Origin: Patescibacteria group bacterium
GTDB taxonomy: Bacteria > Patescibacteriota > Patescibacteriia > JAQUQO01
Length of the DNA: 64,000 nucleotides
Reading direction: 5' to 3'
Assembly: GCA_028716045.1 (NCBI GenBank)
Contig: JAQUQO010000001.1
Location: 725,176 to 789,175 of the forward strand
Under the pieces are notes generated by a model that saw nothing but the letters and a program-made list of their open reading frames with translations, was not told the DNA's origin and did no database searches. A program made the translations under genes and the position numbers. This document shows, piece after piece, positions 1 through 64,000 of the stretch (position 1 is the first letter of the stretch; the number at the start of each line of letters is the position of its first letter).

Positions 1-1114
1 TGTCGGCGCCAGCCGCGTGCGCGATTTATTCACCAAGGCGAAAAAAAACGCGCCCTGTATTGTTTTTATAGATGAAATAGACGCCGTCGGCAGGCAGAGG
101 GGCGCGGGGCTGGGCGGTTCGCACGATGAAAGAGAACAGACGCTCAATCAAATCCTGGTGGAAATGGACGGTTTTGACCCTAATTTGGGGATTATTGTGC
201 TGGCGGCCACCAACCGGCCGGACATTCTGGACCCGGCTCTGCTGCGCCCGGGCAGATTTGACCGGCGCATAGTTCTTGATTTGCCGGACATCAATGACCG
301 GGAAGCTATTTTAAAAATTCATGCTAAAAATAAACCTCTGGCGGCGGGAGTTACTCTAAGAAAGCTGGCTGAACGCACTCCGGGATTTTCCGGAGCGGAC
401 TTGGCCAACTTGGTTAATGAAGCGGCTATCGCGGCGGCGCGACAAAATAAAAAAATTATTGATGAGATCAATCTTTTGGATAGCATCGAAAAAGTTCTTC
501 TTGGTCCTGAAAGAAAAAGTCATCTGCTTTCCGACAAAGAAAAAGAAATCACCGCTTATCATGAGGCCGGACACGCTCTTGTGGCCCATCTTCTGCCACA
601 CACCGACCCGGTTCATAAAATTTCCATCATCTCGCGCGGGCGGGCGGCGGGCTATACTTTAAAACTCCCGGAAAAAGACCGCAGCTTAAAATCCCGCCAA
701 GAATTTGTGGAAGAACTGGCCGTGCTTTTGGGCGGACAAATTGCCGAGAAACATTTCTTTGGCGATGTCACCACCGGCGCTTCCAATGATTTGCGTGAAG
801 CCACAAAAATCGCCAAAAAAATTGTCACCGAATATGGTATGAGCGAGAAACTTGGCTTGCGAACTTTCGGCGAAAAAGAAGAATTAATTTTCTTGGGCAA
901 AGAAATCCATGAAGGAAAAGATTATAGCGAAAAAACGGCGGAAAAAATTGACGAGGAAATAAACATGTTTATCAAAAACGCCAAAGAAACGGCGCAAAAA
1001 ATTATCGGCGGCAATGAAAAACAAATGAAAAATATCGTGGAAAAATTAATGAAAGAGGAAACGATTGAAAGAGAGGCCTTTGAGAAAATCGTTGGACCCA
1101 AGCCGAAAAAATAA
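1..1114 (+). CDS. ftsH: ATP-dependent zinc metalloprotease FtsH (C-terminal part; 5-prime end lies outside the window)
   Basis: AAA second-region-of-homology sequence ([16 protein letters not shown]...GG...ERE) and an M41 peptidase HEAGHAL zinc motif in the translation. The frame is open to the window start. Confidence 0.9.
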
Positions 1115-1199
1115 CTTTTTTCTACAAAAACAAAAACGCTCCGGCGGATTTTTACCCCGCCGGAGCGTTTTAATGTATTCAAAATTTTCTGATAAACCC

Positions 1200-2744
1200 T
1201 TACTTAGAATTCCACAACTCATTAAAATAATCATTATAACTTTGCACGATATATTTATTTTGAGACACAAATATCACCGGCTCGTTCTCAGCCCAATTGG
1301 TAATCGCTATTTTATCTTTCAAAAGCCAGATGACGTTGGGATTCTTGGTCGGCGCCGACAAAAGATATTTAGTTTCCATCCAGGGCAGTTTAGTCAAAGC
1401 ATGCCCTTTAAAACTCAAATCAATGATATTTTTCCACTTAAGCCCTTTAATTTTTTTGGCGTGTTCCACAATCTCGGCGAACATTTTGGGATAACGGTCC
1501 ACGAAATAACCACGCGCGCCGATCCAGCTAATCCCACCTTGTTTGTCCGCCTCCAACCATAAATCCCGCAAGACCTCGGGTCCGCGAGCGATATAAGTGT
1601 CCTGCTCCCAAATTTCTTCAAAATATTTTTTAAAACCTTGATACACCTCGGGCTGCTCAAAATAAAATATCACCGGTTCAACACCGCTAAAAAGCAAACG
1701 GGTTTTGCCCCTGTACATAGTTATCTGCATTGGTATGGGCGGTGCGGAAATAAACGGTTTGATAAAACTTATTTTGCCTTCGGGATCGCCGCCCTTCACA
1801 AAAAATCTTTCCTTTATCTCTCTTAAATTTTCCTGATAAGACAACATTTTTACTATTACCCCTTTTTTAATGCGGTCGCGATGATATTGGTCAAAAAAAT
1901 CTCCATACTTAGGGTCAGTGCCTAAAGCTGTCCCGAAAACATAATACTCCTCTCCGGGTTTTAGTTCGGTAAGCATGTCGTAAAAAACTTTTTTCAACGC
2001 CGGCATACCATTTTCCATTCTCACCGGCTGTTTCCAAAAATATTCAAAATATTTTTTAAATCCCTCTACTGCCTGCTTACTGCGGATGGAAAATGTCACC
2101 GGGTCAGTATCGGCCACGCTGATATTTAAAATATCGTGATAAAAAGAAAACCACATCGGGGTTTCGGCGCCAAAGGGTAAACTTTTCGCATTTTCCCCAT
2201 AAGTCAAACCGCGCCGCTCGGCCATCTCAGAGCTGGAACTTCCTATCAGCGCCTTTAAATGCGCGCCCCGGGACATAATCTTTTTATTTAATTTAGCAAA
2301 GTATGGGTCCAGCACCGGACTGCTATTCTGCTCTGAAATTCCCAAAACATAATAAGTATCACCCGGCTGGATATTTTCTACTGCCCGCTGGCGCGTCAGA
2401 ATAGTTCCTTCATTGCCTTCATAAACATTAATGTCGCGAGGGGTGGTAGTTTGTTTCTTTTTTAATTCTTCAATCACGCCAGCAGCAACATCCAATTTTC
2501 GCTCAATACTCTCTTTTAAATATTCGGGACTGTTGGCTTCAAATACTGCCACCTTACGACGCTCCACTTTAGATACCAAATCTTTTTTTACCAATTCTTC
2601 CAGCGCCGTGTACACCAAATTTCGATGCAAGCCGGTATGTTCAATGATTTTACCGGCCCGAGATTTGCCCAATTCAAAAAGCGCTAAATATACCGTGGTT
2701 TCATTTTTAGAAAAGCCCAATTTTTGTAAATTTTGTTCCAGCAT
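1200..2744 (-). CDS. TrmB-family HTH transcriptional regulator with a large uncharacterised C-terminal domain
   Basis: The N-terminus (FSKNETTVYLALFELGKSRAGKIIEHTGLHRNLVYTALEELVKKDLV) matches the TrmB winged-helix domain. The remaining ~430 aa has no recognisable motif. Confidence 0.55.
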   Translation of the reverse strand: MLEQNLQKLGFSKNETTVYLALFELGKSRAGKIIEHTGLHRNLVYTALEELVKKDLVSKVERRKVAVFEANSPEYLKESIERKLDVAAGVIEELKKKQTTTPRDINVYEGNEGTILTRQRAVENIQPGDTYYVLGISEQNSSPVLDPYFAKLNKKIMSRGAHLKALIGSSSSEMAERRGLTYGENAKSLPFGAETPMWFSFYHDILNISVADTDPVTFSIRSKQAVEGFKKYFEYFWKQPVRMENGMPALKKVFYDMLTELKPGEEYYVFGTALGTDPKYGDFFDQYHRDRIKKGVIVKMLSYQENLREIKERFFVKGGDPEGKISFIKPFISAPPIPMQITMYRGKTRLLFSGVEPVIFYFEQPEVYQGFKKYFEEIWEQDTYIARGPEVLRDLWLEADKQGGISWIGARGYFVDRYPKMFAEIVEHAKKIKGLKWKNIIDLSFKGHALTKLPWMETKYLLSAPTKNPNVIWLLKDKIAITNWAENEPVIFVSQNKYIVQSYNDYFNELWNSK

Positions 2745-2870
2745 ATTATTAGTTTGTCATAATTTATATGACAATTTTATTATACCATTTTTAGCCAAAA
2801 ATGTCAATATCTGACCGGGTTAGTCAAAATAAAAATGACTATATTTTAGCTTATTTTAGCCAAAAAACCC

Positions 2871-2899
2871 TTGACAAGTATATTAAAATATGATAAAAT
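2871..2899 (+). promoter_or_regulatory. sigma70-like promoter (TTGACA-17-TAAAAT)
   Basis: TTGACA at 2871-2876, a 17-nt spacer, TAAAAT at 2894-2899. An upstream TTAGCCAAAA element lies just before it. Confidence 0.5.
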
Positions 2900-2971
2900 G
2901 GTGGGGCCAAGATAAAAACTTGGAAGAGGCCACACCAACAATCTTTGAAAACACAAGAAAGGAGATTGAAA

Positions 2972-3496
2972 ATGAAGAATCTTTTGGTGTTCGTGGTATT
3001 ATTCGCGGCAACAATGTTGTTCGCCACCGTGGTTACGGCGGCCGGAAACAACCAACCGGTAGCGAAGCTCGGCTATAATACGCAAGTGCTTATGCCCTTC
3101 GCCACCACGGATGGCCATTGGGAAGGAGGCGGGCTTGGCCTGGCAAATAGCTTTGCCCTGACTATCCCCTTCCCCGACGGCTGGGCCGTGGGCGTAGAGC
3201 CGGGGGTTCAGACCGGCTTGGCGGCATTTCTGCCCAACCCGCAACTGGCGGCATCAGCATCCTACCAATTTACCAACAAATTTTCTCTGGGAGCTGGCGG
3301 ACTCTATCGTTACCTGCCCAAGTACACGGGTGGCGCACCGACCGATGGTCAGTTATTCGCTGCGGCTGTCACACCTATTTTCCCATTGGGGCCTGTGGTA
3401 CTCGCCTTCCCAGTCGGACCGGCATACAACACCATCGCGAAAAAATGGGGCGGAGTATTCAGCGTTAAGCTGACTTTCCCGCTGGCCGCTTGGTAG
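2972..3496 (+). CDS. secreted Gly/Ala/Pro-rich protein, possible small beta-barrel (C-terminal aromatic residue)
   Basis: RBS GGAGATTG followed by ATG at 2972. Signal peptide MKNLLVFVVLFAATMLFATVVTAAG. Alternating hydrophobic/Gly pattern with a C-terminal LTFPLAAW. The gene is markedly GC-rich relative to its flanks. Confidence 0.5.
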   Translation: MKNLLVFVVLFAATMLFATVVTAAGNNQPVAKLGYNTQVLMPFATTDGHWEGGGLGLANSFALTIPFPDGWAVGVEPGVQTGLAAFLPNPQLAASASYQFTNKFSLGAGGLYRYLPKYTGGAPTDGQLFAAAVTPIFPLGPVVLAFPVGPAYNTIAKKWGGVFSVKLTFPLAAW

Positions 3497-3610
3497 CAAC
3501 AAACCTCGCGCACGCCGAGCAATTAGCGTGCCGTTTGCCGAGAACGTCTCTCGGCTCATTCTTGTTGGATCCAAGAAGCATGCCCTGAACCCTTGTGGTT
3601 CAGGGATAAC

Positions 3611-3648
3611 AAAAAACCATTGCGCCTTATCCGCCGATGGTTTTTTGT
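3611..3648 (+). terminator. rho-independent terminator
   Basis: Hairpin AAAAACCAT...ATGGTTTTTT followed by a T-run. Confidence 0.55.
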
Positions 3649-3735
3649 TTAAAAAATTTCACCTCCTTTCTTGTAAATCTCCCCGAAATTACTTATACTA
3701 TATATAAGTAATTAATTATCAATAAAGGAGGAATT

Positions 3736-4728
3736 ATGACTCAACTTTATAGGCCTATTATCAAACAGGCGGCGATTATCACCTGGCGTTTTAAATTTTT
3801 ATGGATTTTTGGTTTTTTTGCCACCGCCCTAAGCGGCGCCGGAAACTACGAAATAATTATCCAGGCGCTCCAAACCATGCGCGGGGAAGGATTTTCTCTT
3901 ATTGGGCTTAAACTGTTTTTCTCTAACCAAATTTTTGAAGGACTCACGTTTTCCAACATCGGACACTTTTTAGCCCAAAACCCGCTGGACGGCTTACTGA
4001 TAATTTTAACCTTACTTTTGGCCCTGGTTATTGCCATTATTCTTATTTGGGTCATTGTTATCTCGGTGGCCGCCCTTATTTATAGCATCGGGAAGCTATA
4101 CAAAAATGAACGGGTGAGTTTTGCCGAGGCCTTTGAAAACGGCGCGAAAAACTTTTGGCCGGTTTTGGGTATAAATTTTCTGGCAAAACTCGGCGTCGGC
4201 GTTTTTCTCTTTATAGTCAGCATCCCTCTTTTCTATCTGGCTTCTAATCCTTCCTGGTTAAACGTTCTTCTTTATCTTATTTTATTCATTATCATGGTTG
4301 CCGCTTCTGTCATTATTTCTTTCGTCAGCATTTTTGCCATCACCTACGTAGTTCTGAATAAAAATCGCTGGTGGGAATCTATAAAATACGGCTACGCCTT
4401 ATTTAAAAAGAATTGGCTTATCAGCATAGAAACGGGAATCATCGTGCTTTTGATTAACTTTCTGTTCGGCCTGGCTTCTCTCGCAGTTATTTTAACTCTC
4501 AGCATACCCTTTGTTCTGCTTTTATCCCTTTTTGTGACCCTTTCTTCCTCTGTCGGTTATGTCATTGTGCTTGCGCTCGGGCTTATCGCCCTCCTTATTT
4601 TTATCATTCTGGCCAGCGCTTTCATATCTTCTTTCCAGTTTACCGTCTGGACTCTGCTCTGGTTGCGCATTCAAAAAAAGGCCCAGCCCAAAATTATGCG
4701 CTTAGCCGAAACTCTCTATAAAACATAA
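3736..4728 (+). CDS. polytopic integral membrane protein (function unknown)
   Basis: RBS AAGGAGG precedes the ATG. The translation contains at least 7 hydrophobic helices. Its stop lies 3 nt before the pilB-like gene. Confidence 0.6.
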   Translation: MTQLYRPIIKQAAIITWRFKFLWIFGFFATALSGAGNYEIIIQALQTMRGEGFSLIGLKLFFSNQIFEGLTFSNIGHFLAQNPLDGLLIILTLLLALVIAIILIWVIVISVAALIYSIGKLYKNERVSFAEAFENGAKNFWPVLGINFLAKLGVGVFLFIVSIPLFYLASNPSWLNVLLYLILFIIMVAASVIISFVSIFAITYVVLNKNRWWESIKYGYALFKKNWLISIETGIIVLLINFLFGLASLAVILTLSIPFVLLLSLFVTLSSSVGYVIVLALGLIALLIFIILASAFISSFQFTVWTLLWLRIQKKAQPKIMRLAETLYKT

Positions 4729-4731
4729 CCT

Positions 4732-6447
4732 ATGTCCTTCCTTAACCCGCGTTCTGATGATTTAAAAAAAATCAAAAAACACGCCCGCTCTTGGTCGGCC
4801 GAGGAAGCCCGGGAACAATTCACTGAAAAAATGCAGGAAATCAGAATTAAGGAAAAAGAAAAAACTACGGCTGAAGAAGCCGCTACTCGGGGATTGCCCT
4901 ACATAAATCTCAAGGGAATTCCCATTAGTCCCGAAGTGCTTTCAAGTATTTCTAAAAAGCAGGCTGAAGAATTAAAGATTATCTGTTTTTTCAATAATGC
5001 CGGACAAATACGCCTGGGAGCATTGGAACCGGAAAAACCGGAAATGAAAGAATTGCTTTTTCAATTAGAGGAACGCTTCCACGGCCAAACCAAAATCTAT
5101 CTGATTTCCGAAGAAAGTTTTAACCAAGCTTTTAAACTTTATGATGCCATTCCGGAAATCAAAGAAGTGCCGACGGGTGTCACCATCAGCGAAGAGGAAC
5201 TTTCCAAATTCCGCGCGGAGTTAAAAACTTTTAAAGATTTAAACGCTCGAATTCAAAAAGCTTCTATCACTGACGTGATGGCTATGATTATCGCCTCCTC
5301 TCTAGAAAGCCGAGCTTCGGATATTCATATTGAGGCCGAGGAAGAAGACGTCAAAATTCGCTTTCGCATAGACGGCGTCCTGCAAGACACTGCCGTTTTG
5401 GAAAAATCCGTTTGGCCGAGGATTATCTCGCGGCTTAAAGTTGTCGCCGGACTGAAAATCAACGTGGAAGACGCGCCGCAGGACGGACGTTTCACTATTT
5501 TTATTAAAGAAGGTAAAACTGACGTCCGCGTTTCCACTTTGCCGACGGCCTACGGTGAAAGCGTGGTGATGCGCCTTCTTAAATCCACGGCCACCAGTTT
5601 ACAATTTGAGGAATTGGGACTACGCGGCGGCGCGTTGGAAAAATTAAAAAAAGAAATTGAGCGGCCCAATGGAATGATTATCACCACCGGCCCTACCGGC
5701 TCCGGTAAAACCACCACGCTTTACGCAATTATAAATAAATTGAACGAACCGGGGATAAAAATCATCACCTTGGAAGACCCGATTGAGTATAAATTAAAAG
5801 GCATTAATCAGAGCCAGATTGATTACTCCAAGGATTACACTTTTGCTAAGGGGTTGCGTTCAATTTTGCGCCAGGACCCGGACATTGTGATGGTGGGAGA
5901 AATTCGCGATTTGGAAACTGCGGAAATCGCCATTCAGGCCGCCCTAACGGGACATTTGGTAATTTCCACTATTCATACTAACAGCGCCGCCGGCGCCTTG
6001 CCGCGTTTTCTTTCCATGGGCGCCAAACCCTTTCTTTTAGCTCCGGCCATTAACGCCATCGTCGGGCAGAGATTGGTGAGAAAAATCTGCGAAGAATGTA
6101 AAAAGGAAATCTCGCCGGACACGGAAATTCTAAAAAGAGTAAAGGGCATTTTAGCCGAACTTCCCGAAGCCGAAAAAAAGAATGTTAATTTGGATAAGCT
6201 AAAATTTTATGCTGGCCAGGGTTGCGCGGCTTGCAACGGTATCGGCTTTAAAGGGCGCGTCGGCATTTACGAAATTATGAATATGAATCCCGAAATAGAA
6301 AAACTGATTCTCTCTGGTAATCTTTCCGAATACCAGATACAAGACATTGCCGTTAAAGATGGAATGGTGACCATGGTTCAAGACGGGCTGTTAAAAGCGT
6401 TAGACGGTATCACTTCCGTAGAGGAAGTATTTAAAGTAGCGGAGTAA
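4732..6447 (+). CDS. pilB: type IV pilus / type II secretion assembly ATPase (PilB/GspE family)
   Basis: Walker A GPTGSGKTTT, Asp box, His box (ISTIHTNSAAGA) and a C-terminal tetracysteine motif (CEEC...CAACNG). Confidence 0.85.
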   Translation: MSFLNPRSDDLKKIKKHARSWSAEEAREQFTEKMQEIRIKEKEKTTAEEAATRGLPYINLKGIPISPEVLSSISKKQAEELKIICFFNNAGQIRLGALEPEKPEMKELLFQLEERFHGQTKIYLISEESFNQAFKLYDAIPEIKEVPTGVTISEEELSKFRAELKTFKDLNARIQKASITDVMAMIIASSLESRASDIHIEAEEEDVKIRFRIDGVLQDTAVLEKSVWPRIISRLKVVAGLKINVEDAPQDGRFTIFIKEGKTDVRVSTLPTAYGESVVMRLLKSTATSLQFEELGLRGGALEKLKKEIERPNGMIITTGPTGSGKTTTLYAIINKLNEPGIKIITLEDPIEYKLKGINQSQIDYSKDYTFAKGLRSILRQDPDIVMVGEIRDLETAEIAIQAALTGHLVISTIHTNSAAGALPRFLSMGAKPFLLAPAINAIVGQRLVRKICEECKKEISPDTEILKRVKGILAELPEAEKKNVNLDKLKFYAGQGCAACNGIGFKGRVGIYEIMNMNPEIEKLILSGNLSEYQIQDIAVKDGMVTMVQDGLLKALDGITSVEEVFKVAE

Positions 6448-6462
6448 AATTAACTTAATCTT

Positions 6463-7221
6463 ATGAAACCAACGGATTTGGAAAAATTTGGATTGTCGGA
6501 CAAAGAGGCCAATGTTTATTTGGCCGCTTTGGAGCTGGGGACCTCCACCGTTCAAAAAATTTCCGGTAAAGCAAAGCTAAAACGCCCCACGACTTATGTG
6601 ATAATAAAATCTCTTACTAGCAAAGGGCTGATGAGCAGTTTTCAGGAGGGGAAAAAACAATTTTTTGTGGCCGAAAATCCGGAACGATTAAACAGTTTCA
6701 TGGAGAATCGAAAAAGAGAATTAGATGATAAAAAGGAAGAATTGAAAAAATTACTGCCGGAGCTAAAAACAATTTATAACGCCGCCGAAGGGAAGCCTAC
6801 TGTAAAATTTTATGAAGGCAAGGAAGGCCTCCTGATGATGGTGGAAGAATTTTTGGAATCGGATATAAAAGAAGCTATGATGATTTATTCAAACGATCTG
6901 GTTGAAAAAGTATTCACGGAAAAAGAACGCGCTGATGCCAGAGAACGAAGAGCTCATAAACAAATACGCGTCCAAAGTATTTATACCTCCGCTGCGGCAG
7001 AGCGTCTGCCTTCAAAATTCAGCGAGAGAAAAAGAATCCCCGAAAATAAGTTTCCCCTGTTCTGCGATATAACTATTTTCGCCGATAAAGTCCGTATCGC
7101 TTCTTTGGGCGACCGACTATCCGGCATTATTATCCAGGATAAAGCCATTGCTGAAACTCTTAAATCTATTTTTAAACTGGCTTGGGAAGGTGCGGAAAAG
7201 TATAACCAATCAAAAACATAA
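6463..7221 (+). CDS. TrmB-like HTH transcriptional regulator
   Basis: N-terminus LSDKEANVYLAALELGTSTVQKISGKAKLKRPTTYVIIKSLTSKGLM resembles the TrmB HTH. It sits immediately downstream of the pilB-like gene. Confidence 0.5.
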   Translation: MKPTDLEKFGLSDKEANVYLAALELGTSTVQKISGKAKLKRPTTYVIIKSLTSKGLMSSFQEGKKQFFVAENPERLNSFMENRKRELDDKKEELKKLLPELKTIYNAAEGKPTVKFYEGKEGLLMMVEEFLESDIKEAMMIYSNDLVEKVFTEKERADARERRAHKQIRVQSIYTSAAAERLPSKFSERKRIPENKFPLFCDITIFADKVRIASLGDRLSGIIIQDKAIAETLKSIFKLAWEGAEKYNQSKT

Positions 7222-7243
7222 CAACTATAAACCCTAAAAAGTA

Positions 7244-7283
7244 AAAGCCCAGGATACGCATTGGTAATCCTGGGCTTTTTTGT
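7244..7283 (+). terminator. rho-independent terminator
   Basis: GCCCAGGAT...ATCCTGGGC stem followed by TTTTTTGTTTTT. Confidence 0.75.
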
Positions 7284-7846
7284 TTTTGGGGCAAGGCTTA
7301 GAAATGTCCGAATGTACAAAAAATCGTGGAATCGGTAGATTTTAAGACACTCTTGATATCGCCCCGTTGCCGAAGGGAGGTTCTTCCTTCATCTTTTTTT
7401 CTTTCTCTTGTCTGTTTTTTGGTCTGATTGACAATTGGCAGATACTCTATCTGTGCTACTTACTAGTCGTTCACCTTACATACCTCCTTTCAATTTTGAG
7501 GGTAATTATTGGGATTTTTATAGGTCCTTCCCCAACCTCCATAGAGAAGGACCTACTTATTCCCTTAAAATTTAGTCAGGCATAACACCCTCCTTTGTTA
7601 CTGGTTGACTAAATACACCGCTATTCTTTTAAAATAACAAAATTACTGCTGGCTCCTATATTATCATATGTCTTATATATTGTCAATAGTGGTTGACAAA
7701 GGCCTGTGGATAACTTTTTAAAAATACCCCGTAAAAAATTATTATTTTCTATAAATGTCATAAAAAAATAACAATATTATGAGCTTTATTTTTAGCTTAA
7801 ATTAGCCAAAAAATTAAATAATATTTATAAATTAAGTCAGGGGGGC

Positions 7847-7875
7847 TTGACAAATTTTTTAGGGTGTGTTATAGT
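7847..7875 (+). promoter_or_regulatory. consensus sigma70-like promoter (TTGACA-17-TATAGT) driving an ORF-free transcript
   Basis: TTGACA at 7847-7852, a 17-nt spacer, TATAGT at 7870-7875. A TTAGCTTAAATTAGCCAAAAAA element and a DnaA-box 9-mer lie upstream. Confidence 0.6.
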
Positions 7876-7881
7876 GGTGCT

Positions 7882-8365
7882 ATCAGTTGTCGAAGTTCCT
7901 TAAAACTAAATTTAAAAAATTCTGACAAGCACCGGGATAAGGGTAAAAACTTCCCAAAATATTGTATTCCAACGGCCCCCTACGGCCTTGGGATATTACT
8001 CTTCCTTTTATGGAGAGTGCCCATGCTTGTTACTAGGGGCTACCACCCCCGGTGTTTGTCAGAATCTAAAATTTTTGCACAGTTTGGGGTAGTGTAGGAG
8101 CCGGTTACTTCGACTAAAAAGAGATAACCAATTTGTTGCTTAGCCATCCTCCGTTTAAGGAAGAAAATGGCTAAACGCAATTTGCTTTGCAATATGCTGA
8201 AGTAAATTGTGGCGGAATGAAAGTTCCACCTCTGCTCTGCGCGAAAGTGTAAAGCAGGGGCCAAAGCGATACGGCGCCGCGGCAAGCACCGACCCCGCCT
8301 CTTCTCCCCAAATTGAGCAATTTTACATGCCCGACGATAATTATTTCGTCGGGCTCCTTTCTCAA
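7882..8365 (+). ncRNA. candidate structured non-coding RNA (putative Y-RNA-like partner of the adjacent Ro60/Rsr)
   Basis: There is no credible ORF or RBS in this stretch. An 18-bp helix pairs 7919-7936 (ATTCTGACAAGCACCGGG) with 8048-8065 (CCCGGTGTTTGTCAGAAT) and encloses internal hairpins. A 9-bp GCCCGACGA...TCGTCGGGC hairpin at 8330-8357 is followed by a U-rich tract. The transcript lies immediately 5-prime of rsr. Confidence 0.45.
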
Positions 8366-8539
8366 GTCAGAAACTTATCCGGCTTGAGAAAGGGGCTTGG
8401 TAGTGTAGATAAGGGATACTTCGGATATCGGTTTCTATTTAAGCATTGCCCTTGTCACTTTTTCTCCAGGAACCTTGTAATTTGATAACACAAAACTGCC
8501 GTCTGATAAATATCGGACTGGTGTAAGGAGGGAATTTAA

Positions 8540-16940: not shown

Positions 16941-17543
16941 TTATTTTATTATTTTATCCACTATCCCGTAACTCTTGGCCTCGTCCGCGGACATAAAATA
17001 GTCACGGTCAGTATCCTTTTCAATTTTCCCGATCGGTTGATTAGTGTGTTTGGCTAAAATCTGATTCAATCGGTCACGGATTTTTAAAATATGCTCGGCG
17101 CGAATCTTAATATCCGTAGCTTGCCCTTCGGCGCCGCCCATCACCTGATGAATCATTACCTCGGCATTCGGCAGGCAAAATCTTTTGCCCTTAGTACCGG
17201 CGGCTAAAAGCACCGCGCCCATGGAAGCGGCCATGCCGATACAAATAGTGCTGACATCCGGCTCAATAAATTGCATGGTATCGTAAATCGCCATACCGGA
17301 AGTTACCGACCCGCCCGGGCTGTTAATATAGAGTTTAATATCCTTGCTTTTGTCTTCGCTGGCCAAAAAAAGCATTTGAGCGATGATTATATTGGCGATA
17401 TGGTCGTCAATCGGATCGCCCAAAAAAATAATTCTTTCTTTAAGCAGGCGGGAATAAATATCATAGGCCCGCTCGCCGATATTGGATTTTTCTATCACCG
17501 TGGGAATAAGGAAAGTTGATTTTGGCTCGTATTTTTTATCCAT
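16941..17543 (-). CDS. clpP: ATP-dependent Clp protease proteolytic subunit
   Basis: [22 protein letters not shown] with catalytic Ser context, MIHQ His, and the RIIFLG N-terminal region. Confidence 0.92.
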
Positions 17544-17647
17544 AAAATTATTTTTTACTTATAAACTGCTTCTAGCTTATCATTTTATTTATATAAAGTC
17601 AAAACGTCTTTTTTTAATTCTCGCTTCTTAATTCCTGACTCACACTC

Positions 17648-18613
17648 TTAAACTATTTCCCATTCTCCATCATCTTTCTCTTTTAAACTGCCTTTAATGG
17701 CAAAGCCGGCGGCCTTCTTGTGCCCCCCTCCGCCAAAAAATTTCGCCAAACGCGAAACATCCACGTCGTCATGGGAAGTTCTTAAATTTATCCTTAACTG
17801 TCCGCCTAATTCCTCTTTAATAAACATGGCGGCCTTAACTCCGCTTAAATTATTTAAAAAATTGGAAATTCCGGAAACCGCTTCTTCGTCAATGCTATTT
17901 TCCTCAATATCCCTTCTGGTGACAAAAGTGACGGCTAGCCCGTTAGCGGTAATTTTAAGACGGGATAAAACTTCCCCCCAAACTTTCAGACCGGCGACTG
18001 ATTTATTTTTTAAAATGTGGGGCAAAATTTCACCCAAAATGACTCCGGAGGAAAGGAGCTTCGCCGCCACATTCAGGGAGTCGGCAGTTGTGGCTGGATT
18101 GGAAAAATTGCTGGTATCGGTCAAAATACCGGTTAGCAAGCAAGTGGCCATAGGTCGACTGATGGGAATTCTCCCGACTTCAAATAAATAAAACAAGATT
18201 TCGGTGGTAGAGGAAGCGCCGGGATTAACAATGTTCAAATCGCCAAAATTTTCATTGGTCGGATGGTGGTCTATGTTGACAATCACCGCCTTGGTCTTTA
18301 AATTTTTAATCTGCTCCTCAATGCCGGCATAACGCAAATCACCGCTGTCTAAAATAATAATCAAATCCGCGCCGCCGGCGAATATCTCGATATCATTTTT
18401 AAGTTTGTGAGAAAATGGCAAAAAATTAAATTGAGCCGGCAGAGGGTGCAAACAAAAAGAGGAAAAAACTTTATTGAGGGATTCTAAAAATAAACAGAGG
18501 GCAAAATTAGCCCCCAAAGTATCGCCATCGGGTCTCTGATGAGAAACCACCAAAATCCGCGAGGCGGCGTTTATTAAATTAAAAAATTTTCCCTGTAATG
18601 TCTCGTAATTCAT
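17648..18613 (-). CDS. nrnA: DHH/DHHA1 phosphoesterase (NrnA-like nanoRNase / pAp phosphatase)
   Basis: HQRPDGDTLG, NIDHHPTN and GGGHKKAAGF motifs. Confidence 0.8.
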   Translation of the reverse strand: MNYETLQGKFFNLINAASRILVVSHQRPDGDTLGANFALCLFLESLNKVFSSFCLHPLPAQFNFLPFSHKLKNDIEIFAGGADLIIILDSGDLRYAGIEEQIKNLKTKAVIVNIDHHPTNENFGDLNIVNPGASSTTEILFYLFEVGRIPISRPMATCLLTGILTDTSNFSNPATTADSLNVAAKLLSSGVILGEILPHILKNKSVAGLKVWGEVLSRLKITANGLAVTFVTRRDIEENSIDEEAVSGISNFLNNLSGVKAAMFIKEELGGQLRINLRTSHDDVDVSRLAKFFGGGGHKKAAGFAIKGSLKEKDDGEWEIV

Positions 18614-18633
18614 AATAAGGCAATCAGACCAGC

Positions 18634-18975
18634 TTACAGCTCCTTCTTAATCTTGTCAAGCAAGGCCTCTATGGCCATGGCCTTTTCCTCGGTAACATCA
18701 ACTGCCCACTGAATTTTGGGAAAAACTTTGGTGCGAAACTTTTTATTTAACGCCTGCTGTAATTTTTTGGTATTTTTGCGCAAAATTGCCAAGACCGTGC
18801 CGCGATAGTTTTCCGGCAGGACGCTCACGTAAACTTTCACAAATTTAAGGTCCGGGGCGGTGTCCGCCCCGACAATAGTGAGCAAGCTTCCCAGCGGCAT
18901 TTCCAAATCACGGTTAATAATCCTGCCAAGCTCCTCTTGAATAAAAGAATTAAATTTTTCCTGGCGTAATGACAT
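18634..18975 (-). CDS. rbfA: ribosome-binding factor A
   Basis: Length and sequence pattern (RINRDLEMPLGSLLTIVGADTAPDLKFVKVYVSV) typical of RbfA. Confidence 0.8.
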   Translation of the reverse strand: MSLRQEKFNSFIQEELGRIINRDLEMPLGSLLTIVGADTAPDLKFVKVYVSVLPENYRGTVLAILRKNTKKLQQALNKKFRTKVFPKIQWAVDVTEEKAMAIEALLDKIKKEL

Positions 18976-19078
18976 ATTTTATTATCATAAATATACACCA
19001 ATTATTTAATTATGTCTATATCCTTGCCGTCTCGCTCCAAAAGAGCTAAAATAATATAAAGAAATAAGCTATACACAG

Positions 19079-21367
19079 GTGTATTTAGAAAAACTGGAAA
19101 TCCAAGGATTCAAATCCTTCGCCGAAAAAACCATGTTGGAATTCAGGCCACCCCAAAAGGACGGCCATTTTAAATATGAAACCACGGGCATTGTCGGGCC
19201 TAATGGCTCGGGGAAATCCAACATCGCCGATGCGGTGCGCTGGGTGCTGGGCGAACAAAGCATCAAAACCATCCGCGGCAAAAAATCCGTGGATGTTATT
19301 TTTTCCGGTTCGGATAAAAAAGCGCGGCTGGGCTTTGCCGAAGTTCATCTCTATTTAAATAACGCCGACAGACAAGCGCCTATTGAGTATCAGCAATTAA
19401 TTCTCGGCCGACGCCTTTACCGCAACGGGGAAAGCGAATATTTAATTAATAAAAATAAGGCTCGACTCCAAGATATTCTGCTTCTTTTGGCTAAATCCAA
19501 CATGGGGCAGAGGACTTACAGCGTCATCGGGCAGGGCATGGTGGATTCCGTGCTTTTAGCCACGCCGCAGGAAAGAAAAGAACTTTTTGATGAAGCGGCG
19601 GGAATAAAACAATATCAAATCAAACGCGACCAGTCACTCAACAAACTTGAGGCTAGCGAAGATAATCTCCTGCAGGCCGAATCACTGCTGCTGGAAATCG
19701 AGCCGCGCATGCGTTCACTCACCCGTCAAGTCCGGCGTTTGGAACGGCGCGCGGAAGTGGAGCAGGAATTAAAAGACAAACAAACTTCTTACTACGGTTC
19801 TTTATGGCAGGAAATCACCAAACAGTATAACAAACAAAAAATTACGCTTTCGGCCAAAGAACAAGAACAACAAAAAAACCAGGAGGGAGTCCGGGCGATA
19901 CAGACAAAACTAAATTCTCTGGAAAAAGAAGAAACGCAAAGCAGCGCCTTTATCGCGCTCCAACGGGAGTACGAAAAAATTATTGAAGAAAAAAATAAGC
20001 TGCGCGAACAGGAATTGCTATTAAAAAATAAAGTTGAACTGGCCAAAAGGATGCAAGACCGCCTGCCGGAAATAATGCCCTTAGAAGAAGTTATAGAAAC
20101 CTTAGAACAAATTTCTGGACTGCAAAATAAGCTTCTGGAAAAAATCCGCAACGCCAAAGATTTGGTAGACCTGGAAGCCATAAAATATCAAACGGCGGAA
20201 ATTACTGAGAAATCTAATGACTTGCTGGAAAAATTAAAAAATCCCCAAAAAACAAGGGGGGTAAAAATCGACCCGGCACTATTGGCAAATATAGAAAAAA
20301 TCAGCCAACAAATAACCGCATTAAATTCCCAAATCGCCGAGGTGCAGAAAAAAATGACCAATTTCCAAAAGGAAGAGGAACAAAAGAAAGGAAGATTTTT
20401 CGACCTGCAGAGAGAATTTCAGGAAAAACAAATGGCCCTAAACCGCATTACGAACGAAGTCAACGATATTAAAATTGAACTGGCGCGGCTGGAAACCAAA
20501 CGAGAAGATTTAGAAAATGAAATGAAAGAGGAATTAAAGGATTACGAAACCGTAATCAGCCAAAGTGAAAAAATAAATACGCCAACCAACCGTGAAGAAT
20601 TGTGGCCGGAAATTCAAAGATTAAAACACCAGCTGGAGCTGATTGGTGGCATAGACGAAGAAACCGTCCAAGAATATAAAGAAACCAAGGAACGTTATGA
20701 CTTTCTCTCCCAGCAATCCGCAGACCTTAAAAAAGCCATCAACGATTTGGAAAAAGTTATAGAAGAACTGGATGAAACTATTAAAAAACAATTTGATAGT
20801 GCTTTTAATAATATCAATAATGAATTTGAAAAATTCTTTCGCATACTTTTTAACGGCGGCAAAGCCAATTTAATTAAAATCACCGAGGAAGAAGAATTAA
20901 AAAACAAAGAGGAAGAGCTAAAAACGCTTGGAGAAAACGCGGAAAACGAAGCTCCCGCCACCAAAGTTCTTCAAGAAAAAAAACGTTTGCGGCGCCGGCT
21001 GGCCACCTGCTCGGCCATAGAAATCCACGCCACTCCCCCGGGCAAAAAATTAAAGGGCATCTCTATGCTCTCCGGCGGCGAACGCGCCCTGACTTCCATC
21101 GCTCTTATTTGCGCGATTATTTACCACAACCCCGCGCCGTTTGTTTTACTGGATGAAGTTGACGCCGCCCTTGATGAATCCAACTCCATCCGCTTCGCGG
21201 AAATTCTGGCCATGCTTTCCGAAAAAACACAATTTATCGTTATCACCCACAATCGTTACACCATGGAAAAATGCGGCATCCTTTACGGCGTGACCATGGG
21301 CGACGACGGCGTGTCCAGATTGCTTAGTATGAAACTGGAAGAAGCCGCCCAGCTGTCGTCAAAGTAA
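19079..21367 (+). CDS. smc: SMC-family chromosome segregation ATPase (unusually short, 762 aa)
   Basis: GTG start. N-terminus LEIQGFKSF...GIVGPNGSGKSNIADA (Walker A). C-terminal signature LSGGERALTSIALI and Walker B LLDEVDAALD. The intervening region is a long coiled coil. Confidence 0.8.
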   Translation: MYLEKLEIQGFKSFAEKTMLEFRPPQKDGHFKYETTGIVGPNGSGKSNIADAVRWVLGEQSIKTIRGKKSVDVIFSGSDKKARLGFAEVHLYLNNADRQAPIEYQQLILGRRLYRNGESEYLINKNKARLQDILLLLAKSNMGQRTYSVIGQGMVDSVLLATPQERKELFDEAAGIKQYQIKRDQSLNKLEASEDNLLQAESLLLEIEPRMRSLTRQVRRLERRAEVEQELKDKQTSYYGSLWQEITKQYNKQKITLSAKEQEQQKNQEGVRAIQTKLNSLEKEETQSSAFIALQREYEKIIEEKNKLREQELLLKNKVELAKRMQDRLPEIMPLEEVIETLEQISGLQNKLLEKIRNAKDLVDLEAIKYQTAEITEKSNDLLEKLKNPQKTRGVKIDPALLANIEKISQQITALNSQIAEVQKKMTNFQKEEEQKKGRFFDLQREFQEKQMALNRITNEVNDIKIELARLETKREDLENEMKEELKDYETVISQSEKINTPTNREELWPEIQRLKHQLELIGGIDEETVQEYKETKERYDFLSQQSADLKKAINDLEKVIEELDETIKKQFDSAFNNINNEFEKFFRILFNGGKANLIKITEEEELKNKEEELKTLGENAENEAPATKVLQEKKRLRRRLATCSAIEIHATPPGKKLKGISMLSGGERALTSIALICAIIYHNPAPFVLLDEVDAALDESNSIRFAEILAMLSEKTQFIVITHNRYTMEKCGILYGVTMGDDGVSRLLSMKLEEAAQLSSK

Positions 21368-21524
21368 AAAATTACCCTTCTTGGATAAGCCTATCTGCGG
21401 TTCGACTGAGCTCACCGAAGTCCGGCAGACAGGGAGGGACAAGGGGTAGTTTGATGTTAGGGCGGGAGAAAAAATAATTTAGATAAAATAACCCCACTTC
21501 ATGTTTGAAGCGGGGTTTGTAATT

Positions 21525-22694
21525 TTAGGAAAAGCGGCGGTGTTGGCGGGTGGCAAAAATATCAATTAAGCATCCTATCTGCACGGTGAGATTATTATAT
21601 CTTGCAACAATTCCCCGGGCTTCAGTCAAATAACCCCTTGTCAAATACGCTTTGAAAAGGGCTAGGTGACAATTTGCCTGCGCAGACTCCCAGCCAATTT
21701 TCTTAATATATTCAAACACCTTATCAAAGTCCTCTTTTTCGCCCGTCGTTTGAGCGAGGAGTATTTGAGAATTCGCTCTTGCCTCCGCATTAAGCCCTTT
21801 AAAATTTTCGTCATTTTCTAGAAACGAAAAAATTTCTTCAATATATTCTTCCGTACCTGTTAACCTGGATAAGGACAACATCGTGGAAATTGCCAATTCT
21901 TTCTCCTTAACTTTCAATATTTTTATATAATCTCTAACCACATTAAAACTTTCCTCATCTTTTTTAACTTCCGCCCAGGTCAAATAAATACTTGCGCCCA
22001 GAGATTTATAGATAAATAACTCCAATCCTTCTTTACTGTGAAGTTTCTTGTCCGCTTCCTCAAAATAACCGTGTTGCAAATATGCTTTTATTAATTCGGC
22101 ATAAATACTTACATCGTAAATCTCCTTAATTTTACTGCTCGTGGAGATGTATTTCTCTTTGATATCGCGGATATATTCCTCGACCCTTTCAAAATCTTTT
22201 CTTCCGCCGAAGGCCTTGGCAAAATAAATGAGTGACTCCAATCGTGTCCGCTCGTCTTCAATTGTTTCAATAAACTCCGAAGCTTTTCCAAATTCCCCGT
22301 TGTTGATATAAGCTTTGGCCAACTCTCTTTTCCCGGTTCCATTGGCATCGCCGACACGCTCCCTGGCCCTAACAAAATCTTCGTCTTTTTTGGTAACCTG
22401 CGCCAAATATATCTGGGCGAAAGCTTTGTCTTTCGGATTTTCAATCTTTACAATATACTCCCTCGCTCCCTGAATATACTTGGCATCGCCTGTAATTTGA
22501 GCCAGGCGAATCATAAACTTTGTTCTTTCATAAATATCCTTTTCTTCTTCCAATAAGTATTCAATTACCTCCAAATCACTCGCCAATAAAAACGTGGGCT
22601 CTTTCAATAACAACACCACCAAAAAATGAGGGATGCGGCCAGAGTTAAGCTCTTTCATCAATTGTGTTGCTTGTCCTAAACTTGCTTTTTCCAT
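21525..22694 (-). CDS. helical-repeat (TPR-like) hypothetical protein
   Basis: RBS AAGGAGAAA precedes ATG (MEKASL). Repeated Y/F-x-x-A-K-A-Y helical motifs. A terminator hairpin lies at about 21490-21520. Confidence 0.45.
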   Translation of the reverse strand: MEKASLGQATQLMKELNSGRIPHFLVVLLLKEPTFLLASDLEVIEYLLEEEKDIYERTKFMIRLAQITGDAKYIQGAREYIVKIENPKDKAFAQIYLAQVTKKDEDFVRARERVGDANGTGKRELAKAYINNGEFGKASEFIETIEDERTRLESLIYFAKAFGGRKDFERVEEYIRDIKEKYISTSSKIKEIYDVSIYAELIKAYLQHGYFEEADKKLHSKEGLELFIYKSLGASIYLTWAEVKKDEESFNVVRDYIKILKVKEKELAISTMLSLSRLTGTEEYIEEIFSFLENDENFKGLNAEARANSQILLAQTTGEKEDFDKVFEYIKKIGWESAQANCHLALFKAYLTRGYLTEARGIVARYNNLTVQIGCLIDIFATRQHRRFS

Positions 22695-22938
22695 TTTAAT
22701 TTCTCCTTGTCCGTTGGCTATCGGCAAAAGATAGTATCGTTATGAATTATTATCATAGTGGTACTACCCGGCCCAATAGACAGTGGACTTTTTGAATTGT
22801 AATGAACACCATACGGCTTATTCCGTACTGGCTATATCTTGAATGAAAGCGCGATTTTTGTCAACCTCTTGACATTTTAAAGCCAAAGCTATACAATAAA
22901 AACACTATTATAAATAAACTTTTTTAATCGTTTTTGCT

Positions 22939-23391
22939 ATGTTATCTATCAGATTATCAAGAGTCGGAAAAACTAAACAACCAAGCTACCGCCTTATTGT
23001 GGTGGAAAAATCTAAGGACCCGTTTGGAACCTATTTGGAACAGCTGGGGTTTTACAACCCGCGAACCAACCCGAAAACTATTCAGTTAAACGCCGAGCGC
23101 ATTAAATACTGGATAGGAAAAGGCGCCCAGCCGTCGGACACTATCCATAATTTGTTGGTAGACGCTAAAATTATAGACCAATCCAAAGTTAAAACCGTAA
23201 ATATCAGCAAAAGGAGAGCGGAAAAATTAGGTCTTAATAAACCCAAGGAAACGCCAGCCGCTGTTCCACCGGCCGAGGCTAAACCGGCACCCGAGGCCGC
23301 AACCGCTCCGGCGGAAAATACTCCGCCCCCGGAAAATGCCGCCGCCCCGCAAGAAGATATTCCCCCAGCGGGAAATATCGCCAAAACGTAA
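22939..23391 (+). CDS. rpsP: 30S ribosomal protein S16 with Ala/Pro/Glu-rich C-terminal extension
   Basis: MLSIRLSRVGKTKQPSYRLIVVEKSKDPFG...GFYNP is typical of S16. There is a ~60-aa low-complexity tail. Confidence 0.9.
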   Translation: MLSIRLSRVGKTKQPSYRLIVVEKSKDPFGTYLEQLGFYNPRTNPKTIQLNAERIKYWIGKGAQPSDTIHNLLVDAKIIDQSKVKTVNISKRRAEKLGLNKPKETPAAVPPAEAKPAPEAATAPAENTPPPENAAAPQEDIPPAGNIAKT

Positions 23392-23540
23392 CGCCTGACC
23401 AGTCAGTTGTAAACTGACGGTCTTGACCCGCCGGTCGCGACTGACAGGTCTTGACAAAAAACATCTTTTATGATACGCTTAATAACGTAAATAGTTCAAA
23501 GCTATTTGCTCATTAAACTAAGTAATTAAAGAAAACAAGT

Positions 23541-23855
23541 ATGGCAGTAGGAGACAAAGAGTTTTTGGAGTACATCGTTAGGTCTATCGTCGGACATCCG
23601 GACGATGTGAAGATCGAACGTACGCTTGATGAAAGGGGAGTTTTACTCTCTTTGAGCATTAACCCGGAAGACATGGGTTATGTCATCGGCAAACAAGGTC
23701 AAACTGCTCGTTCCATCCGCACCCTTTTGAAAATTGTTGGTGCCAAGAATGATGCCAGGGTCAACCTCAAAATTCTCGAGCCCGAGGGTTCTACCCACCA
23801 GAGATCCAGAGACAGAGATATTGATACCTCCGCAGTTGACGATTTAAAAATCTAA
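23541..23855 (+). CDS. khpA: KH-domain RNA-binding protein (KhpA/YlqC-like)
   Basis: GxxG KH motif (VIGKQGQTARSIRTLL). Position between rpsP and trmD. Confidence 0.7.
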   Translation: MAVGDKEFLEYIVRSIVGHPDDVKIERTLDERGVLLSLSINPEDMGYVIGKQGQTARSIRTLLKIVGAKNDARVNLKILEPEGSTHQRSRDRDIDTSAVDDLKI

Positions 23856-23922
23856 TTACTATCTATAAAAACAAAAGTCATCCCGAGACAAAAGGGATGA
23901 TTTTTGTTATCTTATGTAAAAT

Positions 23923-24603
23923 ATGAAACCTAAAATTCAATTTGATATTATTACTATCTTTCCGCATTGCCTGGATTCTTATGCTAAAGAATCCATTCTT
24001 AGAATTGCCCAAAAGAAAGGGCTGATAAAAATTAATTTTCACGACTTGCGCGATTATACCGTAGATAAACACCGCACCGTTGACGATAAGCCCTATGGCG
24101 GCGGGCCGGGAATGGTAATGATGGCAGAGCCGCTGCATAAGGCCATTAAAAAAATGAGTTCGCTCGATAAAAAAATTCGGGAGAAAAGAAAAGAAAAAAT
24201 AATTTTACTTTCACCGACTGGTAAAACTTTTGACCAGAAAAAAGCGCAGGGCTTGGCTGAACTTAAACGAATTGTTTTTATCTGCGGCCGCTATGAAGGA
24301 ATTGACGCGCGCGTGGAAAAATTTATTGACGAAAAAATTTCCATCGGCAATTACGTGCTCTCCGGCGGCGAATTGCCAGCCATGGTCATTGCCGAATCGG
24401 TAACACGCCTCATCCCGGGAGTATTGGGCAGATACGAATCTGTCAAAGAAGAAAGTTTTTCTGATGGACAAAATTCGGAATATCCTCAATATACCCGTCC
24501 GGAAAAATTCTTAAAATGGCCGGCGCCAAAAATACTTCTCTCCGGCAATCATCAAAAAATCGCCGACTGGCGAAAAAATAAGCAAAAGAAAAAACCCCGT
24601 TAA
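23923..24603 (+). CDS. trmD: tRNA (guanine37-N1)-methyltransferase
   Basis: ITIFP, PYGGGPGMVM, GRYEGIDARV and LSGGELPAMV motifs. Confidence 0.92.
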   Translation: MKPKIQFDIITIFPHCLDSYAKESILRIAQKKGLIKINFHDLRDYTVDKHRTVDDKPYGGGPGMVMMAEPLHKAIKKMSSLDKKIREKRKEKIILLSPTGKTFDQKKAQGLAELKRIVFICGRYEGIDARVEKFIDEKISIGNYVLSGGELPAMVIAESVTRLIPGVLGRYESVKEESFSDGQNSEYPQYTRPEKFLKWPAPKILLSGNHQKIADWRKNKQKKKPR

Positions 24604-25145
24604 ATGCGGGGTTTGTTGTTTGCATCTCCTTCTATATTGCCATAAATAACATAGAGAATGGCATGGTGGAGAATATCACTTAAGACGCAAGACGCTCCAA
24701 GGGCCAAGAAAAAAAGAGCTGAAAAAAACGGGAGACCGAATAATAATCCAACGCCGGCCGAAAAAATAATAATGAACCCCCAGTGCGCGTGATGCAGACC
24801 GATTTTTTTATCTCGCCAAAAAATATAAATTCTTTCGCGACTGCCTTTGGCGCCAATGATGAATCGAAAAAATATCATCAGGCCTTCTTGTAAAAAGACC
24901 ACAGCAAAAATAAAAATCAGATAGGCCTGGGCTTGGGAAAAATTTTTAATCGGGGAGGTCAAGAACTCGCCATCAAATTGAAAAATATCTTCCCAATTAT
25001 CAACGAGCCATTTTGAACCAGCGTAAGCGATAAAAAAAAGAACAAAGGTCACGGATAATGGAAATAAAAATTTTACTATCTTCACTTTCCCCTCCTCGGA
25101 GTTTGGTGTTTTTAATTTTAAAAGTCCAATGAATAAACTTACCAC
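24600..25145 (-). CDS. hypothetical integral membrane protein
   Basis: Four or five hydrophobic helices. The start codon is uncertain. Confidence 0.4.
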   Translation of the reverse strand: MVSLFIGLLKLKTPNSEEGKVKIVKFLFPLSVTFVLFFIAYAGSKWLVDNWEDIFQFDGEFLTSPIKNFSQAQAYLIFIFAVVFLQEGLMIFFRFIIGAKGSRERIYIFWRDKKIGLHHAHWGFIIIFSAGVGLLFGLPFFSALFFLALGASCVLSDILHHAILYVIYGNIEGDANNKPRI

Positions 25146-25224
25146 GAAAACGCTTTGGCGTCAAGCCCTTATAAATAGCCCAATTTCTTTGTGGATAAAG
25201 TGTTAATTCAACCCTCAAAAATCC

Positions 25225-25253
25225 TTGACAAACATTTGACCTTATTGTAAGAT
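25225..25253 (+). promoter_or_regulatory. rRNA promoter (TTGACA-17-TAAGAT)
   Basis: TTGACA at 25225-25230, a 17-nt spacer, TAAGAT. A DnaA-box 9-mer (25190-25198) and a TTAGCTAAAATTAGC element lie nearby. Confidence 0.5.
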
Positions 25254-25471
25254 TATTTCACGGTCTTTGAAAACCGTTTTTTAGCTAAAATTAGCAATCT
25301 TTGCGGTTACAACGTCTAAAAGTGGTTAGAGATATCCACGATAAAAAATCTCAAGAGACAATCACTTAGGTGTGGTGGTCTTATTAAGTAAATCCGTTTA
25401 ACTTAATATTCTCTTATATTTTGAGAGTTTTGTAGTCGGGGCTATTGTAAAATAGTTCCGATAAAACTCTT

Positions 25472-26950
<1,479 letters not shown>

Positions 26951-27061
26951 CTAGGGAGAAAAAACAGATAGAATGTTCGAATTCGACATTCTATCCATTT
27001 AGGTCGACTCCGAGCAATCGGAGTAACGTTGTAACCACAAAGGTCTGCTAATTAGTGAAAA

Positions 27062-27100
27062 AGATTGGCTCTTTACTCTTGATAATGCCAATCTTTTTTG
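27062..27100 (+). terminator. rho-independent terminator between 16S and tRNA-Ile
   Basis: AGATTGGC...GCCAATCT stem followed by TTTTTT. Confidence 0.6.
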
Positions 27101-27107
27101 GTATAAT
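27079..27107 (+). promoter_or_regulatory. promoter (TTGATA-17-TATAAT) overlapping the preceding terminator
   Basis: TTGATA sits in the terminator loop, followed by a 17-nt spacer and TATAAT at 27102-27107. Upstream of tRNA-Ile. Confidence 0.45.
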
Positions 27108-27203
27108 ACATAAATAAATTGAGGCCGTTGATTAATTTAACGGACTCATCCTGATCCCGCTTAGCGGGAGAAGGATCTCGGAACGCTACTTAAAAGACCC
27201 CTC

Positions 27204-27280
27204 GGGCGCGTAGCTCAGTTGGTTAGAGCGCCACTCTGATAAAGTGGAGGTCGATGGTTCAACTCCATCTGCGCCCACCA
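27204..27280 (+). tRNA. tRNA-Ile (anticodon GAT), CCA encoded
   Basis: Cloverleaf by eye: GGGCGCG acceptor, anticodon loop CTGATAA, T-arm GATGGTTCAACTCCATC. Confidence 0.85.
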
Positions 27281-27392
27281 AAGAAAGATATTTAAATACT
27301 CTTTTAACTGGCGGGATGATAAAATAGAAGTTGATAATAAAACTCTCGTAGTCCCGAGTATTCGGGACGGAGACCCCGACTTTATGTCGGGG

Positions 27393-27407
27393 CATCTGCG
27401 CCCACCA
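27393..27407 (+). repeat. duplicate of the tRNA-Ile 3-prime end (CATCTGCGCCCACCA), preceded by GC hairpins
   Basis: Exact repeat of the last 15 nt of tRNA-Ile lying about 125 bp downstream. It is preceded by CCCCGAC-TTTAT-GTCGGGG and GTCCCGA-GTAT-TCGGGAC hairpins. Confidence 0.7.
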
Positions 27408-27428
27408 AAATAAATAAAACCGGCGGGA

Positions 27429-27505
27429 GGGCACCTAGCTCAGTTGGTTAGAGCGTCACATTGACATTGTGAAGGTCAGAGGTTCAACTCCTCTGGTGCC
27501 CACCA
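27429..27505 (+). tRNA. tRNA-Val (anticodon GAC), CCA encoded
   Basis: Acceptor GGGCACC/GGTGCCC. Anticodon stem TCACA/TGTGA with loop TTGACAT. Confidence 0.8.
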
Positions 27506-27512
27506 AACATTT

Positions 27513-28091
27513 ATGGACAATCAACCGTCTGTTATAAAAAAATATATCCTGGAATCCCTGGAACAGCTTGAACCGGTGGACGAGCAGGAAATTCAGGATA
27601 AAAAGAAAATCAAAAATTTTTTGGTTTTGCATCCGCAAAATTTTTATGACATTGAAAATTATAAAGGCCACGTCACGGTAAGCGGTGTTATTGTCTGCCG
27701 CGACCAGCTATTGCTTTTTAAAAAAAATAAATCCTCTCCTTGGGGACAGCTTCATAATCATTGTGAGGAAGGAGAATTCCCCTTCGCCACCATAAAAAAA
27801 ATACTGGAAGAAAAAACCGGAATAACCGACCTTAAACCAAGGTTTATAGATGAGGAGGAAAGACCGCTCCCCTATCAATGTGAAGTTTATGACATAGATG
27901 TCACACCGGACATTAAAACCGACCCCAATCATACTCATTTTGATTTGCTGTATCTTTTTGATATTAAAGACAAAAAAGCAGAAACGGAATTATCAGGAGA
28001 AGCGAAATGGTTTCCCAAAAACGAAGCGGCTAAACTAAACAAGCGCCTGCGGAAAGTGATTATGAAATTAATGGGGAAAATAATAATGTAA
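27513..28091 (+). CDS. hypothetical protein (weak Nudix-like segment)
   Basis: ORF starts immediately after tRNA-Val. The GQLHNHCEEGEFPFATIKKILEEKTGI segment only loosely resembles a Nudix box. Confidence 0.4.
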   Translation: MDNQPSVIKKYILESLEQLEPVDEQEIQDKKKIKNFLVLHPQNFYDIENYKGHVTVSGVIVCRDQLLLFKKNKSSPWGQLHNHCEEGEFPFATIKKILEEKTGITDLKPRFIDEEERPLPYQCEVYDIDVTPDIKTDPNHTHFDLLYLFDIKDKKAETELSGEAKWFPKNEAAKLNKRLRKVIMKLMGKIIM

Positions 28092-28224
28092 AATACGCCG
28101 AGGTAGCCCTGCCTGCCGGCAGGCAGGTCAGCGGCCCGCTCGCAACGCCAAGACATCGTTTTGGCGGACGAGTAAATTAAAATATTAAATATTAGAAATA
28201 AGTTAGTGCATCTGCCATTCATTT

Positions 28225-28296
28225 GCCGAGGTAGCTCAGCGGTAGAGCGAAGGACTGAAAATCCTTGCGTCGTGAGTCCAACTCTCACCCTCGGCA
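28225..28296 (+). tRNA. tRNA-Phe (anticodon GAA)
   Basis: Acceptor GCCGAGG/CCTCGGC. Anticodon loop CTGAAAA. T-arm GTGAGTCCAACTCTCAC. Confidence 0.8.
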
Positions 28297-28302
28297 CAAA
28301 AC

Positions 28303-28361
28303 AAATTCAAAATTCAAAAATCAAAATTAAAAATGGGTACAAAATTTTTGAATTTTGAATT
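28303..28361. repeat. inverted pair of TTGAATTTTGAATT repeat units
   Basis: AATTCAAAATTCAAAAA at 28304-28320 is the reverse complement of TTTTTGAATTTTGAATT at 28345-28361. The same unit occurs twice inside tsaE. Confidence 0.7.
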
Positions 28362-28373
28362 TTTCATTTATGG

Positions 28374-28450
28374 CGGGGCATAGCGCAGTTGGCTAGCGCG
28401 CCTGCTTTGGGAGCAGGAGGTCGTGAGTTCAAGTCTCACTGCCCCGACCA
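28374..28450 (+). tRNA. tRNA-Pro (anticodon TGG), CCA encoded
   Basis: C1:G72 acceptor CGGGGCA/TGCCCCG. Anticodon stem CCTGC/GCAGG with loop TTTGGGA. Confidence 0.8.
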
Positions 28451-28473
28451 AGTTAAATCTTTTTAATAAAATT

Positions 28474-30357
28474 ATGGCTGAACCAAGATTTGGAGAAAAT
28501 TTTAATCCCGACGCAACCAATCGATTAGATATTCTTAAAAAGACAGAAGATCTACCCGAGTATGTTGACACTAGCCGAGAAATCAGGGAAGCGTTAAAAT
28601 CAACTATTGAAACCAGGGGATGGCCCGAATGTCCGGAAATTAAAACTGTTGAAGATTTATTTTTATTGGCCAAAAAAGAAGTAAGCCACAGGTGGACCGA
28701 GGGAGCGCAAAAAATTTTATGCGAACAGACAAAAAAATGGGCGGAAGAAATACCTGACAATCAAGAGAATAAAGAATTACGACAAACTCTTCTCTCTCCC
28801 GATTTACTAAGTAGTGAAATGGAGATGCAGAGATTCGGAGCGATGGAAAAATTACGAGACATCAACCCGTCAGCCTGGAGAACCCTATTATTGGCTTCAT
28901 CCGAAAGACAATTAGCCTCAATAGTTCTTCTAAGAAAATGGGCAGCGGATTTGCCGGAAGAAAATCTAAAATCTCTCGGAGTCAGCCGAACCGAATTAGA
29001 ATTACTGCTGGACTCTGCTGGTATTGTTGGAAAATATGTTGACCAAGCTTATATAAAACAAGTTGAGTTGGCTGATGCCCCCGGCGGATCGTCTAAAAGC
29101 GCTTGGGCGGGGAAAGTCGGCGCTGAATATCTTTACGATATTCAACCTTCACCCGAGAGCCAAACGGTTAAACCGACAAGCTACAAGGATGTCTTTGCTT
29201 TTGAATGGCCTAAATTAATTAATCGTTTTCAAGTTTTGGCCCAAAAAGTGGAAACCCTACTTGATGACAAAAAACTGCCGGAATCATATCGGGGTCTGCC
29301 GGAATATCTGCGAGAAATGTCACAAGTATATGGTTCTGAAAGTGTTTCGCCAAAAGAATTAAAAAAACTCTGGAACAGCTTGCTCGCGAAAAATTTGAAT
29401 CTGGCTAACGCCGGATGCCCGCTGATGTTTATCCCCCAAAGCTGCGATATGGTGGCCGGGGAAGCGGCTAAAATAGATGTGGAAATTCGCTTGGCTATTC
29501 AGACTCCGGAAACAAAAAAATTAACCCAAACGATGAATGATTTTGGGGGCGCCGCTCAAGAGCTCTTGGCTGAAAATAAGGATGCTTTAAAAAATTACTA
29601 CGACATCCCGGCGGTTGTTATTAATGTCCAACCCTTTGCTTTTGGCCCCAATTTATACTACTTTACCGAGGCCGAAGCCGGGAGAGAATCAATTCTTTTA
29701 CATGCTAATATAAATCAGGAGTTGTCATCCAAAGAGAGAATTCCGCTCTTGGAAAAAACCTTGGGACAACCAATTGATAAAAATAAATTTAAAGAGGCCT
29801 CAGGCAAAGATACGGTTCTTCATGAATTGGGCCATACGGTTTGCGTTGAAGATGACCCTTCTGTCAGAAAACGCATCGGCACTGGTTCTGACGCCGCTAT
29901 TATGGAAGAGCTAAAAGCCGAAACCGTAGGAATGGAAATACTGCTTAGAAAACAAACGGGCGATTCCAAAGAAAAAGAACAAATTATTGAACAACAATTT
30001 TTGGCTAAACTGGGAGCGCTGGAGCAATACTTAGCTTACTATTCCAGCGAACCTGGCAGCAGTACGGAGCGGTATTATTTTACCGGCGTGGCCATTATCT
30101 CAAAACTTTTAGAAGAAGACGTTTTAGTTGAGCTTGGAGATAAATACATAATTACCGACGCTGAACGCGGTCTGCGAATTATCGCCGATATGGGTTTAGA
30201 TATTCTTAAAAAAATCTATGCTAATACCGCTGACCAGCCAAAGAAAGTAAAAGAAGCAATGAAAGAATATGTTAGAGATGTTAAACAAAAAGAAAAAACT
30301 CCGCCGGTTGACAAATTTATCAAAAATGTTAAAAAGGATATCCGTGCTTCCAATTAG
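28474..30357 (+). CDS. large hypothetical protein with HExxH zinc-metallopeptidase-like motif
   Basis: ATG (MAEPRF) lies 24 nt after tRNA-Pro. VLHELGHTV motif near residue 455. No other recognisable domain. Confidence 0.5.
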   Translation: MAEPRFGENFNPDATNRLDILKKTEDLPEYVDTSREIREALKSTIETRGWPECPEIKTVEDLFLLAKKEVSHRWTEGAQKILCEQTKKWAEEIPDNQENKELRQTLLSPDLLSSEMEMQRFGAMEKLRDINPSAWRTLLLASSERQLASIVLLRKWAADLPEENLKSLGVSRTELELLLDSAGIVGKYVDQAYIKQVELADAPGGSSKSAWAGKVGAEYLYDIQPSPESQTVKPTSYKDVFAFEWPKLINRFQVLAQKVETLLDDKKLPESYRGLPEYLREMSQVYGSESVSPKELKKLWNSLLAKNLNLANAGCPLMFIPQSCDMVAGEAAKIDVEIRLAIQTPETKKLTQTMNDFGGAAQELLAENKDALKNYYDIPAVVINVQPFAFGPNLYYFTEAEAGRESILLHANINQELSSKERIPLLEKTLGQPIDKNKFKEASGKDTVLHELGHTVCVEDDPSVRKRIGTGSDAAIMEELKAETVGMEILLRKQTGDSKEKEQIIEQQFLAKLGALEQYLAYYSSEPGSSTERYYFTGVAIISKLLEEDVLVELGDKYIITDAERGLRIIADMGLDILKKIYANTADQPKKVKEAMKEYVRDVKQKEKTPPVDKFIKNVKKDIRASN

Positions 30358-30553
30358 GCCAAATCTTAAAAATTCGCGGGTGTCGCCTGCCTGCTCGCCT
30401 CGCTACCGCTATGGCGAAACAGGCCGGCAAGCAGGTATAGTGGTTTATTACCCGCCCGACTGCCTAGCGGCAGCAAGGCGAACGGGTGTCAGTCCCGCTA
30501 CAAGAGCGGGATTTCGTCCCGAGCACTCGGGTCTCAACCTTCCCAACATATTT

Positions 30554-30627
30554 GCGGGAGTAGTACAATGGTAGTACGCTAGCCTTCCAAGCTAGACACG
30601 CGGGTTCGATTCCCGTCTCCCGCTCCA
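30554..30627 (+). tRNA. tRNA-Gly (anticodon TCC), CCA encoded
   Basis: Acceptor GCGGGAG/CTCCCGC. Anticodon loop CTTCCAA. T-arm GCGGGTTCGATTCCCGT. Confidence 0.8.
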
Positions 30628-30630
30628 AAG

Positions 30631-30664
30631 AAAAAGCCCCCCGAGTACTAGGGGGGCTTTTTTG
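30631..30664. terminator. bidirectional rho-independent terminator
   Basis: GCCCCCC...GGGGGGC stem flanked by an A-run and a T-run. Confidence 0.75.
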
Positions 30665-30712
30665 AAGTATCTTTACGACTGCGCTTGAATAAAAATGTAA
30701 ATAAATTATCAA

Positions 30713-32467
30713 CTATCCCAGTTTATCTATTTCTTTTTTAAGATATCCCTCCATTTTTTTGATATTTTCCTGCAGTCTTTTCATCACAAATTCGTCGTCC
30801 GCCTCGGTAGGAGTCCCTATGGCTTGTTGTAATTTTTCCAAATCATCCTGTATAAGTTTAAAGACTTTAGCCATGTCGGTTTTAACGACTAAGAGTCGCA
30901 GTGCCAATTTCTTCCTCCGATTTTTATAAAACCAAGCTCCTCCGCCAAATCCTCCGGCTATTATTACAAGAAGAAATATCAAAGCGCCCCCCATCCCCAG
31001 TTGAAATTTCCCGATCTGAATTATGGGTTTTGATTTGACCTGTATATTTTGAGATTCAACCGTAAGACTCAAAGCTCCTCTCGCATCTTGACTCTGCGCC
31101 AATACAACATACTGTCCGTTTCGAAGCAGCTGATTACCAAAAATAAACTCCCAATTTCCTTTATCGTCTGCAATGGTAGTACCTTCTGTGACAACTTCCC
31201 CTTTCCCCTCTGGTAATACCCTTTGCACCCTAAGGAGAATATTGACATCGGGTAAAGCCGTGCCTTTTGCCGCTAGACCCTGCTCATTTTCAGAAAAAAG
31301 CTCTCTTGGCACAAAGGTAATGGTCGGCGAAGCAATAGGAAAAATCTCTATCTCTACGCTATCTTCAACACTATTCTCCGCTAGATCAATGGCCTTGACG
31401 AGTACTTTCTTTACCCCCGGGGCCTGAAGTGGCAATTTAAAGCTACCGGTAAAATCCGCGGCGGGAAGATTGATAAAATCGCCATCGCCAACTCTTATTT
31501 GATACTCTTTAAGACCCGAGAGGGCATCCGATGATTGGAATTGAAAAGTGGGCGCAGGATTGTCGGTTTTTTCTCCTTCCAGAATATTTACCTCGAAACC
31601 AAGCGGCGGTTGAGTATCAACAGCTATTTTATGATGTGCACTTGGCCCCCAGCCGATATTATTTTTAAAACGAACATGGAGATAGGAAATGCCATCAGAT
31701 AAAGCGGCGAACATTTTGTTATTAAAAAGACCTTCTGATTTTTCTCTTACGACAAAATTGGGCTGCTTGTTAATCGCGGTACTCACGCCGGAAATATCAA
31801 GCGGTAAATCCCAGCTTGCTGTAAATTGCGCCACCGAGTTATACCAACGGTCCTCTTCGGGATAGAGTGAAATTTTAAGAATGGGTTCTAGGGGCAACTT
31901 CCCCGAAGGTACGACTTCTCGAACGATTTGTTGAGGCTCGGGAATTTTTTGCTGGGGTTCCGGAACTTTTGGAATAATCCTTTGAGGGACTACTGTAATA
32001 ACTGCGTCATTCATCCTTGATAATATATTTGCCCCACTTCCATCAGAAGCGGTGATGGCGGCTTCCGTAAATGAAAGCGTGCCGCTGCCGGTTCCCTTTG
32101 CCCGAAACTCTATTTTGAGAATCCCGACCGCGCCGCCCGAAACTCCAAAGGGAGTTCCGCCTGTAAATGATATGGCGCCTTCGGAGTTAGAAAATTGAGG
32201 TTCTTCAAGCCAAAAACTGAGTGCCGATTCTGTTTTATTTAAGGCCGTCACTTCCAGCGTATCTTTGGGAAACCGAATTGTCGCCTGAGCCGCGTTAAAA
32301 CCCACCCCTTCGCTATCAATCCTAAGTTCAACCGTCATTTTTTCTCCGACTCCAATTTCAGAACTGACGGGTGTCAAAGAAAGTGTAGCGGCCTGCGCCG
32401 AGGAAAAAATTCCCGAAGCAATGACGCCGACCAATATGGCTATAATTGTTTTAAGTTGAGGTTTCAT
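30713..32467 (-). CDS. cell-surface protein with N-terminal cohesin-like domain and C-terminal TM anchor plus coiled-coil tail
   Basis: Signal peptide. Cohesin-like beta-sandwich sequence (LSLTPVSSEIGVGEKMTVELRID...GILKIEFRAKGTGSGTLSF). A C-terminal hydrophobic helix followed by KNRRKK and a charged tail. Confidence 0.5.
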   Translation of the reverse strand: MKPQLKTIIAILVGVIASGIFSSAQAATLSLTPVSSEIGVGEKMTVELRIDSEGVGFNAAQATIRFPKDTLEVTALNKTESALSFWLEEPQFSNSEGAISFTGGTPFGVSGGAVGILKIEFRAKGTGSGTLSFTEAAITASDGSGANILSRMNDAVITVVPQRIIPKVPEPQQKIPEPQQIVREVVPSGKLPLEPILKISLYPEEDRWYNSVAQFTASWDLPLDISGVSTAINKQPNFVVREKSEGLFNNKMFAALSDGISYLHVRFKNNIGWGPSAHHKIAVDTQPPLGFEVNILEGEKTDNPAPTFQFQSSDALSGLKEYQIRVGDGDFINLPAADFTGSFKLPLQAPGVKKVLVKAIDLAENSVEDSVEIEIFPIASPTITFVPRELFSENEQGLAAKGTALPDVNILLRVQRVLPEGKGEVVTEGTTIADDKGNWEFIFGNQLLRNGQYVVLAQSQDARGALSLTVESQNIQVKSKPIIQIGKFQLGMGGALIFLLVIIAGGFGGGAWFYKNRRKKLALRLLVVKTDMAKVFKLIQDDLEKLQQAIGTPTEADDEFVMKRLQENIKKMEGYLKKEIDKLG

Positions 32468-34326
32468 TTTTTTATAGTGCGAATAAATATGCTAAAATCC
32501 GAAATATCTATTTTCCCATCATCATTTAAATCTATTATTTTTTTCTGATTTTTGTCTTTCGCTCCCCAATTTGAAAGAAACATACTCCAATCTTTAATAT
32601 TAACCGCTCCATCACCATTTAAATCAGTTTTGGGTAGTGTCAAGCGAGATATCACTAAAGTATTCGTGGGCGAGTAATCGCTTTCTCGCTTTTGACCGGT
32701 GTCAACCTGCTTTACCCGCACGCGATGAGTACCAAATTCCAATATACCAGTATCTACTGCCACCTTGTATGACCCGTCTTTTTCTACATTCGCTTCTTTT
32801 TTTATTATATCATCTATTTCAACAATAACGCTATTATCCGGAGAGGCATTACCGGCAATAATGGCCGTTTCCCCTCGGCTGACCAGGCGCTGCGGAAGTC
32901 CAATGGTGGGTGGCACTAAAATATCTTTTACTATAAAGTCGTTTTCGAGAGTGCCAATATTAAAAAATTTCGTTTGCGTGGCGTGATTGTCCCTATCTTT
33001 AATAAGGAGGCCAAAACTATGCAGCCCCTGCGAAACGCTGACAAAATTTACCTGAAAAGTTCCGTTCTCATCCGCGACAATATTCTGATTTACCATTGTC
33101 TCAAAACGAACATCTTTATCTACTATAAATATTTTAGCATTAGGGAAGGCTCTCCCGGAAAATGCTACGGTAATGGGTTTTGCCCTGCCTTCACTAGATG
33201 GAATCGGCTCTGGTTCTGGCGAGGACAATGCGGTGGTCTCTTGTGTTGAGATATTATTTAAAGCTATGGGATCATCTGTATCGCTTAATACCGACGCAAT
33301 GTTTGTTATGGTGCCAATGGTACTTGAATCAATAGGAGAGGTTACTGTTATACTAGCCGACTGACTACTTGCGATAACACCAAGATTGCAGGGAAAAATA
33401 GAGCAAGCGCCTTGTGAGGAAGTAAGAGACGGAGAAGTAAGAGCGAGCGGCAAGGTGTCTGACACTACTACATTCTCGGCATTGTCAGGGCCATTATTGG
33501 TGACAGTGATGCTATAGGTAAGGGTATCTCCGGCAATAACTGGATCGGGGCTATCTAATTTTGTTATTGATAGATCAGCCGATGCGCCAGTAGTCGCCGC
33601 AGTGGCGGCACTTACAACATTAGAGAGCAAGGATTCATTTAGTACTTCATCGCTGGTTTTGATGGCAAAATAATATGTGGTTCCGGCAGTCAGCCCGGAA
33701 ATGGTCAGGGACTGCGCGGTGCCAGCTATTTGCGGAGTTGGCTCGCCGCTGACTTGAGTGGCGGAATTCCACTTGCTTTCATTGTTGATATCACTTGTTC
33801 TGTAACGGATATCGTAGGTTGTCGCAGTACCGCTGTTCTCATCATCACCGGGCGCGGTCCAGGAAAGATCGACCGAAGAAGTGGTGGGGTTGGCAGCGGC
33901 CAAATCGCTGACTGCCGAAGGAGCGGTTGTGTCAGAAGCCGTGGCAAAAATAACCTCTTGCGTAGAATCCACATTCAACCCAGTTCCTGCCGAGTCAAGA
34001 AGCGAAAGGGTGACGGTTTCGGCGACTAAATCATTAATTTCAATAGTCCCGACGCCGTTGACAATGGTTACTGGTCCTTCGCCCGTGGCTGAACCACCGG
34101 CAACCAGGGTAACATTTCCTTGATAAGAAGTGTCAACCTTGTTGTTGTTTTTTTGAGCTTCAACGGTGATGGTGACTGGCGTGCCAACTGTGCTGTCGTC
34201 TGGATCTAAAATGACAAATTTAACCGCGCCTTCTCCCCCCGGCGGTTTAGCCGCCGCGACAGTCGAAAAAAGAAACAAAATCAACACCAAAATAAATAAT
34301 GGGAAACGTATGTATTGAAGTTTCAT
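32464..34326 (-). CDS. secreted multidomain protein: FN3-like, DUF11-like repeat, C-terminal dockerin-like double repeat
   Basis: Signal peptide. SVDLSWTAPGDDENSGTATTYDIRYRTS (FN3-like). LSITKLDSPDPVIAGDTLTYSITVTNNGPDNAENVVVSDTLP (DUF11-like). DLNGDGAVNIKDWSMFLSNWG...DLNDDGKIDISDFSIFIRTI (dockerin-type Ca-binding repeats). Its stop overlaps the start of the cohesin-like gene (ATGA). Confidence 0.55.
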   Translation of the reverse strand: MKLQYIRFPLFILVLILFLFSTVAAAKPPGGEGAVKFVILDPDDSTVGTPVTITVEAQKNNNKVDTSYQGNVTLVAGGSATGEGPVTIVNGVGTIEINDLVAETVTLSLLDSAGTGLNVDSTQEVIFATASDTTAPSAVSDLAAANPTTSSVDLSWTAPGDDENSGTATTYDIRYRTSDINNESKWNSATQVSGEPTPQIAGTAQSLTISGLTAGTTYYFAIKTSDEVLNESLLSNVVSAATAATTGASADLSITKLDSPDPVIAGDTLTYSITVTNNGPDNAENVVVSDTLPLALTSPSLTSSQGACSIFPCNLGVIASSQSASITVTSPIDSSTIGTITNIASVLSDTDDPIALNNISTQETTALSSPEPEPIPSSEGRAKPITVAFSGRAFPNAKIFIVDKDVRFETMVNQNIVADENGTFQVNFVSVSQGLHSFGLLIKDRDNHATQTKFFNIGTLENDFIVKDILVPPTIGLPQRLVSRGETAIIAGNASPDNSVIVEIDDIIKKEANVEKDGSYKVAVDTGILEFGTHRVRVKQVDTGQKRESDYSPTNTLVISRLTLPKTDLNGDGAVNIKDWSMFLSNWGAKDKNQKKIIDLNDDGKIDISDFSIFIRTIKK

Positions 34327-34346
34327 TTGGTCGACTGTTAAGGATA

Positions 34347-34730
34347 TTATTTCGCCGCTTTTCTGCCCTCAAGATAATCTTTTACTTTTTCAATTATTTC
34401 TTGGATTGGGTGCTGGGATTTTACAAAGTAGTCATCAGCGCCCAGCTCCAGGGCCCGTTTGATTGTCATATCTTCTCCAAGATTTGATAAAACAATCACC
34501 GGAATCAATTTCCATTCGGGGTTCTTTTTTGTCTCCCCTAACACATAAAAGCCATCTTTTTTGGGCATCAAGATGTCAAGTAAAATAAGGTCTGGTTTTT
34601 TTCTCCCTATTTTCTCAATTGCCTCCTCTCCATTTTTAGCGACATCAACCGTACAACCCTCTGCGGTTAAATTATCTTCAAGCGTCCGAATCAAAAAATC
34701 TTCATCCTCAACAATTAATACATGATTCAT
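34347..34730 (-). CDS. single-domain response regulator (CheY-like receiver)
   Basis: LIVEDE...LILLDILMPKKDG...K motif set of REC domains. Confidence 0.85.
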   Translation of the reverse strand: MNHVLIVEDEDFLIRTLEDNLTAEGCTVDVAKNGEEAIEKIGRKKPDLILLDILMPKKDGFYVLGETKKNPEWKLIPVIVLSNLGEDMTIKRALELGADDYFVKSQHPIQEIIEKVKDYLEGRKAAK

Positions 34731-34756
34731 ATTTTAGTTTATTTATCTTTTTATTT

Positions 34757-35944
34757 TTAACTTTTACACCCCCTCGACCTTTTAGGGATGCGTAAATAAA
34801 AGGTGGTGCCTTTATTTTCTTCTGATTTAAACGAAATTTTTCCGCCAATCTTTTCAGCCAGCATCTTGGCGATGTTAAGACCGAGACCCGTGCCATTTGG
34901 TTTTAGGGCTTTTGCATTGGAGGCACGATAAAATCGCTCAAACATTCTTTTCTGCTCCCTTTTGGGGATACCAATCCCGGAGTCACGAACAAAAAATATT
35001 ACTGCCCCTGATTCTTCCTTAACATCTAAAATCACTTTCTGGCCCGGCATTGAATAATCAACGGCGTTAGAAAGAAAGCATCCAAGAATTGCTTTTAATA
35101 TTTCCGGGTCCGTTTCAATGGTAAGCACCCGATGATTTAAGGGGCCCGATAACACCACCCCTCTCTCTTTGGCGGCGGCGGCCGCTATAATTAAAACGTC
35201 TTTAAAAAGAGATGCTACTGAAATTTTTTCTTTTTTTATGAGCGTCTCTTCACTCTCCAACCGCAATGTGCTCAATATTTCGGAAATAAGTTTAATCATC
35301 CGTTCATTAATTTTATAAATATCGTCAAGATACTCTTTTTGTTTTTTTGTCGTCCGGCCTATAACCCCCTTGTACATCGTCTCAATCAGCCACTTGGTGC
35401 CGGAAAGCGGAGTGCGCAATTGATGAGAGGCCAGCGATAAAAAATCCATCCTAATCCGCTCCAATTCTTTTTCTTTAGTAATATCATAAAAAATTTCTAC
35501 CGCTCCCGCTATCTTTCCTCTAAACAGCAAGGGGCTGATAACACTGGTTGCCGGAAATCTGCTTTTGTCTTTTCGGATATAATAAAAAGTAGGTAGTTTT
35601 TCAATACCACCGGTAGTGGTAGTGGTAGTGGTAGTCAATATCTTCCCTGCCAATACCTTTGAAAGAATTCTTTCTTTAAATGGCACTTTTTTTCTATTTT
35701 CATCTTCCCTTGGAATAATTTCAACCAAAAATTTTCCAATAACTTCTTTTTCTTTCCAATCAGTCAGCGATTCAAAGCCCTTGTTGACACGAATTATTTT
35801 CCCATCTTTATTAACAACCACCAACCCCATTACATGATCACCGGCAGAGGAAAAAATCGCCTCCTGTTCAGCAATTCTTCTTTCTGGAAGAAGAATTCGT
35901 TTTCCCCACCTTTTTATTTGTCTTGATTTTTTAACTTTTTTCAT
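34757..35944 (-). CDS. PAS-domain sensor histidine kinase with internal poly-Thr tract
   Basis: H-box SHQLRTPL, N-box LSNAVDYS, G-boxes DSGIGIP and GTGLGLNIAK. The (GGTAGT)x4 repeat encodes TTTTTTTT. Confidence 0.8.
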   Translation of the reverse strand: MKKVKKSRQIKRWGKRILLPERRIAEQEAIFSSAGDHVMGLVVVNKDGKIIRVNKGFESLTDWKEKEVIGKFLVEIIPREDENRKKVPFKERILSKVLAGKILTTTTTTTTGGIEKLPTFYYIRKDKSRFPATSVISPLLFRGKIAGAVEIFYDITKEKELERIRMDFLSLASHQLRTPLSGTKWLIETMYKGVIGRTTKKQKEYLDDIYKINERMIKLISEILSTLRLESEETLIKKEKISVASLFKDVLIIAAAAAKERGVVLSGPLNHRVLTIETDPEILKAILGCFLSNAVDYSMPGQKVILDVKEESGAVIFFVRDSGIGIPKREQKRMFERFYRASNAKALKPNGTGLGLNIAKMLAEKIGGKISFKSEENKGTTFYLRIPKRSRGCKS

Positions 35945-36290
35945 AACTCAATAATAAACTTTTATTAAAACCTTCCTCAAATAAAAAACACCGTTAAAAA
36001 CGATGCTTTTATTAAAACTTTTTACCAAACCAGAAAATCTGCGGGCGTTTCTCTCTCTCGTGTTCGGATAGTATTAACGTAATTTTCTTAATTTCGACAC
36101 AAACCATACCCCCCTCGCTACATTATAAAAAATAAAATACACTTTATTTAATCGACTTAACCACTCTAATAATAGTAAAGAATTTCAATCGTGACAAGAC
36201 CGGTTTTTCCACAATTCCCGCTCGCCTCGCTTTGCTTGCGGTAGCGAGGCGAGCGGGCAGGTTTCAATAATTTTTTGTATCTGATTCACC

Positions 36291-37049
36291 TTACCTTATC
36301 CGATAATTCAAATTAACTTCAATAATTAACTCTTGCGAACCTTGGGGAACCGTAGGACTGGCTCCGCTACCACCCTTGCCGTCCCCATAATAATATCCGG
36401 CCGTGTCCGGAGAAGAAACCACATTTTCCCACCAGCCGACAATCTTCCCTAATCTGACGTCAAGCGCCGAAGAAATGTCCGTGGCTTTGGTACGGGCGTC
36501 GGCAATGGCTTTTAACCTTGCTTCCTGCTTTAAATCATTTAACAAAGAGGTTTCAAAGGCCACACCAGTGATTTGATTGGAACCCGCCTTGGTCGCCGCG
36601 GCTATCACCGCCGAGACCCTGTTGGAATTTTTCTGGATGTCACGGACTTTCACGATAATGCTCTGGTTGGCGTTATAGCCGCTCAATCTAGAAATATTAT
36701 CTACATAATCATATTGCGGATATAAAGAATAATTTTGCGTCTGGATATCTTCTTTGGAAATCCCCGCGGCTATCACTGCTTTATAAACTTTATCCATTTT
36801 GTCATTTAACTGCGTAAGCGCGTCTTCGGCTTTGGCCACTTTATCAACCTGAACGCCAAGATTTATTTTGGCAATATCCGGCTCATAAGCAACTCTCCCC
36901 TGCCCGACCACGTTAACCTGCCATTGGGGTGGATTTACGATGCGGTCGCGGATAAGGGAAATAGTTAAAACGCCGGCAACAAGCAAAACCACAATAAGGC
37001 CGATAATGACCTTGGGACTGCGCCAACTGGCGCAACAATTTTCACTCAT
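36291..37049 (-). CDS. SIMPL/DUF541-family periplasmic/secreted protein with N-terminal TM anchor
   Basis: Pattern (VAYEPDIAKINLGVQV...NQSIIVKVRD...ITGVAFE) typical of the BP26/SIMPL family. Confidence 0.5.
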   Translation of the reverse strand: MSENCCASWRSPKVIIGLIVVLLVAGVLTISLIRDRIVNPPQWQVNVVGQGRVAYEPDIAKINLGVQVDKVAKAEDALTQLNDKMDKVYKAVIAAGISKEDIQTQNYSLYPQYDYVDNISRLSGYNANQSIIVKVRDIQKNSNRVSAVIAAATKAGSNQITGVAFETSLLNDLKQEARLKAIADARTKATDISSALDVRLGKIVGWWENVVSSPDTAGYYYGDGKGGSGASPTVPQGSQELIIEVNLNYRIR

Positions 37050-37127
37050 ATTATCTTTCCTTTTTAAACGGCCGAAAGGCCGTTTTTTAATTATTCAACA
37101 GAGTAATTATAGCAAAAAGCAAACCCC

Positions 37128-37156
37128 TTGACAAAACCCCTGAAATATGCTAAAAT
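37128..37156 (+). promoter_or_regulatory. sigma70-like promoter (TTGACA-17-TAAAAT)
   Basis: TTGACA at 37128-37133, a 17-nt spacer, TAAAAT at 37151-37156. About 80 nt upstream of the ATG at 37237. Confidence 0.5.
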
Positions 37157-37236
37157 TTACGGTTAATCGTTTCTTGAAAATAATGGTCAAAAGCCGTTTA
37201 CATAAACAAAAAACACACAACTAAGGAGGAATTGAA

Positions 37237-38649
37237 ATGGGAAAGATTTATCCGATTAATATTGTGGCTCTCCATAAAGAGCCCCACGTTGATGATGCCG
37301 GGGCCTATTTGCTTGCCAAAGAACACGGGGGAAAGATTTTCCCGGGTATTGAAACAGCAAAAATAGAATTTCTTGGGGAAAGATTCAATAATGGTGATGA
37401 ACTCCTGAAAACCGGCACTCTTTGTTTGGGAATCGGGCGAGGAAGATTTGACGATCACGCTCCCGAAAATAAAGGGGAAACTGCGTCGTCACTCATGGCT
37501 ATGTTTCTCGGCATAGAAAACGAAAAGGGCGTAAAAAACTTTCTCCGTTACACTCATAACGTTGACAGTCGCGCCAACGGGGACTCGTTCGACCTTGCCA
37601 ATATGTTAAAGGTATATTGGCAGGCCTACGCCAATATGCCCTTATCGCCAGAAGAAAGGCGGGAGAAGGAAATGATGGTCTTTGATTGGGCAGCCGCCGC
37701 CATAATCGCAAAACTTGAAAATCCGGAAATGCCGAAGGGGTTTCATGTCAAAAAATTGCTAAAACAATGCCAGCAAGAGGCAGAAAAAGAAAAATTAGAC
37801 ATAACGCCTTCGGACTACATCGACATTGAAAAGTATGTGGAACAAATTGATAAGGGTCAAAGAATCCGACCCTGGGGATTGGCGGTGTTGGCGGAAATAA
37901 TCACACAAAAAACCGGCGACCAGCAATGGTTTTATGATGCGGTGCTTGTAAAAATCCGCGACAGAATCTACTATCGTTATCAACTCGGGGAATTCGATAG
38001 GAAAGCAAAAATTTTTCAAATCACCGCGCCCAATGGACAGCAGATACGAATTGCCACTCTTAATGACGACGGCGCTTACCACAACAAAATTTTTAGAAAC
38101 GAAAATGGCGGCAAGTGTGATATTCTTATCCAAAAAACCAGCGCGGGGAATGTTCAAATCTATACCAATTCCCGCAGTAAAAACAAATTGCCGATTAAAA
38201 CAGTAATTGCTATTATACGCTCGGTAGAGTTGGAAAAGAAAAAAATTGATTCCCGCCGATTCCCTATGCCCTACCTTGAAAAATACGGAGAAATAGACGA
38301 AATACCCATCTGGTTTTACTCCGAAAGGGGAGAAATGTTGCTGAACGGCAGTTTAACTGCCGATAAGCCGGCGACAACACTAACTCTTGAGCAACTTTTA
38401 CAGATAGTCAAGTTCGCTTTTGAACCTGACCGTCTGCCGAAAGAATGCTGGCGGAGCAAAAAATGTTCCGAACCTTCTTGCATCCTGTCTGTTTTGAGAA
38501 TGGAATTCTGCTCTAATCTGAGACGCTTCGCCTCCCAAAACAATCCCCGCCGCGATAAGCAGCCGACGCCAACCGGGCGTAAACCTCAACACCTAAATCC
38601 GCGCCCGGAGGAAATCAAAACACCTCCGACGAAAGAACAACCTCGGTAA
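37237..38649 (+). CDS. hypothetical protein (possible metal-dependent hydrolase N-terminus; Pro/Arg-rich C-terminal tail)
   Basis: RBS AAGGAGG. The N-terminal HKEPHVDDAGAY pattern resembles His/Asp metal-site motifs of UPF0160-type hydrolases. Weak. Confidence 0.4.
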   Translation: MGKIYPINIVALHKEPHVDDAGAYLLAKEHGGKIFPGIETAKIEFLGERFNNGDELLKTGTLCLGIGRGRFDDHAPENKGETASSLMAMFLGIENEKGVKNFLRYTHNVDSRANGDSFDLANMLKVYWQAYANMPLSPEERREKEMMVFDWAAAAIIAKLENPEMPKGFHVKKLLKQCQQEAEKEKLDITPSDYIDIEKYVEQIDKGQRIRPWGLAVLAEIITQKTGDQQWFYDAVLVKIRDRIYYRYQLGEFDRKAKIFQITAPNGQQIRIATLNDDGAYHNKIFRNENGGKCDILIQKTSAGNVQIYTNSRSKNKLPIKTVIAIIRSVELEKKKIDSRRFPMPYLEKYGEIDEIPIWFYSERGEMLLNGSLTADKPATTLTLEQLLQIVKFAFEPDRLPKECWRSKKCSEPSCILSVLRMEFCSNLRRFASQNNPRRDKQPTPTGRKPQHLNPRPEEIKTPPTKEQPR

Positions 38650-38757
38650 AAATTTTTACCACTTACAAGGCCCTTCAAAAATGAAGGGTCTTTTTTTATT
38701 GATTTTTTTGAAATCTCAGAATGTGTTATAATTAAAGATAATAAATAAAAATTTCTT

Positions 38758-39612
38758 ATGAAAAAAATTATTTTTGCGTTGAGCGTCGCGCTTTTCGCCT
38801 GCGCGCCTGCCTTGGCCAGTCCCGACGCATTATCTAATAATAAAACCACGGCGGGAAATAGCAACGGACAGGCGACAGAAGAAGCCGCCGCCGAAGAAGC
38901 AACTTCTCCGACCGAGATGGTCGAACCCGCAACGCCGGTTGAAAAAGTTGACGTAGATGAAGTTACATCTTCTTCTGAAACCCCGACCGCTTCTTCGGCT
39001 AGCGGAACAACGAACCAAGCCACCGTGGAAGAATCAACTCAAAATGCGGGGGAGGATAAAGCTATCCAAGTTCAGCAAGAATTACAAATTAAAGCGCGAA
39101 ATATAAATGAACTCAAAGAAATAATCCAGACAAAAAAACTGGAATTAAAAGAAGAACTGCAAAACTTACGGGAAAACAAACTTAAAAAAATCTACGAAAA
39201 TCAAAATATAGTCAGAGAAGCAGTTCACTCCCTGCTTTCCGCGGAAAATCTGACCGGAGGTATCGGTCCGCAAATTTCGGCGATTGCCCAAGAGTTTAAC
39301 AATTCAGTCCAGTCCACAATCCAAGCCGAGGAAAAACTCCAGACCCGCAACCGGATTATTAAATTTTTTACCGGCGGAGACCAAACAACCGCCAGCGTGC
39401 TTGAGCAAGAAGCGGAAAAAAATCGCACCCGAATAGAAAAATTGAACCAACTCAAAAATGAGTGTACAAATTGCGCCGAAGAAGTTAAAACGGTCCTACA
39501 AGAACAGATTCAAAAAGTAGAACAAGAACAAACTCGTCTGGAAAAAGTCGCCAAAGCAGAACAACAAATCAAAGGCATTTGGGGCTGGGTCAGGGGGTTG
39601 TTTCAAAAATAA
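38758..39612 (+). CDS. secreted Gln/Glu-rich coiled-coil protein
   Basis: Signal peptide MKKIIFALSVALFACAPALA. Long predicted coiled coil. Confidence 0.5.
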   Translation: MKKIIFALSVALFACAPALASPDALSNNKTTAGNSNGQATEEAAAEEATSPTEMVEPATPVEKVDVDEVTSSSETPTASSASGTTNQATVEESTQNAGEDKAIQVQQELQIKARNINELKEIIQTKKLELKEELQNLRENKLKKIYENQNIVREAVHSLLSAENLTGGIGPQISAIAQEFNNSVQSTIQAEEKLQTRNRIIKFFTGGDQTTASVLEQEAEKNRTRIEKLNQLKNECTNCAEEVKTVLQEQIQKVEQEQTRLEKVAKAEQQIKGIWGWVRGLFQK

Positions 39613-39621
39613 TTACTTTAC

Positions 39622-39655
39622 AAAAACATCCCGATTTCTCGGGATGTTTTTTTAT
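39622..39655. terminator. bidirectional terminator
   Basis: AAAACATCCCGA-TTTC-TCGGGATGTTTT hairpin flanked by T-runs. Confidence 0.7.
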
Positions 39656-39663
39656 TTTCAAAA

Positions 39664-40617
39664 TTAATCTCTTTTTACTTCTTTGTCTTCCACCGGAACC
39701 TTGCTCCGCCGCGCTTTCTTCACCGCGTATTTGATAATCTCTCCGGCAATGTCGCGGCCGGTGGCCTGTGTAATTCCTTCCAAGCCCGGATTGGCGTTCA
39801 CCTCCAGAACCTTCGGCCCTGTCTTGGTGCGCAGAATATCCACGCCGGCAATATCCAAGCCCACGGCTTTAATGGCCGCGAATGCCACGTCCTTCTCTTT
39901 GCGACTCATGCTGGCCACGCGCACCCGTCCGCCCAAATGAAAATTGGAACGGAATTCACCGCGCTTAGTAGCAATCCTTTCCATCGCCGCGATAATTCTT
40001 TTGCCCACGATAAAAACCCGGATGTCTTTGCCCTTGGCTTCTTTGACATATTCCTGAATGATAAACGGCGTCGGCCCGGAGGCGCTAATCATCATTTCCA
40101 CGACTGACCTTAGCCCCCGCTTACTTTCAATAATAGAAACGCCGCTACCGTGAGAACCGGAAATGGTTTTTAAAATAACCGGAAACGTACCAATGCCTTT
40201 AATGACATCGTCCATATATTCGGAAGAAACAATGACATAGGTTTTGGGCACCGGAATTTTAAGTTTGCTCAAGGCCTGCATAGTGCGCAATTTATTTTTA
40301 GCCCGCACCACGGCCAAGTGATTGTTAATCACCGGTATCCCCGCCATTTGAAATTGCTTGATAATGGCGCTGTACGACTCCAAATTATAATGTAAAAAAT
40401 TGGCCCGCACGAGCAAAACTTCCATGTCCTCGGGTTTTTGGTTTTTAATTAAAATTTCCGGTCGGCGAGTGGTAAATTTCAGCTGGCAATCTTTGGCGTA
40501 AATTATTTCCAAAACATGGCCCTGCTCCCGCGCGGCTTTATCCAACAACTCCAAATCCATTTTAGTCACCGGGCTTAAATTGGTCGGGCTGGAATAAGTG
40601 AGAACGTGGATTTTCAT
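39664..40617 (-). CDS. RimK-family ATP-grasp ligase (alpha-L-glutamate ligase-like)
   Basis: ATP-grasp motifs (ILKTISGSHGSGVSII, EYVKEAKGKDIRVFIVG, NANPGLEG) characteristic of RimK-like enzymes. Confidence 0.7.
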   Translation of the reverse strand: MKIHVLTYSSPTNLSPVTKMDLELLDKAAREQGHVLEIIYAKDCQLKFTTRRPEILIKNQKPEDMEVLLVRANFLHYNLESYSAIIKQFQMAGIPVINNHLAVVRAKNKLRTMQALSKLKIPVPKTYVIVSSEYMDDVIKGIGTFPVILKTISGSHGSGVSIIESKRGLRSVVEMMISASGPTPFIIQEYVKEAKGKDIRVFIVGKRIIAAMERIATKRGEFRSNFHLGGRVRVASMSRKEKDVAFAAIKAVGLDIAGVDILRTKTGPKVLEVNANPGLEGITQATGRDIAGEIIKYAVKKARRSKVPVEDKEVKRD

Positions 40618-40620
40618 ATT

Positions 40621-41382
40621 TTATTTAAAATTATTCAATAAAACTTGCGCCAATAAATCAGCAATGTATTTTCTTTTATCTTTACGGTGCCTTAGATAAC
40701 TGCCGATTTCAAACTGCAAAGCATAATCATTCCGCCCGCCGTGTTTATGAAATTGTATGGCTGATTGTTTACTCCAGCCGGAATAACTTTCGCCGACGGT
40801 TACTTTTAAATTATAACCCTGCTCAAGCTCGCGCGCCAAATCTTTTTTTATCTTTTTTAAAGTATTAATCTTTAAAGTTATCTCTCCGGTATTAAACCCG
40901 ACGTTCTTATGCCTTTTAGAACCGAGTATTTTGTTGCTGGTATTGTGCCTTTTGGCCCCCACGCCGATATCCACCCCTACTCCGACATCCTGCGCTCCGT
41001 GAATATACACTGCTACCGCCCTGCTGTCTTGGCTGTGTTTTTCCGCTTCAGCGCAATAACCGGCGATGTCCCGAAAAAATTTTTTCATCTCCGGCCGCTT
41101 CTTTTTCCAAAGATATTTATTGTAAGAACGCCCCCAGCACAAATTATTAAAATCCTCCACTCGTTCCGGATATTGAGCCGCCTGTTTATTCTCTTTTTTA
41201 AAATATCTATTATTAACCACTAAAAACCCGCCAAGAAGACGCGCCAACCGGCTGGCTATCACTCCGGTTTTTTTATCATCGCCAGCGGCATGAGGAGCGA
41301 TAAAAACAAAAAACGACGCGCCGGGCTTCTTAAATCCATAACTGGTGATAATTTTTTCTTGGCGAGAAAAGTTCATAGCCAA
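40621..41382 (-). CDS. hypothetical protein, possibly N-formylglutamate amidohydrolase-family hydrolase
   Basis: IAPHAAGD...VVNNR resembles the EHxG...DxNR signature of PF05013-type amidohydrolases. Immediately downstream of the RimK-like gene. Confidence 0.35.
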   Translation of the reverse strand: MAMNFSRQEKIITSYGFKKPGASFFVFIAPHAAGDDKKTGVIASRLARLLGGFLVVNNRYFKKENKQAAQYPERVEDFNNLCWGRSYNKYLWKKKRPEMKKFFRDIAGYCAEAEKHSQDSRAVAVYIHGAQDVGVGVDIGVGAKRHNTSNKILGSKRHKNVGFNTGEITLKINTLKKIKKDLARELEQGYNLKVTVGESYSGWSKQSAIQFHKHGGRNDYALQFEIGSYLRHRKDKRKYIADLLAQVLLNNFK

Positions 41383-41385
41383 TCT

Positions 41386-41865
41386 TTAACTTTTTCTCCC
41401 CATACTGCTGGCGCAACAAAAAGCCACGGCTAAAGCGTCGGCGGCATCGTCCGGCCGGGGGATGTCTTTTAATTTTAAAATGATTTTAACCATCTGCTGT
41501 ACCTGATTTTTGTCAGCCCGGCCATAGCCCGTCAACGCCTGTTTGACTTCCAGCGGCGTATATTCGTAAATCGGCAAATTATTGTTAATGGCCGCGAGAA
41601 TTATCGCACCACGCGCCTGTCCGACATTCAGCGCCGTTTTGGCATTTTTACAAAAAAATAATTCTTCAATGGCCAAACAATCCGGCCGGTGTTTTTTGAT
41701 TAATTTATTCAACTCCTGATTGAGCTTTTTTAAACGTAAACAAAAATTTTCCCCTTTGTCTGTTCTGATACAGCCGTGGCTAAGGTGAGTTAAGTCCACT
41801 CCCTGTTTTTTTAACAAGCCAAAACCGGTAATGGCAAACCCCGGGTCAATGCCCAAAATAACCAT
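41386..41865 (-). CDS. ruvC: crossover junction endodeoxyribonuclease RuvC
   Basis: ILGIDPG catalytic Asp, AIEELFF Glu, and C-terminal DAADALAVA. Confidence 0.9.
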   Translation of the reverse strand: MVILGIDPGFAITGFGLLKKQGVDLTHLSHGCIRTDKGENFCLRLKKLNQELNKLIKKHRPDCLAIEELFFCKNAKTALNVGQARGAIILAAINNNLPIYEYTPLEVKQALTGYGRADKNQVQQMVKIILKLKDIPRPDDAADALAVAFCCASSMGRKS

Positions 41866-41867
41866 AC

Positions 41868-42593
41868 TTATTCTTTTAGGTTTGAATAATAATTATCAAC
41901 GTCTTCGTCTTCATCCAGCGCTTCAAAAAATTGCTCCAGACGCTCCCGCTCTTCCGGCGGCGGGGAAATTTTTTCCTTGGCCACCCATTCTATTTCAGCA
42001 TAATCAACAATCAATCCTTCTTTTTCCAGCGACTCTTTAATAAGTTGCAGTTTTTCCGGCGGGACTAATATCGCCAAAAATCCTTCCTCTTCCTTAATAT
42101 CATCGGCCCCCAAATCAATGAGTTTCAATTCAAACTCTTCTCTGGGCATTTTAACAGTGTCCATTTTGATTCTTAAAACTCCCTTCCTTTCAAACATCCA
42201 CAAGACGCTGTTCGGAGAACCGAGATTGCCGCCGTGTTTGGAAAAAAGATGCTTGATTGACGAGGCCGTGCGATTGCGATTATCCGTTAAAACCACGGCT
42301 ACAATCGCCATCCCGGCCGGACCAAATCCTTCGTAGATAATTTCCTCAATTTGTTCTCCGGCGATTTCGCCCGTGCCGCGCTGAATCGCCCGTTCAATGT
42401 TATCCTTGGGCATATTGGCGGCTTTGGCCTTGTCCACGGCCAACCGCAATTTAAAATTAGCCGACGGGTCCCCGCCGCCTTCGCGGGCGGCTACTGTCAA
42501 GGCCTTGGCTAAACGGGAAAAAAGCGCGCCGCGTTTTTTGTCGGCCACGCCTTTTTTCTGTTGGATATTGTGCCACTTAGAATGCCCGGACAT
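41868..42593 (-). CDS. yebC: YebC/PmpR-family transcriptional regulatory protein
   Basis: MSGHSKWHNIQQKKG...KRGALF N-terminus is diagnostic. Confidence 0.9.
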   Translation of the reverse strand: MSGHSKWHNIQQKKGVADKKRGALFSRLAKALTVAAREGGGDPSANFKLRLAVDKAKAANMPKDNIERAIQRGTGEIAGEQIEEIIYEGFGPAGMAIVAVVLTDNRNRTASSIKHLFSKHGGNLGSPNSVLWMFERKGVLRIKMDTVKMPREEFELKLIDLGADDIKEEEGFLAILVPPEKLQLIKESLEKEGLIVDYAEIEWVAKEKISPPPEERERLEQFFEALDEDEDVDNYYSNLKE

Positions 42594-42817
42594 AGAATAA
42601 ATTTATAATTCTGTATAAATAATAATAACAAAAAGGCAAGGAAAAATCAAGGGGAAAAATCAAGATAATTTAGGAACATTTTACCGACAAAACATTAAAA
42701 GAAAAAACCCGTTGCGATAATTCGCAACGGGTTTTAAAAAATTGAAAGGATCGGAGTTATCTTGCGTGAACACGAGGTAACGAAAGTCCAAAAAACGAAA
42801 TTCAAGCGCCGGTCAAT

Positions 42818-43474
42818 TTAACTCTTGACCGAGGGACGCTGGCAGAGGACGAGCCAACTGCAGTCCGGGTCAGCCTCGCCATCAAGGTAGCACAAGTCCA
42901 AGAAGCGCCTAGGGCCATCGTGGCAGAAGATCGGCACAACCCAGCCGCCATTGGAGTCCTGCGCGCGAAGCGGGAGGATAATTGAATAATCCAGCTGAGC
43001 ATTTGGGTGCGCGGCGATGTACTTCATTGCCCGACGCGAGCCCTTGAGCAGACGAATTTCGCCCTTAGTTTCCATTTCGGATAGACGACGTAAACCTTCT
43101 TCTATGGTCATTGTGCCAGTAAAGTGGTGCTCGATTTCTTCATAATCATCCTCGTCTGGAGCGACGGGTTCCAATGGCCAGCGCGATTCAGTAAACTCCG
43201 GGTCGCGATAGCCATCCTGCTTGCAGGCGGCGAGAAGATTTTGAAATGATTCTTTGACAGCAGTGGCTACAGCCGCAACCGGTTGGGACACGGCTTTAGC
43301 ATACTTCATAATTACTTCAACCAATTCCTTCAGCAAATTTTTGTCGGTCTGAATGCGAGCGACATCTTCATCAGTCCCGCCGGCTGAAAGCACCGCGTCG
43401 GTCAGGACCTTCCAAATTTCAAACGCCTTGCCGAACGCCTGTAAAAACTTACTGCCCTTTTTTCTCTTACCCAT
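42818..43474 (-). CDS. hypothetical protein (GC-rich, likely foreign)
   Basis: RBS GAGGTG precedes ATG (MGKRKKGSKF). No recognisable motif. GC clearly above the genome background. A terminator hairpin lies at about 42700-42735. Confidence 0.45.
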   Translation of the reverse strand: MGKRKKGSKFLQAFGKAFEIWKVLTDAVLSAGGTDEDVARIQTDKNLLKELVEVIMKYAKAVSQPVAAVATAVKESFQNLLAACKQDGYRDPEFTESRWPLEPVAPDEDDYEEIEHHFTGTMTIEEGLRRLSEMETKGEIRLLKGSRRAMKYIAAHPNAQLDYSIILPLRAQDSNGGWVVPIFCHDGPRRFLDLCYLDGEADPDCSWLVLCQRPSVKS

Positions 43475-43661
43475 TTTTTGCACCTCTATTTTTTGGCTCG
43501 CCCCTAACCCGCGCACTACGCGCAAGTCCCAGGCCTGCCTTTGAAAGAACAATAAAATAGTATATTAAATCTCGGGAATTTTGTCAATAGTCATTTAAAA
43601 ATTTTACTAAAACTTTAAAAGAAAAAACGCTCCGGTTAGGGAGCGTCTTTTCTATTCGCAA

Positions 43662-46600
43662 TTATTTCTTCTTAAACCCCGTACCAGCCGGAATAACGCG
43701 GCCGATAATCACGTTTTCTTTCAGCCCTTCCAGGCGGTCCACTTTGCCGGTGATAGCGGCCTCAATAAGCACGCGGGCGGTTTCCTGAAAAGAAGCGGCT
43801 GACAAGAAGCTTTCCGTGGAGAGAGAAACTTTGGTAATGCCCAAAAATAATTCCTCGGCCTTGGCTTCTTTACCGCCATTCTTTTTGGCCGCCTCGTTAG
43901 CTTTCTCAAATTGATTTTTTTCTATTACTTCTCCGGGCAATAAATCGGTGTCGCCGGTATCCCTCACGATAACGCGGGAAAATAATTGCCTGATAATCAC
44001 TTCAATGTGCTTATCATTCAATTTTTGGCCCTGTGAAGAATAAATATGCTGAATCTCTTTGACTAAATATTTTTTGACATCTTCTTTGCCGCGAAGAACA
44101 AAAAGTTGATGTAAATCCAAATCTCCTTCGGTAAGCTGGTCGCCCTTTTTTACTTTATCACCATTTTTGACAAACAAGCCATAGCCCGGGGGAATAATAT
44201 ACTCCCTTATTTTTTTGGCAGTGGTGACGACGGAGATTTTATTTTTATTTATTTTAACCATCCCCGGCCGCTTGGCGCGGATTTCTTCCGTATGGTCTTT
44301 GCGGATGAAAACGATATTCCCCTTATCAACAAACTGGCCTTCTTTGACAGCCACCTCGGCGCCGGCAGGAACTTTATAATCATCTTCTTCCATCTCTTCG
44401 TAAGAAATTTTCAAAGTTTTCTGGCCATGAATGCTTTTTACCACCATTTTCCCCGAAGTATCCTCAATCGTGCGGTCCGCTTCTTCAATTGTGACATCAC
44501 CGTCAACTTCAGCCAGCAGGGCTTTCTTCTTCGGCGAACGCGCCTCAAATAATTCTTCAACGCGCGGCAACCCCTGGGTAATGTCTTGACCGGCCACACC
44601 ACCGGTATGGAAAGTTCTCATAGTAAGCTGGGTGCCCGGCTCACCGATTGACTGGGCGGCGATGATTCCCACCGGAGTTCCTAATTCCACGAGTTTATTA
44701 TGACCTAAATCATAACCATAACATTTAGCGCAAACCCCCTTGTGTATCTTACAGGTCAAGACCGAACGCACCCTTACTTTATCAATATCCAATTTAGCCA
44801 GCTCTCTCGCGTGCGCTTCGGTAATGGCTTCTCCTTTCGGCACTATCACTTTATTATTTTTAGGATTAACAACGTCGTCCAAAACAAACCTGCCGGCAAT
44901 GCGGTCAACCAACGGCTCCCCGATTTCTTCGCTCTCTTCCTTGGTAATAACCACACCCTCTTTGTCGCCGCAATCCTCTTTATTAACAATCACATCCTGG
45001 GCAACATCAACCAAACGACGAGTGAGATAACCGGCGTTGGCCGTGCGCAGAGCGGTATCGGAAAGGCCTTTGCGAGCGCCGTGAGTGGAAATAAAATATT
45101 CCAAGACGCCGAATCCTTCTTTAAAATTAGCTTTAACCGGCAATTCAATAATTTCTCCCGAGGGGCTGCTCACTAAACCCTTCATGCCAATCATCTGCGT
45201 CAGCTGGCCCCACGAACCGCGGGAGCCGGATTCCACCATAGAAAATACCGGGCCTTGGGGATTAAGGGAAGAACGGCATTCTTTTACAATGCGGTCTTTT
45301 ATTTCCGTCCAAACCTCAATAATTTTCACGTGCTTTTCAGCGGAAGTCAAAAGACCTTCGGCATATTGCGTTTCTATTTCGTCAACTTTTTGGTTGCCCT
45401 CTTTCACCAAATCCTGCTTTTTTGAAATCGTCGGCAAATCATCCATGCCCCAAGAGTAGCCGGCTAAAGTTGCATGATAAAAACCAAGCTCTTTAATCTT
45501 ATCCAAAAATTCCACTGTTTTTTCCAGCCCATAATATTCCAGACACAACCTGACCAGCTTGGCTAATTTTTTAGTATCAATAATTTCCTCCACGCGACCC
45601 AACTTGGGCGGCAAGATATCGTTAAACAACAACCGGCCCACCGAGGATTCCACGGTTTCTCCGGGTTTCTTCGCGGAACCGCCGACTCTTACTTTTATTT
45701 TTTCTCTAAGCGGAAGTTTGCCTAATTGGTAAGCCATCACGGCCTCATCTTTTGACGAAAAATACTTTTGCGGTTTGGCCGATTCGTCCAAATAAGAAGT
45801 TATGTAATAAATCCCCCAGCTGATATCTTTGCCGGGATTGACCACCGGATTGCCGGTGGCGGGTTTTAAAAGATTTTTATCGGCGGAAATTATTTCTCTG
45901 GCTTCCACCTTGGCTTCTTCGGTCAGAGGAACATGGACGGCCATTTGGTCTCCGTCAAAGTCGGCATTAAAAGCCGGACAAACCAAAGGATGCACCTGGA
46001 TGGCCTTGCCTTCAATCAGCACCGGCTGAAAGGCCTGAATACCCAAACGATGCAGAGTCGGCGCGCGGTTAAGTAAAACTCGCGCGTCCTTTACTATATC
46101 GCCTAAAATGTCCCAGACATCTTCGTGGCCGGCTTCAATGTAACGCGAAGCGGAACGGATATTGTGCACCACGCCGTTTTTAATAAGCTGGCTGATAATA
46201 AAAGGTTTAAATAATTCCAAAGCCATTTTCTTGGGTAAACCACATTGATGCAGTTTGAGATTTGGACCGACGATAATCACGCTGCGTCCGGAATAGTCCG
46301 TGCGCTTGCCCAGTAAATTCTGGCGGAAACGTCCCTGCTTGCCGCGCAAAATATCGGCGATGGATTTTAGTTGTCGCTTCTGACCAGTGGAAGCCACCAC
46401 GGTTTTGCTTTGGCGGGCGCTGTTATCAAGTAAAGCGTCTACCGCTTCCTGCAGCATTCTTTTTTCGTTGCGAACAATCACTTCCGGAGCGTTTAAATCC
46501 AACAATCTTTTTAAACGATTGTTGCGGTTAATCACGCGGCGATACAAATCATTCAAATCGGAGGTAGCAAATCTACCGCCATCCAATGGCACCATGGGCC

Positions 46601-47561
46601 TTAAATCCGGCGGAATAACGGGGATAGTGGTGAGCACCATCCATTCGGGACGAATTTTATTAATCTGTAAACTTTTGAGCAAGCGCGAACGTTTAATCAG
46701 CCGGTCTTTTTTAGCGCCGGAGGCGGATAAAATTTCTTTTTCTAAAATATTAATAGTTTTCCCTAAATCAACCTTACTTAATAAATAACGCATTGCTTCG
46801 CCGCCGATACTCGCTTCAAAAACATGACCATATTTTAAAGACAAATTTTGATAATCATTTTCGGAAATAATTTTTAACGGAACCAATTCTTTCAGTTCCC
46901 GCTCCGCCGTTTCAAACTCCTCTTTTAACTCTGCCTGGTTTTTTTCTTTTATTTCAATTACGTTGGCGAGTTCTTTGGTTATCTTTTTTTCCGACTCTTT
47001 ATTTTTTTTGTCGGCTTGTAATTTATTGCGCAACTCATTGGCTTGCCTTTCAAAATCGTTTTCTAATATCTTCCCCTTGCTTTTAAATTCCTGCTTCAAC
47101 TGTTCCATGGTTTGCGCTTTAATTTCCTCATTGACCTCCGTAATAATAAAGCTGGCGAAATAAACCACTTTTTCCAGCGACTGAACCGATAAATCTAAAA
47201 CTAAACCAATGCGCGAGGGCACGCCGCGCAAAAACCAAATGTGCGAAACCGGGGAGGCCAAATCAATGTGGCCCATGCGTTCGCGGCGCACTAAAGAATG
47301 CGTGACTTCCACGCCGCACTTATCACAAATAATTCCTTTATATCTTATTTTTTTGTATTTGCCGCAATAGCACTGCCAATCCTTGCTTGGCCCGAAAATT
47401 TCCTCGGCGAATAAACCGCCTTTCTCCGGTTTTTGCGTGCGGTAATTAATGGTTTCTGGACGGCTTATTTCGCCGTAAGACCAATTATGGATCTCCTCCG
47501 GGGAAGCCAGTTTTAATCTTATGGAATTAAAGTCAAGAGATTTTAATGTATCTACTATCAT
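43662..47561 (-). CDS. rpoC: DNA-directed RNA polymerase subunit beta-prime
   Basis: NADFDGDQMAVH catalytic motif, N-terminal zinc-binding Cys cluster, 1299 aa. Confidence 0.97.
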   Translation of the reverse strand: MIVDTLKSLDFNSIRLKLASPEEIHNWSYGEISRPETINYRTQKPEKGGLFAEEIFGPSKDWQCYCGKYKKIRYKGIICDKCGVEVTHSLVRRERMGHIDLASPVSHIWFLRGVPSRIGLVLDLSVQSLEKVVYFASFIITEVNEEIKAQTMEQLKQEFKSKGKILENDFERQANELRNKLQADKKNKESEKKITKELANVIEIKEKNQAELKEEFETAERELKELVPLKIISENDYQNLSLKYGHVFEASIGGEAMRYLLSKVDLGKTINILEKEILSASGAKKDRLIKRSRLLKSLQINKIRPEWMVLTTIPVIPPDLRPMVPLDGGRFATSDLNDLYRRVINRNNRLKRLLDLNAPEVIVRNEKRMLQEAVDALLDNSARQSKTVVASTGQKRQLKSIADILRGKQGRFRQNLLGKRTDYSGRSVIIVGPNLKLHQCGLPKKMALELFKPFIISQLIKNGVVHNIRSASRYIEAGHEDVWDILGDIVKDARVLLNRAPTLHRLGIQAFQPVLIEGKAIQVHPLVCPAFNADFDGDQMAVHVPLTEEAKVEAREIISADKNLLKPATGNPVVNPGKDISWGIYYITSYLDESAKPQKYFSSKDEAVMAYQLGKLPLREKIKVRVGGSAKKPGETVESSVGRLLFNDILPPKLGRVEEIIDTKKLAKLVRLCLEYYGLEKTVEFLDKIKELGFYHATLAGYSWGMDDLPTISKKQDLVKEGNQKVDEIETQYAEGLLTSAEKHVKIIEVWTEIKDRIVKECRSSLNPQGPVFSMVESGSRGSWGQLTQMIGMKGLVSSPSGEIIELPVKANFKEGFGVLEYFISTHGARKGLSDTALRTANAGYLTRRLVDVAQDVIVNKEDCGDKEGVVITKEESEEIGEPLVDRIAGRFVLDDVVNPKNNKVIVPKGEAITEAHARELAKLDIDKVRVRSVLTCKIHKGVCAKCYGYDLGHNKLVELGTPVGIIAAQSIGEPGTQLTMRTFHTGGVAGQDITQGLPRVEELFEARSPKKKALLAEVDGDVTIEEADRTIEDTSGKMVVKSIHGQKTLKISYEEMEEDDYKVPAGAEVAVKEGQFVDKGNIVFIRKDHTEEIRAKRPGMVKINKNKISVVTTAKKIREYIIPPGYGLFVKNGDKVKKGDQLTEGDLDLHQLFVLRGKEDVKKYLVKEIQHIYSSQGQKLNDKHIEVIIRQLFSRVIVRDTGDTDLLPGEVIEKNQFEKANEAAKKNGGKEAKAEELFLGITKVSLSTESFLSAASFQETARVLIEAAITGKVDRLEGLKENVIIGRVIPAGTGFKKK

Positions 47562-47574
47562 AGTATTTAATAGA

Positions 47575-50500
47575 TTATTTTTTATCGTAAGGATTTCTTT
47601 CTTCTCCCTTGTCTATCCCTTTGATTTTCTGGCCATCCCTTAAAAGCTCAACATCTAAACACAGACCCTTGAGCTCGCGGACCAAAACATTAAAAGATTC
47701 CGGAATGTTGATTTTTCTAATCGGCTCGCCTTTAATAATGGACTCGTAGGCCTTGGAACGTCCCGGCACATCATCTGATTTTATGGTTAAAATTTCCTGC
47801 AAAGTATGGGAAGCGCCATAGGCCTCCAGCGCCCAAACTTCCATTTCACCAAAACGCTGGCCGCCGAATTGCGCCTTGCCGCCCAGCGGCTGCTGGGTAA
47901 TAAGCGAGTAAGGGCCGATGGAACGCTGGTGAATTTTATCTTCAACCATATGGTTCAGCTTGAGCATGTAAATATAACCAACGGTCACCGGATTTTCAAA
48001 AGGATAACCCGTCCGCCCGTCATATAAAGTAACCTGGCCGCTTTCCGGAAATTCCGCTTTGCGCAGCTCTTCCTTTATTTTTTCTTCGGAGATGCCGTCA
48101 AAAACCGGCGTCACTACCTTATAACCAAGTTTATGGGCGGCCATGCCTAAATGCGTTTCTAAAATTTGTCCGATATTCATACGAGAAACCACGCCCAAAG
48201 GACTTAAAATAATATCTACGGGTGTGCCGTCCTCAAGGTGAGGCATATCTTCCACCGGTACAATTTTGGAAATCACGCCCTTATTGCCATGACGGCCGGC
48301 CATCTTATCTCCTCTTTGCAATTTGCGCATATCCGCCACCGCCACCTGAATGGATTTAATAACTCCCGGCGGAAGCTTGTCCCCGTTTTCTTGAGAAAAC
48401 ATTTTGATATCCACCACTTTACCGTGCTCACCATGCTCCAAATACAAAGAACTGTCGCGGACATCGCGGGCTTTCTCCCCGAAAATAGCGCGCAATAATT
48501 TTTCTTCGGCTGATAACTCGGTTTCTCCTTTGGGCGTAATTTTACCGACTAAAATATCTCCGGAAGTAACTTCGGCGCCGATGCGCACAATGCCATTAGC
48601 ATCCAGATTTTTAAATTTCTCTTCGCTGATATTGGGAATATCCGAGGTCACCACCTCGGGTCCGAGTTTGGTATCGCGAACGTCAATCTGATAATTTTCA
48701 ATATGGATTGAGGAAAAGCGGTCTTTCTGGACTAATCTCTCGGAAATAATTATGGCGTCTTCATAGTTGTATCCTTCCCAGGACATAAAGGCCACGAGTA
48801 TATTCTGCCCGAGCGCCAGTTCTCCCTTGTCTATCGCCGGTCCGTCAGATAATAAATCCCCCTTAGATACTTTTTGTCCCTTGACGACCGTCGGATGCTG
48901 GTTAATGCAAGTGGAAGCGTTGGAACGGATAAACTTATTTAAGTAATAATTTTTTATTTCGCCTTTTTTGGTCTGCAGTTGTATCTGACCCGCGCTGGCC
49001 GCCGTAATTTCTCCGCTGTCTTCCGCCACAATGGCGTGTCCGGAATCCTTGGCGGCTCGGCCTTCCACGCCGGTACCCACCAACGGAGCCTCGGGTTTAA
49101 TGCAAGGCACCGCCTGACGTTGCATATTCGTTCCCATCAGAGCTCTGACCGCGTCATCGTGTTCCAAAAAAGGAATAAGAGCAGTGGCAATGCTGACGAT
49201 TTGTTTTGGAGAAACATCCATCAAATCAATTTCCGAAACATGTTCTACCGTCGGCTCGCCGAATTTTCTGACTTCAGCCCTGTCTTTAATAAAATATCCC
49301 TTTTCGTCTATGGTCGTGGTGGCGGCAGTGGAAATAAATCTTTCCCCGCTGAAAGCGTCCAAATAAATAATTTCTTTGGTCACTCGCGGCTTAAGCGGTA
49401 TGGTTGGCAACCCTGTTTCGCTGATTTCTTTGGCTAACTTTTCAGTGATGAGTTCACCGGCTTTGGCTAAAACTTCCCCGCTTTTCGGATTTTTAATATC
49501 TTCCCTTAAAATTTCTCCACTAATTAATTCCGGCTTATTGGCCGGGTCATGGATAATCTTACAAAAGGGAGTTTCAATAAAACCAAATTCGTTGACTCGC
49601 GCATAAGAAGCCAAGTGCCCGACCAAACCGATATTCGGTCCTTCGGGAGTGGCAATCGGGCAAATTCTGCCGTAGTGAGTGCGGTGCACGTCGCGCACGT
49701 CAAAACCGGCCCTTTCGCGGGAAAGTCCCCCCGGACCCATGGCGGAAAGGCGGCGCTTGTGTTCCAGCTCGGACAAAGGGTTGGTCTGATCCATAAACTG
49801 GGAAAGCTGGGAAGACATAAAAAATTCTTTGACCGCGCTGATGAGCGGACGGGCGTTAATTAAACGCGCCGGCGTGAGCGAAGTGACATCCAGCGTGCTC
49901 ATTCTGTCTTTGATAATTCTTTCCATGCGCGCCAAACCAATGCGAAAACGATTCTGCACCAACTCGCCGACCGCGCGGATGCGGCGATTCCCCAAATGGT
50001 CAATATCGTCCGAATCGGATTGCGTGACATTCAATCTGATAACTTCTTTGATAATACTGATGAGGTCTTCTTTTCTTAAAATTCTCGTTTCTTTATTAAT
50101 CGGCAGCTTCTCGTTAAAACGGATATTTAATTTATAACGTCCGACTCGGCCAAAATCATAACGGTCAAAACGGAAAAACATGGAGTAGATAAGCTGTTTG
50201 GCGTTGTCAGCCGTGGCCAAATCCCCCGGCCTGATTCTTTTATAAACTTCAATAAGCCCGTCGGCTTCGTTTTTGGCCGCGTCCTTATCCAGCGTGGCCT
50301 TGATATAACTATGCTCCGGGTCAGTATCCACATCAGTAAAAAGATTAATTATTTCTTCGTTGCTGGACCAGCCGAAAGCGCGCAAAAGAGAAGTTATGGC
50401 CACTTTTCTTTTGCGGTCTATCTTCACCCACAACACGCCGTTTTGGTCTGTCTCTATTTCCAGCCAAGCCCCGCGGTTCGGAATAATTTTTGCTCCGTAA

Positions 50501-50967
50501 TAACGACGGCCCTTGGCAAATTCCGAAGAAAAGAAAACGCCGGCCGAACGGATAATCTGGGAAACGACCGACCGCTCAATGCCGTTAATAATAAAAGTCC
50601 CGCGGCTGGTCATCAGAGGAAAATCACCCAAATATATTTCCTGATTAACTTTTTTGCCGGTGCGATTATTGACGAGTTGCACCTTGACTCTCAACGGCGC
50701 TTCATAGGTGACATTTTTTTCGCGGCTGGTCACTTCGTCAAATTTTGGTTCGTCTAAATAATAATCCACGAAATTCAGTTCCAAATCTCTTTTGGTAAAA
50801 TCGGTGATAGGAGAAACTTCTTCAAAAAGTTCCTTGACTCCTTCTTTAAAAAACCAGCGATAAGAATCTTTTTGAATACAAACGAGGTCAGGGAGGGGCA
50901 TCGCGTCTTTAATATAACTAAAGGCCACTCTGCCGTTTTCAGTTAAAACGTATTTGCCGTCGTTCAT
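47575..50967 (-). CDS. rpoB: DNA-directed RNA polymerase subunit beta
   Basis: Conserved Rif-cluster and catalytic regions. The start is assigned to MNDGKYVL (ATG at 50965-50967) rather than the longer ORF. Confidence 0.95.
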
Positions 50968-51419
50968 ATATATTTTAAAAATTATTTTATTAATTATTAA
51001 AATTTTGGATAACAAAAAATCTCCCCACAAAGGAGTTTCGGGGGCGAGTTTAAACTAAAAGATGGATTGTTTTTCAGCTAAGATAAGCATGAAATTTTTG
51101 CCAAGCCGTTCACAATTTTTAATGGGAAAGTCCCTTTTTGCTTTGAACGGATTCCTTCTGACGAAGGAAAAATGGCTAATATAAAAGAAAAAACGCTCGA
51201 TAGAAATAATTGACTTTTACGTATCTTTTATACTAACAAAGTTTAAATAAACTGTCAAGCAATTCTAAGTTGTCAAGTATTTGATTCTTTTATCTAAAAT
51301 TAGCCAAAATTGACGAAATCTCTGATTTCTATCCACAAGCGCATATTAACCCACTAATAACACTTTATCCACAAAATTATTTTTTTATCTAATATTAGCC
51401 AAAAAATATGGGATGCGTC

Positions 51420-51448
51420 TTGACAAAATCGTTAAAATATGCTATTAT
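51420..51448 (+). promoter_or_regulatory. promoter (TTGACA-17-TATTAT), first of two near-identical tandem promoters
   Basis: GTCTTGACAAAATC...TATTAT. A second copy lies at 51590-51618 (GTCTTGACAAAATC...TATAAT). Confidence 0.45.
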
Positions 51449-51778
51449 AATTTGTTATGGATAAAAATCCGGACGATGTAACGCTTGACCCTGTCTTTAA
51501 AAAACTTGAGCCGGGCAAGATAAGGGGATTTAAAAAGCTTGAATTATATCAAAAAACCCTTATTTTTCAACAAAATTCAGGCAAGGGTCTTGACAAAATC
51601 ATCCGAATGTGGTATAATAAAAGGTTAAAAATAAATGAACTTTAAAACCTATTGGGGAGAGAGTTATCCCGATTTCTCGGGATAAGCCCAATTGTTTTTA
51701 TCGGCTTTATTATAAATTTATACCAGCAGATACCGTTAACCAGTATCTGCTGATATATGATATATATGGAAGCTTAAA

Positions 51779-51837
51779 GGCGGTTGGAAAACTCTCTCAT
51801 TAACCAAAAACGGGACAGTTTTTCAACCGCCTTTTTG
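51779..51837 (+). terminator. hairpin followed by U-tract (terminator or attenuator) inside the long non-coding region
   Basis: GGCGGTTG...CAACCGCC stem followed by TTTTT. Confidence 0.4.
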
Positions 51838-52241
51838 GTTGCCAGAAACAGGAGGGGTAGAAACTTATTTGACGCCCGGCCTAAGGAGGGCCGGCGGCAA
51901 ATAAGCGGCGCTAACTTGGATAATTCCGGTTCTACTGGAAATATCCCAGCCAACCGCCATGCTAAGCGGTGCGCATGCGCACAAAAACTTGGCCTCTATC
52001 CTCCGCTTTCTGACAATCAAAATTGCTTCTGACATGGAGAGTTGGAGGGCACAAAATAATTTAAATAAAAATTAAACAACGCTCGGCCCTATCAATTCTC
52101 CATATCAGAGGCAATTAAGGCAATCGTTCGCGATTGCCCGTCCGTCCGAATCTATGAGGTTTATCTCCTTGTGAGGTAAATTTCATAGATTTAGACGGAC
52201 CTTGATTAACATTTGATTAACAATAGAGGAGGAAAAGGGAA

Positions 52242-52385
52242 ATGATGACGAAAACCCATAATGAGAAAAATTTCGGCGGCGTAAATCATTACAAGAGCTT
52301 CTTTGATTACAATTCGCTGATGAATTTTTTCTTCTTCGTCGTATTGGCCGGCGGTTTAATCACTATGCTCGCCATCGGAAACTAA
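52242..52385 (+). CDS. small hydrophobic peptide (47 aa), possible membrane microprotein
   Basis: Strong RBS AGAGGAGG precedes ATG. C-terminal FFFFVVLAGGLITMLAIG helix. Absent from the ORF track because it is under 60 aa. Confidence 0.35.
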   Translation: MMTKTHNEKNFGGVNHYKSFFDYNSLMNFFFFVVLAGGLITMLAIGN

Positions 52386-52778
52386 AAAAAAATCAAAAAA
52401 TGGGGGAGCCAAAAACTCCCCTCCATAACCTTCGTTAAAAAGTTTTTAGCGAGAGTTATGGAGGGGCGCGACAGTCGCAAGACAATCCGTAAGGATATTT
52501 GTCGCCTTGCCTTTCGCGGCTTGTGTGAGCTTAACCCTCACCCCCTCCAGACAAAAATAACGGCCTTTTTAAAAGCCGACTAAATAAATTTCCTCCTAGA
52601 TACGGGGGCGAACAGAAACATCTGTTTGCCCCCCGTTTCTTACCAAAAGAAAATAGTTGATAAAATTTTTATCAAACTTTTTTTCTTGATAAGAGAGTTG
52701 TTCTTTAAAAACCTTTTTGCCAATCGGTAAAAAGTTTAAAATAAATTTTTAACCTTTTAATTTAAGGAGGAACTAGCA

Positions 52779-53519
52779 ATGGCAAGATGTGAAAGATGCT
52801 TCGAACCAGTTGAATTCCCAAAGGAAAAAATCATTCAAAGGGATTCTAAGACTGGCAAATTTACTAAGGAGTGGAGGTGGAGGTGGTGGGCAAAGCCCAA
52901 AAAACCCGGAAGTCACCATCCGACGAAAATTTTTTGCTTTACTTGCATGCGGGAAGAAGACAAAAAAATCCGCAAGCCGTGGGAGAAAGGAAGACTTTTC
53001 TTCCCCTTGGCAGAATCATTAGAAAGAGATGCCGAGGTGGATAAACCCCTGAAGGAAAAACAGGCGGAAGTAGGCGGAGAACATCCGGAAATCGTCTGCT
53101 CCCATCCAGGGTGCAACCACCACCATGGTCAAATAGTGGAAGCAAAGTTTGGCCCTAAGGTAGTGAGAATCGATGATGTTCTCGCCGCGGACCGCGAAGA
53201 AACTTTTCACGAAGTGATTGAGCGGATTAAAAAAACCGGAAAAATTCCTTACATCTGCTCTTTCCATAAAAAAGAGAGGATTGAGGGAAAAAAGCGGGGA
53301 GAATTCATCAAGTTCTTCATCGCCGAAGAAGTGGAAAACATTCTTCGCAAAATCGGCTTCATCTACCCCAGCGCAAACGCTCCGAGGGAAGAGAATGAGG
53401 CAAAAGAAATTTTCAATAATCCTTTTGCCGAAAAACTTCCGTCGTTGATTGCGGTCCACAAAGAAAAACTCCAAAAACAAAAAGAACACCGGCACCAACA
53501 ACCGGTAGTAAATAACTAA
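52779..53519 (+). CDS. hypothetical Cys/His-rich (zinc-finger-like) protein
   Basis: RBS AAGGAGGAA. CxxC (CERC), CFTC, CSHPGCNHHH and CSFH clusters. Confidence 0.5.
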   Translation: MARCERCFEPVEFPKEKIIQRDSKTGKFTKEWRWRWWAKPKKPGSHHPTKIFCFTCMREEDKKIRKPWEKGRLFFPLAESLERDAEVDKPLKEKQAEVGGEHPEIVCSHPGCNHHHGQIVEAKFGPKVVRIDDVLAADREETFHEVIERIKKTGKIPYICSFHKKERIEGKKRGEFIKFFIAEEVENILRKIGFIYPSANAPREENEAKEIFNNPFAEKLPSLIAVHKEKLQKQKEHRHQQPVVNN

Positions 53520-53725
53520 AATGCCGAAAGGAAAAAGGTAAGAATGAAATTAAACAACTTGTAGGGGAATTACGAATCCTCATTTGCATCCCTACAAAGT
53601 AAAAAAAGAATGGGGTAAGGCAGACAACAATCTGCCTTTCTTTACCAGCCCGTTAACGAGTTAGCGGTCTGATAAAGAAACTCTTTCCAAGATTCATAAT
53701 TTACAATATAATAAATGAGGTGCAG

Positions 53726-53915
53726 CCGGCAGAGGGCTGCGAACACACGAACTTCAATCGGGTTGGAGAAAAAAAGTCTCCCTAAAAGCGGGGACTCTCC
53801 GATCCTTCGGGTGAGGAGTTTCCCGTGATACGGGGAAAATCTCTCTCCTCGACTTTTTGGCTTTAATTCGTAAATTAAAGTTCTAGTGCCGTTCGCAGCC
53901 CTCTGCCGGTTTTTT
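53726..53915 (+). ncRNA. candidate ~190-nt structured RNA closed by a 19-bp perfect helix and a U-tract
   Basis: CCGGCAGAGGGCTGCGAAC (53726-53744) pairs perfectly with GTTCGCAGCCCTCTGCCGG (53891-53909), followed by TTTTTTG. Internal hairpins are present, including a CUUCGG loop and GGAGA-AAAAAAG-TCTCC. No ORF. Confidence 0.4.
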
Positions 53916-53997
53916 GTTTACCCGATTGGCTAATCGGACTGAATATGTTATAATTTCTAAATAACCGAGTTTAAAATTTTATCTTATTTTTACAAAT

Positions 53998-56226
53998 ATG
54001 CGGCGGAAAAATAAAAAAACAAACGGTAATGAACCGTTAATCAAAAGGTGGGATTGGGAACTGGACCCGGAAGCCAAAAGGCAAATTCTGGTAATTATTT
54101 TCTTTGCCGCGGCGGGCTTAAGCATTTTAAGTTTATTTGACATTGCCGGGTCGGCGGGAAAATTTATCACGCATATTTTAGGCATGGCTTTCGGCTGGGC
54201 GGATTTTTTCTTCTCGATAATTTTAATAATTCTCGGTTATGTTTTGCTTTTCCCCAGCCGTTACGATTTGCGCCGGGTTAATTACCTGGGGCTTTTTTTA
54301 TTTATTTTAAGCGTCACGGGGTTAATGCATCTTTCTGTCCCCTTGGAACAGGCGACGGACATAATTCCCGCGGGCAAAGGCGGCGGATATATCGGATTAT
54401 TTTCCAGCTACCCGCTGCAAAAAATTATGGGATTTTGGGCTACGCTCATTGTTCTCGCGGCGTTGCTGGTTATTTCTTTTCTCACGATGTTTAATACCAC
54501 CCTTTCCCGCATTTTGTCTCCCGGCGCGCTAATCGGGTCAAAATTAAAATCAATTCCGGACCGATTTAGAAGTGACGAAGAAGCCGAAGAGGAAATAGAG
54601 GAAGAAAGGGACGAAGAGATTGACGAAAAGACGGAAAGAGAAAAATTTTCTAAAAAACCGCTCTGGCCGAATGCCTCCCGGCCCCTGCTGGAACCGCAAC
54701 CCCCGGCCAAAATCAGAAAAAAAATTGACCTGCCCATAGACCTGCTTGATAACAAACCCAGCAAACCGACTTCCGGCGATATTGAAGTTGGCAAAATTCT
54801 TATCCAAAAAACTTTGGAAAATTTCGGCATACCGGTGGAAATGGGCGGCGTCAGCGTCGGGCCGACGATAACCCAATATACTCTCAAGCCGTCGGAGGGA
54901 ATCAAACTTTCGCGCATCACCACTCTACATAATGATTTGGCCTTGGCTTTGGCCGCGCATCCCATTCGCATTGAGGCGCCGATACCGGGTAAATCGCTGG
55001 TGGGCATTGAAGTGCCAAACCAAAAAGTCGCTATCGTTAATTTGCGGGAAAATTTGGAATCGGCCGAATTTAAAAAACGCGCCTCTAATTTAACAATCAT
55101 TCTCGGCAAGGATGTGGCGGGGAAGACATGGATAGCGGATATCGGCAGAATGCCGCACCTGCTGGTCGCCGGCGCGACCGGTTCCGGCAAAAGTGTCTGC
55201 CTCAACACCATCATTATCAGTTTACTCTATCAAAACGGACCGGAAGATTTAAAATTTATTTTAGTGGACCCCAAGAGAGTGGAACTGCCGGTTTATAACG
55301 GCATTCCCCATCTGCTGACGCCGGTAATTACCGACGTCACTAAAACGGTCAACGCTTTGAGATGGGCGATTCTGGAAATGGACCGCCGGCTGGAACTGCT
55401 TTCTAAAACTCAAAAAAGAAATATTGATTTTTATAATACCGCTCATCCGTCAGAAAAACTTCCTTACATTTTAATAGTCATTGATGAGCTGGCTGACCTG
55501 ATGGTGTCCGCCGGCCACGAAGTTGAGGGCGCCATTGTCCGGCTGGCGCAAATGGCCAGAGCAGTCGGCATTCATTTAATACTCGCCACCCAGCGGCCGT
55601 CGGTGGACATTATTACCGGACTGATCAAAGCTAACATCCCCGCGCGCATCGCTTTCAGCGTCGCCTCGCTGGTTGATTCCCGGACGATTTTGGACACTTC
55701 CGGCGCGGAAAAACTTTTAGGCAGAGGGGACATGCTTTACACTTCAGCTGAACTCACTTTATCCAAAAGAATCCAGGGGGCTTTTGTTTCCGATGAAGAA
55801 ATAAAAAGAGTCATTGATTTCTTAAAGCGGGACAGCGACGGTCCGGATTATAATTCTGAAATTATTGCCAAACCAAAAATCACCACCACCGCTTTTGATT
55901 TTTCTCCGGATGGGGACGACGGCGACGAACTCTTAGGCGAAGCCAAAGAAGTCATTTCACAGGCGGGCAAGGCCTCGGCCTCTTTGCTCCAGCGCCGGCT
56001 GAAAGTCGGCTATGCGCGGGCGGCGAGAATTTTGGACTTGCTGGAAGAACAAGGATTTATCGGGCCGGCTGACGGAGCTAAACCACGGGAAATCTTGATA
56101 AACGAAAGCTCTGATGCTAATATGGGTGAAACCGAAGAAGAGGATAGCGGCGAGGGTGAATATCCTGAGGAAAATGGGGATGGCGAAGAAATTGAAGACG
56201 AAGAAGAAACCGAAGAAAAAGAATAA
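53998..56226 (+). CDS. ftsK: DNA translocase FtsK/SpoIIIE
   Basis: N-terminal TM helices. Walker A GATGSGKSV, Walker B IVIDELADL, C-terminal gamma (winged-helix) region. Acidic tail. Confidence 0.9.
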   Translation: MRRKNKKTNGNEPLIKRWDWELDPEAKRQILVIIFFAAAGLSILSLFDIAGSAGKFITHILGMAFGWADFFFSIILIILGYVLLFPSRYDLRRVNYLGLFLFILSVTGLMHLSVPLEQATDIIPAGKGGGYIGLFSSYPLQKIMGFWATLIVLAALLVISFLTMFNTTLSRILSPGALIGSKLKSIPDRFRSDEEAEEEIEEERDEEIDEKTEREKFSKKPLWPNASRPLLEPQPPAKIRKKIDLPIDLLDNKPSKPTSGDIEVGKILIQKTLENFGIPVEMGGVSVGPTITQYTLKPSEGIKLSRITTLHNDLALALAAHPIRIEAPIPGKSLVGIEVPNQKVAIVNLRENLESAEFKKRASNLTIILGKDVAGKTWIADIGRMPHLLVAGATGSGKSVCLNTIIISLLYQNGPEDLKFILVDPKRVELPVYNGIPHLLTPVITDVTKTVNALRWAILEMDRRLELLSKTQKRNIDFYNTAHPSEKLPYILIVIDELADLMVSAGHEVEGAIVRLAQMARAVGIHLILATQRPSVDIITGLIKANIPARIAFSVASLVDSRTILDTSGAEKLLGRGDMLYTSAELTLSKRIQGAFVSDEEIKRVIDFLKRDSDGPDYNSEIIAKPKITTTAFDFSPDGDDGDELLGEAKEVISQAGKASASLLQRRLKVGYARAARILDLLEEQGFIGPADGAKPREILINESSDANMGETEEEDSGEGEYPEENGDGEEIEDEEETEEKE

Positions 56227-56231
56227 CTTCT

Positions 56232-56915
56232 ATGCTTTTCAGACAACGGCCAATCCACGACCAAAAACAGCTGGGAGAAAAACTGCTGGAACAACGGAAA
56301 CGGCTTAACCTTCAACTGGAAAAAATTTCCGCAAAAATAAACATCCCCTTAAAATATCTGCTGGCGCTGGAAAACGGCGACTATAAAAATCTGCCGGCCA
56401 ATGTTTACAGTAAAAATTTTTTAAAAAGATATCTGGAAGAATTAAAACTTCCGGCCGAACCTCTCACCAGACAATTTTTAGAAGAAAGGAGCAACTACGA
56501 GGCCCTGCATGAAAGGAATAAAAAAGAGCCGTTCGTGGCCAAAGTTTCGGAAAAAAATTTAATAAACACTCCCCGAATTATCCGGATTACTTTCGTTCTG
56601 ATTATTGTCGGACTGCTCATCGGTTATCTGGGGCTGGAAATCAAAGACATTATTTCCCCGCCCCGACTTGCCATATTTGAACCGCCGGAAAATCTCACTC
56701 TTAACACTACCCTGATTACCGTCAGGGGGCAGACGGAACCGGAGGCCAAAATCACCATCAATGAGCAGGAAGTTTTAGCCGACCCGACCGGCAATTTTTT
56801 CAAAGAACTGCAACTCCAAACCGGAATAAATACCATAAAAATAACTGCCAAGAAAAAACATAGCCGAGAAAATTTTATCTATAGAAATATCTTCGTAGAA
56901 GAAATTCCTAAATAA
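56232..56915 (+). CDS. RodZ-like HTH membrane protein
   Basis: The [34 protein letters not shown] segment matches the RodZ N-terminal HTH. A TM helix follows. Confidence 0.55.
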
Positions 56916-56928
56916 TCAACTAATAAAT

Positions 56929-57957
56929 ATGACCAAAAATAAACAAGATGGAGCGGAGGGAGAATTACGAAATAAAGCCACTGAAGAGGCCATCGCGCAA
57001 ATTAAGGAAAGGTTCGGCGAGGGCGCGATTATGCGCCTCGGCGAGGCAAAAAAAATTGAAGTGGAGGCCGTGCCGACCGGCTGTCTTTCTTTGGACTTGG
57101 CTTTGGGCATCGGCGGCGTGCCGCGGGGACGTATTACTGAAATTTTCGGACCCGAGTCCTCGGGAAAAACCACTTTGGCCCAACACATCATTGCCGAAGT
57201 ACAAAAGATGGGCGGGACCGCGGCGTTTATTGACGCCGAGCACGCGCTGGACCCAGATTATGCCAAAAAAATCGGCGTCAACGTAGAAAATCTTCTGATT
57301 TCCCAACCGGACACCGGTGAACAGGCCCTGGAAATTTTAGAAACTCTGGTGCGCTCCAACGGCGTGGATGTGGTGGTGATTGATTCCGTGGCCGCCCTGA
57401 CGCCCAAGGCGGAAATTGAGGGAGAAATGGGAGCACAGCATATGGGACTGCAGGCGCGCCTGATGAGCCAGGCCCTGCGCAAACTCGCCGGCATTATCAG
57501 CAAGAGCAAAACCGTGGTGGTTTTTATTAATCAGACCCGCCAAAAAATTGGCATTGTCTTCGGCAATCCGGAAACCACTACCGGCGGCATGGCTTTGAAA
57601 TTTTACTCTTCAGTCAGAATAGAAATCCGCCGCGCCGCGCAAATCAAGCTGGGAGAAAAAATAATAGGCAATCGCGTAAAAATTAAAGTCGTAAAAAATA
57701 AAGTGGCGCCGCCGTTCCGCACCTGCGAATTTGACATTATGTACAACGAGGGCATTTCTCTCTCTGGCGACCTGATTGACGTCGGCCTGCTCTATGGCAT
57801 TATTTCCAAGAGCGGCAATTCTTACAACTTTGGAGAAATAAAATTGGGCGTGGGACGGGAAACCGCAAAAATGATGATTAAGGAAGACAAAAAGCTGGCC
57901 AAAGAAATTTCTGCGGCCGTCAGGAAAGCGGCGGAAGCCAAAGAAAACGCGGAATAA
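56929..57957 (+). CDS. recA: recombinase RecA
   Basis: GPESSGKTT Walker [10 protein letters not shown], and the L2 loop region. Confidence 0.95.
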
Positions 57958-58004
57958 TTGTTATCGCAAGCTAAATAAAATTATTATTTAAATACCTAAA
58001 ATAT

Positions 58005-58247
58005 ATGTTCAAAAAAGTAATCAAGCATCTTTTAATCGATCTAATTCTAGCACTTTTATTTGGAATAGGTAGTGTACATTTTTATTTTAATCCAAAAATA
58101 ACACAACTAAACGAAGATCTAACATTGTGTCAGAAGAACCAAATAAAGGCGGGCGTGGTTGGAATTTCTAATGGAGGAGGAACAGGACTTAATTGCGAAG
58201 GTGGTAGCGGTGGATCTGGTTGTGTAGGGACTACGGAGTCAAAATAA
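58005..58247 (+). CDS. small membrane-anchored Gly/Cys-rich peptide (80 aa)
   Basis: N-terminal hydrophobic helix followed by a GISNGGGTGLNCEGGSGGSGCVG tail. AT-rich context. Confidence 0.35.
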   Translation: MFKKVIKHLLIDLILALLFGIGSVHFYFNPKITQLNEDLTLCQKNQIKAGVVGISNGGGTGLNCEGGSGGSGCVGTTESK

Positions 58248-58286
58248 CTCTATTCTTAATGCTCGTCTGCCTAAATCCCACATTGG

Positions 58287-58320
58287 TTCAATCTTAAAGA
58301 TTGAACCAACTATTAGCGGT
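58287..58320. repeat. 34-bp palindromic repeat (copy 1) GTTGGTTCAATCTTAAAGATTGAACCAACTATTA
   Basis: Perfect 13-bp inverted arms (TTGGTTCAATCTT / AAGATTGAACCAA). A near-identical copy lies at 59167-59200. Confidence 0.75.
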
Positions 58321-58362
58321 TCACGAGCTAAATAAAAACTGTTTTCTTTTAATAAAAAACTT

Positions 58363-64000: not shown

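Follow-up and report, generated by a model that had tools for sequence, protein, structure and literature searches.

A rod-shaped small RNA with a conserved CU-rich unpaired motif beside ftsK: a candidate RNA family of Patescibacteria

The window analysed here, a 64-kb stretch of DNA from a Patescibacteria MAG (64,000 nucleotides, to which all positions without an L number refer), carries a short distance upstream of ftsK an element that we regard with high confidence as a real, conserved RNA gene. It is the first to be noticed of an RNA family of Patescibacteria (CPR bacteria) that has apparently not been described before, and homologues were found on at least 14 other Patescibacteria contigs. 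The reading that best accommodates the sequence comparisons is an independently transcribed, stable and rod-shaped small RNA of approximately 190 nt that lies beside ftsK and rodZ-like (often rpoB) genes.

The RNA gene and its surroundings in the window

The ends of the element are formed by CCGGCAGAGGGCTGCGAAC at 53726-53744 and its exact reverse complement at 53891-53909 (100% complementary, 146 nt between), with TTTTTT(G) at 53910-53916 directly 3' of the helix, which agrees with the perfect 19-bp closing helix and T-run described in an earlier note on this DNA. This closing helix (P1) is lengthened by the pairs G53725-U53910 and A53724-U53911 to 20-21 bp with A-U/G-U ends, and the 19-mer arm has no second copy in the 64-kb window (0.01 matches expected by chance). 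The minimum free energy of the 196-nt stretch was -99.2 kcal/mol in comparison to -55.7 +/- 4.5 kcal/mol for dinucleotide shuffles (z = -9.66), and 0 of 200 shuffles folded as well. The opposite strand has nearly equal folding stability, so that the strand had to be assigned by other evidence. A covariance model of the long forms (R1, below) scored 204 bits on the + strand and 48 bits on the - strand. Additionally, P1 holds about 27 G-U pairs by our own count in a pair table of 12 members; as these become A-C mismatches on the other strand, they identify + as the strand of the RNA. The parts of the gene and its flanking signals are listed below.

53617..53644, + strand: terminator-like hairpin AAGGCAGA-CAACAA-TCTGCCTT with a T-rich tail, ending the upstream 246-aa gene (read by eye)
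53684..53712, + strand: promoter of the RNA, TTTCCA-17-TATAAT (scan, 10/12 match)
53724..53915, + strand: gene of the small RNA (about 190 nt), its terminal U-run included (minimum free energy, z, R1 at 204 bits, R2 at 25.8 bits with E 0.0035)
53724..53744, + strand: P1 5' strand, holding the family core GCUGCGAA at 53736-53743 (arm match, pair table)
53746..53768, + strand: 5' arm of the rod (helices P2/P3), in which CACGAACUU.. pairs with ..AAGUUCUAGUG (alignment of relatives)
53771..53778, + strand: 5' strand of helix Pc, AAAAAGUC (a helix of differing sequence stands at the same place in every member)
53779..53836, + strand: inner hairpin domain of 58 nt with a UUCG-capped hairpin and a CCCG/CGGG element (fold; alignment, helices 4-5)
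53837..53850, + strand: conserved unpaired motif AAAUCUCUCUCCUC, anti-Shine-Dalgarno-like, a 3' bulge just before the Pc 3' strand (14 members)
53851..53858, + strand: Pc 3' strand, GACUUUUU, starting 0 nt after the CU motif
53859..53890, + strand: 3' arm of the rod, partners of P2/P3 (alignment of relatives)
53891..53911, + strand: P1 3' strand, GUUCGCAGCCCUCUGCCGGUU, followed by the U-run at 53910-53915 (arm match, pair table)
53926..53954, + strand: separate ftsK promoter TTGGCT-17-TG-TATAAT, outside the RNA and given as context (scan; same layout in L082 and L083)

Two of the interior hairpins that the earlier note had read, C-UUCG-G and CCCG..CGGG, are present in the fold. The third, GGAGA at 53765-53769 with TCTCC at 53777-53781, is pairable but competes with the family-conserved AAAAAGUC/GACUUUUU helix. 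Its statement that the stretch holds no ORF is essentially right: only ORFs of 37 aa (53715-53828, +) and 34 aa (53642-53746, -) overlap the element, both short and unconserved, and the ATG of the former is missing from the relatives. The terminator it had placed upstream can be seen by eye as a hairpin at 53617-53638 with a T-rich tail, which separates the 246-aa gene from the RNA but went unflagged by a consensus scan, and the ftsK promoter it had placed downstream was found by scanning. Its overall proposal of a structured non-coding RNA gene of about 190 nt between these two signals therefore holds, now with a promoter and a terminator of its own.

Transcription of the RNA is expected to start at approximately 53719-53722. 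In L082 and L083 a promoter matching the consensus at 12/12 positions (TTGACA-16/17-TATAAT) occupies the same position, and the distance from the end of this sigma-70-type promoter to the RNA is 11-13 nt in these two loci and the window. Boxes of the form TTGAC(A/G)-17-TAnnnT were read by eye upstream of the RNAs of L025, L034, L071, L013, L136 and L175. Canonical terminators follow the RNA in L083, L136, L025, L034 and L069, while the gene ends with P1 and a U-run in the window, L082 and L178; in the window the P1 3' strand with its U-run probably doubles as the terminator. As judged from these signals, promoter, RNA and terminator form one predicted unit, and most members have their own sigma-70-type promoter and terminator.

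The gene order in the window is rpoB (47575-51030, -), 1.7 kb without long ORFs, the 246-aa gene (52779-53519, +), the element, ftsK (53998-56226), a rodZ-like HTH_25 gene and recA. ftsK is read in the same direction as the RNA, which precedes it by 87 nt. The best relatives of this FtsK come from Falkow-, Uhr-, Buchanan- and Kuenenbacteria-type MAGs. The 246-aa protein has no Pfam domains and only one distant homologue in 5.8 billion proteins; the gene is common only to L082 and L178, and was rejected as a partner of the RNA for being confined to the nearest relatives. The ORF-poor stretch between rpoB and this gene (51030-52779) may hold further small RNAs or peptides. It includes two near-identical strong promoters (51402-51465 and 51572-51635; TTGACA..TATAAT), an 82-aa ORF at 51784-52032 that is conserved in L082 and L178, a 24-nt inverted repeat at 52418-52466 and a GGGGAGAGAG tract at 51654-51665 that is partly complementary to the CU motif. 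Elsewhere in the window several tRNA genes come after a 16S rRNA gene at 25470-26950 (stretch to 30624); no 23S or 5S rRNA was found anywhere in the 64 kb, and the rRNA genes appear to be unlinked. Two further repeats were observed. A 39-nt palindromic sequence with a TTGGTTCAATCTTAAAGATTGAACCAAC core is present in two copies (58277-58315 and 59163-59201; 95% identical, 886 nt apart), and the arms of a 24-nt GC-rich inverted repeat, CCTGCCTGCTCGCCTCGCTACCGC, at 30386-30409 and 36238-36261 (96% complementary, 5.8 kb apart) could mark the ends of an inserted element.

Relatives and common anatomy

The two contigs with the closest FtsK (72% and 66% identity) carry clear homologues of the RNA at the same place (L082, 2473-2662; L083, 3688-3883). 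RNAalifold on these sequences and the window gave 70 pairs, 14 of them with compensatory changes, and the sequence of the closing helix was altered with its pairing kept. Conservation of that helix, which the earlier note had made decisive for its candidate, is thus observed, and the helix covaries in relatives. Searching with the models and with the motif yielded further members, as did one pattern scan of metagenome data in which only 5 of 99 matches were real, while single-sequence nhmmer and blastn searches of 80 GTDB ftsK loci returned nothing. Model R1 represents the long forms and R2 was built solely from short-form relatives. R1 finds L106, L175, L196, L021 and L071, and R2 finds the window RNA (25.8 bits, E 0.0035), L136 and L106, so that each model detects members of the other's subgroup and the long and short forms recognise each other. 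The members beyond the window, L082 and L083 were grouped as follows.

Long and intermediate forms: L178, L106, L136, L175 (= L193), L196
Short forms, 137-165 nt: L013, L025, L034, L069, L071
Minimal form, 109 nt: L021
More divergent candidates: L030, L039, L043 (about 2744-2908, - strand), perhaps L060

MAFFT failed to align long and short forms jointly, and we therefore used two alignments together with hand-anchored pair tables. Across four long forms, a set of only four sequences whose alignment was fitted to the model, 93.9% of cells were paired and 13 pairs showed compensatory (double) change; none of 500 shuffles did as well, and sliding the strands left no more than 52% of cells paired. 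Within this alignment helices 2-3 had 90-94% of cells paired and 4 pairs with compensatory change. The five short forms gave 91.5% paired cells and 17 compensatory pairs (0 of 500 shuffles as good; at most 40% when slid). For P1, tabulated pair by pair in 12 members, 87% of cells are paired; sliding lowers this to 33-43%, and a column shows up to 5 pair types.

A detectable copy was present in about 10 of the 80 GTDB species-level ftsK loci, and none was found upstream of ftsK in L195 and L199, which are fairly close relatives. BLAST against phage and plasmid collections showed no similarity to the RNA. A 12-nt match at window position 18434, within a coding gene, and a match in L017 were dismissed as chance. 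A pattern scan of viral contigs gave 12 matches, of which 11 repeat a single sequence almost identically and the remaining one (L087) is unrelated; these too were read as chance because none had the closing helix.

Our searches also brought up structures of doubtful kinship. L043 7495-7650 (-), between recA and efp, is a 156-nt almost perfect rod hairpin (-88.7 kcal/mol) with AAAAAAUCUCUC in an internal loop; the long-form model matches it weakly (25 bits), its membership is doubtful, and the P1-anchored candidate at about 2744-2908 of the same contig, divergent from ftsK, is the better one. Upstream of ftsK in L197 (3270-3400; = L198) lies a rod RNA in which AUCUCUCUCCUC is placed 5' of the inner hairpin and is preceded by AAGGAGA, with which it could pair. 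This rod could be a permuted relative or an independent invention, and kinship is again doubtful. In L021, a few hundred nt upstream of the ftsK-linked RNA, a DUF805b RNA scored 49.7 bits, above the Rfam gathering threshold, and a type III hammerhead candidate stayed below its own (39.1 vs 48.5 bits); the two occupy 1879-1913 and 2169-2223.

The members share one plan: a long closing rod, the inner helix Pc, an optional hairpin domain and an unpaired bulge of 11-15 nt, AAAWCUCUCUCCUY. The outer part of P1 is freely variable and its inner part nearly invariant, GCUGCGRA/UYCGCAGC. Its CUGCG/CGCAG core is counted as invariant in 11 of 12 tabulated members, with CCGCA/UGCGG in L013, and L196 carries a compensatory GGCUGUG/CACAGCC (CUGUG/CACAG). 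One or two further helices, among them GCACG/CGUGGC in many members, prolong the rod (45-55 bp). Pc always stands at the same place, with sequences that are unrelated among members (GACUUUUU, GGACUU, AUGCUC, CCAUGG, CCAUGA, CCGUGG and others), and the hairpin domain enclosed by it measures 19-60 nt and is absent in L021.

The unpaired tract, (A/G)A(A/U/C)-CUCUCUCCU(C/U), abuts the Pc 3' strand with a gap of 0 nt in all 12 tabulated members. As the motif [C/U]UCUCUCCU[C/U] it was found in 14 members, with CUCUCUCCUY in 13 and UUCUCUCCUC in L013. The bulge lies on the 3' side only, with 0-3 nt on the opposite strand, and in L021 the CU motif forms the terminal loop; in the divergent candidates L030, L039 and L043 the bulge is CU-rich and not identical. 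According to partition-function folding, the 10 nt of the motif are unpaired with a probability of 0.82-1.0 in 12 of 14 members, where they are usually the most accessible stretch of the molecule, and with one of 0.40 in the window RNA and 0.56 in L178. In the long forms a GAGGAG can pair with CUCCUC and a second CUCUCC can sequester this GAGGAG. The window RNA has both within its inner hairpin domain (CUCUCC at 53794-53799, GAGGAG at 53813-53818), which would permit alternative masking of the CU motif, and its folding energies of -101.3 kcal/mol unconstrained and -97.0 kcal/mol with the motif forced open are about 4 kcal/mol apart. Masking by the internal GAGGAG and release by the internal CUCUCC copy may thus make the accessibility of the motif switchable.

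Known families and possible modes of action

No Rfam 15 family matched the element at the gathering threshold in a scan of the whole window. At E<=10 the 501 nt around it gave only junk miRNA-type matches, with no 6S, SRP, Y RNA or 6C, and seven other members gave no family match. The families that the earlier note had named, 6S and SRP, were accordingly not recovered. Bacterial SRP RNA (RF00169/RF01854), whose domain IV bears a GNAR tetraloop and conserved symmetric and asymmetric loops, had no match in the window or in the seven members; UUCG, GUAA and others were seen as apical loops, and reading the sequences showed no motif of the ..GGAAGCAGC.. type. Literature searches on RNAs of CPR/Patescibacteria and on the motif string brought up neither this RNA nor any regulatory small RNA of these bacteria.

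How the RNA acts can be approached through its conserved unpaired element. The motif contains CUCCU, the anti-Shine-Dalgarno (SD) core, and the 16S 3' end of the organism is canonical (GGAUCACCUCCUUUCU). Our leading proposal, put forward tentatively and by analogy, is that of a trans-acting small RNA working through the exposed anti-SD-like CU motif. The motif would pair with purine-rich, SD-type sites (GGAG/GAGG) of a subset of mRNAs, and this pairing would repress or modulate translation without Hfq, as with 6C, RsaE, CcsR and Yfr1. Stability, and probably a handle for a protein, would come from the long rod with its conserved helix, and in the long-form subgroup, window included, the internal GAGGAG would mask the motif and the CUCUCC copy would free it. 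An SD-like 4-mer stands upstream of only 12 of the 44 crudely called genes of the window, so that an anti-SD-like RNA would address a defined mRNA subset. The leaders of ftsK, recA, rpoB and many others are AU-rich and lack an SD (e.g. 53976-53997, 56907-56928). In L021 a TATAAT box stands 7 nt before the start of ftsK, as would be expected for a leaderless mRNA. Predicted duplexes between the motif and SD sites of the window genes range from -8 to -12.5 kcal/mol over these 64 kb of genome, similar to the real anti-SD.

Several small RNAs offer precedents for such pairing. Yfr1 of cyanobacteria (ACUCCUCACAC), RsaE/RoxS of Firmicutes and the CcsR or 'cuckoo' RNAs of alpha-proteobacteria (CCUCCUCCC) are phylum-wide and carry an ultraconserved unpaired C/U-rich anti-SD-like sequence on or between stable stems, and they are much smaller and lack a long closing rod. 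The family described here has the same kind of exposed C/U element on stable stems in its 14 motif-bearing members. Rfam detected no sequence or covariance-model homology to 6C, RsaE, CcsR or Yfr1. The 6C RNA of Actinobacteria (RF01066) is about 60-80 nt long and consists of two short hairpins with C-runs in their terminal loops. It resembles our family in being a lineage-wide small RNA and an independent unit, and its function lies in unpaired C-rich sequence as proposed for ours, whereas here a single CU-rich 3' bulge sits on a 45-55-bp rod with a sequence-conserved helix, without an Rfam match and with a predicted pairing to mRNAs. The C-rich loops of 6C bind G-rich 5' UTRs without a chaperone, Hfq or ProQ (PMC6486639).

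Other results weigh against base pairing. The motif is predicted to be half masked in the window RNA (unpaired probability 0.40), and no conserved complementarity to it was found in the starts of ftsK, the rodZ-like gene, recA and rpoB. Extended complements of the motif in the window or in 16S did not exceed chance (7 matches vs 3.05 expected). Base-pairing small RNAs do not usually have a 45-55-bp rod with a helix of conserved sequence, a feature at least as suggestive of a protein partner, and the variation of the CU-rich motif in L030, L039 and L043 fits generic SD or protein recognition better than one target.

Alternatively, the RNA may be a ribonucleoprotein scaffold or protein sponge, a reading that we consider somewhat doubtful. 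One protein would read the helix GCUGCGRA/UYCGCAGC and the same or another (KH-, S1-, CSD- or RRM-type) the CU tract, perhaps as a mimic of the 16S 3' end, with the logic of Y RNA/Ro or of CsrB sequestration. This reading is favoured by a helix whose sequence is kept where structure alone would permit drift (CUGCG/CGCAG in 11/12 tabulated members), by the rod with an asymmetric pyrimidine-rich loop next to the Pc 3' strand, by a motif that stays CU-rich yet varies in distant candidates, by the likeness to the 16S 3' end GGAUCACCUCCUU (a hairpin, then AUC..CUCC) and by the failure to find an mRNA target in neighbouring genes. The apparent 16S resemblance is short, however, and no conserved candidate partner gene adjoins the RNA, since only ftsK, rodZ-like, recA and rpoB are shared. 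In Y RNAs the two ends pair into a stem with a conserved protein-binding sequence, the internal loop has a pyrimidine-rich single strand on its 3' side, and the RNA carries a U-run at its 3' end. By analogy our family may be likened to them in its end-closed stem with conserved sequence, its 3'-side pyrimidine tract and its U-run. It differs in that P1 is an unbulged helix without the bulged C of a Ro site, in the lack of a tRNA-like module and in the absence of rsr (TROVE) among the neighbours examined (ftsK, rodZ-like, recA, rpoB and hypotheticals without Pfam domains); neither the window nor the seven members gave a covariance-model match to Y RNA (RF00019) or YrlA.

In a more specific and unlikely form of this idea, the RNA would be the core of a Patescibacteria-specific ribonucleoprotein that imitates the 16S 3' end (a hairpin, then an AUC..CUCCU tail), and would act as a global competitor for SD-led mRNAs or titrate a factor that reads the 16S tail (Era, a maturation RNase or a toxin RNase). 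If this were true, it would tie the translation of a subset of genes to growth or division, with the long forms switchable through the GAGGAG/CUCUCC mask.

It is highly improbable that the RNA is a divergent 6S-type RNA, which would bind the sigma-70-type RNA polymerase holoenzyme as a mimic of an open promoter and template product RNA. The earlier note had suggested this kinship, and there is likeness in size (140-195 nt), in the rod closed by both ends, in an unpaired mid-rod region and in strong, constitutive-type promoters; rpoB adjoins the RNA in L136 and L175 and lies 2.7 kb away in the window. The poor sequence conservation of 6S RNA also favours this reading. The suggestion is nevertheless not supported by the fold, as 6S has a two-sided central bubble with long flanking helices whereas the family here has its bulge of 11-15 nt on the 3' strand facing 0-3 nt, with a distal hairpin of only 6-7 bp in short forms and none in L021. 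The one-sided bulge and the terminal-loop motif of L021 are incompatible with a two-sided 6S bubble. An invariant 10-nt sequence is not known as a trait of 6S, and the 6S model (RF00013) had no match at the gathering threshold, at E<=10 or in the seven members.

Genomic setting and significance

ftsK is adjacent to the RNA in 11 of the 13 loci analysed; 9 of these 13, window included, were reached through ftsK. Among four independent metagenome matches, two adjoin ftsK (L175, L178) and two lie directly upstream of rpoB (L136, L175). No neighbour families other than ftsK, rodZ-like, recA and rpoB were shared in the loci analysed. The position upstream of ftsK that the earlier note had given holds for the window, but elsewhere in the family the RNA is also convergent or divergent. 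It stands upstream of ftsK in the same orientation in the window, L082, L083, L178, L021, L196, L030 and L039, convergent and 15-57 nt past the rodZ-like gene in L013, L025, L034, L069 and L071, and divergent from ftsK in L175 and L043. These changes of orientation indicate that the linkage of the RNA to ftsK is positional or syntenic and not co-transcriptional. No GC-skew switch was evident near the locus, and a KOPS/SRS-like role of the complement GAGGAGAGAG in orienting FtsK was discarded, as it showed no skewed over-representation.

There is accordingly very little chance that the element is a cis-acting leader or attenuator of ftsK, or a mere elaborate terminator of the upstream gene. The co-oriented loci with the RNA upstream of ftsK (87 nt in the window) would suit a leader, and P1 with U6 is terminator-like. 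The leader reading is largely refuted by the changing orientation to the ftsK-rodZ-like cluster (or rpoB), with five species in the convergent arrangement and the RNA before rpoB in L136 and L175. A separate ftsK promoter, located between the RNA and that gene, also speaks against it, and a terminator reading is opposed by the upstream gene's own terminator and the RNA's own promoter. That we are dealing with a palindrome arisen by chance, or with a repeat or mobile element that has MITE-like terminal inverted repeats, in either case without RNA function, which the perfect 19-bp terminal inverted repeat might suggest, can practically be dismissed, as the element is single-copy in the 64 kb and present once per locus at a syntenic place, has no match in phage or plasmid collections, keeps its RNA fold on one strand through G-U pairs and compensatory changes, and keeps its syntenic location in genomes whose FtsK shares no more than 50-74% identity with that of the window.

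In summary, Patescibacteria (CPR) account for much of bacterial diversity and have tiny genomes and few known regulators. The near-invariant, exposed anti-SD-like element, the sequence-conserved stem and the stable position near ftsK, rodZ and rpoB make this RNA a testable candidate for a lineage-wide post-transcriptional regulator or ribonucleoprotein. A covariance model built from the family could enter RNA family databases and be used to annotate MAGs.
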